Counted from the first letter of the stretch, positions 1 to 64,000 are shown. The stretch is 64,000 nucleotides of DNA from Limnochordia bacterium (GCA_050951545.1 JBMNJG010000004.1:224001-288000); one strand, 5' to 3'. The notes: a model not told the origin generated them from the sequence alone. Made by a program: numbers and translations.

Positions 1-2
1 TG

Positions 3-290
3 GCACGGGTGACGAACATGGTTCAGACTATGAAACGCTTGAAAGAAGCGGGGCTCTGGGTGGTGGGGGCGGAGATGTCTGCCGAGCGTACTCTTTGGGA
101 GGCGGATCTTACGGGCCCCTTGGCGGTAGTTGTCGGCTCTGAAGGGGCGGGGCTGGGCCGGCTGGTGACCGAGCGTTGTGATTTCTTGGTTCGTCTTCCT
201 ATGCGCGGACGTGTCAATTCCTTGAATGCTTCAGTCGCCGGCTCATTGGTCTTGTTTGAAGTCCTTCGCCAGCGCCATCAGCTGGTATAG
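3..290 (+). CDS. rlmB: 23S rRNA (guanosine-2'-O)-methyltransferase RlmB, TrmH/SpoU family, 5'-truncated by the window edge
   Basis: SpoU motifs VVGSEGAGL and LPMRGRVNSLNASVAG; usual position upstream of sigH. Confidence 0.85.
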   Translation, partial: ARVTNMVQTMKRLKEAGLWVVGAEMSAERTLWEADLTGPLAVVVGSEGAGLGRLVTERCDFLVRLPMRGRVNSLNASVAGSLVLFEVLRQRHQLV

Positions 291-342
291 CGAGACGATA
301 GGTGGTACAGAATAACTCGCGATCTTCCGCAACGGCGGGAGG

Positions 343-1689
343 GTGGCGAGTGAGATGCGTCGACCAGGTTGGCTCGTCGCGGCGATCCTAATATGTATGC
401 TTCTAGGCTATGGCTCGGCCCGATGGCTGGTCTGGGCGAGACTCTCTCGTGAGGTCGTAACGGGTGGCAACAAGCTACCCATCAAGACCGAGGCCAGTTT
501 CTTCGAGGCGTTGGACCGCCTCGAAGAAAAGCTTCTGGGTGGCACTCTGCAACTGGTGGCGGGAGACCAAGCTTGGGACCTGATTGGATCAGAGTTAGGT
601 GTGCATCTGGACCGTGTGGGTATGTGGCGCGACGCCGCAGGACGCCCACCCGAAGGATACCTGGCTTTTCTTCTGCGCACAGCTCAGCCACGAAATCTGC
701 CAATGCGTCTTATCTACGATGAGGCGTCGCTGAATGAGCGTCTAGCCATGATCGGCCAAGAGCTTTGGCGTGCCCCCCGCAACGCCCGTCTTGATCAGGT
801 TACCAAAGCCATCGTAAAAGAAGAAAGCGGACAGGCACTGGACATCGCGGCAACCCGCGCACGTCTGCTGGATGGTTGGCGTGCGGGAGAGCACCAGGTC
901 TTCGCTGTCGTTCAGAGCATTCCGCCTGCGACTACTGCTGAGACCCTGCGCGGCCTCGGCGTGCGGCATGTCTTGGCTCGCTTCTCCAGCTACTTCGATC
1001 CCGCCCAAGAGGGTCGAGTTGGCAACATTCGGATGGCCGCTAGTCTCCTCGACGGAGTCCTTCTGCGACCAGGCGAAGTGTTCTCATTCAACACAGTGAT
1101 CGGGCCGCGCACGCTCGAGCGAGGCTTTCGCGTTGCTCCTGAGATTGTTAACCAGGAGATGGTTTCAGGAGTTGGAGGTGGGATCTGTCAGGTCTCGTCC
1201 ACTCTTTATAATGCGGCCTTGCTCTCAGGGCTAGAGATCCTGGAGCGCCGGCATCACTCACGGCCTCTAGGTTACATAGGCATGGGTCGAGATGCCACCG
1301 TGTACTACGGAGCCATTGATTTCCGCTTCGCTAACCCTCATTCGTTTCCTATCTTGTTGTCTAGTGAGGTCGTGGCAAACCGAGTCACCATCTCAGTGTG
1401 GGCCTCCAGCAACCTACCGATAAGCTACGCCGTGATCGCTGAAGAGCCAGAGACGCTCCCTGCTGGCACGATCATCGAGAACGATCCTTGCATGCCTTTC
1501 GGGGAACCTGTCACCGTCAAAGAAGGACAACTGGGGTGGCGCGTCAACACGTGGCTGGCTGTGTTGGGGGCTGATGGTTCGGAAATGTGGCGAGAGCCCA
1601 TATCTCAGGATGTGTATCCCCCACAGCCATCTGTGCAACGTCAGAACTTAGCCGAGCCTTCGCTATCGCGGACTATCTCTACCCTGTGA
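343..1689 (+). CDS. VanW family protein (N-terminal membrane anchor, VanW domain, probable C-terminal G5 domain)
   Basis: VanW motifs GEVFSFN..GPRT...GGGICQVSSTLYNA..RRHHSRP..GRDATV. Confidence 0.85.
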   Translation: MASEMRRPGWLVAAILICMLLGYGSARWLVWARLSREVVTGGNKLPIKTEASFFEALDRLEEKLLGGTLQLVAGDQAWDLIGSELGVHLDRVGMWRDAAGRPPEGYLAFLLRTAQPRNLPMRLIYDEASLNERLAMIGQELWRAPRNARLDQVTKAIVKEESGQALDIAATRARLLDGWRAGEHQVFAVVQSIPPATTAETLRGLGVRHVLARFSSYFDPAQEGRVGNIRMAASLLDGVLLRPGEVFSFNTVIGPRTLERGFRVAPEIVNQEMVSGVGGGICQVSSTLYNAALLSGLEILERRHHSRPLGYIGMGRDATVYYGAIDFRFANPHSFPILLSSEVVANRVTISVWASSNLPISYAVIAEEPETLPAGTIIENDPCMPFGEPVTVKEGQLGWRVNTWLAVLGADGSEMWREPISQDVYPPQPSVQRQNLAEPSLSRTISTL

Positions 1690-1761
1690 CTGGCCCTTCG
1701 CTGGCGGAGGCTTTCCCACATATTCCGACACATCGCCTGAGCTCGTCGCTGTACCCACGCC

Positions 1762-1790
1762 TTGACGCTCTCCAGTGAGTGATGTATAAT
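1762..1790 (+). promoter_or_regulatory. sigma-A-type promoter upstream of sigH
   Basis: TTGACG-17 bp-TATAAT. Confidence 0.7.
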
Positions 1791-2001
1791 AACGCTAGAT
1801 TTTGGCCTGGAAAGCCCTTGTGAAGCTGATCCTCGCAAGTAAGGGCTTGCTAGAACCCCTGGTTGTACCTTTTTTTCAATGTATCGGGGTTTTTCTCCTT
1901 TATGTGGCAAAACCCAAAGGTCATTGTGGACAAGCTGACACCTTACCGACTTTTGTGTTTCACGATGATGGCCCCGGAGCTTCTTGTTGGAGGAGATGCG
2001 A

Positions 2002-2664
2002 TTGAGCGTCTACGCGGAGCGAAGCTACTACGCTGTATATGAGAGTCTGTGTGATGAAGAGGTAGTGGCCTTTGCTCGAGGTGGGGATGAGGTAGCCCAG
2101 GAGTACCTGATCAGCAAGTATCGCAACTTCGTACGAGCCAAAGCCCGGTCTTATTTTCTCATCGGAGCTGATCGCGAGGACATCATCCAAGAAGGTATGA
2201 TTGGGCTGTACAAGGCCATACGCGACTTTCGACCCGACAAGCTTGCTTCCTTCCGGGCCTTCGCAGAGTTGTGTATCACAAGGCAGATCATCACCGCAAT
2301 CAAAACAGCCACCCGGCAGAAGCACATCCCTCTCAACTCATACGTGTCACTTAACAAACCCATCTATGATGAGGAATCAGATCGCACTCTGATGGATATT
2401 ATTTCGGGCAGCAAGGTAACAGATCCTGAAGAACTGGTCATTAGTCGCGAGGAGTTCATAGATATCGAGGGTAAGATGAGTGAATTCCTCAGCGAGCTAG
2501 AATGGAACGTACTAATGTTCTACTTGGAAGGCAAGTCTTATCAGGAGATCGCTGAAGAGCTGTCGAGACACGTCAAGTCTATTGACAACGCCCTGCAGCG
2601 GGTTAAGCGCAAGTTAGAGCGCTATCTCGAAAAACGCGAAAGCGAAATGGCACGCCAAGCTTGA
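2002..2664 (+). CDS. sigH: RNA polymerase sigma-H factor
   Basis: KARSYFLIGADREDIIQEGMIGLYKAIRDF and KSIDNALQRVKRKL; TTG start placed after GGAGG. Confidence 0.95.
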   Translation: MSVYAERSYYAVYESLCDEEVVAFARGGDEVAQEYLISKYRNFVRAKARSYFLIGADREDIIQEGMIGLYKAIRDFRPDKLASFRAFAELCITRQIITAIKTATRQKHIPLNSYVSLNKPIYDEESDRTLMDIISGSKVTDPEELVISREEFIDIEGKMSEFLSELEWNVLMFYLEGKSYQEIAEELSRHVKSIDNALQRVKRKLERYLEKRESEMARQA

Positions 2665-2689
2665 CAGTACCAGCAGAGGATGCTAGAGT
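2661..2689 (+). promoter_or_regulatory. promoter for tRNA-Thr
   Basis: TTGACA-17 bp-TAGAGT with TG extension. Confidence 0.6.
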
Positions 2690-2722
2690 GATTCATGCTA
2701 GCAGCGGCGATGTCTTCGGAAT

Positions 2723-2798
2723 GCCAGCGTAGCTCAATTGGCAGAGCACCCGCCTTGTAAGCGGGAGGTTGCGGGTTCGATTCCCACCGCTGGCTCCA
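2723..2798 (+). tRNA. tRNA-Thr(TGT)
   Basis: Cloverleaf; anticodon arm CCCGC-CTTGTAA-GCGGG; GTTCGA T-loop; encoded CCA. Confidence 0.95.
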
Positions 2799-2844
2799 AC
2801 TTCTCTTAGCCATGAGAACCCTAGCGTTAGTGCTTCGAGAGGTC

Positions 2845-2873
2845 TTGACAACCCACCAACAGGATGTTACGAT
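2845..2873 (+). promoter_or_regulatory. promoter for tRNA-Tyr/tRNA-fMet
   Basis: TTGACA-17 bp-TACGAT with TG extension. Confidence 0.6.
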
Positions 2874-2894
2874 TGTATTCGTTGCTCGTAACGT

Positions 2895-2980
<86 letters not shown>

Positions 2981-2985
2981 TATGT

Positions 2986-3062
2986 CGCGGGGTGGAGCAG
3001 CCAGGTAGCTCGTCGGGCTCATAACCCGAAGGTTGTCGGTTCAAATCCGGCCCCCGCAACCA
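2986..3062 (+). tRNA. initiator tRNA-fMet(CAT)
   Basis: CGCGGGG start with C1:A72 mismatch; GGG/CCC anticodon stem; CAT anticodon. Confidence 0.95.
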
Positions 3063-3065
3063 AGC

Positions 3066-3107
3066 AGCAGAGTCTGTGTCTCGTAAAGGCGCAGACTCTG
3101 CTCTTTT
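3066..3107 (+). terminator. intrinsic terminator after tRNA-fMet
   Basis: AGCAGAGTCTGTGTCT/AGGCGCAGACTCTGCT stem followed by CTTTT. Confidence 0.65.
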
Positions 3108-3192
3108 ATCCGCAGTGGCGTCATTATTCATTTCATCGATATTTGGTGTAGACGAGGGCCGAGGTGGTGTGGTACAATGCATCGTGTGGCAG

Positions 3193-3270
3193 GCCCGTAT
3201 AGCTCAGCCGAGGCAGAGCGCACCCTTGGTAAGGGTGAGGTCGCCGGTTCGACTCCGGCTACGGGCTCCA
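3193..3270 (+). tRNA. tRNA-Thr(GGT)
   Basis: Acceptor stem GCCCGTA/TACGGGC; anticodon arm CACCC-TTGGTAA-GGGTG; encoded CCA. Confidence 0.93.
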
Positions 3271-3285
3271 GCCTCTACAAGGGGA

Positions 3286-3313
3286 AGGCTCACCGGCTGG
3301 TGGGCCTTTTTTT
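3286..3313 (+). terminator. intrinsic terminator after tRNA-Thr(GGT)
   Basis: AGGCTCACC/GGTGGGCCT stem plus T7. Confidence 0.7.
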
Positions 3314-3464
3314 CTGACGAAGGGCCGCGGACGGTGAGTTTCTGTGGCAGGAAAAACGAGAGGTGTAAAGAATTGGCCACGGGGCACACCAGTGCGTAGT
3401 AGGTCCCTTATTTCCACTTGCTCCGCGCCTGCCGGAGCAAGTGTCGAGACGAGGAGTGATCAAT

Positions 3465-4664
<1,200 letters not shown>

Positions 4665-4827
4665 CACGACAGCGCCTACAGACTCAGACGCCGCGCTCCT
4701 CTGAGGGAAATAGGCCACTGCATAGCTTGCGGATGGTTGGGAAATCCTACCACGCAAAGGCACAGCGGCCGTCAAGAGAAGGCGACTCGAAACTGGCCAA
4801 GTCCGTGTTTTCGAAGGCCTTCCCACG

Positions 4828-4856
4828 TTGACAGGTACAGGGGAGTGTGTTAGAGT
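4828..4856 (+). promoter_or_regulatory. promoter of rpmG-secE-nusG
   Basis: TTGACA-17 bp-TAGAGT with TG extension. Confidence 0.6.
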
Positions 4857-4894
4857 CGGATGGTAATGCCGTTGTGACCTGGAGGTGATCTGGG

Positions 4895-5044
4895 ATGCGT
4901 GTGGGGGTTACTCTCGAATGCACCCAGTGTAAAAATCGCAATTACCGAACGATGAAAAATCGCCGTAACGATCCCGACAGGCTCGAGCTGAAGAAGTACT
5001 GCCCCACGTGCCGCACGCACACGTCTCATCGCGAGACACGCTAA
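4895..5044 (+). CDS. rpmG: 50S ribosomal protein L33, Zn-binding type (absent from the ORF track)
   Basis: Hand translation [49 protein letters not shown]; RBS GGAGGTG. Confidence 0.95.
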
Positions 5045-5058
5045 AGGATGTGAAGGCA

Positions 5059-5283
5059 ATGGCAGTTGCAAAGGGTGCGCGGCGACCGCTACGCGAGCGA
5101 CTGAAACGCTATTTTCGGGAGTCGAGGGCCGAACTACGCAAAGTTAGCTGGCCCAATCGCAAGGAGCTGACGACCTACACATTGGTGGTCATTTTCACTA
5201 CCGCAGTTGTCTCTATCTTTGTTGGCCTGGTAGACCTCCTGTTTAGTCAGCTGTTTGGCCTACTCCGTCTTGTAGGGAGGTGA
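5059..5283 (+). CDS. secE: preprotein translocase subunit SecE
   Basis: ELRKVSWP motif followed by one TM helix; synteny. Confidence 0.92.
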   Translation: MAVAKGARRPLRERLKRYFRESRAELRKVSWPNRKELTTYTLVVIFTTAVVSIFVGLVDLLFSQLFGLLRLVGR

Positions 5284-5336
5284 GGAGTGAGGACCAGTGT
5301 TGTGTTCTCGCTCCTGCAAGTGTGCTCAAGGATAAC

Positions 5337-5927
5337 ATGAAAGAAGAAGCTGCAGAAGAACGCATGGACATTGATGCGTTTCTTGACGTTGGCAGCGATA
5401 TTGACAAGGATTGGTACGTCATCCATACCTACTCCGGTTATGAGAACAAGGTGAAGGCTAACCTTGAACGGCGTGTGGAGTCTATGGGTATGGAGGACAA
5501 GATTTTTCGTGTCCTTGTGCCCACCGAAGAAGAGATTGACTTCAAAGACGGTAAGAAGCGCATAATCAAGAAAAAGGTCTTCCCAGGTTACGTCTTGGTA
5601 GAGATGCTGATGAGTGATGATTCATGGTATGTAGTGCGCAATACGCCAGGTGTTACGGGCTTTGTGGGCTCCGGATCCAAACCGATTCCTTTGGACCGAG
5701 AAGAGGTCAAGACGATACTCAAGCAGATGGGCTTCGACGAAGGACGTCCCCGAGTGGCCTTTAACGTGGGGGATGCGATTCGCGTGGTCTCGGGTCCTTT
5801 CGCTAACTTCGACGGAGGGATCGAGGAAGTGAACATCGAGCGAGGGAAAGTACGGGTCGTCATCTCGATGTTCGGACGCGACACCCCTATAGAGCTTGAC
5901 TTTGAGCAGATAGAGAAGCTGTCATAA
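5337..5927 (+). CDS. nusG: transcription termination/antitermination factor NusG (start uncertain)
   Basis: WYVIHTYSGYENKVK, FPGYVLVEM and KOW motif. Confidence 0.95.
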   Translation: MKEEAAEERMDIDAFLDVGSDIDKDWYVIHTYSGYENKVKANLERRVESMGMEDKIFRVLVPTEEEIDFKDGKKRIIKKKVFPGYVLVEMLMSDDSWYVVRNTPGVTGFVGSGSKPIPLDREEVKTILKQMGFDEGRPRVAFNVGDAIRVVSGPFANFDGGIEEVNIERGKVRVVISMFGRDTPIELDFEQIEKLS

Positions 5928-5953
5928 CGCTCTGGCAGGCTCGTGGTGGGGAA

Positions 5954-5984
5954 GTGGGAGGGCCAATGGGCCCGTTACGACCAC
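5954..5984 (+). promoter_or_regulatory. L1-binding mRNA operator upstream of rplK
   Basis: GTGGGAG-hairpin-ACCAC motif immediately before the RBS. Confidence 0.65.
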
Positions 5985-6002
5985 ATTCTGAGGAGGATTT
6001 AC

Positions 6003-6428
6003 GTGGCCAAGAAGATCATCGCGATTGTGAAACTACAGTGCCCTGCTGGTAAGGCGACGCCCGCGCCTCCGGTGGGACCGGCGTTGGGTCAACACGCCGT
6101 AAACATCATGGAGTTTGTCAAGGCGTTTAACGAGCGAACCGCCCATCAGGCCGGTATGATTATCCCGGCAGAGATCACGGTCTATGCCGATCGTTCGTTT
6201 ACGTTCATCACGAAAACTCCGCCTGCATCTGTGCTGTTGAAGAAAGCCGCTGGCCTGGAAAAGGGCTCGGGTACGCCGAACACGGCCAAGGTGGCCACGG
6301 TTACCCAAGACCAGGTGCGGGAGATTGCTACCCTAAAGATGGCGGATCTCAATGCGGCGAGCGTTGATTCGGCTGCGCGAATGATCGCCGGGACTGCTCG
6401 CAGCATGGGCATTGTGGTCAAGGGGTAG
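6003..6428 (+). CDS. rplK: 50S ribosomal protein L11
   Basis: [16 protein letters not shown] motif. Confidence 0.97.
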
Positions 6429-6452
6429 TGTCGCCATAGTAGGGACAGGTCT

Positions 6453-6482
6453 GTGGGAGGCGCTTTGCGCCGTTTGAACCAC
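6453..6482 (+). promoter_or_regulatory. second L1-binding operator upstream of rplA
   Basis: GTGGGAGGCGC..GCGCC..AACCAC, same architecture as 5954-5984. Confidence 0.6.
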
Positions 6483-6497
6483 GAGGAGGATAATCAT

Positions 6498-7205
6498 ATG
6501 GCCAAGCGCAGTAAAAGGTATAAGACCGTAAGCGAGTTAGTCGATCCAGAGAAGTACTATTCCCCGGCCGAGGCTGTGGACCTCATCAAGCAAACGGCTA
6601 CAGCCAAGTTTGACGAGTCGGTCGATGTGGCTCTAAAATTGGGTGTGGACCCTCGTCATGCTGATCAACAGGTGCGCGGTACGGTAGTCTTGCCTCACGG
6701 CCTCGGCAAAAGCGTCCGCGTTGCAGTGTTCGCGCAGGGCGAGAAGGCCCGAGAAGCCGAAGAGGCTGGAGCGGATCTCGTCGGGGGCGAGGATCTCGCA
6801 GCCCAAGTGCAGGCAGGACAGATTGAGTTTGACGTGGCCATTGCCACCCCTGACATGATGAGTATTGTTGGACGCCTAGGCCGGATTTTGGGTCCTCGGG
6901 GTTTGATGCCGAATCCCCGAGCTGGCACGGTGACCTTTGACATTGAGCAAGCAGTGAAGGAATTTAAGGCGGGTAAGGTGGAGTATCGGGTAAATCGGGA
7001 TGCTGGTGTCTATGTGGTCATCGGCAAAGCTTCGTTTACACCTGAGGCACTTCAGGAGAATTTCACCGTCTTTATGGATGCCATTTTGCGGGCTAGGCCT
7101 GCAGCGGCAAAAGGGAATTACCTGCGCAAAGTAGCGATCTCGACATCGATGGGCCCGGGGATCAAGATTGATCCACAAGAGCTGGTCGCCACGAAAACGC
7201 GCTAG
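6498..7205 (+). CDS. rplA: 50S ribosomal protein L1
   Basis: KFDESVD..LGVDPR..DQQVRG and [10 protein letters not shown]. Confidence 0.97.
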
Positions 7206-7253
7206 CGCAGTTAGTCCAAGTGGAAGAACGGGCAACTGAATAGGATTTGAGTA

Positions 7254-7420
7254 GCCATAGACAGCTGGTGCTTTCTGCCCTGTATCGAGGGGCGGAGCTT
7301 AAGGAGCCCACAGCTCGCCTGCCGAGGCTTGTGAAAAGTCCCACGTACCATGCGGGATCTTTCGCGAGTAGAGCGCGGGTACTGGTCCGTGCGTCTATCA
7401 GCTGCGGAGGATCCTTTTTC
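7254..7420 (+). ncRNA. L10 leader (rplJL autoregulatory element)
   Basis: GCCATAGACAGCTGGTGC...TTAA...CCTGCCGAGG resembles the Firmicutes L10 leader consensus; upstream of rplJ. Confidence 0.7.
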
Positions 7421-7445
7421 GTGCTCAGCTGAAGGGAGGGATTCG

Positions 7446-7976
7446 ATGCCAACCCCGAAGAAAGAAGCAAAGGTTGCAGAGATCCAAGATCGGTTTTCGC
7501 GTGCGCAAGGAACTGTGCTCGCCGAATTCAGGGGTCTCGATGTGCGTGCGCTGACTGAGCTTCGCCGCCAGTCTAGAGAAGCTGGCGTGGAATTCAGGGT
7601 CCTAAAGAACACCCTGGTCACTCTAGCGGCGAATCGTGCAGGGATTGAGGGACTGGAAGATCACCTTACGGGGCCCAACGCCTATGCCTTTGGCTATGAT
7701 GATCCGGTTGCACCCGCAAAGGTATTGTCTGAGTTTGCAAAGGTACACCAGGAGCTACTCATCAAGGCTGGCGTGCTTGAGGGTAGAGTGATTGATGCTC
7801 AAGCGGTAGAGGCTCTGGCCGCGCTGCCATCTCGAGAGGTCCTTCTGGCCCAGCTGTTACAGGTCATGCAAGGCCCAATTAGCGGGCTGGTCAATGTCTT
7901 GCAGGGCACGCTGGGTAGTCTTGTCTACGCCCTAGAGGCGGTGCGCCAGAAGAAAGAGCAAGAGGCAAATGCCTAA
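7446..7976 (+). CDS. rplJ: 50S ribosomal protein L10
   Basis: RVLKNTL and LPSREVLLAQ motifs. Confidence 0.96.
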   Translation: MPTPKKEAKVAEIQDRFSRAQGTVLAEFRGLDVRALTELRRQSREAGVEFRVLKNTLVTLAANRAGIEGLEDHLTGPNAYAFGYDDPVAPAKVLSEFAKVHQELLIKAGVLEGRVIDAQAVEALAALPSREVLLAQLLQVMQGPISGLVNVLQGTLGSLVYALEAVRQKKEQEANA

Positions 7977-8024
7977 GGTAGGTCCTCTGGACGACCTAGG
8001 ACGTTTTTGAGGGGGTACATTACA

Positions 8025-8396
8025 GTGGCACATGAGGAACTGATCCAGACCATTGAGAAGATGACTGTTCTGGAGCTATCGGAGCTAGTAAAGGCTCTGG
8101 AGGAGCGATTTGGCGTAAGCGCTGCGGCACCTGTAGCCGTGGCTGCTGCGGGCGGACCTGCTGCGGCGGCTGCCGAGGCGGAGCAGACGGAGTTTGACGT
8201 CATCCTGACAGCTTATGGAGACAAGAAGATCCAGGTTATTAAGGTGGTACGTGAACTCACAGGTCTTGGCCTCAAGGAAGCCAAGGATCTCGTGGATAGC
8301 GCGCCAAAGCCAGTCAAGGAAGGCATTGACAAGGCTGCAGCCGAGGAGATCAAAGCTAAGCTGGAAGAGGCGGGAGCTACAGTCGAGGTTAAGTAA
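8025..8396 (+). CDS. rplL: 50S ribosomal protein L7/L12
   Basis: Ala-rich hinge; [20 protein letters not shown]. Confidence 0.97.
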
Positions 8397-8406
8397 GCAA
8401 CCTTGT

Positions 8407-8444
8407 GGGTGTGCTCGCGGGCCCTACGACCCGCGAGCACACTC
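8407..8444 (+). terminator. strong hairpin after rplL (terminator or processing site)
   Basis: GGGTGTGCTCGCGGG/CCCGCGAGCACACTC stem; no clear U-tract. Confidence 0.5.
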
Positions 8445-8868
8445 AGAATAAGTAATTGACAGGGCTCTAGCCAAGTGATAAACTACATGGGTGCCACGTC
8501 CGCGGCGGCCAAGTGCTGTTGCCTGTCAATATTTCTCTAAAAAAGTGCATAAGTGTAGCCACGCTTACAGAGGCTATAAGGTACGGGGCGCCCCCAGACA
8601 TGGTGCTTTTTGCTGCAGCAGGAAGGAGGGGTCCTTTTCTGTCTGTCAGGTACGCGGACAAAGCATTACCTCAGTGGCCGCGCAAAAGGGTTGACACGGG
8701 AAATGGTTGGGTGCTGCTATGACTATTCGCCGCCTATTGCCAGAAGCCTGCTGCTTTGCGGAAGTGCACTGATGCGTTCGACTCTGTAGGTGACGGCTTG
8801 CCACGGTGGATGAAGAGTGCCCATGTCGATAGTGCAGCGTAGAAGGATTTACGAAGGAGTGGGGCATA

Positions 8869-11800
8869 TTGGCAATAGCAACTCAGCTGGGGAAGCGCCA
8901 GAGGATCTCATTCGGGAAGATCCACGAGGTCCTCGAGATGCCCGATCTGATCGAGGTCCAGAGGAAATCGTATGCGGCGTTTCTGCGTGAAGGTCTGATT
9001 GAGGTATTTGCCGATATTTCACCAATCCAGGACTTCACAGGCAATCTTGTGCTCGAGTTCATTGACTACGTCCTCGGCGAACCCAAGTACGACATTGCTG
9101 AGTGCAAGGACCGCGATGTCACTTACGCTGCTCCTTTGAGGGTTCGTGTCCGCCTGATCAACAAAGAGACTGGCGAAGTCAAGGAGCAAGAGGTCTTCAT
9201 GGGTGATTTTCCCCTGATGACCGACAATGGGACATTCATTATCAATGGCGCGGAGCGCGTAGTCGTCAGTCAGCTTGTCAGGTCTTCCGGTGTTTACTTT
9301 GACCGAGTGTACGATACGAGCGGCAAAATCCTATTCAAGGCCAGCATTATTCCGAACCGCGGGGCCTGGCTGGAGTTCGAGTGCGATGCCAACGATTGCA
9401 TCTATGTGCGCGTGGATCGCACCCGGAAGATTCCTGCCACGGTCTTGTTGCGCGCTCTGGGCTATGGAACAAACGCGAAGATCAACGACCTCTTTCAGGA
9501 CGCAGAGCCGATTCGGGCAACGCTTGAGCGTGATAACACCGAAAGTGAAGCTGAGGCTCTAGTTGAGATCTACAAGCGGTTGCGACCTGGGGAGCCTCCA
9601 ACGGAGGAAAGCGCTCGAGCGCTGTTTGAAACACTTTTCTACGACCCGAAGCGCTACGATCTCGCCGGAGTCGGCCGTTACAAGGCGAATAAAAAGCTTC
9701 GCATGATGCCACGCATTGTTGGGCGCATAGCCGTGGAGCCTGTTGTGGTTCCTGAGACGGGTGAGATCCTAATAGATGCGGGTATGAAGATCGATCGTCG
9801 ACAGGCAGAGCAGGTAGAGAAGGCTGGTATCGCTAGCGTCGTCATCGAAGGACGGGACGGCGTACCCGTCAAGGTGATCGGAAACGGGGCACCAGATAGT
9901 GACGTCAAGACCATTGCACCTGGGGACATTGTGGCCACCATTGACTACATTGTAGGTTTGATGTATGAGATTGGCAGTGTGGATGACATTGACCACTTGG
10001 GGAACCGCCGTCTGAAATCAGTAGGCGAGTTACTGCAGAATCAGTTCCGCATTGGCCTGTCACGCATGGAACGCGTGGTACGCGAGCGAATGACGATCCA
10101 GGATGTCGACATCATCACCCCACAGGCACTGATCAACATCAGACCCGTAGTGGCTGCTATCAAGGAGTTTTTTGGTAGCTCTCAGCTATCACAGTTTATG
10201 GACCAGACTAACCCACTTGCCGAGTTGACGCACAAACGGCGTCTTTCTGCGTTGGGACCAGGGGGTCTCTCACGCGAGCGAGCGGGCTTCGAGGTCCGCG
10301 ACGTACATCACTCCCACTACGGACGTATGTGTCCAATTGAGACCCCAGAGGGTCCGAATATCGGGCTCATTGGTAGTCTGTGCACTTACGCGCGAATCAA
10401 TGAGTACGGCTTTATCGAGACGCCCTATAGACGTGTAGACCAGGGGCGCATTTCCGATGAGATCGTATACCTGACTGCTGATGAAGAGGATAACTACGTC
10501 GTGGCCCAGGCCAATGAGCCCTTTGACGACAATGGACACTTCTTGCATCCAAGGGTTTCGGCGCGCTATATGGACAAAATCGTAATCGTTCCGGCTGATG
10601 AGATCGACTTCATGGATGTCTCGCCCAAGCAACTCGTATCTATTGCCACGGCGCTGATTCCTTTTCTGGAAAACGATGACGCCTCCCGGGCCCTCATGGG
10701 ATCCAACATGCAGCGACAGGCCGTGCCCTTGCTGAGAAGTGACGCACCCTACGTTGGCACAGGCATGGAGTTCAAGTCGGCCGTTGACTCTGGCGCTGTC
10801 ATTCTCGCCAAAGAAGACGGCGTGATAGAGCGGGTGAGTGCCTGCGAGATCGTGCTCAGAGGTGATTCGGGCCAGGAGCATCGCTACCGGCTTACCAAAT
10901 TTGCGCGTTCAAACCAAGGTACCTGCATCAACCAGCGGCCCACCTGCCAGCACGGACAGCGAGTACGAAAGGGCGAAATGCTAGCCGATGGTCCGTCTAC
11001 AGATCAGGGCGAGTTGGCCTTGGGGCGCAATGTGCTCTGCGCTTTCATGCCTTGGGAAGGTTATAACTACGAGGACGCTATTCTGATCAGCGAGAAACTC
11101 GTCAAGGAAGATGTCTTCACATCAATTCACATCGAGGAATACGAGGCGCAAGCTCGTGACACCAAGCTGGGTTCAGAAGAGATCACTCGAGACATCCCCA
11201 ATGTGGGCGAAGACGTTCTCAAAGACCTCAACGATGATGGCATTATCCGCATCGGTGCTGAGGTACGCCCCGGCGATATACTGGTCGGAAAGGTGACGCC
11301 AAAGGGTGAGACCGAGCTCACGGCTGAAGAGCGGCTCTTGAGGGCCATCTTCGGGGAGAAGGCCCGAGAGGTGCGCGACACCTCACTGCGGGTTCCCCAT
11401 GGCGAGGGTGGTGTCGTCGTCGATGTTCGCGTCTTCTCCCGGGAGAACGGGGACGAGCTTTCCCCCGGTGTTAACCGATTGGTGCGAGTCTATATAGCGC
11501 AGAAACGCAAGATATCTGAAGGCGACAAGATGGCTGGTCGACACGGCAACAAGGGTGTTGTTGCTCGTATTATGGCTGAGGAAGATATGCCATTTCTCCC
11601 AGACGGTACACCTGTCGAGATCGTCCTAAACCCCCTTGGGGTCCCCTCCCGTATGAATCTCGGGCAGGTGTTGGAAACCCATCTCGGGTTAGCGGCCAAG
11701 GCGATGGGTATCTATGTCGCTACACCAGTTTTCGACGGTGCGACTGAGAAGGAAATTGACGAGCTCTTGCGTAAGGCAGGTCAGCCAGTCGACGGAAAGT

Positions 11801-12594
11801 CCATCCTCTATGATGGACGTACAGGTGAGCCCTTCGACAACAGAGTTACGGTGGGTTACATCTATATGTTGAAGCTCCTGCATCTCGTGGACGACAAAAT
11901 CCATGCTCGGTCAACAGGCCCCTATTCACTGGTTACCCAACAGCCGCTTGGCGGCAAGGCCCAGTTCGGCGGCCAGCGTTTCGGTGAGATGGAAGTGTGG
12001 GCCCTCGAAGCGTATGGGGCTGCCTATACGTTGCAGGAGCTACTTACTGTGAAATCTGACGACGTAGTCGGTCGTGTCAAGACCTACGAAGCCATCGTCA
12101 AGGGCGAGAACGTACCGGAACCCGGAGTCCCGGAGTCCTTCAAGGTACTGATCAAGGAACTGCAGAGTCTGGCCCTCGATGTCCGCGTGCTCGCGGATGA
12201 GGCTACGGAGATCGAGATTCGAGAAGAAGAAGAGGACATCAGCGAGATGGCTCGCGAGCTCGGTATTGATATCCATGGCCGCGACGAAGAAGAAGAGGAA
12301 GAACGAGATCACGACACCGCACGTTCGAGTGAACGGGGAGTTGCTAGCGGACGTGGATTGGGTCAGCTCATGATAGAAGACGAGGACGAAGACACTGAAG
12401 ACGATGATGAGGATGTCGTTGCGCTCGATGAGGAAGACGAGGCTGAAGACAACGACGATGAGGACGAGGAAGAATTTGACGTGGATGTGGAGGATGACCC
12501 AGCTGTTGATGAGGATGAGGATGAGGATCTTGCGCTCGCCGAGGATGATGATGACTTCGCCGAGGATGACGATGACGGAGGCACCGAAGACTAG
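8869..12594 (+). CDS. rpoB: DNA-directed RNA polymerase beta subunit with a long acidic C-terminal tail
   Basis: [25 protein letters not shown] and [14 protein letters not shown]. Confidence 0.99.
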
Positions 12595-12672
12595 GCCTGC
12601 TCAGTAGAGCCTGCTGTTGGGACACGGTGCCCCCAGGCGTTACGTCCTAACGTGGTAAGGAGGTTGACGCTT

Positions 12673-15600
12673 TTGCTCGACGTCAATAATTTTGACCGGA
12701 TCAAAATCGGACTCGCGAGCCCGGAGCTGATCCGGGAGTGGTCTAGCGGCGAAGTGAAGAAACCTGAGACTATTAACTATCGTACTCTAAAGCCCGAGCG
12801 GGAAGGACTCTTTTGCGAAAAGATCTTCGGCCCGACTCGAGACTGGGAATGCCACTGCGGCAAGTACAAGCGTGTGCGCTACAAGGGTATCGTCTGTGAT
12901 CGCTGTGGTGTTGAGGTCACCCGAGCGAAGGTGCGGCGCGAACGCATGGGCCATATTGAGTTGGCCGCTCCGGTTTCTCATATCTGGTTCTTCAAGGGGA
13001 TCCCCAGTCGCATGGGGCTGCTCTTGGACATGTCGCCGCGGACTCTGGAGAAAGTGCTTTATTTTGCCTCGTACATCGTGGTCGATCCTGGTGACACCCC
13101 GCTGGCGAAGAAGCAGCTACTGACAGAGGGCGAGTATCGGGAGTATCGGGAGAAGTTCCCGAACGCCTTCAAGGCCGGCATGGGAGCAGAGGCCATTAAG
13201 AAACTCCTCGATGAGATGGACTTGGACGAGATGTCCGAGGAGTTACGCACAGAGATAAACGACAGCTCTGGGCAGCGTCGGATGCGTGCCATCCGGCGGC
13301 TCGAGGTAGTCGAGGCCTTTCGCAAATCGGGCAACCAGCCTGAGTGGATGATTCTCGAGGTCATTCCAGTCATCCCTCCGGAACTGCGTCCGATGGTGCA
13401 ACTTGATGGTGGTCGATTTGCTACATCTGATCTCAATGACCTGTATCGGCGAGTGATCAATCGCAACAACCGGCTCAAGAGACTGCTGGAGCTTGGAGCC
13501 CCCGATATCATCGTGCGCAACGAGAAGCGCATGCTTCAGGAGGCAGTCGATGCACTCGTAGACAATGGTCGCAGAGGGCGTCCTGTCACAGGCCCAGGCA
13601 ATCGCCCGCTAAAGTCCTTGTCGGATATGCTCAAGGGCAAACAGGGCCGCTTCCGTCAGAATCTGCTGGGCAAGCGTGTGGACTACTCGGGCCGTTCTGT
13701 GATTGTGGTGGGCCCTGATCTCGAGCTGCACCAGTGCGGACTTCCCCGGGAGATGGCTTTGGAGCTGTTCAAGCCCTTTGTGATGAAGCGTCTCGTGGAT
13801 GAGGGGCATGCCCACAACATCAAGAGTGCTAAGCGCATGGTGGAACGTGTGCGCTCCGAAGTCTGGGACGTTCTAGAGGAGGTTATCAAGGAGCACCCAG
13901 TGCTTCTTAACCGGGCGCCTACGCTGCACCGCCTCGGCATTCAGGCCTTTGAGCCTGTACTCGTGGGCGGACGGGCGATTCAGATTCACCCGCTGGTCTG
14001 TGTGGCCTATAACGCGGACTTCGACGGCGACCAGATGGCCGTACACGTGCCCTTGTCCGCTGAAGCACAGGCTGAGGCTCGTCTATTGATGCTCTCGGCC
14101 CACAATATCCTGCTTCCTTCCAGTGGTCGCCCGGTAACGACGCCTCACCAGGACATGATTATCGGCTGTTTCTACCTCACTAAGGAGAAGGCAGGCGAAA
14201 AGGGTGAGGGTAAGGCGTTTATAAGTCCCGAAGAGGTTAGAATGGCGTACTATCATGGGGATCTGTCGCTGCACGCTCTGATCAAGGTTCGCCTGGACGG
14301 TGAACTCGTAAAGACAACAGCGGGGCGCGTCATTTTTAACGAGGTGATCCCCGACGAGATAGGTTTCATCAACGAGGTAATCGATCGGAAATCGCTGGGA
14401 CGTCTCGTAGACAGCCTCTACCGCAAGTTCGGTGCTACTGGCACCGGGCAGGTTCTTGACAAGATCAAGAAACTGGGCTTTGTCTTTGCCACACGTTCAG
14501 GTACCACGGTGGGTATATCCGATATCGAGATCCCTGCAGAGAAGCATGAGCTACTGCGCGAAGCTGAGCATCTGGTGGAGCAAGTGGAGACACAGCATCG
14601 ACGCGGGCTGCTTACGGCGGAGGAGCGCTATCAACGTATCTGCGACATCTGGGCTCAGGCAAAGGATGATGTAACTAAAGCGATGGTCGAGCACCTAGAT
14701 GACTTCAACCCAGTGTGGATGATGGCTAACTCAGGCGCTCGCGGTAATGTGCCCCAGTTGTCTCAGCTCGCCGGCATGCGCGGTCTCGTAGCAGACCCGA
14801 CTGGTCGGACGATCGAGATTCCGATCAAGGCTAATTTCCGTGAAGGCCTAACAGTTTTGGAGTACTTCATTTCGACGCACGGTACGAGAAAAGGACTTGC
14901 GGACACCGCCCTGCGTACTGCTGACTCCGGGTATTTGACCCGGCGCTTGGTCGATGTCTCGCAGGACGTCATTGTGCGCGAGGAAGACTGTGGGACCGAT
15001 CAAGGCATTCGGGTGGGGGCCATCAAGGAGGTCACTGGCGGCGTCGAAGAGATCATTGAGCCTCTGCGTGACCGCCTCACTGGGCGCGTGACTGCCGAGG
15101 CAGTGGCTCATCCTGTCACTGGGGAGATCATGGTTGAGGATAACCAGCTGATTAATGAAGAGGCAGCCTCAGCTATTGAGGATGCAGGCATTGAGCACGT
15201 CTGCATTCGCTCTGTGCTCACGTGTCGGTCGCGCTGGGGAGTTTGCGCCCGGTGCTACGGTCGGAACCTGGCCTCAGGTCAGCTTGTGGAAGTTGGCGAG
15301 GCAGTGGGCATCATTGCGGCACAGTCGATCGGTGAGCCAGGAACTCAGCTCACGATGCGGACCTTCCACACTGGTGGCGTAGCCGGAGTCGACGACATCA
15401 CGGCCGGTCTACCTCGTGTCGAAGAACTCTTCGAAGCACGTAAGCCCAAGGGTCAGGCGATCATCACCGAGATGGACGGAGTCGTACATTTCGTTGAGTC
15501 CAAGGGCGTCCGCAAGGCAGTGATAACTGGCGAGGACAACGAGGAAAAGGTCTACACGATCCCGTATGGGGCGCGCTTGCGAGTGCGAGATGGTCAGACT

Positions 15601-16230
15601 GTGGAGCTTGGCGACAGACTGACTGAAGGTGCGGTCAATCCGCACGATATTCTCCGAGTGAAAGGAACTCGCGCAGTTCAGACCTATTTGGTACAGGAAG
15701 TACAGGATGTCTACCGTTCTCAGGGCGTCGACATCAACGACAAGCATATTGAGGTCATCGTTCGCCAGATGCTACGCAAGGTCAAGGTGGAAACACCGGG
15801 AGATACTGAACTGCTTCCCGGAGGCCTCGTGGATGTCTTCGACTTTGAAGAGGAGAACGAGCGCGTGCTGCGTGAAGGCGGGGAGCCTGCTACGGCTAAA
15901 CCAGCATTGCTTGGCATCACCAAGGCCTCTTTGGCCACGGAGAGCTTCTTGTCTGCGGCATCGTTCCAGGAGACAACGCGTGTACTCACGGAGGCATCGA
16001 TAAAGGGGAAATCGGACCCGTTGCTTGGACTCAAGGAGAACGTGATTATCGGTAAGCTGGTTCCAGCAGGAACTGGCATGGCGCGCTACAGACAGGTCCA
16101 ACCGCTGCTTCCGCCTGGGGCAGAGGAGCAGGAAGAGCCAGATGGCGAAGGAGCACCAAACGGTGTTCCGGAACGTGTTGGCCTCAGCACCGATATTGAA
16201 GTGCACACGCACGCCGAGGCTGAGATCTAG
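12673..16230 (+). CDS. rpoC: DNA-directed RNA polymerase beta' subunit
   Basis: NADFDGDQM catalytic motif and Zn finger; TTG start after AAGGAGG. Confidence 0.99.
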
Positions 16231-16272
16231 AGACTGCAACCCAGCCGTACCCAAGGCTCTTGCGACTTGTGA

Positions 16273-16301
16273 TTGACAGTGCACGCCGCAACGTGTAGAA
16301 T
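16273..16301 (+). promoter_or_regulatory. promoter of the L7Ae-str operon
   Basis: TTGACA-17 bp-TAGAAT. Confidence 0.7.
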
Positions 16302-16358
16302 AACCAAGTGTGCCGCCTTGAGGTACGGCTGGGCACTCCAAGCCCAGGGGGTGTAGGC

Positions 16359-16631
16359 ATGCCGAGTCGGTTGAAGGAGGCGCGCCGGAAAGCGGTCGGT
16401 ACTAACGAGACGCTCCGGGCACTAGAGACAGGGTCTGCAGTGGTGGTCTTTGTCGCGGCTGACGCAGAACAGCGAGTGACTCGTCCCGTGCTGGAGCTGG
16501 CAGCGCGCCAGCAGCTGGAGTTGATCCGTGTGGAAGCGATGTCAGCTCTGGGCAGGTTGTGTGGCATCGACGTGGGCACGGCCTGTGCTGCGCTGCTGAA
16601 AGAACCCGCTGGTCGGGTGATGAACGTATAG
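16359..16631 (+). CDS. ribosomal L7Ae/L30e-like K-turn-binding protein (YbxF/RulS-like)
   Basis: VGTNETLRAL..VFVAADA..LGRLCGIDVG; position before rpsL. Confidence 0.88.
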   Translation: MPSRLKEARRKAVGTNETLRALETGSAVVVFVAADAEQRVTRPVLELAARQQLELIRVEAMSALGRLCGIDVGTACAALLKEPAGRVMNV

Positions 16632-16682
16632 ATTTTGGGTCTCAGGGGACATTCTCGTTTGTGCAGAAAGGGGGGACTATTC

Positions 16683-17096
16683 ATGCCAACGATTAGTCAG
16701 CTTGTAAGAAAAGGACGGCAAGCGTCTGAGAATCGCAGTGCGGCACCGGCCCTTCTCTATCGGTTCAACAGCAAGAAGAACCGCGTGCTAGAAGGAGAAG
16801 GCTCGCCACAAAAGCGCGGTGTCTGCTTGCGCGTATACACCCACACGCCAAAGAAACCGAACTCTGCTCTGCGCAAAGTGGCCCGTGTGCGGCTCACGAA
16901 CCAAATAGAGGTGACTTCCTACATTCCAGGTGAGGGTCATAACCTGCAAGAGCACTCGGTCGTACTTATCCGGGGTGGCAGGGTAAAGGATCTTCCTGGT
17001 GTGCGCTATCACATCGTGCGTGGCACCCTAGATGCCGCCGGAGTCAGCAACCGTAAACAGAGCAGATCGAAGTATGGTGCCAAGAGCGAGAAGTAA
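16683..17096 (+). CDS. rpsL: 30S ribosomal protein S12 (with Firmicutes-type insert)
   Basis: [10 protein letters not shown] and [12 protein letters not shown]. Confidence 0.98.
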
Positions 17097-17116
17097 CAGG
17101 CAAAGGGGGGAAGGGC

Positions 17117-17587
17117 ATGCCGCGCAGGGGATACGTGGCCAAGCGTGAGGTTCACGCTGATCCGGTTTTCAACAGCAAGTTAGCCACGCAGTTCATCAGT
17201 AAGCTTATGGTGGACGGGAGAAGGGGTCTGGCTGAGAGCATCTTCTATGAGGCCTTAGACACCGTTCGGCAGAAGACAGGAAAAGATCCTATCGAAGTGC
17301 TCGAGACGGCGATGAAGAATGTCATGCCCGTGCTTGAAGTAAAACCTCGCCGTGTAGGAGGAGCCACATACCAGGTGCCAGTTGAGGTCAGAGCTGAGCG
17401 TAGAACTGCTCTAGCACTGCGGTGGCTGGTCCAGTACACGCGTGAGCGTCCGGAAAGGCGCATGGCAGATCGCTTGGCGGCCGAGCTGATGGATGCGGCT
17501 AACAACCAAGGTAACTCGGTGAAGAAACGCGAAGATACGCATCGCATGGCTGAGGCCAACAAGGCCTTCGCACACTATCGTTGGTAA
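17117..17587 (+). CDS. rpsG: 30S ribosomal protein S7
   Basis: [11 protein letters not shown] and [15 protein letters not shown]. Confidence 0.98.
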
Positions 17588-17660
17588 GGACAGTCTTCCG
17601 CTTGCTGCCACTCCAAAGAGGCAGTAGCGGTGGTTACCGTTTCAAGGGGGATTCAAGCGA

Positions 17661-19730
17661 ATGCCCAGAGCGCTACCTCTGGAAAACACACGAAACATAG
17701 GCATTATGGCCCACATTGATGCCGGCAAGACTACGACGACTGAGCGTATCTTGTTCTATACCGGACGCCTGCACAAGATGGGTGAGGTGCATGAAGGCGC
17801 GGCGACCATGGACTGGATGGTCCAGGAGAAAGAGCGTGGCATTACAATCACCTCGGCGGCGACGACGTGTCATTGGCGCGATCATCGTATCAATATTATC
17901 GACACGCCCGGACACGTGGACTTCACAGTGGAAGTGGAACGTAGCCTGCGGGTCTTGGATGGGGCGGTGGCCGTCTTCTGCTCGGTTGGAGGCGTGGAGC
18001 CTCAATCTGAGACGGTTTGGCGTCAGGCGGACAAATATGGCGTGCCACGCATTGCCTATGTGAACAAGATGGATAGAGTGGGGGCCGATTTTCGCCGAAC
18101 TATCCGCATGATGGAGGAGCGATTCGGGGCTGTCGCTGTACCAGTGCAGCTACCCATTGGGGTGGAAGAGGATTTCCGAGGACTAGTGGACTTGATCGGA
18201 TTGCATGCGCATTACTATGTAGACGACTTGGGTACACGTTCGGATGTTACTGATATCCCCACTGAGATGGTCGACGAGGTCGCACAAGCACGCACACAGC
18301 TTATTGAGAGAATCGCCGAGAATGACGATTTTCTGATGGCGAAGTACGTGGAAGGTGAGGAGATCACTCCAGAGGAGCTGAAGGCGGCTATCCGTCGCGT
18401 CTGCTTGGCGGTGAAGGTCATTCCCGTCTTGTGCGGTTCGTCATTCAAAAACAAGGGTGTTCAGCTGCTTTTGGACGCCATTGTGGATTTCTTGCCCTCG
18501 CCGCTTGACATTGGAGTCGTTTCGGGGATCAATGAGCTCGGCGACCCGATCGAGCGACGAATGGCCGACGATGAGCCGTTCTCAGCTTTGGCTTTTAAAG
18601 TGATGGCCGACCCGTATGTAGGCAGACTGACCTTTTTCCGTGTCTATTCAGGAGTTCTCAAGGCTGGCTCCTACATCTATAACGCTACAAAGGGCCGCAG
18701 AGAGCGCATTGGCCGCATCCTTCAGATGCATGCCAATCACCGCGAGGAGATTGAGGAGTGCTACTCCGGTGAGATTGCTGCAGCGGTCGGATTGAGGATT
18801 ACTGGCACGGGAGACAGTCTTTGCGCTGAAGATCAGGTGTTGGTGCTCGAGGTTCCGCTGTTTCCAGAGCCCGTGATCGACCAGGCAGTAGAACCCAAGA
18901 CCAAGGCCGATCAAGACAGACTGTCGATGGCTCTTGCTCGCTTGGCGGAGGAAGACCCCACGTTCAAGGTGCATACCGACGAAGAAACCGGTCAGACCAT
19001 CATATCTGGGATGGGCGAGCTGCATCTGGAGGTCATCGTAGATAGGCTGCGTCGAGAGTTCAAAGTCGAAGGGAATGTAGGAAAACCACAGGTTTCCTAC
19101 CGGGAGACCATCCGCAAAGCAGTCTCTAGTGTCGGCAGATTCGTCAGACAGACGGGCGGACGCGGCCAGTATGGGCATGTGGTCTTGGAGATTGAACCCA
19201 GCGAACCCGGGGCAGGGTTTGAATTCGAGAATCGGATCGTGGGTGGCGTGGTGCCCAAGGAGTACGTGCCTGCCGTGGAAGCTGGCATCAGAGAGGCCAT
19301 GCAGACTGGTGTTCTCGCGGGCTATCCCGTCGTTGACATCAAGGTAACGCTGGTCGATGGCTCTTATCATGAAGTTGATTCTTCTGAGATGGCCTTTAAG
19401 ATTGCTGGTTCCATAGGGTTCAAGGAAGGCGTGCGGAATGCTGATCCTGTGTTGCTCGAGCCGATCATGCGCGTGGAAGTGTTGACCCCAGAGGATTTCC
19501 TGGGAGATGTCATGGGGGATCTCAATGCTCGCCGCGGACGCATTGAAGGCATGGAAGCTCGAGGCAAGGCGCAGTTGGTAAGGGCCCTAGTGCCACTCGT
19601 CAGCATGTTTGGCTATGCGACGGATTTGCGTTCTTCCACGCAGGGACGCGCTTCATACACGATGCATTTTGAACGCTACGAGGAAGTGCCGCCATCTCTT
19701 GCTGAGAAAGTCATGAGCCGAGAGGTCTAG
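17661..19730 (+). CDS. fusA: elongation factor G
   Basis: [17 protein letters not shown] and GMGELHLE. Confidence 0.98.
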
Positions 19731-19792
19731 CAGGAGCAGGCAGGCGTTGTGTTCGGCAATGCAGTGAAAGAACTAGGTTCGGGAGGAGTCAG

Positions 19793-20992
<1,200 letters not shown>

Positions 20993-21008
20993 TCGCGTGC
21001 TAGCTAGC

Positions 21009-21074
21009 GATGAGGCGGGAGGTTGCCTACCCCCACACTCAGAGGTGTGGGGTAACGGGGGAATTTCCGCGGAG
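21009..21074 (+). ncRNA. putative S10 (rpsJ) leader RNA
   Basis: GATGAGGCGGGAGGTTGC...hairpin CCCCACAC/GTGTGGGG...TTTCCGCGGAG resembles Firmicutes rpsJ leaders as recalled. Confidence 0.55.
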
Positions 21075-21112
21075 CATGCTCGTGAATCGGGCGATGAGGG
21101 AGGAACGTTGCT

Positions 21113-21421
21113 TTGTCGAAACAGAGGATCCGCATTCGGTTAAAGGCTTTTGACCACCGGATTTTGGATGGTTCGGCCGAGAGGATTGTCGAGACTGCCA
21201 AGAGGACAGGAGCCCTGGTATCCGGTCCCATTCCGTTGCCCACGGAGCGCAGGTTGTACACGGTATTGCGGTCGCCACATGTGCACAAGGATTCGCGTGA
21301 GCAGTTCGAGATGCGTACACACAAACGTCTCATCGACATTCTGGAGCCGACGGCCAAAACCGTAGATGCCCTGATGCGGCTCGATCTGCCGGCTGGTGTG
21401 GACATCGAGATCAAGCTATAG
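21113..21421 (+). CDS. rpsJ: 30S ribosomal protein S10
   Basis: [28 protein letters not shown]. Confidence 0.98.
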
Positions 21422-21439
21422 GCGTTAGGGGGGACGAGG

Positions 21440-22081
21440 ATGCCAAAGGGAACACTGGGACGCAAGGTAGGTATGACCCAGCTTTTCACCAGCAATGGTA
21501 ATGTCGTGCCGGTAACGGTCATTAAGGCTGGACCAGTGCATGTGGTGCAGAAGAAAGCACTGGAAACTGATGGCTATGCTGCGGTCCAGTTGGGACTCGG
21601 TGAGAAGCTAAAGAATGTGAACAAGCCTTTGGGCGGTCACTTTGCCAAGGGGCAAGTGATTCCCGCAGGTGCGTTGCGCGAATTTCATACTGAGGACTCT
21701 GAGCTCATGCAAAGCCTTGAGGTTGGCGATGAGCTGAGGGTTGAGGCAGTGTTTGCTGAAGGCGAGTATGTCGATGTTGTTGGCACCACGAAAGGCAAGG
21801 GCTATGCGGGTGTCATCAAGCGTCACAATTTCCGGCGCGGCCCTATGGGGCACGGCTCTCACTACCACCGACGTGTGGGATCCTTGGGAGCGGTCGACCC
21901 AGCTCGAGTTTTCAAGGGGCGAAAAATGCCGGGCCGCATGGGCGGTGAGCGGCGCACAGTGCAGAGATTGCAGGTGGTCAAGGTGGACGCTGAGCGCAAC
22001 CTGCTACTTGTCAAGGGTTCTGTACCAGGCCCCAAGGGAAGCCTGGTAATGGTGAAAGAGACCGTGAAGCACAAGCGCTAA
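21440..22081 (+). CDS. rplC: 50S ribosomal protein L3
   Basis: [15 protein letters not shown] and KMPGRMG. Confidence 0.97.
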
Positions 22082-22123
22082 GGCCGCTATTCATGCGTAC
22101 CTGTGAGAAGAGGAGGCCCGACA

Positions 22124-22744
22124 GTGCCTAAGGTGGCCGTATACGATATGGATGGCCGGCAGGTCGGCGAAATGGACCTAAACGATGAGGTGTTTGGGGC
22201 TGAGGTAAACCAGGCTCTCTTGCACCAGGCAGTAGTGATGTATGAAGCTAACAAGCGCCAGGGGACAGCGAACACGAAGACGCGCGGACTCGTTCGCGGT
22301 GGTGGACGCAAGCCTTGGCGTCAAAAGGGAACTGGCCGGGCGCGGCAGGGGAGTATTCGATCGCCGCAATGGCGAGGGGGCGGCACTGTCTTCGGACCGC
22401 ATCCGCGTGAGTGGCGACAAGCGATGCCTAGGAAGGCGCGTCAGGCTGCACTGCGCTCTGCATTGTCTGCCAAGACTGCTTCTGGAGAGATTGTGGTTCT
22501 CGACAAGCTACAAATGTTGGAGCCAAAGACTAAGGTCATGGCGGAGTTTCTTGACACCTTTCGGGCTGGTAAGGCCCTTGTGGTTACGCACGAGCCCGAC
22601 GCCAACCTGATCTTGTCGGCACGCAACATACCGGGTCTGCTGCTGAGCCGAGCAGATGCGCTCAACGCGTATGCTGTGCTGCGTCATGATAAGCTGATGA
22701 TCACGCGGGACGCGGTGAGTCAGCTCGAGGAGGCGTTGGCCTGA
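22124..22744 (+). CDS. rplD: 50S ribosomal protein L4
   Basis: [19 protein letters not shown]. Confidence 0.97.
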
Positions 22745-23031
22745 TGAATGCTCGGGATATCATTCTGCGCCCGGTAGTCACAGAGAAGAGCATGAGCGAC
22801 CTTCTTCCGCTAAACAAGTATACGTTTGAGGTCGACGTGCGTGCCAACAAGGCACAGATTCGAGCGGCTGTGGAAGAGTTGTTCGATGTCGGCGTAGTGG
22901 CGGTGAACACGATGCGTTGCCCCGGCAAGCTCAGGAGAATGGGCCGTTTTCAAGGTCGTCGTCCCGAGCGCAAGAAGGCGATTGTGACGCTGCGTGATGG
23001 CGACAGCATCGAGATGCTTGAAGGGCTATAG
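22744..23031 (+). CDS. rplW: 50S ribosomal protein L23
   Basis: PVVTEKS and KKAIVTL. Confidence 0.96.
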
Positions 23032-23042
23032 GGGGAGTTACC

Positions 23043-23873
23043 ATGCCGGTGAAGATATATAAACCGACAACGCCTGGCCGCCGGGATATGTCAGTCAGCA
23101 CGTTTGAAGAGATAACTCGGTCGAAGCCTGAGAAGTCGCTCACCGCACCACTGAAGTCGAGCGGAGGGCGCAATAGCTCTGGCCGCACGACGACTCGGTT
23201 CCGTGGCGGTGGCGTCAAACGCAAGTACCGGACTATCGATTTCCGGCGTGACAAAGATGGCGTACCCGGTAGGGTGGCCAGTATTGAGTATGACCCGAAT
23301 CGCTCGGCCCGCATTGCTCTAGTGCACTATGCGGACGGGGATAAACGGTATATCATAGCTCCGGTGGGCTTGGAAGTCGATCAGGTCGTCATGTCGGGTT
23401 CTGGCGCGGATATCAAGGTCGGGAACGCCCTGCCCTTGGCCAGTATTCCTGTGGGGACAATGGTGCACAATGTAGAGTTGTACCCCGGACGCGGAGCCCA
23501 GTTGGCTCGCTCAGCAGGGACCTCCGCACAGCTGATGGCTCGCGAGGGACGCTACGCAACATTGCGTCTTCCCTCTGGTGAGTTCCGCATGGTGTTGGTA
23601 GAGTGCCGGGCGACTATCGGTCAGGTCGGCAACACAGAGCATGAGAATCTAACTATCGGTAAGGCTGGGAAGACTCGCTATCGGGGTTTTCGACCGCACA
23701 CGCGTGGTTTGGTGATGAATGCTGTTGATCACCCGCACGGCGGTGGTGAGGGTAAGGCGCCGGTGGGGCTTCCTGGGCCGCTCACACCGTGGGGCAAGCC
23801 GACGCTTGGGGCCCGTACACGTAGGAAGAAGAACAAGTCAGACCGGTTGATCGTGCGTCGACGCAAGAGCTGA
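23043..23873 (+). CDS. rplB: 50S ribosomal protein L2
   Basis: [13 protein letters not shown] and DHPHGGGEG. Confidence 0.98.
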
Positions 23874-23920
23874 CGCAACTAGCTCTTACCGCTTGCTACC
23901 ATTTGGAAGGAGGAGTGGCC

Positions 23921-24205
23921 TTGGGGCGATCGCTGAAGAAAGGACCATACGCTCATCCCAGCCTGCTGGCGAAGATCGAGCAAATGAATGAGTCCGGAAC
24001 GAAGCGGGTCATAAAGACTTGGTCTCGCGACTCTGCGATTTTCCCGGAGATGGTCGGGCATACCATCGCAGTTCACGACGGACGCAGGCATGTTCCAATC
24101 TATATATCGGAAGAGATGGTCGGACACAAGTTGGGTGAATTTGCCCCCACCCGTACGTTCCGGGGGCATAGCGCGCACACGGCCCGTTCTACGGCCCTGA
24201 AGTAG
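23921..24205 (+). CDS. rpsS: 30S ribosomal protein S19
   Basis: RSLKKGP and [11 protein letters not shown]. Confidence 0.97.
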
Positions 24206-24226
24206 GTATTGAGGGAGAGTCAGGCT

Positions 24227-24562
24227 ATGGAAGCGAAAGCAGTTGCAAGATTCCTGCGTGTCTCACCCCACAAGGCCCGGGCTGTTGTGGATCTTATTCG
24301 GGGTAGGACGTATCCGGAGGCTTTGACCATTCTGGGTCTTACCCCCCGCCGGGCTTGTGCTGAGGTCGAGAAGGTTGTGCGTTCCGCTGGCGCCAACGCG
24401 CGGAACAATTTCAGCCTGAATCCGCAGGAGATGATTGTTGCAGAGGCCTTTGTGGATGAAGGTGCTACCATGAAGAGAATCAGACCTCGTGCTAGAGGAA
24501 TGGCAAACCGGATTCGCAAACGCACCAGCCATATCACGGTTGTGTTGCGGGACAAGGAGTAA
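24227..24562 (+). CDS. rplV: 50S ribosomal protein L22
   Basis: [16 protein letters not shown]. Confidence 0.97.
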
Positions 24563-24606
24563 TTGGGCATCGACGTCACTGGTGACGTCAGAAGGGGGAG
24601 CAACGC

Positions 24607-25275
24607 GTGGGTCAAAAAGTTCACCCGTACGGGTTGCGGCTGGGCATCATCAAGGACTGGGAAGGCAAATGGTACGCTGATCGTAAGGAGTACAGCGCCC
24701 ACCTGCACGAGGACCTGGTGATGCGGCGGATGATCAAGGAGCGTTTCTTTACGGCGGGCGTACCGCGCGTGGAGATTGAACGGGCAGCCAACCGCACCCG
24801 AATTACAATTCATACGGCACGACCTGGTATGGTCATCGGAAGGGGCGGCACAGAGGTGGAGCGCCTCCGAGCCGAGCTAGAGCGCATGACCGGAAAACAG
24901 GTGCAGATCAACATTGTCGAGGTCAAGCAAGCGGAACTAGACGCCCAACTCGTGGCCGAAAACGTGGCCTTTCAGCTAGAGCGTCGCATTTCGTTCCGCA
25001 GGGCCATGCGGCAAGCACAACAGCGCTCTATGCGCATGGGCGCCAAGGGAATTAAGGTCCGAGTAGCGGGTCGACTGGGCGGCGCAGAGATTGCTCGCAC
25101 AGAGTGGACTAACGAAGGTTCAGTACCTTTGCATACGCTGCGCGGCGATATCGACTACGGTTTCGCGGAGGCGCGGACAACCTACGGTCGTATCGGGGTA
25201 AAGGTTTGGATATACAAGGGCGAGGTCCTGCCGCAGAGGCGTTCTGAGGCGAGGGCAGCGCAGGGAGGAGAATAG
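24607..25275 (+). CDS. rpsC: 30S ribosomal protein S3
   Basis: [12 protein letters not shown] and [10 protein letters not shown]. Confidence 0.98.
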
Positions 25276-25277
25276 CC

Positions 25278-25724
25278 ATGCTCATGCCCAAACGGGTCAA
25301 GCGCCGCAAAGTGCAACGCGGCCGCATGAAGGGCAGGGCCGAGCGCGGTTCGAGCGTGACCTTGGGGGAATATGGCCTACAGGCGCTTGAACCCGGATGG
25401 ATTACGAATACCCAGATTGAGGCGGCCCGTATCGCCATGACGCGACACATCAAGCGGGGCGGCAAGGTATGGATCAAGATATTTCCGGACAAGCCGGTAA
25501 GTGCCAAACCAGCCGAAACGCGTATGGGAAGTGGCAAGGGGGCACCTGAGTACTGGGTGGCCGTAGTGAAACCCGGCCGAGTGATGTTTGAAATCGGTGG
25601 GATCAGTGAGGAGCTGTCAAAAGAGGCGCTTCGTCTTGCTGCGCACAAACTGCCTATCAAGACGAAGTTTGTTAGACGGGATCAGATCGCAGCCGAAGAA
25701 GCCGCGGGTGGTGACGGAGAGTGA
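25278..25724 (+). CDS. rplP: 50S ribosomal protein L16
   Basis: ETRMGSGKG motif. Confidence 0.98.
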
Positions 25725-25924
25725 AAGCTGAGGAATTGAGAGAGCTTACGGGGGATGAACTAGACGGACAGTTGGCTCATCTGAAAGAGGAGCTGTTCAA
25801 CCTGCGCTTTCAGGCGGTCACAGGTCAGCTGGATAATCCGGCACGAGTTCGGCTGGTACGCAAGGATATCGCCCGAGTGATGACGATCATGCGCGAGCGG
25901 GAGCTCGGCATTCAGCGGGTGTAA
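25721..25924 (+). CDS. rpmC: 50S ribosomal protein L29
   Basis: [14 protein letters not shown]. Confidence 0.96.
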
Positions 25925-25938
25925 AGGGGAGGGGCCTT

Positions 25939-26205
25939 ATGGGCGACACGTCAGTTCGTAATCAGCGCAAGACTCGCGTCGGAATCGTGGTCTCAGACAA
26001 GATGGACAAGACGCGTGTGGTCGCTGTAGAGCGCCTGGTGCAACACCCGCTCTACCGTAGGACGATCCGACAGACGGTCAAGTTGAAGGCGCATGATGAG
26101 GAGAACAGAGCAAACACTGGCGATCGGGTACGGGTCATGGAAACTCGCCCTCTATCGAAAGATAAGCGGTGGCGCATTGTGCAAGTGCTGGAGAAGGCCC
26201 GCTAG
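25939..26205 (+). CDS. rpsQ: 30S ribosomal protein S17
   Basis: [11 protein letters not shown] and [11 protein letters not shown]. Confidence 0.97.
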
Positions 26206-26235
26206 CCAGACGATGGAAAAAGGGGGGCGGACAGG

Positions 26236-26604
26236 GTGATACAGCAGGAATCGCGGCTCAAGGTAGCTGACAACACTGGGGCCAAAGAGCTACTTTGCAT
26301 TAGGGTTCTGGGTGGATCAGGCCGACGCTACGCACGAGTAGGCGATGTGATCGTCGCTTCTGTCAAGGAAGCAACGCCCGGCGGCGTGGTCAAGAAGGGT
26401 GAGATCGTGAACGCTGTCATTGTGCGGACGAAAGCGATCACCGGTAGGCGGGATGGCTCCTATATCCGCTTCGACGAAAACGCGGCTGTCGTTATTAACG
26501 AACAGAAGGCGCCGAGAGGAACTCGCATTTTTGGTCCAGTGGCTCGTGAGTTGCGCGAGCGTGACTTTATGCGCATTGTGAGTCTGGCACCAGAGGTTCT
26601 TTAG
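26236..26604 (+). CDS. rplN: 50S ribosomal protein L14
   Basis: VADNTGAK and [12 protein letters not shown]. Confidence 0.98.
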
Positions 26605-26637
26605 AGGGCGGACGCGGTTTTGTGAGGAGGGGTTTCG

Positions 26638-26961
26638 TTGGTGTTTAAGGCGCACGTCCGCAAGGGCGACACCGTGCAGGTGATCACTGGTGAGGACGCT
26701 GGTAAGACGGGGACAGTTTTGGAGGTCTCTCCTGCGTCGCAACGGGTTGTCATTGATGGAATCAACATCCTAAAGCGACACACGCGGCCCACACAGACCA
26801 ATCCTCAGGGTGGGATTGTTGAGCGACCTGGCGCTGTGCATGTGTCAAACGTGATGCTTGTGTGTCCCAACTGCAGTAAGGCGGCGCGTACCGGAAGGTC
26901 ACGACAGGCCGATGGCAGCGTGGCGCGCATATGCAGACGCTGTGGAAAGGCCATCGACTAA
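26638..26961 (+). CDS. rplX: 50S ribosomal protein L24
   Basis: KOW motif RKGDTVQVITG and HVSNVM. Confidence 0.96.
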   Translation: MVFKAHVRKGDTVQVITGEDAGKTGTVLEVSPASQRVVIDGINILKRHTRPTQTNPQGGIVERPGAVHVSNVMLVCPNCSKAARTGRSRQADGSVARICRRCGKAID

Positions 26962-26982
26962 TCGGGAGAGGAGGGCAACGGT

Positions 26983-27525
26983 ATGGCTCGCCTGAAAGAG
27001 AAGCTAGAAAAAGAGGCCAAACCTGCGCTTATGCAGCGCTTTGGCTATAGCAATGTTATGCAGGTTCCCACGCTGGAGAAGATCGTCGTCAATATGGGTG
27101 TTGGTGACGCCGTGGCTGAGCCGAAGGCTCTCGATGGAGCAGTTGCGGATATGACGGCAATCACTGGTCAGAAACCAGTGACCACCAAGGCCAAGAAGTC
27201 AGTGGCGGCCTTCAAGATTCGCACAGGCATGACGATTGGTGCCAAGGTCACGTTGAGAGGGGCGCGGATGTATGATTTTCTTGACAAGCTCATCAATATT
27301 GGCTTGCCGAGAATCAGAGACTTCCGCGGCGTTTCACCTAAAAGTTTCGACGGCCGAGGCAACTACTCGCTAGGCTTGCGGGAACAGCTGGTTTTCCCTG
27401 AGATCAACTACGACAAGGTTGATAAGGTCAGGGGCATGGATATCGTTATTGTAACAACGGCACAGACGGATGAAGAAGCTTTTGAGCTACTTCGTGCCTT
27501 GGGGATGCCGTTTCGTAGCGCATAG
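26983..27525 (+). CDS. rplE: 50S ribosomal protein L5
   Basis: LPRIRDFRG and FDGRGNY. Confidence 0.98.
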
Positions 27526-27567
27526 TATGGGGGCACCCCATAGAAGGGTTGTCAAAGGAGGTTTAGC

Positions 27568-27753
27568 GTGGCCAAGACATCGAAGATCATGAAGACAAGA
27601 GGATCTGCCAAGTATGCGGTTCGTCACACCAACCGTTGCCGGATCTGCGGTCGTCCGCGCGGCTACATGCGGGATTTTGAGATGTGCCGCATCTGCTTTC
27701 GAGAACTTGCCCATCGCGGACAGATTCCGGGAGTAACGAAGGCTAGTTGGTAG
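27568..27753 (+). CDS. rpsN: 30S ribosomal protein S14 type Z
   Basis: 61 aa; CRICGRP..CRICFRE. Confidence 0.96.
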
Positions 27754-27780
27754 GGGCGTTCGAAGGGGGTAGCGATGTAG

Positions 27781-28179
27781 ATGGTGATGACGGATCCGAT
27801 CGCCGATATGCTGACGCGTATACGCAACGCCAGCTCTGCCAACCACGATCAGGTGGATATTCCGGCTTCCCGCGTAAAGCAGGAGCTGGCCAGGGTCCTC
27901 AAGGAAGAGGGCTACGTCCGTGACTATAGGATCGTGGATGAAGATGGGCGAAGTGTGATTCGAGTGTTTCTGAAGTACGGCCCGAATAAGGGCAAGGCTA
28001 TTGCCGGAATCAAGCGTATCAGTAAGCCTGGACTGCGGGTGTATGCGAGGCACGAGGAAATCCCCCGAGTGCTGGGAGGCCTTGGTTGTGCAGTGCTGTC
28101 AACGTCCCAGGGCTTGATGACTGATAGAAGTGCGCGGAAGGCCGGTGTGGGCGGCGAGGTTATCTGCTACGTCTGGTAA
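27781..28179 (+). CDS. rpsH: 30S ribosomal protein S8
   Basis: [13 protein letters not shown] and SKPGLRVY. Confidence 0.98.
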
Positions 28180-28207
28180 CCTTGGCCTCGAGAAAGGGAG
28201 GATCGTC

Positions 28208-28756
28208 GTGTCGAGAATCGGGAAGAAGCCGATCCCCGTTCCTGCCGGGGTTGAGATAAGCATCGACGGCAATACGGTGCAGGTAAAGGGACCAAAAGGT
28301 CAGCTGAGCAGGGACATCCATCCAGAAATGCGGATGCAGCTCATTGACGGTCAGATCATCGTAAGCCGCCCCTCGGATGACAAGAGGCATCGCGCCTTGC
28401 ACGGCCTGACTCGTTCCTTGATCAGCAATATGCTTGAGGGTGTGACCAACGGCTTCACAAAGGATCTGGAGATCAGCGGTGTAGGTTATCGGGCGAGCAA
28501 GCAGGGACAGAGTCTGGTTCTTCAGGTCGGCTACTCACACCCAGTTGAGATTATTCCGCGAACTGGCGTGGAGATAGATGTGCCGGCGCCAACCCGGATT
28601 AGTGTCCGCGGGATCGACAAAGAAGCCGTTGGGGCCGTGGCTGCTGAGATTCGCTTTGTGCGTCCTCCTGAGCCTTATCTCGGCAAGGGGATTCGATACG
28701 TCGACGAGCGGATCAAACGAAAAGCCGGTAAGGCGGGCAGGGTAACCGCCAACTAG
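28208..28756 (+). CDS. rplF: 50S ribosomal protein L6
   Basis: SRIGKKP and [13 protein letters not shown]. Confidence 0.97.
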
Positions 28757-28778
28757 CTGGGTCGGGGGTGAGCGAACG

Positions 28779-29144
28779 ATGGCACGAGTAGACCGAAAGG
28801 CAGAGCGGGTAAGAAGACACGAGCGCCTGCGCAGGCACCTCGCTGGAACAGCTGACAGGCCGAGACTGGTGGTGTTCCGGAGTCTTCATCATATCTATGC
28901 GCAGGTGATCGACGATAGCGAGGGCCGCACCCTTGTATCTGCCGGAACCGTAGAGGATGCAGTACGCGAGGGTCTAGATAGCACCAGGAATCGCGAGGCT
29001 GCCCGCAAAGTGGGCGAGCTCATAGCGGCCCGTGCCCAGGAAAAGGGCATAAAGCAGGTCGTTTTCGACCGTGGTGGCAACACGTATCACGGCCGTGTAG
29101 CTGCCTTGGCCGATGGTGCGCGTAGCGGGGGACTGGAGTTTTGA
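28779..29144 (+). CDS. rplR: 50S ribosomal protein L18
   Basis: RPRLVVFRS and VFDRGG.YHGRV. Confidence 0.97.
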
Positions 29145-29291
29145 TCGGGTCGTCTGCAGGGCGAACGATTAGCAGGCACGTGCATGGGCTCCGAGCAGGG
29201 CAGCCGCTCGCCGCGAGCGATGTAGACAGAATGCGCTCATGGCGGTTGAGCAACGTGTATGGAATTAGCAAAGGAGCGTGAGAAGGTGTCA

Positions 29292-29801
29292 TTGGGTTCG
29301 CGGCGCGTGGATGCCGAGGCTCTTGGAGAACTCGAAGAGAAAGTGGTCAGCATCAACCCCGTGTCGAAGACCGTTAAGGGTGGTCGGACACGTAGTTTTG
29401 CCGCCGTCGTAGTGGTCGGAGATGGACGCGGCCACGTCGGTGCAGGTACTGGCAAGGCCAAAGAGATCTCTGATGCCATTCGCAAGGGCGTCGATGATGC
29501 GAAGAAGAATATGATTGAGGTGCCTTTGGCTGGTCACACGATTCCTCATCCTGTGAGCACACGTTACAGCGGAGCGCGGGTTCTGTTACGACCAGCATCA
29601 GAGGGAACTGGGGTTATTGCCGGGGGTACGGTGCGCGCGGTTGTGGAGGCTGCGGGAGTGCGCGATATCCTGACGAAATCGCTGGGCAGCAGCAACCCGA
29701 TCAACGTAGTCCGCGCGACCATGAAGGCTCTGACGGAACTGCGCACACCTGAGGAGATAGCCAGGACCCGCGGCAAGACAATGCAGGAGATCGTAGGCTA
29801 G
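29292..29801 (+). CDS. rpsE: 30S ribosomal protein S5 (start uncertain)
   Basis: KTVKGGR and GTGVIAGG. Confidence 0.96.
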
Positions 29802-29835
29802 GACGGGTGTGACGCGGGCTAAGGAGGTTTCAGTT

Positions 29836-30018
29836 GTGTCTGGTACGTTGAAGATCACCTGGAAGAAGAGCGCCATAGGGTACCCACAGGACCAGAAAGA
29901 TACCTTGCGGGCCTTGGGCTTTCGCAAGCTCTATTCGACAATCGAAAAGGACGATAATACCAGTGTGCGCGGAATGCTGTTTAAGGTGCGTCACCTGGTT
30001 GAGGTTGAAGAGTCATAG
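29836..30018 (+). CDS. rpmD: 50S ribosomal protein L30
   Basis: [22 protein letters not shown]; RBS AAGGAGG. Confidence 0.95.
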
Positions 30019-30088
30019 GCACACGTCGCGGATGTCCCCTTGATCTCGGGGATGCGCGTTGCTCTTTTAGAATCAGGGGGTGTGCAAC

Positions 30089-30532
30089 ATGAGATTGCAC
30101 GAGATCGAGCCAAATCCCAGGGCAAGAAAGAGCCGTACGCGTGTGGGGCGCGGCATAGGATCGGGCTACGGAAAGACGTCCGGACGCGGCCACAAAGGAC
30201 AGGGTTCACGCTCTGGAGGAACAAAGGGGGCAGCCTTTGAGGGCGGGCAGCGTCCTCTACAACAGCGGCTGCCCAAGCGCGGTTTCAGCAACTATCCGTT
30301 TAGGAAGGATTTCGCGTTGGTAGACGTCGGGCAACTGGCTGAACTAGAAGCTGGTACGGTAGTCACGCCCGAAGTGCTCGTGGAGATGCAGCTCATCAAG
30401 AAGCTTAAGGACGGGGTCAAAGTCTTAGGGAGCGGCCAGATTGATAGGGCGCTTACCGTGAGAGCCCATGCATTTAGTAAGTCGGCGGCCGAGAAGATCG
30501 CTGCGGCTGGCGGCACGACAGAGGTGGTCTAA
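30089..30532 (+). CDS. rplO: 50S ribosomal protein L15
   Basis: [20 protein letters not shown]. Confidence 0.97.
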
Positions 30533-31801
30533 GTGCTGAAGGCCATGCGCAATGCACTAAGGATCGGCGATTTGCGCGCGAAGATCCTGTACTCGGCAGC
30601 GCTACTTGTGGTCTTTCGATTGGGATCGCACGTACCGGTTCCTGGGGTGAATGCCAGCGCCTTGGCCGAGAGTCTGGGTGTAGGTCAGGGAAACATCTTT
30701 GGTTTCCTTGACCTGTTCTCTGGCGGCGCACTGGGGCGTTTTACGATCTTCGCCATGGGGGTCAACCCCTATATCACGGCTTCAATCATCGTTCAGTTGC
30801 TCCAGGTCGTCATTCCGCAGCTCGAAGAGATGGCAAAAGAAGGCGTGGAAGGTCGTAAGCGACTGCAGCAGTATACGCGCTACGGAACAGTGGTGCTAGG
30901 CCTGGTTCAGGCCTTTAGCATTACAGCGTTAGCCCGCAACATGGGTGTAGTCACTAATCCGAACTTCTTCACTTTGTCACTGATTGTGGTTACGCTGACA
31001 GCTGGCACAGTCTTTCTCATGTGGCTGGGCGAGAAGATCTCGCAGAAGGGGTTAGGTAACGGAGTCTCGCTGATCATCTTTACTGGGATCATCGCTCGCT
31101 TACCCTATGGGTTCGTGCAGACTGTGCAGAGCGTAGGCAAAGGCGGCATCAACCCGTTGAGCTTCATTATGTTCCTCGCGTTGACGGTCGTGGTCATCGC
31201 AGGGGTCGTGCTCGTCCAGGAAGGTCAACGACGGATCCCTGTGCAGTATGCGAAAAAGGTCGTCGGGCGCAGGATGTATGGCGGTCAGTCGACACACATA
31301 CCCCTGCGGGTAAACCAGGCCGGAGTGATTCCTGTGATCTTTGCTAGCTCCGTCTTGACGTTTCCCCTTACGCTGGCTCAGTTTGTGCCTTCCTTGGGGG
31401 GGATCACGCGATTCATGGGCTATGGTACCATTGGTTACAATGTGGTCTACGTGGCCCTCGTGATCTTCTTTACCTATTTCTACACTGCCGTTACCTTCAA
31501 CCCTGTAGAGATAGCTGGAAACATGAGAAAGAATGGTGGGTTTATCCCTGGTCTGCGGCCGGGGCGGCCCACCGCAGAGTACCTTGACCGGGTGTTGACC
31601 AGGATCACACTATTCGGTGCTCTGTTTCTGGCGGTAATCGCCGTGTTGCCCACTCTAATGTCCGTCATCACGCGTATGCCATCCCAGTTCGTGTACTTTG
31701 GGGGCACGGGCATGCTGATCGTGGTCGGCGTAGCCCTCGACACAATGAAGCAGATCGAGGCCCATTTGCTGCTGCGGCACTACGAAGGCTTCATGAAATA
31801 A
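30533..31801 (+). CDS. secY: preprotein translocase subunit SecY
   Basis: Multi-TM protein; GLGNGVSLIIF and IPGLRPG. Confidence 0.98.
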   Translation: MLKAMRNALRIGDLRAKILYSAALLVVFRLGSHVPVPGVNASALAESLGVGQGNIFGFLDLFSGGALGRFTIFAMGVNPYITASIIVQLLQVVIPQLEEMAKEGVEGRKRLQQYTRYGTVVLGLVQAFSITALARNMGVVTNPNFFTLSLIVVTLTAGTVFLMWLGEKISQKGLGNGVSLIIFTGIIARLPYGFVQTVQSVGKGGINPLSFIMFLALTVVVIAGVVLVQEGQRRIPVQYAKKVVGRRMYGGQSTHIPLRVNQAGVIPVIFASSVLTFPLTLAQFVPSLGGITRFMGYGTIGYNVVYVALVIFFTYFYTAVTFNPVEIAGNMRKNGGFIPGLRPGRPTAEYLDRVLTRITLFGALFLAVIAVLPTLMSVITRMPSQFVYFGGTGMLIVVGVALDTMKQIEAHLLLRHYEGFMK

Positions 31802-31818
31802 GACGGGGGAGCATCGGC

Positions 31819-32502
31819 ATGCGTTTGGTAATGCTGGGTCTGCCAGCGGCAGGTAAGGGGACCCATGGAAAGCTTTTGGCTCAGAGGTTTGCTATCCCAC
31901 ACATATCGACAGGCAGCATGTTTCGTGCCGCGATGCAGTTGGACAATGACCTTGGCCGAAGGGCGAAATGGTACATTGATCGGGGAGAGCTCGTTCCGGA
32001 TGGTTTGGCAGCGGAGATTGTCAAGGAAAGACTCAGCCAAGAGGACTGCCGCCATGGGTTTATTTTAGACGGCTTTCCCCGAACGGTGACTCAGGCCGAG
32101 GACTTGGATGCAGCTCTGCGCTCAATACGGATGGCCGTCGACGCTGCGATCAACATCCAGATATCTGAGGAGGAAGCCATCCGCAGGATTGCTAACCGCA
32201 GGGTCTGCGGCCAATGCGGAAGTACCGGCAATCCTGGCGCCACCGCCTGCGAGCAGTGTGGAGGGCCCTTGGTGCAACGACCAGATGACACCCCTGAGGT
32301 GGCTCGTCATCGTCTCCAGGTCTATCTGGTCCAGACACAACCAGTAGTTGACTACTACAGAGAGCAGGGGCGTTTGGTTCCAGTCAACGGACTTCAGCCG
32401 ATCGAGAATGTGTTCATGCAGATTTGCCAGCGACTAGCCCGAATGGGAATTGGCAGAGCAGCTAGAACTGACATCGCTGTTCCGCGCGAGGTGGGCAAAT
32501 GA
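31819..32502 (+). CDS. adk: adenylate kinase with Zn-binding LID
   Basis: P-loop GLPAAGKGT; LDGFPRT; CxxC...CxxC lid. Confidence 0.93.
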   Translation: MRLVMLGLPAAGKGTHGKLLAQRFAIPHISTGSMFRAAMQLDNDLGRRAKWYIDRGELVPDGLAAEIVKERLSQEDCRHGFILDGFPRTVTQAEDLDAALRSIRMAVDAAINIQISEEEAIRRIANRRVCGQCGSTGNPGATACEQCGGPLVQRPDDTPEVARHRLQVYLVQTQPVVDYYREQGRLVPVNGLQPIENVFMQICQRLARMGIGRAARTDIAVPREVGK

Positions 32503-33245
32503 TCTTCATTAAGTCGAGCGATGAGCTAGCTCGTATGAGACGGGCTGGCCGCACGGTAGCCAAAGCGCATGAGCTACTGGCAGAGCTTATCCGCCCGGGT
32601 GTATGCACTTCCGAGCTTGACCGGGCAGTCCATAGGTTCTTTACGAAAGAAGGGGCCATCCCCTCGTTCAAGGGGTATCAGGGCTTTCCCGCCAGCATCT
32701 GTACGTCAGTCAATGAAGTTGTGGTTCATGGCATACCTGGAGAGCAAGTGCTGCAAGATGGGGATATTGTTGGTATAGATATCGGAGCTATTGTTGATGG
32801 CTATCATGGTGACGCGGCTGTGACCTATGGAGTGGGCGAGATAAGCACCGAAGCTCAGAGGCTGCTGGAGATTACGAAAGACGCCCTGTATCGGGGGATT
32901 GCCGAAGCGCGTCTGGGCAACCGCCTCTCGGATATCTCGCATGCCGTGCAAGAGTATGCAGAGGCTGCAGGTTTCTCGGTGGTCAGGGATTTCGTCGGAC
33001 ACGGCATTGGAACGATGATGCACGAGGCACCCCAAATCCCGAACTTCGGGCCTCCCGGCCGGGGCCCGCGGCTTCGAGCTGGCATGTGCTTGGCGATTGA
33101 GCCAATGATCAATGCGGGCGCATCAGAGGTAATGGTGCTGGATGATGGATGGACAGTTGTCACTCGTGACGCGCACTTGTCGGCTCACTTTGAACACACC
33201 GTTGCGGTGACTGAAGGAGAGCCTGAGATCCTGACTATCTGCTGA
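32499..33245 (+). CDS. map: type I methionine aminopeptidase
   Basis: CTSVNEVVVHGIP, GHGIG and SAHFEHT. Confidence 0.96.
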   Translation: MIFIKSSDELARMRRAGRTVAKAHELLAELIRPGVCTSELDRAVHRFFTKEGAIPSFKGYQGFPASICTSVNEVVVHGIPGEQVLQDGDIVGIDIGAIVDGYHGDAAVTYGVGEISTEAQRLLEITKDALYRGIAEARLGNRLSDISHAVQEYAEAAGFSVVRDFVGHGIGTMMHEAPQIPNFGPPGRGPRLRAGMCLAIEPMINAGASEVMVLDDGWTVVTRDAHLSAHFEHTVAVTEGEPEILTIC

Positions 33246-33397
33246 AAAAGAACGGAAAGCGTGCGCACTATGGCGGCTCTGCTGTAGCGGGCGAGGGTCA
33301 TCTATGATAAAATGATTGGGTGTGCGCGTAAGACACCCTGCTTCAGAGTCGTGTATGGGTGAAAGGGTAGACCTTGGTCTTAAGGGGGTGTTCGACG

Positions 33398-33616
33398 TTG
33401 GCGAAGCAAGATGTCATTGAGCTGGAGGGCACGGTGGTCGAAGCGCTGCCAAACGCCATGTTTCGTGTAGAGTTGGATAATGGTCACGAAGTCCTGGCCC
33501 ATATTTCAGGAAAGATGCGGATGAACTTTATTCGTATTCTCCCGGGAGATACAGTGACTGTAGAGCTGTCGCCCTACGATTTGAGCCGCGGTCGTATCAC
33601 CTACCGCAAAAGATAG
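33398..33616 (+). CDS. infA: translation initiation factor IF-1
   Basis: LPNAMFRV and [10 protein letters not shown]. Confidence 0.97.
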
Positions 33617-33663
33617 ACGGTGATTATCGCCGTTGTGAGATTCTTGGTGGGGAGGCGTCGGTT

Positions 33664-33777
33664 GTGAAGGTTCGTCCTTCCGTGAAAGCAATCTGCGACA
33701 AGTGCAGAGTCATACGTCGGAAAGGTAAAGTGCGAGTCATTTGCGAGAATCCGAAGCATAAACAGGTGCAAGGCTAA
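33664..33777 (+). CDS. rpmJ: 50S ribosomal protein L36 (absent from the ORF track)
   Basis: Hand translation [37 protein letters not shown]. Confidence 0.95.
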
Positions 33778-33795
33778 TAGTGGAGGTGGAAACGC

Positions 33796-34170
33796 GTGGC
33801 ACGTATTGCGGGGGTAGACCTACCGCGCGACAAGAGGCTGGAGGTCGCCCTTACCTACATCTACGGTATTGGGCCGAGCCGGTCCCGAGAGATTCTCCAG
33901 AAGACCGGAATCAGCCCAGAAACCAGGGTACGTGATCTCACAGAAGATGAGACAGCTCGCCTGCGCGAGGTCATAGACCATGAGTATATGGTTGAAGGAG
34001 ACCTACGGCGCGGGCTTCAGATGAATGTCAAACGCCTGATCGACATTGGTAGCTATAGAGGGCTTAGGCATAGGCGGGGCTTGCCCACTCGGGGTCAACG
34101 CACTCGCACGAACGCACGTACTCGTAAGGGGCCCGCACGGGCTGTAGGCACAAGGCGTAGAAGCGTGTAG
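33796..34170 (+). CDS. rpsM: 30S ribosomal protein S13
   Basis: ARIAGVDLP and [14 protein letters not shown]. Confidence 0.98.
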
Positions 34171-34182
34171 GAGGGAAGTTCA

Positions 34183-34578
34183 TTGGCCAGACCAAGACGA
34201 GGTGCGCGACCCAGAAGGCGGGAACGCAAGAACGTCCCTGTGGGTATCGCTCACATCAAGTCTACTTTCAATAACACGACTGTTACTATCACAGATCGGC
34301 AAGGGGCCGTCATCTCCTGGGCTACTTCAGGGACTCAGGGCTTCAAGGGTTCGCGCAAAAGCACGCCTTTCGCGGCTGGCATGGCAGCGGAAGCCGCCGG
34401 CCGGGCAGCTATGGATCACGGTATGCGCGAAGTTGAAGTCTACGTTAAAGGACCCGGCTCAGGGCGCGAGACAGCCATTCGTTCGCTGCAGGCAGTTGGC
34501 TTGGAGGTCAGTCTTATCAAAGACGTCACCCCCATTCCACACAATGGTTGTCGGCCGCCTAAGCGGCGTCGCGTGTAG
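34183..34578 (+). CDS. rpsK: 30S ribosomal protein S11
   Basis: [18 protein letters not shown]. Confidence 0.98.
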
Positions 34579-34618
34579 GTAACGGTTCGATATTGGCAGG
34601 AGGTGTGATACAGGCAAT

Positions 34619-35245
34619 ATGGCACGATACAAAGATGCTGTGTGTCGGCTTTGCAGACGAGAAGGCGAGAAACTCTTTCTAAAGGGCGAGAAGTGCTACG
34701 CCGATAAGTGTCCTGTTGAGAGGCGTTCGTATCCGCCAGGACAGCATGGGCAGGGACGCAAAAAGGTATCTGAGTACGGGCTTCACCTGCGTGAGAAGCA
34801 GAAGCTACGCCGCATGTACGGTGTGCTCGAGCGGCAGTTCGCGCGTTATTTTGACGTGGCCAACAGGCGCCAAGGCGTGACGGGCGAAAACCTGCTGCAG
34901 ATTCTCGAGTGCAGACTTGATAACATTGTCTACCGCATGGGGTATGCTCCGTCGCGTACGGCGGCGCGTCAGCTTGTCATGCACGGACACATCCGGGTAA
35001 ATGGACGCAAAGTAGATATCCCGTCGTATGAAGTGCGGGCTGGAGATACTATCTCTGTCAAGGAAAGCAGCCGGAATATACCGATGGTGAAAAGTAGCGT
35101 CGAAGCCGCTGCATCGAGGGGTATCCCGAACTGGCTAGAGGTTGACTGGGAGCAGCAGTCTGGAAGAGTACTCAGCGTTCCGACGCGTGAGCAGATCGAC
35201 CTGGCCATTCAGGAGCACTTGATCGTGGAGCACTACTCTCGTTAG
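34619..35245 (+). CDS. rpsD: 30S ribosomal protein S4
   Basis: CRLCRREG and [11 protein letters not shown]. Confidence 0.98.
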
Positions 35246-35339
35246 TCTCGGCAGCCACTCACCTACGAGGCCAGCCAGGGACGGTTGGCGCCGCTAGACT
35301 CGGCGTCATTAGATGGACGTTGGAAGGGGGTCTTAGGCG

Positions 35340-36281
35340 ATGCTTGAGATTGAGAAGCCGAGAATCGAGACTGCGGAGCTTGACGGGGATTACGGCAAAT
35401 TCGTCGTGGAACCTCTCGAACGAGGCTACGGCATTACGCTTGGCAATTCGCTACGGCGCATTCTGCTGTCCTCGCTACCTGGGGCCGCGGTAACCGCGAT
35501 CAAGATTGACGGTGTGTTGCATGAGTTCTCAACCATTCCCGGCGTTGTGGAGGATACTACGGATATCGTTTTGAACCTCAAGAACCTGCTTGTGAAGGTG
35601 CACAGTGACGAGCCTGTCACGGCGCGCATCGTTGCATCGCAAGAGTGCGAGGTTCGTGCGGGAGATATCGAGATTCCGAGTCAAGTGGAGATCCTGAATC
35701 CTGACCTCCACATAGCTACTCTAGATCGTGGCGGACGGCTCGAGTTAGAGATGACTCTGGAGCGCGGAAGAGGTTACGTCGCAGCTGAGCGCAACAAGAG
35801 TGCGAATCATTCCATCGGCGTGATTCCGATCGACTCGATCTTCAGTCCTGTCACCAGAGTAAACTACACAGTGGAAGATACTCGGGTGGGGCAACGCACT
35901 GATTTCGACCGTCTTATCCTTGAGGTTTGGACGGATGGCAGCATAGCCCCCAATGAGGCAGTCAGTCTTTCGGCCAAAATCTTGATTGAGCATCTGCGGT
36001 TGTTCATGAATCTGACCGAGAATGCGAGCGATCTGGAGATCATGGTAGAGAAAGAGGAGGAGCAGAAGGATCGCTTGATGGAGATGACCATCGAGGAGCT
36101 TGATCTATCTGTCCGATCCTACAACTGCCTCAAGCGGGCGGGAATCAACACTGTGGAGGAACTCACGCGCCGCACTGAGGAAGATATGATGAAGGTACGC
36201 AATCTAGGAAAGAAGTCGTTGCAGGAAGTGAAAGAGAAACTCGCGGCCCTGAGCCTGTCCTTGCGGGAGTCGGACGATTAG
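35340..36281 (+). CDS. rpoA: DNA-directed RNA polymerase alpha subunit
   Basis: [17 protein letters not shown] and [11 protein letters not shown]. Confidence 0.98.
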
Positions 36282-36362
36282 GCTTTCTGGAGAAGGCTCG
36301 GCAGGAAGATGGTTCGCCGTGGGGCCTTATGTAACTACGGTTTGCTGGGAGGTTTCTTTAGT

Positions 36363-36701
36363 ATGAGGCAGCACAAGTTGGGCCGTACCCAGGCTCACAG
36401 GCGTGCCCTTTTCCGCAGCCTGGTAACTGCGGTGGTGCTCAATGGAAGAATTCAGACCACCGAAAGCAAGGCGAAAGCGGTCAAGCCATTGGTGGATCAG
36501 ATGGTCACCTTGGGAAAACGTGGCGACCTGCATGCCCGACGACAGGCGGCCGCTTTTTTGACCAAACCTGAGGCAGTCCAGAAGCTGTTCGATGATGTCG
36601 CGCCAAAATACGCTGAGCGCAACGGCGGTTACACTCGGGTGCTCAAGCTTGATGTCCGTCGAGGTGACGCTGCGCCACTTGCACTGGTGGAGTTGGTGTA
36701 G
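36363..36701 (+). CDS. rplQ: 50S ribosomal protein L17
   Basis: KLGRT..HRRAL and RNGGYTRV. Confidence 0.97.
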
Positions 36702-36723
36702 CGGTCACCGCCGCTTGCTGGTC

Positions 36724-36755
36724 AGGGGCGCGGGGATTCTCTTCGCGCTCCTTTT
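36724..36755 (+). terminator. intrinsic terminator after rplQ
   Basis: AGGGGCGCGGGGA/TCTTCGCGCTCCT stem plus T tract. Confidence 0.6.
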
Positions 36756-36825
36756 CTGTGTCTAAGGGCGCCGACATGCCCGCAGCAGCATAACGTGATT
36801 TACAGGGAAGATCGGATGATGCACT

Positions 36826-39012
36826 GTGCTCATGCGCCTGCGAAATGTGTCTTTCCGCCACCCAGGTGACAGGAGACCTGTACTGTCAGATGTGAACCTG
36901 AGCGTAGAGCGCGGAGAGTGGGTGAGCGTCGTTGGCCCCACTGGCAGTGGCAAGTCGACATTGGGGCGCCTATGCGCCGGATTGCTCGTCCCTGATCGAG
37001 GACACGTCCACAGACACGATGGGCTCCGCGTTGGTTGGATGCCTCAGGATGCCACCGACGCTATCGTGGCCTCGACAGTAGGCGAGGACGTGGCCTTTGG
37101 TCCCGCCAATCTCGGTCTGCGTGGCGCGGAGCTGGAAGCCCGAGTGCTGGAGAGCCTGCTTGCCGTCGGTCTTGACGCAACGTATGTAGAACGCGACCCA
37201 CTCTCCTTGTCGGGCGGGGAGTGTCAACGCGTGGTCCTTGCCGGGTTGCTGGCCATGCAACCGTCACTGCTCATTCTAGATGAACCCACCGGCATGTTGG
37301 ATGGACCGTCGCGCCGGATCTTCCTGAGTACCCTTAGTAAAGCCATCGCCACACACGGTCTCGCAGTTATCTGCATCACGCATGACCTACATGAAGCTGG
37401 ATGTGCCTCTCGAGTCGTCGCCATTCAAGAGGGGCGAGTCATCAACGAGGGGACACCCGAGCGAGTCTTGTCTTCGTCCTCGGTAAGGGCCGCGTTGCAT
37501 GGGCGCGTAGGTGCCCTGTGTGACTCACCAGTATCCTGCAACGGGCCAGTCAGGCCCGTGGAGGTGCAGCTTGCTCTCTCCAGTTTTTCCTATAGTTCAC
37601 TGGCGGGTTCGGGTGAGGTCCTTAAGGATGTGTCGCTTCGTATCCGCCCAGGCGCCAAGGTGGCTATTACCGGAAGATCCGGAGCAGGCAAGAGCACACT
37701 CCTGCTCGCGGTGGCTGGGCTTCTGAAGGTAGACGATGGTGTTCTGTCGTATGGTAGCCGGGTGATCAGTGATAACGCTGATAGGCGCTGGCTACGAAGC
37801 CAAGTGGGTATAGCCCTGCAGCACCCAGAGCGGCAGCTGTTTGCGGACTCAGTATGGAATGAGGTGATGTTCGGTCCGCTGAATCTCGGCGAGAACCGTT
37901 CGGAAGCTCAACAGCTGGCTGATATGGCCATGCGCTGTGCTGGCCTAGATCCTGATGTGCTGGGCCCGCGTAGCCCGTTCGCGCTGAGTGGCGGTGAGCA
38001 GCGGCAGGTGGCTCTGGCGTCTGTCTTGGCCACCAAATCGCCTTTGCTCATTCTGGATGAGCCTACTGCTGGGCTGCATCAGGGGGCCGCTAAGCAGATC
38101 ATGTGCTCCATCGATCACTATCTGCAGAGCACAGGAGCTTCGTGCTGTATAGCTACGCACGATCTGGAGCTGGCCCAGGCTTGGGCTGATGAGCATCAGG
38201 TGTTACGTGCCGAAGGGAGAGGCGCGCGCACCAGGCGCCAGCGGCCATTTTACGCTGAGGCTCACAGTACACCATCGCCTATGCAGAATCTGGACCCGCG
38301 GGCCACGATCTTGGCCACTAGCTTGCTTGCACTGGCGGCGACTGTGATTGACAGCTGGCGAGGCTGGTTTGTCCTGGTGGGTGGTCTCGTTCTGATCTAC
38401 GGCGTGGCGCGTGTATCGCTGATGTCCTTCTCCCGCCTTGTGCGTCCCTTTCTGCCGCTGGCTTGCGTGGCCGTGCTGCTGAGCAACGAGGGGAGCGGGG
38501 GGAGCCCCCTGGCGAACCTAGGGAGTTGGGTTTATAGCACAGCAGACCTCAAGGCTGGTCTATGGTCAGCGGCGAAGATGCTTTTGCTGGTCAGTAGCGT
38601 TGGTTGGCTGACACTCACTACCGCTCCAAGGCGCCTTGTGGAAGGGCTGCGTCTTTTGGTGCGCTTCGTCCCTGGCGTGGATGAAGATCGTCTTGGTATG
38701 GGCATCTTAGTTGCCTTTCGGTTTGTGCCCATCGTAAGAACCGAAGCAAAATGGCTCCGTCTGGCGCAGACCGCCCGCGGGGCGGATCTGCAGAAGGGCG
38801 TGGTTGGGGTCTACCGTAGACTAGTCAGCACGGTAGTGCCGCTCTTGGCAGGTGTCTGGCGTCGAGCGGATGCTTTGGCAGAAGCTCTGGTCATGCGCGG
38901 CTACGGAGCGCATCGCTCTAATGATGATTCGCAGGGTCTGGGGCGCGATGAGCTGTTGCTGTTGGTTGGGGTGCTCACGCTAATGCTCGTGTCAGTTCTG
39001 CTGGATGGGTGA
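36826..39012 (+). CDS. fused energy-coupling-factor module EcfA-EcfA'-EcfT
   Basis: Two ABC domains (GPTGSGKST/LSGGE/LDEPT and GRSGAGKST/LSGGE/LDEPT), then a CbiQ/EcfT region (LDPR, AQTARG, ALVMRGY); canonical ecf position between rplQ and truA. Confidence 0.85.
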   Translation: MLMRLRNVSFRHPGDRRPVLSDVNLSVERGEWVSVVGPTGSGKSTLGRLCAGLLVPDRGHVHRHDGLRVGWMPQDATDAIVASTVGEDVAFGPANLGLRGAELEARVLESLLAVGLDATYVERDPLSLSGGECQRVVLAGLLAMQPSLLILDEPTGMLDGPSRRIFLSTLSKAIATHGLAVICITHDLHEAGCASRVVAIQEGRVINEGTPERVLSSSSVRAALHGRVGALCDSPVSCNGPVRPVEVQLALSSFSYSSLAGSGEVLKDVSLRIRPGAKVAITGRSGAGKSTLLLAVAGLLKVDDGVLSYGSRVISDNADRRWLRSQVGIALQHPERQLFADSVWNEVMFGPLNLGENRSEAQQLADMAMRCAGLDPDVLGPRSPFALSGGEQRQVALASVLATKSPLLILDEPTAGLHQGAAKQIMCSIDHYLQSTGASCCIATHDLELAQAWADEHQVLRAEGRGARTRRQRPFYAEAHSTPSPMQNLDPRATILATSLLALAATVIDSWRGWFVLVGGLVLIYGVARVSLMSFSRLVRPFLPLACVAVLLSNEGSGGSPLANLGSWVYSTADLKAGLWSAAKMLLLVSSVGWLTLTTAPRRLVEGLRLLVRFVPGVDEDRLGMGILVAFRFVPIVRTEAKWLRLAQTARGADLQKGVVGVYRRLVSTVVPLLAGVWRRADALAEALVMRGYGAHRSNDDSQGLGRDELLLLVGVLTLMLVSVLLDG

Positions 39013-39791
39013 TGTTGTTGCGTAACATCAAGCTAACGCTTTCGTATGATGGTACGGCCTACCGGGGGTTTCAGGATCAGGGGCCAGGTGTGCCGACCAT
39101 CCAGGGGACCCTGGAGGCGGCGGTGCACAAGCTCACCGGCGAGCGCCTGCGCATCACGGGCGCTGGACGAACAGACGCTGGGGTGCATGCTCTGGGCCAG
39201 GTTGTCAACATACGCACCGAGGGGAGCATTCCGGTCGAGCGCTGGCCCTACGCCCTCAACGCGGTACTGCCTCGAGATATTGTGGTGCGTGATGCCTGCT
39301 TGGTGTCTCCTGCGTTCCATGCTCGGCTCTGTGCGATGAGGAAGCACTATCGGTATACGATTGACAATGGCCCTTTCCCATGCGTTTTTTTGCGGCATTA
39401 CGCGTATCGGGCCCATCGCACGCTCGACGTGGATGCTATGGCCGCGGCAGCTCGGTTGCTCGAAGGGAAGCATGATTTTGCCGCTTTTCGTGCTGTGGGC
39501 AGCAGCAGTGAAAGCAGCGTGCGAACCTTGTACGAGCTACGCGTGGAACGCCATGGCGACATGATTCATGTTACGGCTTGCGCTGACGGCTTCCTGTACA
39601 ACATGGTGCGTATCCTTGTCGGGACGCTCTTGGAAGTAGGGAAGGCGAAACAGCCACCGAAGTGGGTCAGTGGGCTTCTAGCGAGTGGTAAGCGTCAGTT
39701 GGCAGGTGAGACTGTGCCCGGATTGGGGTTATGTCTCTTAGCGGTTGACTACGAACCACAAGCGAGCTCAACAACTGATAGTCCGAGGTGA
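39009..39791 (+). CDS. truA: tRNA pseudouridine(38-40) synthase TruA
   Basis: YDGT.YRGFQ, GAGRTDAGVHA and FLYNMVR. Confidence 0.96.
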   Translation: MMLLRNIKLTLSYDGTAYRGFQDQGPGVPTIQGTLEAAVHKLTGERLRITGAGRTDAGVHALGQVVNIRTEGSIPVERWPYALNAVLPRDIVVRDACLVSPAFHARLCAMRKHYRYTIDNGPFPCVFLRHYAYRAHRTLDVDAMAAAARLLEGKHDFAAFRAVGSSSESSVRTLYELRVERHGDMIHVTACADGFLYNMVRILVGTLLEVGKAKQPPKWVSGLLASGKRQLAGETVPGLGLCLLAVDYEPQASSTTDSPR

Positions 39792-39795
39792 GATG

Positions 39796-41091
39796 ATGAT
39801 TCAGTCAGGATTTGCTATAACCGATATCACCCCACCCGTGGGCGCCTGCATCCCGGGCGGTTTCTCTCCGATTGTGTCAACTGGGATAAATGACCCTTTG
39901 CGCGTCCGCGCTGCGGTGATTTGTGATGATACCACAGCGCTAGCTCTGGTGGGGGTGGACGCGGTCTCTCTGTCTACAGAGGACGTGCTGCAAGCACGGC
40001 AGCAAGCGGAAGCCCTTTGCGCCATTCCAGCAGCGAGCATCATTATCGCAGCCAGTCACACGCACACCGGAGGCTCCGCCAACGATGTGCTAGGCACTCC
40101 GTCCGACACTCACTACCGACAGCACATCGTGCAGCAAATCGCCAGTGCTATCGCTTTGGCGCATGCAAGACGCGTTCCATGCGAGCTAGGATGGGGTGTA
40201 GGCGAGGCGTCCGGTCTGGCCTGGAATCGCCGCTGGGTGCTGAAAGACGGTCGGCATGCTACTCATGCAGACCCCAGTAATGAAGAGGTCATCGGGCGAG
40301 CGGGTCCTGATGATCCCCAGGTTGTACTGCTTGCAGCACGCGATCTTGATGGCCATGTGCTCGGCTTTGTGGGCAATTTCGCTTGCCATTGCACTTTGCG
40401 AGGGGGAAGGGCCTTTTCCGCTGACTATCCAGGTGCGTGGAACGATCAGCTCGAGCGATTCACCGGGGCGCCATTAGTCTTCCTTAACGGTGCCATGGGG
40501 GATGTCACCCAGATCAACCGTGATGCAGGCTTTGCCTACCCACAGAAAGGCGAGCCAGTTATCCGGCGTTTTGCGCACAAGCTCACTGGTGAGTCGCTGA
40601 AGCTCTTGGCAGATATGCATTTCACCGGTGACGCATCGTTGACCATCGCCACTGAAATCATCGAGATGCCATTCCGTGTTCCTGATGCTATACAGCTGGC
40701 ACAGGACCGAAAGATGCTCGAGGCAGCAGCCCCGAGCGACCACTCGCGTGATGTGGTCTTTGCTCGTGAGCGCCTGCTGTTGCAGGAGTACATAGAGCAG
40801 CATGGTACTGCGCGATGTGAGGTCATCTGCATGCGCATTGGCGACCTGGCGATCACATCGAGTCCGGGGCAGATGTTCTGCTCGTTCGGGTTAGACATGA
40901 AGAAGCAATCACCGTTCTCAGCGACGATGGTGGTCTCGCTCGCCAATGGCAACATCGGTTACGTGCCCACCGCTGAGGCCATCGCCAAGGGCGGCTACGA
41001 GCCTACTCTGTGCCGCGGGAGCCGCTCTGTGCCGGAAGCTGGCGACCGCATTGTGGCAGTTTCAAGTCGCCTACTCAGGAAGCTTGCCTAA
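39796..41091 (+). CDS. neutral/alkaline ceramidase-like hydrolase
   Basis: DITPP..DPL.VRA, ASHTHTG, NFACH, SADYPG and GYVPT..GGYE motifs. Confidence 0.7.
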   Translation: MIQSGFAITDITPPVGACIPGGFSPIVSTGINDPLRVRAAVICDDTTALALVGVDAVSLSTEDVLQARQQAEALCAIPAASIIIAASHTHTGGSANDVLGTPSDTHYRQHIVQQIASAIALAHARRVPCELGWGVGEASGLAWNRRWVLKDGRHATHADPSNEEVIGRAGPDDPQVVLLAARDLDGHVLGFVGNFACHCTLRGGRAFSADYPGAWNDQLERFTGAPLVFLNGAMGDVTQINRDAGFAYPQKGEPVIRRFAHKLTGESLKLLADMHFTGDASLTIATEIIEMPFRVPDAIQLAQDRKMLEAAAPSDHSRDVVFARERLLLQEYIEQHGTARCEVICMRIGDLAITSSPGQMFCSFGLDMKKQSPFSATMVVSLANGNIGYVPTAEAIAKGGYEPTLCRGSRSVPEAGDRIVAVSSRLLRKLA

Positions 41092-41127
41092 AGTGCCTCG
41101 TATCGCGCTCTCGGTGCTCTTGCAGGC

Positions 41128-41156
41128 TTGACTAGCTCGGTTCATTGCTCTAGAAT
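41128..41156 (+). promoter_or_regulatory. promoter of rplM-rpsI
   Basis: TTGACT-17 bp-TAGAAT. Confidence 0.65.
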
Positions 41157-41286
41157 GGACTGTGGTTTCGTATAGCTCAAGCAACGAGGAAGACGGTCCC
41201 CCCGCTGGCCGCCTCCTGCCGAGCTTGGCAAAACGGCTTGTGTACCATATGGGCAGGGAAATCGCCCAGCTTTGGGAGGATGGCAC

Positions 41287-41730
41287 ATGCAACAGCGGAC
41301 CTTCATGGCGAAGGAAGCTGATCTAGACAAGACATGGTATGTGATTGATGCCGCTGGTCAGCGACTGGGCCGCTTGGCTACTCAAGTGGCAAAGGTGTTG
41401 CGGGGTAAGCATAAGCCAGAGTTTACTCCGCACATTGACAGTGGTGACTACGTGATCGTCATCAACGCTGATAAAGTTGAGCTTACAGGCAACAAACTCC
41501 AAAAAAAGATATACTATCGACACAGTCAGTATCCGGGTGGCTTAAGGACACGGCCAGCATCTGATATGCTAGCTAGGCATCCGGAAAAGGTCATCGAACT
41601 GGCTGTGCGGGGTATGCTTCCGCACAACTGCCTGGGTCGGCGTCAGTTAAGCAAGCTGAAGGTATACGCTGGACCCAATCATCCACATGCAGCGCAGCAA
41701 CCGCAGCCTTTGGTGGCCGAGGGGAGGTAA
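41287..41730 (+). CDS. rplM: 50S ribosomal protein L13
   Basis: [21 protein letters not shown]. Confidence 0.98.
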
Positions 41731-41736
41731 CAGATT

Positions 41737-42138
41737 TTGGCGGTACCTGTAGTTGATCAATACTCGAGTTCCGGACGCCGCAAGACAGCAGTCGCGCGTG
41801 TCAGGATCAAACCCGGTAGTGGCCGCATCCAGATCAATGGCCGTGAGCTAGATGCCTACTTCGGTCGTCCCACTCTACAGTTGGTCGTGCGTACCCCCCT
41901 GCAGGTAGCTGGGGTAGAGGGTCAGTACGATGTCATCGCGAGTGTGCATGGCGGAGGGCTGGCAGGACAGGCGGGCGCTGTGCGACATGGCATCGCGCGA
42001 GCCTTGCTCGAGGTAGACGAAGAGATGCGCAAGCCTCTCAAAGTCGCTGGCTTGCTTACGCGCGATCCGCGCATGAAAGAGCGTGTCAAGTACGGTCTCA
42101 AGAAGGCCCGTAAGGCACCTCAGTTCTCCAAGCGCTAA
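41737..42138 (+). CDS. rpsI: 30S ribosomal protein S9
   Basis: [10 protein letters not shown] and [11 protein letters not shown]. Confidence 0.98.
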
Positions 42139-42278
42139 TACGTACACTAGCTGCACCTACGCAAGCGAAAGTGGGCAGCTGTGAAGAAGATATCAGGCCC
42201 GGGCGATGTCCCGGGCCTTGTGTCCCGCGTGACACGTTACGAAAGCTGCAGTGGCGGCAGAAGTGGCAGGTGCCAGCT

Positions 42279-43310
42279 TTGAATGGGTTTCCACAGGGGA
42301 AGAACCTGACCCATGTGAAATCAAGCAATCTTTCCGCTGTCTTGGAGGCTATTATGCGCCTCGGACCAATATCCCGCATCGAGATCTCTTCCCTAACTGG
42401 CTTGACCTCTTCGACCATTACCAACCTAGTCAATGAACTCCTCTACCATGGGCTCGTATGCGAGTCGGGTAGCGCCGCATCGCAAGGCGGACGTAGGCGC
42501 ACTCTGCTCAGCTTGAACGTGGATGCCTGCTGGCTAGGTGCCATTGCCGTGCAAGAAAGTCGCATACAAGGAGCCTTGCTCAATCTAGCGGCTGAGACCC
42601 GTTGGCACGTCGAAGAGTCCTATACCGATGCAGCAGTGGCGTGCGAGCAGCTAGGTGAGCGTCTGCTCGGGCTCGCGGCCACTCAGGGACAACCAGTCGT
42701 GGGCTTCGGTATCGGCAGTTCGCCTCATGTGGCGCTTCCTCCTACCGTGATGCACAAGCTGCAGCTACCGGTGACGACAGATACTGAAGTGCGCGTATCT
42801 GCTCTGGGAGAGGCCTGGTTTGGCGTAGGCAGCGAGGTGCGCTCGTTGGCCTATGTCTCCGCAGATCAGCCAATGGCTGTGGGTATGGTGATGGACCGCC
42901 AGCTGTACCGGGGCGCACACGGGATAGCGGGGCTCCTACCTTGTGCAGCCTGCACGGATCTGCAGACGATGGTCGAGCAGGGCCAGCAGGGCCACCCGAC
43001 GGTACAAGAGGGGCTGCGGAGCCTTGCTGTGGTAGTGGCCCTAACCATGGGTCTGTACGATCCTCAGGCGGTGGTGGTGGGCGGATCCCTTGCCGAGTGG
43101 TTCCCAGGGCTTCCGGCCGCCCTCATGAATTGTGACATACTGAGGGAGCTGGGGGTAAGCCGCCAGCAGCCCGTTCTCTTTACCTCGAAGCTGGGCAGAG
43201 AGGCAACTGTGGTGGGAGCAGCCTGCCTAGTGCTGCAAGAGTTTGTTGCGCATCCCATTGAGTTCCTATCCAGTGCCAGAGCGATTGCGCAAGCTGCGGC
43301 TGGTGGCTAG
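42279..43310 (+). CDS. ROK family transcriptional regulator (divergent; start uncertain)
   Basis: N-terminal HTH ISRIEISSLTGLTSSTITNLVNELL followed by GGRR; ROK remnants ALGEAWFG and YRGAHGIAG. Confidence 0.8.
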   Translation: MNGFPQGKNLTHVKSSNLSAVLEAIMRLGPISRIEISSLTGLTSSTITNLVNELLYHGLVCESGSAASQGGRRRTLLSLNVDACWLGAIAVQESRIQGALLNLAAETRWHVEESYTDAAVACEQLGERLLGLAATQGQPVVGFGIGSSPHVALPPTVMHKLQLPVTTDTEVRVSALGEAWFGVGSEVRSLAYVSADQPMAVGMVMDRQLYRGAHGIAGLLPCAACTDLQTMVEQGQQGHPTVQEGLRSLAVVVALTMGLYDPQAVVVGGSLAEWFPGLPAALMNCDILRELGVSRQQPVLFTSKLGREATVVGAACLVLQEFVAHPIEFLSSARAIAQAAAGG

Positions 43311-45680
43311 CTACTGGGGCACAGATGTCTGAGGCACCTCATCTGTCGTATCGTTCTCAGGTGTTATCTCCGCCGCAGGGGACGGAGGGGCTTCTGGGCT
43401 ATCAACAACGGCTTCGTCGGGCGTCTCGGCAGCAACTAGGGCTGCAGGTTCCGGACTAGGGGTCTCGACAGTTTCTGGCTGAGTTGGTCTAGAGACGGTT
43501 GACACCCGGGGACGCGGCTGGCTTGCCTGCGGCGTGTCGGTTGGCAACAGTCGGCGAGGAACTACTGGCGTCTGCACTACCTCTTGTCTGGACTCTTCCT
43601 GCAGTGGAGACTGGCGCTCGGACTCGAAAAACGCAGATGCTGGGGGTTCAACAAGGCTTAGCGGATAGAGCAGTCCGGCCGGCAGAGACATCGGATCGTC
43701 TCCGAACAAACCACCAGGCATGTTGGCCAGAGCCTGAGGCAGATCCTGCGATTGGGCAACCCCGATTCTGTAGGGTTGGGGCTGGGCGGCGGCATTCCAG
43801 TAACACGGAGCAACCTGGGTAGGTAAGGTACCTGGTACGAATGCATCGCGCTCCTGGGATCTGCATTTTGACCCCGCGATTTTTCCTGTAAACGGGTCCA
43901 CAGGGATGTTTGTCTGAACTCCCACAGGTACAGAAAAGCCTTGCACTGGCTCGTCACTCAAGGCAGCTACAGCGAACTTGCCCCAAATGGGTGCTGCTAA
44001 GCTTCCACCGCCCAGACTGAGAGGCTGGCGAGTGTCGTGACCCACATAGACCGTGGCCGACAGTTGCGGCGTATAACCCACAAACCAGGCACTCAACGTG
44101 TTGTTGGTGGTTCCCGTCTTGCCAGCCTGTGGTCGGCCGATGTTGGCTGCAGTGCCCGTCCCTTGCTCTACGACTGATTGCAGCATATTGGTCATCAGGT
44201 AGGCTACCTCTTCATTGAGAACTCGTCGTGAGTGGGGGCGATGGCGAAAGATGAGACGGCCGCGAGCATCGTATACCTGCTCAATGGCGTAGGGCTCGTT
44301 ATAGAAGCCACCGTTGGCAAAGACCGCGTAGGCCGCAGCCATGTCCAATGGTATGACACCCTTGGTCAACCCTCCTAGAGCAAGAGCCAGATTGCGGTCA
44401 TCAGGAAGAAGTAGGGTGCCAATGCCGAGCCTTTTGGCCATCTCTATTCCCGCATCAACGCCGATCTGTTTGAGTAGCCGTACAGAGGCCGTGTTAAGCG
44501 ACCGAGTCAATGCGAACTTGAGCGTCACCGAGCCCCAGTACTCCCCTTTGAAGTTCTCCGGCCGATACCCATTGAAGTCTCCCGGATGATCCACGAGCAG
44601 GTAGTTCATAGGCAGCCCCTGCTCCAACGCTGCTGCATAGACGAACGGCTTGAAGGCCGATCCAGGTTGGCGCACGGCCTGAGTTGCTCGGTTGAACTGA
44701 CTCTCGACATAGTCTCGCCCACCTACCATGCTGCGGATGGCACCGTCCGTCGGGTCTATGGCTACGATCGCGCCTTGGGATTTGCCTAAGGCCTCACGCG
44801 CTGCTCTTTGCATCTTCAGATCGAGCGTGGTATGAACACGCAACCCACCACGATGGACCGCAGTGGCACCGTAGCTTTCGATCAGCTGTGCAGAGACGTA
44901 GTCGACAAAGTAGGGAGCCAACCCACCGCGCAAGCCCGCCAAGCTCAGGGGCTCATTCTTGGCAGCCTCTGCTTGCTCCGCCGTGATATAGGCGAGATCG
45001 ATCATCCGCTCCAGAACCAGATCACGGCGGGCGAGAGCTTTGTCTGGGTTGCTATATGGGCTCAGTGTCGAAGGCGCCTTAGGAAGGCCAGCAAGTAGTG
45101 CGGCTTCAGAGAGAGTCAGCTCTGATACGGGTTTTCCGAAGTAGGTAAGTGCGGCATCGGCAATACCGTAGGCGCCTTCTCCGAAGTAGATCGTGTTGAG
45201 GTATATCTCCAGAATACGGCTCTTGGAGTACCGCATCTCCAACAGAAGAGCTAGCAGCATCTCAGCTGCCTTTCTTTGGACTGTCTTCTCTGGCGACAGA
45301 TAGAGCACTCTGGCCAATTGCTGGGTAATAGTGCTGGCCCCCTGCGCCCGTCTACCGCGTTTCAGATCAACCCAGAGTGCTCGGGCAATGCCCCTGATAT
45401 CGATGCCCGGGTGTAGGAAGAAGCGGCTGTCTTCGATGGCGATGATGGCTTGCTGCATTTCGGGAGTAATCTCAGCAAGTGAGATGAACGCCTGTTTTCT
45501 CGTACCTAACGTGGCTATCTGCTCACCGTTACGATCGAAGAGCGTGGCAGCCTCACCGTCGGCCTCCGGGTCCAGACGGATTACGCGTATGGCCGCTGCT
45601 GCAACCCAGGCCAGCAAAGGGATGAGGAGCAGTAGTAGGAGCACTTTGAGAACTCGCAGCCAGCGAGAATGCCGACGCAT
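43311..45680 (-). CDS. class A penicillin-binding protein (PBP1A family) with a Pro/Glu-rich C-terminal tail
   Basis: Transglycosylase motifs EDSRF and GASTITQQL; transpeptidase motifs SAFK, SLN and KTG. Confidence 0.93.
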   Translation of the reverse strand: MRRHSRWLRVLKVLLLLLLIPLLAWVAAAAIRVIRLDPEADGEAATLFDRNGEQIATLGTRKQAFISLAEITPEMQQAIIAIEDSRFFLHPGIDIRGIARALWVDLKRGRRAQGASTITQQLARVLYLSPEKTVQRKAAEMLLALLLEMRYSKSRILEIYLNTIYFGEGAYGIADAALTYFGKPVSELTLSEAALLAGLPKAPSTLSPYSNPDKALARRDLVLERMIDLAYITAEQAEAAKNEPLSLAGLRGGLAPYFVDYVSAQLIESYGATAVHRGGLRVHTTLDLKMQRAAREALGKSQGAIVAIDPTDGAIRSMVGGRDYVESQFNRATQAVRQPGSAFKPFVYAAALEQGLPMNYLLVDHPGDFNGYRPENFKGEYWGSVTLKFALTRSLNTASVRLLKQIGVDAGIEMAKRLGIGTLLLPDDRNLALALGGLTKGVIPLDMAAAYAVFANGGFYNEPYAIEQVYDARGRLIFRHRPHSRRVLNEEVAYLMTNMLQSVVEQGTGTAANIGRPQAGKTGTTNNTLSAWFVGYTPQLSATVYVGHDTRQPLSLGGGSLAAPIWGKFAVAALSDEPVQGFSVPVGVQTNIPVDPFTGKIAGSKCRSQERDAFVPGTLPTQVAPCYWNAAAQPQPYRIGVAQSQDLPQALANMPGGLFGDDPMSLPAGLLYPLSLVEPPASAFFESERQSPLQEESRQEVVQTPVVPRRLLPTDTPQASQPRPRVSTVSRPTQPETVETPSPEPAALVAAETPDEAVVDSPEAPPSPAAEITPENDTTDEVPQTSVPQ

Positions 45681-45883
45681 AGCATCTCACCCCGTAGCCA
45701 GTGGCTGGGAAGTACAGACGGACAGCTTCCTCGCACTAGTATTGGATATCTGAGGTGGTAGCATGCGGAGGGAGATGACCGACTCTGTTCGGCAAGGCTG
45801 TGGCGTGGTATGCTGGCACTGTGGCAGGGTTGGAAAAGTGCCGACGACTGCCGAAACCAGTGAGAGTTCGGGGTGTAGTTTCG

Positions 45884-46201
45884 TTGAGGATGATCATATG
45901 TCCGCGGTGTCTAGGGTCATTTCGAACCCTATACCAGGAAGGCAAGCAAGAGCGATGTCCCTACTGCGCTCACTTGGTTGTGCATCATCGGAGGCTGACG
46001 AAGGTTGCGCAGTATCTGCATGAGAGCGAAGCATCACCTGAGGAACTCCAACAATGGCTGTGCGAATATCTAGCCTTCTTAGGCACATGGTGCTCAGAGC
46101 AAGAAGCCTTGGATCTGTGCATGCTGGATGCGTTGGCCAGACAGTTGGATATGCTTACTCGAGAGATAGCCAGCTGTCGTCGGCGTCTTCAGAACGACTA
46201 G
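45884..46201 (+). CDS. hypothetical protein with an N-terminal Zn-ribbon
   Basis: CPRC...CPYC; GGGGTG RBS; co-oriented and closely spaced with the next gene. Confidence 0.5.
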   Translation: MRMIICPRCLGSFRTLYQEGKQERCPYCAHLVVHHRRLTKVAQYLHESEASPEELQQWLCEYLAFLGTWCSEQEALDLCMLDALARQLDMLTREIASCRRRLQND

Positions 46202-46226
46202 GCTGTGAAAGGGTGCCCTCTCCAGG

Positions 46227-47495
46227 ATGAGTGAAGCAATTCGTTTGCCGCATATGGTGAGAATCAGGCAACATCGATCCGTTCCGTGTACTGATGACCC
46301 GGAGACAACTGCTAGGGAGGTGCTGCGTCAAGCGGGCATCGCTCACTGGGTGAAGCCAGGCGATAAAGTTGCTGTGGGCTGTGGATCCAGAGGTATTGCC
46401 TCCTACGCGCATGTGGTACGCGGCGCCATTGCAGCTCTCAAGGAGGCAGGAGCCTCCCCCTTGATCATGCCAGCGATGGGCAGCCACGGTGGCGCCATCG
46501 CCAAAGGACAGGTGGCTGTGCTGGCTGCTGCGGGTATCACCGAGCAAAGCATGGGTGTTCCTGTCGTGGCGGGCATGGATGTCGTAGAGCTCGGAGTGAT
46601 CCCTGGCGGGCCATCAGTGTTTTTCGATCGGCGGGCAATGGAAGCAGATGGGGTGATGGTTGTCAACCGGGTGAAACCCCATACAGATTTTCGTGGCGAT
46701 CTGGGCAGCGGCCTGATAAAGATGATGGTGATTGGCTTTGGCAAGGAACGCGGGGCGCAAGCCATCCATGCCTACGGAGTGCGGGGACTCAAAGAGATGG
46801 TACCAGAGGCAGCCAAGATCATCCTTGACAAAGTGAGAGTGCTGCCCGGAGTGGCAATCGTAGAGAATGCCCTTGAACAGCCTGCCTTTATCCGGGCCCT
46901 CACTCCTGAGCAACTGTGGACGGGAGAGCAGGAGTTAATGCAGCTCGCCCAAGAGCACATGGCTCGCCTACCCGTGGAACAGCTGGATCTTTTGGTAGTG
47001 GACAAGATGGGTAAAGACATCAGTGGCTCTGGGATGGACACCAATGTAATAGGGCGTCTGTACATAGCTGGCGAGGCTGAGTTTTCGTCGCCGCGCATAA
47101 GCCGCATTGCCGTTCTAGATCTGACCGCAGCGTCACATGGCAATGCAGCAGGTGTAGGCTTGGCAGACGTCATTACTGACCGTTTGCGGGCCAAGATTGA
47201 CGAACGGGCCACAAACATCAACACCATCACCTCCACATTCTTAGAACGCGGCCGCCTTCCTATTTCCTTTCCGACCGACAGAGAGGCCATTGAGACAGCT
47301 CTGCGGTGCGCATGGCAGCCGGATGTAGAAGAAGCACGGGTCATTCGGGTATCCAGTACGCTAGAGCTAACGCAGATGCTGGTATCGACCGCAGTATGGG
47401 AGGAGGAGTTGCGTGGGCGGCCTGACATAGAGACGCTGAGCGAACCTATGCCTTGGCACTTCACCTCCGATGGAGAGCTGTGCATGCCGTGGTAG
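46227..47495 (+). CDS. lactate racemase (LarA/DUF2088)-like or DUF362-like protein
   Basis: GSRGI, PAMGSHGGA, NRVKPHTDF and GKDISGSGMDTNVIGR. Confidence 0.75.
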   Translation: MSEAIRLPHMVRIRQHRSVPCTDDPETTAREVLRQAGIAHWVKPGDKVAVGCGSRGIASYAHVVRGAIAALKEAGASPLIMPAMGSHGGAIAKGQVAVLAAAGITEQSMGVPVVAGMDVVELGVIPGGPSVFFDRRAMEADGVMVVNRVKPHTDFRGDLGSGLIKMMVIGFGKERGAQAIHAYGVRGLKEMVPEAAKIILDKVRVLPGVAIVENALEQPAFIRALTPEQLWTGEQELMQLAQEHMARLPVEQLDLLVVDKMGKDISGSGMDTNVIGRLYIAGEAEFSSPRISRIAVLDLTAASHGNAAGVGLADVITDRLRAKIDERATNINTITSTFLERGRLPISFPTDREAIETALRCAWQPDVEEARVIRVSSTLELTQMLVSTAVWEEELRGRPDIETLSEPMPWHFTSDGELCMPW

Positions 47496-47512
47496 GGAGG
47501 CCAGGTGTGCTA

Positions 47513-49672
47513 TCAGCAGTGCGTTGGTTCTGCAGCTTCAGGCATCATAAGTGCGACGAACAAATCAACTAGCCCAGGGTCGAACTGCACGCCTGCCATC
47601 TCGCGCAGTTCGTCGAGAGCCTCTGTGTGAGGGATTGCTGGCTTATAGCAGCGCCCCTGCGTCATCACATCGTAAGCATCGACGATGGTCAGGATTCTGG
47701 AGCTAAGAGGTATTTCATCGCCCCGCAATCCATTTGGGTAACCGGTACCATCCCACCACTCATGATGATGTAGAATGACGGTGGCTACAGCTGCTACCTT
47801 GGGGATTGATGAGACAATGCGATAGCCAATCTCTGGATGTCGACGCACTTGACTCAGCTCTTCGGGGGTCAGGGGCCCTGCTTTGCTGAGGATGGAATCG
47901 TCAACCCCAATCTTGCCGATATCGTGCAAGGCAGCTGCGAGCATCAGCTCGTCCAACACAGGTGCCGCCAACCCCAGGCTGCGCCCAAGGCGCATGGCTA
48001 GCTTGCCCAAGCGTTCACAGTGCTCTTCGGTCTCACCGCTCTTCTCCTGCAAGGTGCTCTGCAGGGCGGAAAGAATCATGCTGTTCACGCTGCGGCTATC
48101 TAACAGTTTGCGTCGGTACATCCTTTCCTCAGCCAGCCTGCGCACCTGCTCGCAGTCTTGCGTCATACTAGATCTCGTCGCCGATCCGAGGGCGACACTC
48201 AAAGGGAAGGGCGTTGCCCTAATCTCCGCCGCGCCAGCATAGATCGCGGAGCATATCTCTGCGGCCTCTCGTTCTGACGTCTGCGGAAGTAGCAGTACGA
48301 ATTCATCGCCTCCCCAACGGGTCACAATGTCGCCACCGCGGCCGTGCTCTCTAAGTAAGTCGGCGATCGCCTGAAGCTGCTGATCACCCATCGTGTAACC
48401 GAAGGCATCGTTGATGAGTTTCAGCCCATTCAGATCAGCGATAATCATGCTAATGGGCAGCTGTGTCTGGTCGTCGCACAGCCTGGCGACATGTTCCTCG
48501 AAGTAGGCCCGATTGCCTAAGCCCGTGAGCCTGTCCCGATAACTCATCTCCCTGAGTTTCTCGAACGACCGGACTCGTTCCGTAATGTTGAACAAGGTAA
48601 AGGCTACGAAGCCAGGCTCAGAGCGGTAAGCCATGACTTCGTAGTGTCGATCCGAGGGGGCATAGTAGAATTCGAAGCACGCAGGTCGCTCTGTGCACAC
48701 GACTTCAGAGAGCACCGCAGGGAGTGGTGTCTTAGAAAGAGGCGGAAATGCCTCGAGGAGTTCGCTCCCCAACAGTGTTTTGCGTTCTCGGCTAGTGAGC
48801 CGAGTGAATTCGGGGTTGACATCATGAATCACAAAGGTTGGCCCTTGGCCACCGTCGTCTGAAGTCACGGCGCATACCACAAAGCCACCCGTCAGATTGC
48901 TGAAGAGGTTTCTCAGCCGCATCTCTGAGCGTAGAAGACCGTGAAAGACTGTGGAGTAGGGAGCACGCAAAGAACCGTCGACCAGGGCCATGTAGACAAA
49001 CAGGGCGGACACCACTTTGAGTGCATGACCGAGGAAGTTCAAGATACCATACACGTCGACATACAGTGTGAAGGTCATTTCAGAGAAGATGGCCACGACC
49101 ATAGAAGCCGCCAATAGCCTACGGGTACGCGTCGGTAGTTGCTCCTTGTGCGCCTGCATGGTCACCAACGCCGCTAGCAGAAGGCCGCTGATGATGTACT
49201 CACTGGTGATCTTGAATGCGGTCAGGCCCTCACCTTCGACGTAACAGATCGGGAAGATGTCAAAGGCAAAAATGGAGAGAATGAGTGTAAGACAGCCCAT
49301 GCCGTAGACGAGTAAAAGCTTGTACTCTGAAACGCGCCGGCGTACGAAGACAGTTAGACTGGCATGAAGTAGCGTAAGAGCCTCCATGTAGCGCGAGGCT
49401 ATCCAGAGCTGGGTTGCAAGATCCGCACCGTCAGTGGGGAAAACGCCCATCCCCTTGTAGGCTAAGGCATGCAGAATATCAAGGATGCCGACGAAAAGGA
49501 ACCCGACGGAAGCAATAACCAAGACGCGGCTCTCGGTAAACGACCGCGCCTGCCATCCAATGCTAAAAACAGTGATGGCTACTGTCGCACTTCCTAGTTC
49601 AACAAGCGAGTGAAATAGGAGATACGAGTGCCGACTCAATACGTAACCTAGAATTACGGCTATGGCAACCAA
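47513..49672 (-). CDS. membrane sensor (MASE3-like)-PAS-GGDEF-HD-GYP c-di-GMP enzyme
   Basis: YLLFHSLVE and H.LAYKGMGVF TM region; RGGD..RWGGDEF; LHDIGK and HHEWWDGTGYP. Confidence 0.88.
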   Translation of the reverse strand: MVAIAVILGYVLSRHSYLLFHSLVELGSATVAITVFSIGWQARSFTESRVLVIASVGFLFVGILDILHALAYKGMGVFPTDGADLATQLWIASRYMEALTLLHASLTVFVRRRVSEYKLLLVYGMGCLTLILSIFAFDIFPICYVEGEGLTAFKITSEYIISGLLLAALVTMQAHKEQLPTRTRRLLAASMVVAIFSEMTFTLYVDVYGILNFLGHALKVVSALFVYMALVDGSLRAPYSTVFHGLLRSEMRLRNLFSNLTGGFVVCAVTSDDGGQGPTFVIHDVNPEFTRLTSRERKTLLGSELLEAFPPLSKTPLPAVLSEVVCTERPACFEFYYAPSDRHYEVMAYRSEPGFVAFTLFNITERVRSFEKLREMSYRDRLTGLGNRAYFEEHVARLCDDQTQLPISMIIADLNGLKLINDAFGYTMGDQQLQAIADLLREHGRGGDIVTRWGGDEFVLLLPQTSEREAAEICSAIYAGAAEIRATPFPLSVALGSATRSSMTQDCEQVRRLAEERMYRRKLLDSRSVNSMILSALQSTLQEKSGETEEHCERLGKLAMRLGRSLGLAAPVLDELMLAAALHDIGKIGVDDSILSKAGPLTPEELSQVRRHPEIGYRIVSSIPKVAAVATVILHHHEWWDGTGYPNGLRGDEIPLSSRILTIVDAYDVMTQGRCYKPAIPHTEALDELREMAGVQFDPGLVDLFVALMMPEAAEPTHC

Positions 49673-49762
49673 TGGGACACCGCGCCACCACCTATGTCCA
49701 TGGTACGCAGATTCGGGTTCCAGTTGCGAGCTGTAGATTGCGATAACCCCACCCCCGATTGG

Positions 49763-50728
49763 TCAAAGCCCCTGTGCCAGCAAGAGTGCCCCTTCTACGG
49801 GGTCTCGCTCAGGGGGGAGCAGCCTGTAGCCAGGTGCCTCCTGTAGGAGGGTATCGTGCACTGCCTGGCGAAGCACGGGGATCTTGTGAATGATGCTCCC
49901 CTGATAGCTCACATCCGCTTCAGCCCCAAAAGACAGACGCCGTCCCACGGCGAACACTGTATTGGCCAACGTCATACCTGCCCTCTGAAGGATCTGCCTG
50001 CAGACTATATCTCCCTCATCAGCAAGCTGCGCTACGACTTTTGCTAGAGCAGCGACTTCCCCAGGACCCCATGTACTGAAATAGGCTCGAGGGACAAGCT
50101 CCTCAAGGCGTGTGGCACCAAAGTGGGCGGGTATAGCGGAAACCAGACGCGTCTGAGCCAACCTTCCGTCGAGGCTGGCAAAGGCAGCGCGCAATGCCGA
50201 CCGTCCGATGGCATAGCCACTTCCCGCATCACCCAGAAGCCATCCCCAACCGTCGGCGCGAAAGAACCCACCCTGAGCGTCACGCCCCACAGCCACCGCT
50301 CCGGTACCCACAATGAGCACAATCCCCGGTCTACCAGCTAGCGCCCCAGCCAGAGCGATTTCACTATCGGAGACAACCAGAATCTCGGTGGCAGGGACTG
50401 AGTACCCGCGCTCTTGCAGAAACCGCATGACCGCCTGCTGCACCAGGGGACCTGCGTCTGTTGTGCTGACGCCGCTGAGACCCAGGCAAGCTGCCTTCAG
50501 CGCAAGGCGCATTCTTGACCGTGCACATTGTTTGTGCACGGCCTCCCTAAGAGCATGGTCCAACGTGGCATAGAGAGAGGTCAATGCCGTATGCTGACCG
50601 CGAGAGATGGCACATGGCCCACCAGTAACATCAGCCAGAGTGCCATTTTCATCATCTACGATCATGCAACGCGTGCTTGTTCCTCCACCATCGACAGCGA
50701 GTAGAGCACCCATACGCATGCACCCCAA
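49763..50728 (-). CDS. BadF/BadG/BcrA/BcrD ATPase family protein, probable N-acetylglucosamine/MurNAc kinase
   Basis: AVDGGGTST, LIVGTGA and GWGWLLGDAGSGY. Confidence 0.82.
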   Translation of the reverse strand: MGCMRMGALLAVDGGGTSTRCMIVDDENGTLADVTGGPCAISRGQHTALTSLYATLDHALREAVHKQCARSRMRLALKAACLGLSGVSTTDAGPLVQQAVMRFLQERGYSVPATEILVVSDSEIALAGALAGRPGIVLIVGTGAVAVGRDAQGGFFRADGWGWLLGDAGSGYAIGRSALRAAFASLDGRLAQTRLVSAIPAHFGATRLEELVPRAYFSTWGPGEVAALAKVVAQLADEGDIVCRQILQRAGMTLANTVFAVGRRLSFGAEADVSYQGSIIHKIPVLRQAVHDTLLQEAPGYRLLPPERDPVEGALLLAQGL

Positions 50729-50939
50729 GGCCAGCTAAGCTGTGGGCTTCTTCGCCGGGCTGGTTACCCGAGTCTTAGAAACCCCACGATCTTTCGACAT
50801 ACCTGTGAGATATTCCTTGCAAAAAGAGCAATGTAGACAGGGAATCTAGAAGGAAAACAAAGTGAGTAATGAAACTCTCAAATACCTTGTATGGAGTTGT
50901 ACTGGATCGGCGCTGTCGGGGATTAGGCACCCGAAGAAC

Positions 50940-50976
50940 GTGCGGAGCGACCATGTGCACAGGACCGCTCCGCACT
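50940..50976 (-). terminator. hairpin downstream of the RND gene
   Basis: GTGCGGAGCG/CGCTCCGCAC inverted repeat. Confidence 0.5.
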
Positions 50977-50998
50977 TGATAGAAGGTAACGAGGATGT

Positions 50999-53900
50999 CT
51001 ACGCGGGCAAACTTGCGTCTGAGTCGGTCGTTACTGGTTGGCGACGCGTCAGCAAACGGTAAGCAGAAGGCACCAGGAACAGAGTCAATCCTGTTGAGAA
51101 GAACATGCCTCCCATATAGGCGATGGCCAGTGGTCTCTGCAGTTCAGTACCCTCTCCGCGCCCCAGCGCCAGGGGCAGCAGACCGAGAATGGTAGTAAGG
51201 GACGTCATCAGTATCGGCCGCAACCTTTCGCGTGCTGCCAGCGATATGGCCTCATCGACACCGGCCCCATTGCGCCGAGCTTGATTGGCCGCGTCGACCA
51301 TCATAATGCCATTTCCTACCACTACACCCGTCAAGACGATAAGCCCCATCAAGGCAGAGACGCCGATGCTTTGCCCCGTGATCCACAAACAGACAAAGCC
51401 GCCTCCTATTCCAAGCGGAACGGTCGTCATGATGATCAGAGGGTACAGCAGTGAATCAAACTGCGCGGCCATGACCATGTACACGAGGAGAATGGCCAAT
51501 ACCAGCACCCATGAGAGCTCATCTACCGCCTCCTGAATGGTATCATGGACTCCTGCCAGACGAGCGCTCGTCTGGGGCGGAATCTCCAGCTGGTCGATGA
51601 TACTCAGAGCTTTTCTTTTCGCTTCGCCCAGATCGATACCGTCTAGGCGGGCATTGATAGCTATCGTTCTTACTCTGCCAATATGCTGGATCGTCACTGG
51701 TCCCGATGCCTGCTCCGTAGTGACCACTCGACCAAAACGCACCGAAGGCAAGGACCCCTGTCCGGCGCTGGGGACACCTTGGATCGATAGCTTAAGCAGG
51801 GAATCAATTCCGTCAATGTCGTGAGGTTGGGCTCGCAGAACCACAGGGATGCTCTCCCCGTTGCGTTGAATGCGAGTGGCCTCGAGACCACTTAGAGCGC
51901 CACGAAGAGTCAGGCCCACAACTCCGGTGGTCATGCTACCCAACAGAGCCTTCGTGCGATCGACGGTAAAAAGCAGTTCTGGTTGCCTTTGGTCAACCGA
52001 TGTGGTGATCTCTGTGAAACCGCCCACTTGCCTCATAGCTCCTGCCACCTGAGCTGCTAGCTCTTCCAGAACCCCCAGCTCCTTGCCGCTTACTTGAATG
52101 GTCGCCCCAGGCGAAAAGGCCTCACCCAGGGAGTCTGTCAACCGTTCAGTACTGAGGCTGAGGTGGCCTCCGAGCAAGTCTATCTCCTCTACCGCTCTTC
52201 TGATCTCATCCGCAGTGGCTCTGATGGATTGCTTGCGCTTGCTCTTTGGCTGCAAGAGCATCTGCAGCTTTGCCACATGCTGCCCGGCTCCGTAGAGAAG
52301 CTGCACGACGTCATCGCTGTCTTGACCCACCTGAGACCACACAAAGGCGACATCTTCGATCTCAGACACGGTCGTTTCGATCTGCTCAGCTACGTTGTTC
52401 GTCATGCGCGTTGGCGTTCCAGCAGGCATAGTGAGGGTGGCATTGATCGCTCCGCCATCCACGCTGGGTAGAAGCTCTAGAGGCATGTGACGTGGGGCGC
52501 TGAGACCCGTAACGATGAGTACCAGTGCAAAGGCCCAAAGCCAGGCTGGCCGACGCAACACCCGAGTGAGAAGCCGTAAATACCGCTCTTGCAGGCGTTC
52601 GATCCACCCGAAGCTGGTCTCGCCCGCGCCGTGGTCATCGCTTGCTGAGTGGCGCAGCGGCCTTCTCAGAAACCCTGCAGCTGCAGCGGGAACTACGGTA
52701 ACAGCCACTGCCATAGAGGCTAGGAGAGCAAATGTCACGGTAAAGGCCATATCGCGGAACCATCGACCTGCGGTAGACTGCAGGTACGCGAGGGGAAGAA
52801 AGACCACCACTGTGGTCAGAGTTGATGCCGATATGGCTAGAGCAACCTTTGAAGTGCCAGTCTTGGCGGCCTCTAGCGCACTCAAGCCCTGTTGCCGGTG
52901 CCGGATAATGCTCTCGAGCACGACGATCGAGTTGTCCACAAGGGTACCGATTCCCAGGGCAAGGCCACCTATACTCAGTAGATTGAGCGTGAGGTCGCTT
53001 GCGTACATCATGATGAGGGCTACTACGATGGACAGGGGAATAGCGATGGCGATGACAGCGATACTGCGCACACTACGCAGAAAAAGCAGGAGAACCGCTA
53101 CAGCTAAGATGGCGCCCACAATCGCGGCATCTTTTACGTTGTTTAGTGCATCTGTGATGAACTCCGACTGATCACCTAGTACCTGCAGCTGTATCTCGTG
53201 ACCAGCGTCTTGTGCAAGCCCGGACAACGCATTTCGCACAGCTCGAGACACAGAGACGCTACCTGCACCCGACTGCTTGTACACCTGCAAGATGACTGCA
53301 GGTTCGCCGTTTACACGTGCGTAGGCTTGTTGTGGACTGGTTCCTTCTACTACCTTGGCGACGTCTTTCAAGAACAGCATCTGGGGGATAAGGGCTGCAA
53401 AGCCAGCTGCCTCGAGCCCTGTGGTTTTTTTCTCCCCAATGACAAGATCGCGAATCTCCTCCACGCTGCTGAGAGGGTTGCCTACCCGGACGTTATAGCG
53501 TACGCTATCGTCCTCCAGAACACCGGCTGGAACTAGAGAGTTCTGCTGCTTAAGAAGCTCGTAGAGTACCGCAGGTGGGGTATTGTTGATGCGCAAGGCT
53601 TCTGTATCGAAAAACACAGTGATCTCTGGACGGGCTCCTGCCACGAGACTTGCCTTGGCCACTCCCGGAAGCTGTTCTATCTGTGTCATGAGATGCTCTT
53701 CGGCTACCTTAGTGAGATCGCTGATATCATCAAGGCCCGTGATGCCGATTCTCATCACAGGAAACATGCGTGGGTCGACATTCGCCACCACGGGTTTCAT
53801 GGCATCGGAGGGGAGTACAGTGGTCAGGGTGGCCAGCTGAGCCGTGATATCGTTCATCGCCCTAGTAGGATCGACGCCCCAGGCGAAAGTGGCCACTGTG

Positions 53901-54169
53901 ACGGAAACATTCTCCATACTGTAGCTCTCCAGCGACTTGAGCCCAGAAACGGTGGCGATGGTTGTCTCAATCGGTGTAGTGATCTCCCCTTCCACTGCTC
54001 CCGGTGCTGCACCCGGATACACTGTGACCACGCCGACGATAGGTAGGCGCAAATTGGGGAGGAGGTCAAGTTCCAGGCGTGTGATAGAGAGGAATCCGAA
54101 AAGAAGAACAACTGCGACGCCCATGGCTACAGCCACTGGGCGTCGAGCAGCAATCTCATTGAGTCTCAT
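50999..54169 (-). CDS. RND efflux transporter permease (AcrB/SwrC-like)
   Basis: 1056 aa; GTLVDNSIVVLE and RLRPILMTSLTT; two large extracytoplasmic loops. Confidence 0.92.
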   Translation of the reverse strand: MRLNEIAARRPVAVAMGVAVVLLFGFLSITRLELDLLPNLRLPIVGVVTVYPGAAPGAVEGEITTPIETTIATVSGLKSLESYSMENVSVTVATFAWGVDPTRAMNDITAQLATLTTVLPSDAMKPVVANVDPRMFPVMRIGITGLDDISDLTKVAEEHLMTQIEQLPGVAKASLVAGARPEITVFFDTEALRINNTPPAVLYELLKQQNSLVPAGVLEDDSVRYNVRVGNPLSSVEEIRDLVIGEKKTTGLEAAGFAALIPQMLFLKDVAKVVEGTSPQQAYARVNGEPAVILQVYKQSGAGSVSVSRAVRNALSGLAQDAGHEIQLQVLGDQSEFITDALNNVKDAAIVGAILAVAVLLLFLRSVRSIAVIAIAIPLSIVVALIMMYASDLTLNLLSIGGLALGIGTLVDNSIVVLESIIRHRQQGLSALEAAKTGTSKVALAISASTLTTVVVFLPLAYLQSTAGRWFRDMAFTVTFALLASMAVAVTVVPAAAAGFLRRPLRHSASDDHGAGETSFGWIERLQERYLRLLTRVLRRPAWLWAFALVLIVTGLSAPRHMPLELLPSVDGGAINATLTMPAGTPTRMTNNVAEQIETTVSEIEDVAFVWSQVGQDSDDVVQLLYGAGQHVAKLQMLLQPKSKRKQSIRATADEIRRAVEEIDLLGGHLSLSTERLTDSLGEAFSPGATIQVSGKELGVLEELAAQVAGAMRQVGGFTEITTSVDQRQPELLFTVDRTKALLGSMTTGVVGLTLRGALSGLEATRIQRNGESIPVVLRAQPHDIDGIDSLLKLSIQGVPSAGQGSLPSVRFGRVVTTEQASGPVTIQHIGRVRTIAINARLDGIDLGEAKRKALSIIDQLEIPPQTSARLAGVHDTIQEAVDELSWVLVLAILLVYMVMAAQFDSLLYPLIIMTTVPLGIGGGFVCLWITGQSIGVSALMGLIVLTGVVVGNGIMMVDAANQARRNGAGVDEAISLAARERLRPILMTSLTTILGLLPLALGRGEGTELQRPLAIAYMGGMFFSTGLTLFLVPSAYRLLTRRQPVTTDSDASLPA

Positions 54170-54200
54170 GCCCGTGCAAGTTCCTCTCGTCTAGGAATAT

Positions 54201-54950
54201 CTAGCGGTAGACCGTAATCGCTCCGAAAGGCATTTTCTTCAGTTGTGCCTCCGCCAGATTCTGGTTAACTTTGATATCGCGTAAGACAATCGTAAAAAGC
54301 GGTTGCCCCTGTACATCGAAAACGTGCATCCGGGCGACCATCCACGTTGCTTGGTCGATCCAGAAATGGAAGCAAGGGGACTCGGGGTCCCTCTTAGCCT
54401 TTGCCGAAATACCAACGAGTTTCTGCTTACCTGAGGTCTCCGTGGCAAAAACAGTGAGATCGTAATCCTCAGGCGAGGGGAGACTGAACAGCTGCTCGAC
54501 CGTGGTGGGGACAAATCTCTCGGACAGGGCTTGATCAATAGAGGAGACGATCACCTGCTCCGTAATAGGTGAGTACTGCATGACCTGATTCGTCTTGCGG
54601 TCAAGAACATAAAGCGTACCCGCAAACGTTTCGGGTTTCACAAAGCTGAGGCGAAGCAGGTTCGGCAGCGTGGCTTGAACCGTCGTTTGAGCCTGAACGG
54701 CCGAGCCATCACCGCCAAACTGCTCGAGATCGACAATGCCAGCGATGTCTTTGACATCAGCAAAGCGGGCCTCAACGTTGTGCAACACGGTAGCAATGCT
54801 TGGGGCATCCTGTGGGGAGGCAGTCTTGCTTTTGGCCGGGGCACGTGTTGCGGCATGCACAGATGGACCACTACCGACAATGAGGATGCAGGTGAGGAGA
54901 AATACGGAACAAGCGAACCGAGTTCGCACATTGTTTAGGCAGAGCACCAT
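54201..54950 (-). CDS. secreted LolA-like lipoprotein/lipid carrier protein
   Basis: Signal peptide ending VHA; LolA-fold-like pattern PNLLRL...P....G...V.D; FWIDQATW..RMHVFD..G; IKVNQNL. Confidence 0.65.
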   Translation of the reverse strand: MVLCLNNVRTRFACSVFLLTCILIVGSGPSVHAATRAPAKSKTASPQDAPSIATVLHNVEARFADVKDIAGIVDLEQFGGDGSAVQAQTTVQATLPNLLRLSFVKPETFAGTLYVLDRKTNQVMQYSPITEQVIVSSIDQALSERFVPTTVEQLFSLPSPEDYDLTVFATETSGKQKLVGISAKAKRDPESPCFHFWIDQATWMVARMHVFDVQGQPLFTIVLRDIKVNQNLAEAQLKKMPFGAITVYR

Positions 54951-55144
54951 AGGTGGTTCAAGCCTCCTAGAGTATCGGGCTTTATTCGTGAATCTCTGTT
55001 CGCTGATACTATGGGTTATTCCTGCAGCCCACGTTACGCAGAATGGCCAGTGGCCGTTTGTCTTGCCTAGCGTGGGGGAAAAGGAACCCGGATGAGATCG
55101 CCGAAGGAATGAGGAGTAAGCCTACAGCCAGAATAGGGGGAGAT

Positions 55145-55972
55145 ATGTTGCGGCGTATTTTTGAGGTGTTCACCAACTCGTACGGACGGTTCGGAGCCCG
55201 GGAAACCTTACTGGGAGCCGCCAGACTGGGATTGGAGCACATGGAGCTTGGGTTGTGGTCAGTTCCTGCCGCAGATGTGGAGCCTCTGCCAGGAGGGCAT
55301 CCTCTCAGCATGATTGGGGAACGCACTACGCCCGAACAGGTAGCAGAGTTCAAGAACCTGGCCAGAGAACAAGGTGTTCGCATTATCTCAGCTTTTGGTC
55401 ATGGTGATCTTCGTACTGACCAAGGGGTTGAGATCCTCAAGCAGCAAATGGACATCGCAGAGGAATTGGGAGTCCGTTTTTACACAGTCTCCGCGCCGGA
55501 GCGCTCCCGCACGGTTTACGATAACCTTCTCGCGTTGGCAGAGTATGCGCTGGCTCGTGGTTTGATCATCTGCCTTGAAACACACCCGCCCCTTATTCCG
55601 GGTGCGGCAGGTGGCCTACAGACCATGCGCGATCTACAGCATAGTAATATCCGGATCAATTTCGACACCGCCAACCTGTATTACTACAACGAGGATATCG
55701 ATCTCGTGGCTGAGCTTGAAGGCTTGGCTGAATACGTGGTGCACACCCATCTAAAGGATAGTCAGCGGAGGTATCAAGATTGGTGCTTCCCGGCTCTGGG
55801 CGAAGGCACTATTGACTTTCCCAGCCTCTTTCGAGTGTTTGATCAAGTGGGCTTCTATGGTCCCTTTAGCTTGGAGTTAGAGGGGATCCAAGGGGAAGAA
55901 CGGACCTATGCTCTGCATCACGGCAGGGTAGAACGCTCTCTCGAGTACCTGCGCAGAATAGGCGTGTACTAG
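55145..55972 (+). CDS. sugar phosphate isomerase/epimerase (xylose isomerase-like TIM barrel)
   Basis: CLETH, INFDTAN, HTHLKD, LGEGTIDF and SLELE. Confidence 0.85.
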   Translation: MLRRIFEVFTNSYGRFGARETLLGAARLGLEHMELGLWSVPAADVEPLPGGHPLSMIGERTTPEQVAEFKNLAREQGVRIISAFGHGDLRTDQGVEILKQQMDIAEELGVRFYTVSAPERSRTVYDNLLALAEYALARGLIICLETHPPLIPGAAGGLQTMRDLQHSNIRINFDTANLYYYNEDIDLVAELEGLAEYVVHTHLKDSQRRYQDWCFPALGEGTIDFPSLFRVFDQVGFYGPFSLELEGIQGEERTYALHHGRVERSLEYLRRIGVY

Positions 55973-56001
55973 GTCGCTGTAATCATTGCAGGGGAGTACG
56001 C

Positions 56002-56050
56002 GTGTTGGCGGCCAACCACATCGCTGACGAAAATCGCAGGCCGCCAACAT
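56002..56050. terminator. inverted repeat between convergent genes (possible bidirectional terminator)
   Basis: TGTTGGCGGCC/GGCCGCCAACA. Confidence 0.5.
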
Positions 56051-56068
56051 GCCCGCACAAGTGTAACA

Positions 56069-59000
56069 TCATTTTATTGGAAGGGGTTTGATGCGGGTGG
56101 CAATCACGCTGACTCCTTCCCCTCGTCGTGAGGTGCGTCCCCACACCATCAACGCTGGAGCCGTAAAGATATCGCGTGCATATCGCTTATAGACATTCTC
56201 GAATATGGTGATATCGCAAAGGCCAGATTCGTCCTCCAGACTGAGAAAGACTACGGTACGACCACTTCTGGTAGGAGGCCGATGTGGCCGAATCACGATG
56301 CCCGCTACGCCAACTGCACCTTCCACGCCGCCGCAACTCACTTCACCACAGGTTTTCATGCCGCGTCGTACCAGCTGTGGGCGAAGGAACTGCATGAGAT
56401 GCTTCTCGGGGGAAAACCCAAGCAGGATGATCTCGTGCATTACTTTATCGAAGACAGGGTAATCGGCTAGTTCGTGATGGGGGTTGGGACGATCCAATTC
56501 CAGGGGCAATGCTAGCTGTGCTCCTTGACCACACATGGCTAGTGTCTCCCGAAGCTGCCAAAGCAATTGCCGCCGGTTCGAATGCAACGTATCAAAAGCC
56601 CCCGCTTGAATTAGGTTTTTCACTACGTCACGAGGGAGGCGTACACGCTGACAAAAATCCCAAAAAGACTGATAGGGGCTTTGAGTCCTAGAAGAGAGCA
56701 CAGACTGGGCCATCGCAAGTGATAGGCCCTTGACTTGTGTTAAAGAGACTCTGATTGCGCCATTTTCCACGGTAAAGCGAAGGTCGCTTTTGTTCACGTC
56801 TAGAGGCAGGATACGTACACCCCGGCGTTTAGCTTCCGTAATGATCGTGGCCGGGGGGTAAAAACCCATCGGCTGATGGCTGAGAATAGCGGCGAAGAAC
56901 TCCGCGGGGTAGTGCGTCACCAGATAGGCTGTCTTATAGGCCGTATCAGAAAACGCCGCTGCGTGTGCCTCACAGAATCCATAGCCTGCATATCCCACGA
57001 TGTAGGAGAACAGGGTTTCAGCAACATCTTGTGTGACACCACGCTTCATTGCCTTGGCAATGAATTCCTGACCGATGCGATCCATGTCTTTTTGCGAACG
57101 AAAATGGGTCATCACTTTGCGAAGCCGATCGGCTTCGCCCGGACTGAAGCCAGCAATCGTGACGGCGATCTCGATCACTTGCTCTTGAAAAAGCACAACA
57201 CCATAGGTCTTGGCGAGAATGGGTTCTAGGTCTGGGTGAATGTAGCTGACTGGTAGCAGACCATTTCTGTGGGCGATAAATGGTTCGACCATGTTGCCCT
57301 GTATGGGGCCAGGACGAATGAGAGCGATGCTGGCTACAATGTCTTCGATGTTCTCTGCGCCCAATCGCGTCTGCAATGCCCTTTGTGCAGGGCTCTCTAG
57401 CTGAAAGACGCCTATGCTGTTTCCTTGATTGAGTGCTGCATAGGTAGGAGCGTCATCCAGTGGAATCGCGGTGTATTCCATGGGAGGTTCCCCTAAAGCC
57501 TCCTGAGTAGAATGGATATCGCCGATGGCAGTCTGAACGGCTGACAACGTGCGCAAGGATAGCAAATCCAGCTTCATTAGGCCTAGATCCGCTATGTCGT
57601 CTTTGTCGAACTGAATAATGCTCATGCCCTTCGCAGCCATCTGCAACGGGCTAACCTCCATGAGGGGCCGGTTACTGATCACCAAGCCGCCCAGATGGGT
57701 ACCGATGTGGCGCGGAAACCCGGCTACTTGTTCAACGAGGTCGATGAGTTCTTCATAGCGCGCAAAAGGCAGGCCGCTTTTTTGGAGTTCGGGATAGGCA
57801 GCGATCGCTTTGCGTATGCCGTCAGCAGGGACATGCGGAAACGATTTGGCCAGTTTATCTACTTCCTGAAGGGGGAAGCCCATGGCTTTGCCGAAATCGC
57901 GTAGAGCAGAGCGGGCATGATATGTGTGGTAGGTACATACGGAAGCGACGTGTTCTTCACCGTAAGTGGCATAGACGTAACGGGCTATGTCATCGCGATA
58001 GCGAGCATCAAAATCGATATCAATGTCTGGCTGCTGGGCTCGCTCTAAGCTGAGAAAGCGTTCGAAAAGCAGCCCTCTACTGATGGCATCGACATTCGTG
58101 ATATAGAGGCAATAGACGACAGCCGAGTCTGCGGCAGAGCCGCGACCAGTATGACGGATGCCCTGTTCGCGAGCAAAGCGGACGATATCCCAGGCCACAA
58201 GGAAATAGTCCGCAACCCCAAGGGCATCAATGATACGCAACTCGTGTTCTAGTCTCTCACGTATGGTTTTCGTGATAGACCCATATCGCTCTTGCGCTCC
58301 TTGAAAGGTCAGCTGCTGCAGAAACTGAATAGCGCTGTTACCATCAGGCGTGGTGAAGGCAGGGAATAAACGCTCATTCAAAGGTACAGCTACGTCACAT
58401 AGGTCAGCTATCTCAAGTGTGCCGTGCAGTGCTTGCGGCAGGTCGTGAAAACGAGTCGCCATCTCTTCCGATGTAAGTAAATAGTTCTCTGCATTGAGAC
58501 GCCTTGCGGGATGGATACTCTGGAGACGGGTCAGAGTGCGCACGCACGTCAAGACATCGTGTACAGGAAACTGCTCTTTGTAGGCATAATGCGCATTGGC
58601 GGTAGCCGCCATGGGCAGACTGAGATACTCTGCCAGATCGCGTAAGTGACGGTTAAGCGTGCGCGTGCGGGGGAGAAGATTCTCTTGAACCTCGATGTAG
58701 AAGCGTCTAGGGAAGGCGGCAGCATAAGCAGAGGCAGCTGCTAAAGCTTGCTGATTTTGGCCTTGCAGTATAAGAGTGGCGACTTCGCCATGACGGCACC
58801 CAGATAGGGCGATGAGACCTTCACTATGCTCAGCGAGAAGATCCCGGGAAACCTGAGGTAGGCCGCGCGGCGCCTCGAGGTGGGCCCGTGTTACCAACCA
58901 GCAGAGATTGGTGTAGCCTGTACGATTTTGGCATAGAAGGGTGAGGTGACAGCCATTGTCGAGGGTGACTTCACATCCTTGAATGGCTTTTATGCCCATC

Positions 59001-59176
59001 GCCGTAGCCAGTTTGTGAAAGCGCACAGCAGCGGACAGATTGTTGTGATCGGTAATTGCCAGCGCTCGGCATCCTATTTTTGCAGCGCGGGTAAGCAATG
59101 AGTCCAGTGATGCTGCGCCGTCAAGGAACGAGAATGGTGAATGGACATGTAGATGAGCACACATAGAGGATGCCAT
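56069..59176 (-). CDS. dnaE2: error-prone DNA polymerase III alpha, DnaE2/ImuC type
   Basis: PHP motif HLHVHSPFSFLDG; GRGSAADS; PDIDIDF; KLDLL; FQLESPAQ; YGFCEAHA; QPMGFY; C-terminal OB fold. Start reassigned to the ATG just after the upstream gene's stop. Confidence 0.9.
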   Translation of the reverse strand: MASSMCAHLHVHSPFSFLDGAASLDSLLTRAAKIGCRALAITDHNNLSAAVRFHKLATAMGIKAIQGCEVTLDNGCHLTLLCQNRTGYTNLCWLVTRAHLEAPRGLPQVSRDLLAEHSEGLIALSGCRHGEVATLILQGQNQQALAAASAYAAAFPRRFYIEVQENLLPRTRTLNRHLRDLAEYLSLPMAATANAHYAYKEQFPVHDVLTCVRTLTRLQSIHPARRLNAENYLLTSEEMATRFHDLPQALHGTLEIADLCDVAVPLNERLFPAFTTPDGNSAIQFLQQLTFQGAQERYGSITKTIRERLEHELRIIDALGVADYFLVAWDIVRFAREQGIRHTGRGSAADSAVVYCLYITNVDAISRGLLFERFLSLERAQQPDIDIDFDARYRDDIARYVYATYGEEHVASVCTYHTYHARSALRDFGKAMGFPLQEVDKLAKSFPHVPADGIRKAIAAYPELQKSGLPFARYEELIDLVEQVAGFPRHIGTHLGGLVISNRPLMEVSPLQMAAKGMSIIQFDKDDIADLGLMKLDLLSLRTLSAVQTAIGDIHSTQEALGEPPMEYTAIPLDDAPTYAALNQGNSIGVFQLESPAQRALQTRLGAENIEDIVASIALIRPGPIQGNMVEPFIAHRNGLLPVSYIHPDLEPILAKTYGVVLFQEQVIEIAVTIAGFSPGEADRLRKVMTHFRSQKDMDRIGQEFIAKAMKRGVTQDVAETLFSYIVGYAGYGFCEAHAAAFSDTAYKTAYLVTHYPAEFFAAILSHQPMGFYPPATIITEAKRRGVRILPLDVNKSDLRFTVENGAIRVSLTQVKGLSLAMAQSVLSSRTQSPYQSFWDFCQRVRLPRDVVKNLIQAGAFDTLHSNRRQLLWQLRETLAMCGQGAQLALPLELDRPNPHHELADYPVFDKVMHEIILLGFSPEKHLMQFLRPQLVRRGMKTCGEVSCGGVEGAVGVAGIVIRPHRPPTRSGRTVVFLSLEDESGLCDITIFENVYKRYARDIFTAPALMVWGRTSRRGEGVSVIATRIKPLPIK

Positions 59177-59177
59177 T

Positions 59178-59426
59178 TCAATCCAGAACTCTGTAGAGAT
59201 ACCAGGATTTGGCTTGGAGGTCAAAATAGAGCTCGAAGGTACCACCATCGCTGGTCTGCAACAGGTAGAATGCTTTCTCGCCTTCGCCTTCCCACCAGCA
59301 ACCAGTATCTCGCCATGTTTCGTGTATCTGTATGATATCGCGCCAGTTAGCATGCCAGAAAAAGCGCAAGGGCAAACCATGACGGTCGGAAGCTATAGTG
59401 ATGGGTTGATCGATAAGCCTGCTCAA
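59178..59426 (-). CDS. DUF6504-like small protein (resembles the ImuB C-terminal domain)
   Basis: 82 aa from a TTG after GAGGTG; PLRFFW..W...GCWWEGE....Y......G..EL.FD.....WYL..VLD. Confidence 0.75.
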   Translation of the reverse strand: MSRLIDQPITIASDRHGLPLRFFWHANWRDIIQIHETWRDTGCWWEGEGEKAFYLLQTSDGGTFELYFDLQAKSWYLYRVLD

Positions 59427-59446
59427 CAGTGCGACACCTCGGTATA

Positions 59447-59460
59447 CGAACAGGTGTTTG
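59447..59460. promoter_or_regulatory. LexA (SOS/Cheo) box
   Basis: CGAACAGGTGTTTG fits the Firmicutes GAAC-N4-GTTY consensus; lies between the promoter and the RBS of DUF6504-dnaE2. Confidence 0.75.
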
Positions 59461-59468
59461 GTAGCTCT

Positions 59469-59497
59469 ATCATACAACAGGTGGTGCTGGGCGTCAA
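59469..59497 (-). promoter_or_regulatory. sigma-A promoter of the DUF6504-dnaE2 operon
   Basis: Minus strand TTGACG-17 bp-TATGAT. Confidence 0.7.
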
Positions 59498-59561
59498 GCA
59501 ACCTGGCCCAATGGGGGCCACGCAAAAAACTGCGGTAATCTCCCTGCGTTCGCTTGGGTTG

Positions 59562-61394
59562 GTGGTAAGAACCTAGCGATGCGGCCCTCGCGAAGCCCTT
59601 TTTGCTCATTTTGACCGCCCGAAGGGCTCATTTCCCCGCCCAAAAGCACGCTTTCCCGCCCTGGCGGCCCCTTGGGGGCTGCCGCGCAGCACATAACCCG
59701 ACGGTGGTGATACCTTTTTCCCACTCAGACGATTGGGTCAGCTCCCCAGTGCGCGATCACAGCGGACTCGCTCGGATCCCTCTGCGGACCAACCCTTCGG
59801 TGTTGCCCCGGTCGGTGTATTTCGAAAAAGGTGGGCAGACGCCATGCACCATGCACACGCTCGCGAGACTGGCTCGGTAGTCGGACAGATGCACCCGGAC
59901 TGGTACGTGAGTCGGGGCCAAGAATCCGACCGCCATGGCAAAAGAGCCGCCTCATTAGCCCCCGGGCCCAATGTATGTGGTAAAAGTGCAGCGATGCGGC
60001 CTTCGCGAAGCCCTTTTTGCTCATTTTGACCGCCCGAAGGGCTCATTTCCCCGCCCGAAGGGCTCATTTCCCCGCCCAAGAGCACGCTTTCCCGCCCTGG
60101 CGGCCCCTTGGGGGCTACCGCGCAGCACATAACCCGACGGTGGTGATACCTTTTTCCCACTCAGACGATTGGGTCAGCTCCCCAGTGCGCGATCACAGCG
60201 GACTCACTCGGATCCCTCTGCGGACCAACCCTTCGGTGTTGCCCCGGTCGGTGCATTTCGAAAAAGGTGGACAGATGCAATGGACGCGCTCGCGAAACAG
60301 GCCCTGCAGTCAGACACCAACCGAATTGGTACGTGAGTCGGGGCCAAGAATCCGACCGCCATGGCAAAAGAGCCGCCTCATTAGCCCCCGGGCCCAATGT
60401 ATGTGGTAAAAGTGCAGCGATGCGGCCTTCGCGAAGCCCTTTTTGCTGATTTTGATTGCCTGAAGGGCTCATTTCCCCGCCCAAGAGCGCGCTTTCCCGC
60501 CTTGGTGGCCCTTCTGGGGGCTACCGCGCAGCACATAACCCGACGCCGTGGTGATCGCCTTTTGCCCACTCAGACGATTGGGTCAGCTCTCCAGTGCGCG
60601 ATCACAGCGGGCTCGCTCGGATCCCTCTGCGGACCAATCCTTCGGTGTTGCCCCAGTCGGTGTATCTCGAAAAAGGTGGACAGATGCAATGGACGCGCTC
60701 GCGAGACTGGCTCGGTAGTCGGACACCAGCCGGATTGGTACGTGAGTCGGGGCCAAGAATCCGACCGCCATGGCAAAAGAGCCGCCTCATTAGCCCCCGG
60801 GGCCAATGTACGTGGTAAAAGTGCAGCGATGCGGCCTTCGCGAAGCCCTTTTTGCTCATTTTGACCGCCCGAAGGGCTCATTTCCCCGCCCAAGAGCGCG
60901 CTTTCCCGCCTTGGTGGCCCTTCTGGAGCTACTGGGCAGTACATAACCCGACGGTGGTGATACCTTTTTCCCACTCGGACGATTGGGTCAGCTCTCCAGT
61001 GCGCGATCACAGCGGGCTCGCTCGGATCCCTCTGCGGACCGACCCTCTCGGTGTTGCCCCGGTCGGTGTATTTCGAAAAAGGTGGACGGACACCATGCAC
61101 ACGCTCGCGAGACTGGCTCGGTAGTCGGACAGATGCACCCGGATTGGTACGTGAGTCGGGGCCAAGAATCCGACCGCCATGGCAAAAGAGCCGCCTCATT
61201 AGCCCCCGGGCCCAATGTACGTGGTATAAGTGCAGCGATGCGGCCTTCGCGAAGCCCTTTTTGCTCATTTTGACCGCCCGAAGGGCGCATTTCCCCGCCT
61301 AAGAGCACGCTTTCCCGCCCTGGTGGCCCTTCTGGAGCTACTGGGCAGTACATAACCCGACGCAATGTCGATCGCCTTTTCCCACTCAGCCGAT
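59562..61394. repeat. non-coding tandem array of ~4.4 units of ~410 bp
   Basis: Anchor AGCGATGCGGCC at 59575, 59990, 60416, 60825 and 61234 gives periods of 415, 426, 409 and 409 bp; the fifth copy ends near 61394. Confidence 0.95.
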
Positions 61395-61518
61395 GATCCG
61401 AGGGCGAAATGCTGTCGACTCCCGGTGGCCACCGGGTCTTAGCCGGCAATGCGCGCGTTTTCAGCGAAAGCTGTGGAAGGATTCTGGCCTCACGTACCGA
61501 ACATCGCATCGAGACAAT

Positions 61519-61532
61519 CGAACACATGATCG
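61519..61532. promoter_or_regulatory. possible LexA box upstream of the HTH-nuclease gene
   Basis: CGAACACATGATCG (one mismatch to CGAAC-N4-GTTCG) just before the GAGGTG RBS; weaker copy at 61498-61511. Confidence 0.45.
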
Positions 61533-61550
61533 TTATGTGAGGTGAGGCCC

Positions 61551-62612
61551 TTGTACTCTCTCTATGTAGATGAGGTGAACGTGCCGCTCTCACTGCTACT
61601 GACTCGCGAGTTAAAGGCAAGCGAGAAGATCGTTTGGATGGCCTTAACGATGGATGATCAGCTGGAGGAAAGTTTCCTTTTCTCGCCCAGCCGCCTGGGG
61701 CGGCGCACGGGTATGTCCCGGCCTACCGTTCGCAGGGCGACGGCCAAGTTAACCACCGAGGGCTGGTTTGCTCCACCGGCTAGGCGGGGACCTAGCCAGG
61801 CCCCAGCACAGAAGCCATCCCCGGACAGGGTCTCCGTGCCTGTCGAGCTAGTCATGGCTACTGAAATCCATGCACAGGCCAAATTGGTTTATGCCCTACT
61901 GCTGTCCAAACCTACGGACCCACCTCGCAAAAGGCAGTTCACATACGCTGAGTTAGCCGGCCGGATGAGTCTGAGCCCCCAGACGGTCAAACACGCGGCT
62001 CGTCAGTTGGCCAAGCATGGTTGGCTGGAGATGGAGCAGGCGCACAAGCGGGCACCGATTCGCTTCTCTCTCCACAACCCGGTTGATAAGCGAAATGTAA
62101 AAGAAATACTAGACGTGCAGGATGAGCTCCACCGCGCTACGCACCTCGGAGAGGCTCTCATGCAGGCTATCTTCTTGGCGCTTGTCGATTGCCTTGACTT
62201 CGACGACGGAATGCGCCCAGGTTTCATGAGGAACCCAGCAACTGGCAAGCGTCTGGAGGTCGATCTCTTCTACTACTTGCACAATACGGCCATGGAGTTC
62301 AATGGGGCGCAACACTACCGCGTCACGGAGCGGAATTCGGCTGAGCAGGTCCATAAGCAGCAATGCCGTGACCAGACCAAACAGCAGATCTGCGCTAAGA
62401 AGAAGATCAAGCTGATCGTGATTCAGGCTCACGAGCTGTCCTGCAAGATCATCAAGCGCAAGATTCGCAGGCGGCTGCCATTCCGGCGCGGTCAGGACTT
62501 CAACCGGAGGCTCATCAACTATCTCGAGTGTAGATGCGGTGAGTACCAGCAAAGAATAGATGAACGTGGCTGGGGAACCGCCAGCCAATCTGAGAGAAAG
62601 CAAGACGAGTAG
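61551..62612 (+). CDS. tandem winged-HTH (replication-initiator-like) plus Vsr/DUF559-like endonuclease protein
   Basis: Internal duplication VP..L....L....K.V...L...F....L....S..TV.....L...GW; C-terminal E...RPGFMRNPATGKRLEVDLF....AMEFNGAQHY...RD..K...C...I.LI.I; TTG start after GAGGTG. Confidence 0.75.
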   Translation: MYSLYVDEVNVPLSLLLTRELKASEKIVWMALTMDDQLEESFLFSPSRLGRRTGMSRPTVRRATAKLTTEGWFAPPARRGPSQAPAQKPSPDRVSVPVELVMATEIHAQAKLVYALLLSKPTDPPRKRQFTYAELAGRMSLSPQTVKHAARQLAKHGWLEMEQAHKRAPIRFSLHNPVDKRNVKEILDVQDELHRATHLGEALMQAIFLALVDCLDFDDGMRPGFMRNPATGKRLEVDLFYYLHNTAMEFNGAQHYRVTERNSAEQVHKQQCRDQTKQQICAKKKIKLIVIQAHELSCKIIKRKIRRRLPFRRGQDFNRRLINYLECRCGEYQQRIDERGWGTASQSERKQDE

Positions 62613-62958
62613 TCACCTTGGGTCACCTTGTCCGTTTCGTCAGGGCTCGCATCAGCCGTGCAGCCAATGCTAGTGCGCGTCCACCTGCTGCCGCTGGGGG
62701 GCCAGGCAAACACGCCCTACACACTGGTGTTTGGGTGTATCAGACGGCACCGTGACATGACCAGCAGTTGACCGCCATTTCACGTGTGCACCCACACAAT
62801 GAGATCTTTGGTCATCGAGAGGAATATGCGATGCGGTGGCCAAACACCGTTGGAAAGGCCATGACGCCATAGGATAGGAATCTTTGCTCCTCTGACTGAG
62901 GGTCAATTCGCTTCCCGCGAGGTACTCTATGGTCTGGTAGATACAACAGAGGGAGACG

Positions 62959-64000
62959 TTGCTTGTGGACGTAAAGAGGCTGGTGATGGGTCAGGAAGTA
63001 CTAGAGCGCACATTGCCTTCAGGACTGACTGTGGTTCTGCTTCACAAACCTGGTTATGCGCAGAGATTTGCCGCCTTGGCTACGAATTACGGCGGCATGG
63101 ATTCGGCTTTCGTGGTACCGGGGCAATCGCAGCCGACAGAGGTACCTGACGGTATTGCTCACTTCCTGGAGCATAAGCTGTTTGAGGAACCCGACGGAGT
63201 CGATATTTCACAGCGCTTCTCGCAGATGGGCATGAGCACAAATGCCTACACAGGCTCATACTACACGGTATATCACTTCACTACGGTAGATCACTTCGAT
63301 GAGGGGCTTGATCTGCTGCTGCATTTCGTTCAGAATCCATATTTCACCGATGAAAGCGTGGCCAAAGAGCAAGGGATCATTGAGCAAGAGATCCAGATGG
63401 GGCTCGATAGCCCGTCACGGATGGTCTACTACAATTTCATGGAGTCCATGTTCCATGTGCACCCTGCTAGAATCCGCACCATCGGTTCGGTGGAGTCCGT
63501 TGCGCGCATCAACAAAGAGCTACTTCACAGATGCTATGACACATTTTACCATCCGAGCAACATGATGCTCATAGTGGCTGGCGAGCTGGATTTTGCCAAA
63601 GTGCTCTCGCAAGTAGAAAAGGATCTGGCCACAAGAGGTTATACGACACGAGAGCCAATTACCCGCGTGACACCTACGGAGCCAGATCGCGTAGTGCACC
63701 CAGAAACCAGAATCGAGCTCAAGGTATCTCGCCCCCGGGTGATGATGGGCTTCAAGGGGAGCTTGCCAGCGGATGGTCGTCACTATCACCGACAGCTTAT
63801 CGCCGCCGATCTCGCCTTGAGTGCGGTCTTGGGAAAACTGAATCCGAGTTACTGGCAGCTGTACGAGAAGGGCGTCATCACAGAGGGTTTCCGCTTTGGC
63901 TACTCCGCGTATCGGGGGATTGGTTACGTGTGGATTGACGGTGAGTCAGAAGACGCCGACTCTTTCGTGGCTGAGGTAACAAAGACTTTGCAGCGAGCAA
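62959..64000 (+). CDS. M16 family Zn-peptidase (YmfH-like), 3'-truncated by the window edge and absent from the ORF track
   Basis: Hand translation TLPSGLTV..VPDGIAHFLEHKLFE..NAYT..VQNPYFTDESVAKEQGIIEQEI, containing HxxEH. Confidence 0.88.
   Translation, partial: MLVDVKRLVMGQEVLERTLPSGLTVVLLHKPGYAQRFAALATNYGGMDSAFVVPGQSQPTEVPDGIAHFLEHKLFEEPDGVDISQRFSQMGMSTNAYTGSYYTVYHFTTVDHFDEGLDLLLHFVQNPYFTDESVAKEQGIIEQEIQMGLDSPSRMVYYNFMESMFHVHPARIRTIGSVESVARINKELLHRCYDTFYHPSNMMLIVAGELDFAKVLSQVEKDLATRGYTTREPITRVTPTEPDRVVHPETRIELKVSRPRVMMGFKGSLPADGRHYHRQLIAADLALSAVLGKLNPSYWQLYEKGVITEGFRFGYSAYRGIGYVWIDGESEDADSFVAEVTKTLQRA

Follow-up and report, generated by a model that had tools for sequence, protein, structure and literature searches.

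A 409-bp Non-Coding Tandem Array Beside a Double-wHTH Nuclease Gene in a Limnochordia Chromosome: A Possible Binding Region of the Adjoining Protein

Introduction

What might a long non-coding tandem array be doing next to a gene whose predicted product looks able both to bind and to cut DNA? The question is raised by a stretch of 64,000 nucleotides from a Limnochordia bacterium (GCA_050951545.1, JBMNJG010000004.1:224001-288000), called the window below, in which about 4.4 copies of a 409-bp unit have an SOS mutagenesis operon on one side and, on the other, a so far uncharacterised wHTH-nuclease gene. The setting is core chromosome, with ribosomal-protein operons and EF-Tu. The initial annotation had proposed that repeat and protein form one module. 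The reading that we prefer, with a probability of roughly 40%, is that the array is a DNA-level, multi-site binding or target region of the adjoining wHTH-nuclease protein.

The family to which the protein belongs appears to combine two well-understood modules, an iteron reader of the initiator type and a cutter of the homing-endonuclease type. If the flanking arrays are its targets, the family would represent a simple bacterial case of tandem DNA being shaped by a sequence-specific nuclease, and it would then bear on the origin and persistence of prokaryotic minisatellites and could supply programmable DNA-binding nucleases. Literature searches on DUF2726, on iterons and intergenic tandem repeats, and on free-standing homing endonucleases and tandem repeats returned no description of the family or of the module. 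By those searches, a chromosomal nuclease-array module of this kind would be previously undescribed.

Structure of the array

The array spans positions 59575-61394 and comprises four full units and a partial one. By blastn and unit alignment these are unit 1 (59575-59988, 414 bp), unit 2 (59989-60414, 426 bp), units 3 and 4 (60415-60823 and 60824-61232, 409 bp each) and a fifth copy starting at 61233, which breaks off at 61394 after 162 nt. Tandem Repeats Finder gives a period of 409 bp over 60051-61362 (3.2 copies, 92% matches, score 2188), and a repeat search finds five copies in register with starts 415, 426, 409 and 409 bp apart. With unit 3 as the query, blastn against the whole window yields exactly five matches, all within the array, with 88-100% identity and E values from 1.6e-54 to 0. 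The three methods confirm the 4.4 or so head-to-tail copies of 409-426 bp first noticed. The anchors then reported (59575, 59990, 60416, 60825 and 61234) agree within 1 bp with the derived unit starts, and three of the four periods between those anchors (415, 409 and 409) are, as stated, not multiples of 3.

Each unit consists of part A (162 bp), which holds a palindrome and a 21-bp sub-repeat in three or four copies, followed by part B (250 bp). The whole reads A-B-A-B-A-B-A-B-A, the partial fifth unit being part A alone, and unit 2 carries one additional sub-repeat according to Tandem Repeats Finder and a sub-repeat scan. Part A is present at both ends of the array, so that each divergent gene has an iteron cluster on its side of the array. 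The best-kept iteron-like cluster lies on the plus strand at 60030-60112, with spacings of 21, 21 and 20 bp (Tandem Repeats Finder, period 21), that is, about two helical turns, and equivalent clusters begin at 59615, 60456, 60865 and 61274. The similarity of the sub-repeats to one another decays within the unit. Allowing up to three mismatches, the 21-mer has six matches, all inside the array, compared to none in shuffled sequences, and 12 copies of its CCGCCC core are present there. The sub-repeat does not recur beside the start of the wHTH gene or downstream of that gene; the nearest cluster is some 215-280 bp from the gene start. The palindrome, found by repeat and pattern searches at 59998-60012, has a 10-bp perfect core and stands at the beginning of part A, one copy to a unit, the others being at 59583, 60424, 60833 and 61242. 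Its pattern has nine matches, all within the array, against a mean of 0.37 in shuffles. The array is a higher-order tandem repeat and a genuine non-coding DNA element.

The full units are 91.9-95.0% identical when gaps are excluded, and the indels between them are 21, 7, 3, 2, 1, 1 and 1 columns long. Variant sites common to pairs of units form a mosaic, in which units 1 and 2 are set against 3 and 4 at nine sites and units 1 and 4 against 2 and 3 at eight. In the rest of the 64 kb blastn finds no further copy of the unit, the sole other match being a 14-bp chance match (E 0.26). This bears on the analogy to REP/RAYT systems that had been suggested. REPs are 20-40-bp palindromes present in hundreds of dispersed copies, whereas the present array is local, is built of 409-bp units and has no dispersed copy in the 64 kb. 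The adjoining protein, in turn, lacks the Y1 transposase domain of the IS200/IS605 type. The sole likeness is the idea of a nuclease-type protein linked to repeated DNA on which it acts, and the analogy fails on its defining features.

What the unit encodes was examined at several levels. Three long ORFs and then all 14 stop-to-stop frames were compared with Pfam, and no credible match was found, the one listed having a chance-level E of 0.05. A coding or pseudogene origin was accordingly rejected, in keeping with the earlier description of the array as non-coding. Nor does it resemble a CRISPR array, as had also been pointed out: in CRISPR arrays, direct repeats of about 23-50 bp alternate with unique spacers of much the same length, whereas here the whole 409-bp unit repeats without unique spacers, and no Cas family is found among the neighbours. 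The PADLOC matches are weak and of the wHTH type (for example Csa3, 5.8e-4), and a defence system was rejected on these grounds. As initially noted too, no transposase or terminal inverted repeat was found near the array, and an all-against-all blastn of the 1.5-kb flanks of the paralogues shows no common termini that could be mobile-element ends. A plasmid or phage origin of the array was discarded after no DNA match was obtained in plasmids or phages, and a horizontal island was discarded on composition, since the gene has an average GC content (0.564) and the array alone is high.

Another option considered was that the units specify tandem structured RNAs used by the protein, as one of the original readings had it. 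The GC content of the array (0.610 compared to a window mean of 0.564, with the highest 1.8-kb tile elsewhere at 0.604) and the conservation of the unit in relatives would be consistent with this. However, Rfam 15 gives no family for the unit at gathering or permissive thresholds (best sub-threshold E 0.27), the folding energy shows no excess (MFE z of -0.13 and +0.40), and compensatory changes are found at 0 of 115 and 0 of 113 predicted pairs, a comparison of four similar copies with little power. The units also contain no promoter-like site, and the scan called no terminator there. We have therefore rejected structured RNAs, which we regard as highly improbable.

The array in related organisms

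In 11 other clusters of metagenome proteins, ORF "shadows" reveal the array and both of its junctions in relatives. Ten of these clusters, which come from other assemblies, correspond to the translated unit with 56-93% identity. One cluster (P0154) covers 1.45 units at 87.5% and has its best match at one specific place in the array. A second (P0162), also from another assembly, maps to 61509-61021 and hence crosses the right junction, and a third (P0056) crosses the left one, with part A kept beside DUF6504 in a relative. Judged from these translations, the array is conserved in related organisms.

The same data speak to the concern that the array might be an assembly artefact made of dispersed copies that were collapsed or mis-joined. 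Six of the ten shadows come from contigs only about 1-3.7 kb long, which is what assemblies broken at repeats would give. However, the units differ by 5-8% and carry unit-specific indels, so that an assembler can place them, and the other 62 kb contain no dispersed copy. Independent assemblies, with some of the contigs being 170 and 253 kb long, moreover show the tandem order and both unique junctions. An artefact is hardly credible in view of this.

Compared with bacterial minisatellites or VNTRs, the array is similar in having head-to-tail, non-coding, intergenic copies and mosaic variants that suggest unequal exchange. The typical bacterial VNTR unit is tens of bp long; the present unit is much longer, has internal sub-repeats and is kept with both junctions across diverged relatives.

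The wHTH-nuclease protein

The gene at 61551-62612 on the plus strand encodes a protein of 353 amino acids. Its start is a TTG at 61551, 156 bp past the end of the array, close to the 160 bp or so first estimated. The predicted order of domains is wHTH1 (residues ca 8-70), wHTH2 (ca 93-175), a long helix, and a nuclease domain resembling Vsr, DUF559 and DUF2726 (ca 196-313). Pfam matches HTH_36 with an E of 4.8e-9. An AF2 model from 61 sequences has a pLDDT of 90.9 and two confident wHTH domains, and its nuclease core is beta-beta-beta-alpha-beta, an alpha/beta fold like that of restriction endonucleases; in a first run with three sequences, the C-terminal half had a pLDDT below 50.

The fold search against BFVD gives 82 matches at E up to 1e-3, which include proteins annotated as VSR endonuclease, DUF2726, DUF559, homing endonuclease and replication initiator protein. 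Those at E between 1e-5 and 2e-4 include VSR endonuclease, restriction endonuclease, DUF2726 and DUF559 among their annotations, and at 9e-6 there is a match to a viral "Replication initiator protein". In PHROGs, the C-terminal domain matches "homing endonuclease" and "HNH endonuclease" in 47 of the 61 members (best E 2e-12), the homing-endonuclease families matching at 1e-9 to 1e-12. Pfam DUF2726 is weak, being found in 16 of 57 members with a best E of 0.0036, below gathering, and is absent for the window protein itself. Sequence-profile searches of the PDB with the protein found no nuclease, and the PDB fold search with the whole model gave no match at E up to 1e-3, with wHTH regulators heading the list. 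The models and matches from AF2, PHROGs and BFVD nevertheless agree with the architecture originally proposed, and they indicate that the protein joins two initiator-like wHTH domains to a nuclease domain of the Vsr/DUF559/DUF2726 type.

Eight residues (D, E, G, Q, H, R, D and K) do not vary within the family or between it and the phage proteins. D238, E249, H255, D274 and K277 are invariant or nearly so and are putative active-site residues. It is important to point out that the family has an N at a position held by D in the Bacillus phage relatives, and its catalytic competence is for this reason not assured. The family has no curated annotation; the sources call its members hypothetical proteins or regulators of the MarR or DtxR type.

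The closest parallel for the C-terminal half is provided by those free-standing phage homing endonucleases that have a PD-(D/E)XK domain of the Vsr/DUF559/DUF2726 type (PHROG 9084, 559 and 7140), and whose nuclease domain is probably homologous to the C-terminal one of the present protein. The intron-borne I-Bth0305I belongs to the same clade (PMC3424549). The phage enzymes are likewise modular, with a DNA-binding N terminus and a nuclease C terminus. Further points of likeness are that the family genes are solitary and wedged between unrelated conserved genes (at one locus, L053, between purH and purD), and that there are several diverged copies per genome; the parallel is one of sequence, fold and gene context. 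The differences are that the present family is found in chromosomal bacterial DNA and not in phages or introns, that it has paired initiator-like wHTH domains where homing endonucleases have zinc fingers or NUMOD-type modules, and that its genes are modestly enriched in flanking tandem arrays.

The N-terminal half points in another direction. The wHTH domains match the PHROGs "replication initiation O-like", "replication initiation protein" and "DnaD-like helicase loader", with phrog_270 matched in 26 of the 61 members, and the best two-domain fold match in the PDB is RepE54 with its iteron (219 columns, target TM 0.48, E 0.017), the RepE54 and Rep fold matches being weak (E 0.017-0.03). Iteron-binding initiators are known from plasmids (RepE, pi and TrfA) and from lambda (O). 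The present protein resembles them in its two consecutive wHTH domains, by fold and profile similarity, and in the direct repeats of ca 21 bp at ca 21-bp spacing beside the gene, which are putative iterons.

One could thus envisage an origin-like replication module, captured from a phage or plasmid, in which an initiator-derived protein and its iterons fire replication or titrate replication factors. The initiator matches, including the viral one, and the spacing of the sub-repeats would fit. However, none of the Pfam matches of the 61 members is to a Rep family such as Rep_3, and the protein has no match among 72,556 plasmids, just as the array has none in plasmids and phages. In 24 homologue loci the neighbouring genes, 144 ORFs in all, are of the housekeeping kind, and integrases, transposases and phage genes are missing among them. 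The array is the most GC-rich stretch and shows no AT-rich unwinding element, and its iteron-like clusters form part of a 409-bp higher-order repeat. At its C terminus, finally, the protein has a predicted nuclease domain where initiators have helicase-recruiting domains. A replication module is on balance very improbable.

Repeats beside the homologues

The family is represented by 65 homologue loci, 62 of them bacterial, and is found in Limnochordia, Symbiobacteriaceae and related Bacillota, where a genome has several copies (one to six, by our estimate); word-index protein searches had retrieved only three and four members. None of the 65 loci has an array of 300-500-bp repeats within 2 kb upstream of the gene, so the enrichment predicted in the initial annotation is not borne out in this form. 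Near the homologues, most repeats have a period between 11 and 94 bp (the longest being 219 bp); they are on either side of the gene and have no sequence in common with the present array, which itself matches none of the homologue loci in sequence.

Repeats as such do exceed expectation. Of 233 tandem arrays in the homologue loci, 72 are within 1 kb of the gene, compared to 13% of the flank bases, and for periods of at least 60 this holds for 8 of 16 arrays. Intergenic regions adjoining a family gene bear repeats in 26 of 108 cases, against 54 of 486 others (odds ratio 2.5, p 9e-4). Repeat-rich 600-bp windows amount to 17 of 99 adjoining a family gene and 36 of 1208 elsewhere; the other 82 of the 99 score zero, that is, most family loci have no flanking repeat. 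One and the same repeat occurs on both sides of 3 of 43 family genes and of 1 of 264 control genes (p 0.009). One locus (L059) has a 30-bp repeat with a palindrome in seven copies on one side of the gene and five on the other, and a 168-bp array beside the gene is kept in two species (L038 and L041).

The statistics have to be read with some care: they are based on crude ORF calls in GC-rich DNA, paralogues from the same genome are not independent, and some of the flanking repeats counted are coding (as in L002). The intergenic regions adjoining family genes are also longer (median 194 vs 140 bp), which inflates the counts per region, and per base the intergenic enrichment is only about 1.5-fold (7.2% vs 4.7% of bases in repeats). 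The excess of tandem or iteron arrays near family genes is hence modest, and the comparative support for array and gene as one module is modest and mixed: repeats near the homologues are more frequent than expected, but long upstream arrays are not part of the pattern. Since the gene's relatives are often flanked by repeats too, array and gene are probably one DNA-level module with a putative function.

The main competing explanation is a neutral minisatellite. An intergenic segment would have been duplicated by unequal recombination or slippage and have persisted, its adjacency to the gene being coincidental or due to a tolerance of both for the same loose intergenic space. The unit has no RNA family, excess folding, covariation or protein domain, the mosaic of variant sites is the pattern expected of unequal exchange, and the per-base enrichment is low. 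In addition, one homologue locus (L006) contains a comparable non-coding array of 3.5 copies of 381 bp between unrelated genes and 5 kb from the family gene, showing that such arrays can arise without an adjoining family gene. On the other hand, array and both junctions are kept in several diverged relatives, one of which is closer to a specific unit than the window's units are to each other, the array ends symmetrically with part A on both sides, and the family shows an excess of flanking arrays in four different tests. With one to six family genes per genome, a chance adjacency is moreover unlikely. We consider neutrality a real possibility, though not the reading to be preferred. If it should hold, a 409-bp minisatellite kept across related species would still have been documented.

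The DUF6504-dnaE2 side and the SOS-box-like sites

On the left, the array borders an operon on the minus strand consisting of a DUF6504 gene (59178-59426; Pfam 3.9e-10) and a gene for a DnaE2-type error-prone polymerase (56069-59176; Pfam domains and NCBIfam). A predicted sigma-70-like promoter (59469-59497, minus strand, 10 of 12 matches) lies 78 bp to the left of the array. Between its -10 element and the ribosome-binding site, a scan with the LexA consensus of the Gram-positive type places an SOS-box-like site (59447-59460, minus strand), which closely resembles boxes upstream of homologues in three loci (L009, L021 and L023). A second site (61519-61532, plus strand) is 19 bp upstream of the wHTH gene start; it has one mismatch, which falls in the conserved right half-site and makes it uncertain. 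Matches with at most one mismatch number four in the 64 kb, against a shuffle mean of 2.03, and two of them flank the array. With a relaxed pattern, six boxes are found near homologue starts where 0.68 are expected; these putative LexA sites belong to six paralogues from two MAGs and are hence not independent.

This arrangement raises the possibility of a regulatory role, with the array as a platform for the divergent promoters, above all that of the SOS-controlled DUF6504-dnaE2 pair, and bound by some other regulator or serving as an architectural element itself. The short distance to a good promoter with an SOS-box-like operator, the two sites on the flanks and the conservation of part A beside DUF6504 in a relative speak for this. 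However, the units themselves contain no SOS-box-like site, and the 1.8 kb of the array far exceeds what known promoter-upstream elements need. Neither dnaE2 nor DUF6504 is found near any of the 65 homologue loci, so that the link between mutasome and array is confined to the present lineage. We judge a regulatory platform to be improbable.

Proposed explanation

We return now to the preferred reading, in which the array is a target region of the adjoining protein. The pair of wHTH domains would bind the sub-repeats or the palindrome of part A, and the gene may be induced by DNA damage. The nuclease domain could then nick or cut the DNA, and recombination between units would create and maintain the array; we hold this last part to be unlikely as it stands. 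An analogy for copy number driven by a protein is the replication-fork barrier of yeast, where Fob1 acts at one site per rDNA unit and the resulting breaks and recombination set the copy number. There is no sequence or fold relationship between the two systems, and the present units carry no genes. Of the readings first offered, amplification driven by the nuclease and a decoy or origin-like binding array may still apply.

A bolder version, which we find more doubtful still, is a selfish or domesticated chromosomal module of Bacillota, in which a damage-induced, site-specific nuclease binds the iterons of its own array and its cutting expands, homogenises and preserves that array. The nuclease would be made of a phage initiator DNA-binding module and a homing-endonuclease domain, and cuts in the array would drive break-induced recombination. 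With the DUF6504-DnaE2 SOS mutasome placed back to back with the gene, the error-prone polymerase could mend breaks that arise in the array, which would make the locus a localised, damage-triggered zone of recombination and mutagenesis.

Even for a neutral array, the annotation of the DUF6504-dnaE2 promoter region is corrected. A search of the literature found no paper on DUF6504. Of the best 150 relatives, 147 are 52-150 amino acids long, most of them about 75-95, and align with residues of about 62-143 of the ORF; the other three are fusions to ImuB-like proteins (398-480 amino acids). The longer ORF from an ATG within unit 1 (59609) is probably spurious, both because the relatives align from about residue 62 and because the promoter, SOS box, ribosome-binding site and TTG are arranged further downstream. 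The gene thus has probably 82 codons with a TTG start. The idea that the array replaced imuB was dropped, the DUF6504 relatives being mostly stand-alone and the units containing no protein remnant. For the polymerase, the best NCBIfam match is "error-prone DNA polymerase" with 917.6 bits, just below the curated cut-off of 939, and translation probably begins at 59176 with an ATG, one base past the DUF6504 stop.

The array and its repeat unit

The tandem array reported in the initial annotation is real. Tandem Repeats Finder gives a period of 409 bp (score 2188, 92% matches), a repeat search of the window finds five in-register copies spaced by 415, 426, 409 and 409 bp, and blastn with a single unit returns five matches, all within 59575–61394; apart from a 14-bp chance match, blastn finds no unit elsewhere in the 64-kb window. 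Four full units start at 59575, 59989, 60415 and 60824, and are followed by a partial fifth one (61233–61394) that breaks off after 162 nt. The GC content of the array is 0.610, compared to 0.564 for the window and 0.604 for the highest other 1.8-kb tile.

Each unit can be divided into a part A, comprising the first 162 nt, and a part B of ca 250 nt. As the fifth copy ends after 162 nt, the order in the array is A-B-A-B-A-B-A-B-A, with A at both ends. At the start of part A there is one palindrome per unit with a 10-bp perfect core, the pattern of which has nine matches, all inside the array, against a shuffle mean of 0.37. It is followed by 21-bp direct sub-repeats at a spacing of 20–21 bp, three per unit and four in unit 2. 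The best 21-mer, with up to three mismatches allowed, has six matches, all of them inside the array, and none in the shuffles.

The full units are 91.9–95.0% identical to each other (gaps excluded), with indels of 21, 7, 3, 2, 1, 1 and 1 columns. The variant sites are mosaic, grouping units 1 and 2 against 3 and 4 at nine sites and units 1 and 4 against 2 and 3 at eight, a pattern that unequal exchange or gene conversion would give. A neutral minisatellite, multiplied without any role for the neighbouring gene, is a strong rival to a functional reading and quite possible.

The array is non-coding and is without any sign of structured RNA. No credible Pfam match was found in 14 stop-to-stop frames of two units or in three longer ORFs, and no Rfam family matches the array at gathering thresholds, a permissive scan giving just three sub-threshold matches to frameshift elements (E 0.27–6.4). 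The minimum free energy of the unit is ordinary (z −0.13 for the + strand and +0.40 for the − strand), and RNAalifold on the four full units found compensatory changes in 0 of 115 and 0 of 113 predicted pairs, a comparison of low power given four similar copies. A promoter and terminator scan found no promoter-like sites or called terminators within the units. That the array encodes structured RNAs used by the protein is thus very improbable.

Relatives of the array were sought in a protein collection with a spurious 232-aa array ORF as query, and ten clusters from other assemblies were found to match it at 56–93% identity. One of these translations of array DNA (P0154) maps back over 1.45 units at 87.5% and fits better at one place (60367–59771) than at any other, and a second (P0162) crosses the right junction, extending from unique flanking sequence into the array (61509–61021). 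A third (P0056), which came from the DUF6504 search discussed below, starts in part A of unit 1 and crosses the left junction into unique sequence (59649–59472). Some of the relatives' contigs are 170 and 253 kb long. The tandem arrangement and both junctions are thus present in independently assembled relatives, which argues for persistence of the array over evolutionary time and makes the possibility that it is a mis-assembly of dispersed copies hardly credible.

The wHTH-nuclease protein and its possible relation to the array

We now turn to the 353-aa protein encoded at 61551–62612 (+), directly downstream of the array. Pfam matches only wHTH families in it, namely HTH_36 (4.8e-9), MarR, GntR and IclR types, and weakly DnaD_N. 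With an alignment of 61 sequences, AlphaFold yields a confident model (pLDDT 90.9, pTM 0.83), in which two wHTH domains are followed by a long helix and then by a C-terminal domain of alpha/beta type.

In the PHROGs comparison, this C-terminal domain matches families named 'homing endonuclease', 'HNH endonuclease' and 'intron encoded nuclease' in 47, 47 and 16 of the 61 members, respectively (best E 2e-12 to 8.5e-9), and Pfam DUF2726 gives weak matches in 16 of 57. A BFVD fold search returns 82 matches at E ≤1e-3, with annotations that include VSR endonuclease, DUF2726, DUF559, homing endonuclease and restriction endonuclease. According to passages of PMC3424549, VSR, DUF559 and DUF2726 belong to a single PD-(D/E)XK clade, which also contains an intron homing endonuclease of known structure. 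A tblastn search against phages finds six matching proteins; in that of Bacillus phage Internexus there are zinc-finger modules, and the gene next to it codes for a 'putative homing endonuclease' sharing this domain. D238, E249, G252, Q254, H255, R273, D274 and K277 are invariant in the family and the phage proteins, and one further position is N in the family and D in the two Bacillus phage proteins.

For the wHTH domains, the PHROGs matches are to phage replication-initiator families of O-like and DnaD-like type; phrog_270 is matched by 26 of the 61 members. The earlier description of two initiator-like HTH domains joined to an endonuclease domain is borne out by these matches. The top two-domain PDB fold match is RepE54 on its iteron, a weak one (E 0.017, target TM 0.48). 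An origin-like module, in which the protein would act as initiator at the array, appears improbable: defining features of Rep_3 plasmid origins were looked for and are lacking, and no family protein was found in 72,556 plasmids.

The most economical reading, to which we assign a probability of roughly 0.4, is that the array and the gene are functionally linked in a DNA-level module. The initiator-type wHTH pair would read iteron-like sites, which in this case would be grouped in part A and, along with a spacer, multiplied to form a higher-order array; the homing-endonuclease-type domain would act near these sites. That the nuclease also creates and maintains the array is rather doubtful.

The module lies outside the CRISPR, REP/RAYT and Rep_3 families, since defining features of each were tested for and are absent. 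The initial annotation had correctly set the array apart from CRISPR, and its REP/RAYT analogy does not extend to membership. By analogy, what the module would work most like is a free-standing homing endonuclease fused to an iteron reader. The component parts are of known kinds; in the literature searched we found no description of the combination, of its multi-copy chromosomal life style, of the repeat association or of the conserved 409-bp array.

Homologous genes and nearby repeats

One scan of the genome collection gave 65 loci with homologues of the protein, 62 bacterial and three in Promethearchaeota (Asgard) MAGs. The latter are 444–449-aa ORFs that match in the nuclease domain only (residues ca 202–291, 29–33% identity). 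All 65 are at most ca 41% identical to the window protein, which indicates that its source lineage is absent from that collection. Several copies can occur in one MAG, for instance at least five in a Symbiobacteriaceae MAG and four in a Clostridia MAG, and shorter forms of 250–300 aa have one wHTH. In the ESM Atlas, Bacillota clusters of 50–203 members are labelled 'hypothetical' or 'MarR family'.

At 24 loci the six nearest ORFs were considered (n = 144); these are housekeeping genes, and no integrase, transposase or phage gene is among them. The paralogues were not found to have any flanking sequence in common. At one locus (L053:9890–11105) the family gene and a 219-bp × 2 repeat, which starts 21 bp past the stop codon, lie between purH (AICARFT/IMPCHase) and purD (GARS), which looks like an insertion in a purine operon. 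At another (L036:11696–15652), there is, 1.1 kb from the family gene, a ribonucleotide reductase gene whose intein contains a LAGLIDADG domain.

The association proposed in the initial annotation, 300–500-bp arrays within 2 kb upstream of the homologues, was seen at none of the 65 loci, and none has similarity to the array itself. The sole array of this class is a non-coding one of 381 bp × 3.5, 5 kb from the family gene (L006:16112–17586). It sits between pectate-lyase and solute-binding-protein genes, and each of its units begins with a terminator-like hairpin and T-run; a 10-bp × 7.9 microsatellite comes after it, immediately before the downstream gene.

Repeats in general do cluster at family genes. 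Within 1 kb of them, a zone making up 13% of the flank bases, lie 72 of 233 arrays with a period of at least 10 bp, 28 of 67 with at least 30 and 8 of 16 with at least 60. Repeat-bearing intergenic regions amount to 26 of 108 gene-adjacent ones compared to 54 of 486 others at the same loci (odds ratio 2.5, p 9e-4), where it should be noted that the repeat statistics involve crude ORF calls, non-independent paralogues and some coding repeats. Per base, the intergenic excess is only 7.2% versus 4.7%, the gene-adjacent regions being also longer. A k-mer measure, for which gene calls are not needed, finds repeat-rich 600-bp windows in 17 of 99 adjacent and 36 of 1208 other cases, with control windows that mix coding and intergenic DNA.

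For 3 of 43 family genes, a direct repeat found on one side is also present on the other, compared to 1 of 264 control genes (p 0.009). At L059, a 30-bp repeat with a 17-bp palindrome brackets the gene in seven (9114–9323) and five (10762–10912) copies. Arrays with periods of 11–32 bp are found at L046, L048, L050 and L019, and 168-bp arrays composed of 42-bp sub-repeats at the orthologous loci L038 and L041. The majority of family loci are without any repeat.

The left-flank operon and SOS-box-like sites

To the left of the array, the − strand carries an ORF matching DUF6504 (Pfam 3.9e-10), together with the gene for a DnaE2-type polymerase with Pfam PHP, pol3 alpha, finger, HHH and OB domains, for which the best NCBIfam match is 'error-prone DNA polymerase' (917.6 bits, slightly under the cut-off of 939). 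The longest DUF6504 ORF begins at ATG 59609 in unit 1, and its first dozen codons are present in all units. This start is probably wrong. An exhaustive protein search gives 316 relatives at E ≤1e-3; among the best 150, 147 are 52–150 aa long, most of them ca 75–95 aa, and align to ORF residues ca 62–143, which places the true gene at ca 59178–59426. In the other three, which are ImuB-like proteins of 398–480 aa, DUF6504 forms the C-terminal domain. The start on the sequence is a TTG preceded by a GAGGTG ribosome-binding site.

A single base separates the DUF6504 stop from the ATG at which dnaE2 probably starts, residue 69 of the long ORF (59174–59180), and this suggests that the two genes are translationally coupled; the 68-codon dnaE2 extension overlapping DUF6504 is probably spurious. 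In the annotated part of the window (40000–64000) neither Y-family imuB nor imuA was seen alongside DnaE2, only the small DUF6504.

Upstream of the ribosome-binding site are an SOS-box-like site (59447–59460, − strand) and a −35/−10 promoter pair with 10 of 12 matches (59469–59497, − strand), so that the operon start (59426–59497) looks, from its motifs, like a LexA-repressed promoter. The array edge is 78 bp upstream of the −35 element. It is unlikely that the array is a regulatory platform for this SOS operon; neither dnaE2 nor DUF6504 is found at any of the 65 homologue loci.

With the Gram-positive LexA-box consensus, four sites with at most one mismatch are found in the window, against a shuffle mean of 2.03. 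Four is unremarkable as a total, being reached in 14 of 100 shuffles, but two of these sites bracket the array, at the DUF6504 promoter (59447) and at 61519. The latter is 19 bp before the wHTH gene start and has its mismatch at a conserved position. In the 914 kb of the homologue loci, a relaxed pattern has 27 occurrences, and six of these are within ca 200 bp upstream of family genes (L009:9894, L018:9908, L021:288, L023:2021, L031:410 and L039:7392) where 0.68 are expected. For the full pattern with one mismatch the numbers are 6 and 0.93 (Poisson 4e-4), the six boxes not being independent, as they come from two MAGs and are near-identical to each other. These sites suggest that part of the family may be DNA-damage-induced.

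Elsewhere in the window, four clustered tRNA genes upstream of EF-Tu (2723–3267), a Clostridia-type S10 ribosomal-protein leader (21002–21094) and YfmH (62959–63999) point to a core region of a Bacillota chromosome. One 728-aa ORF (36826–39012) matches both ECF_ATPase_1 and ECF_ATPase_2 and looks like a fusion of two ECF transporter ATPase subunits.
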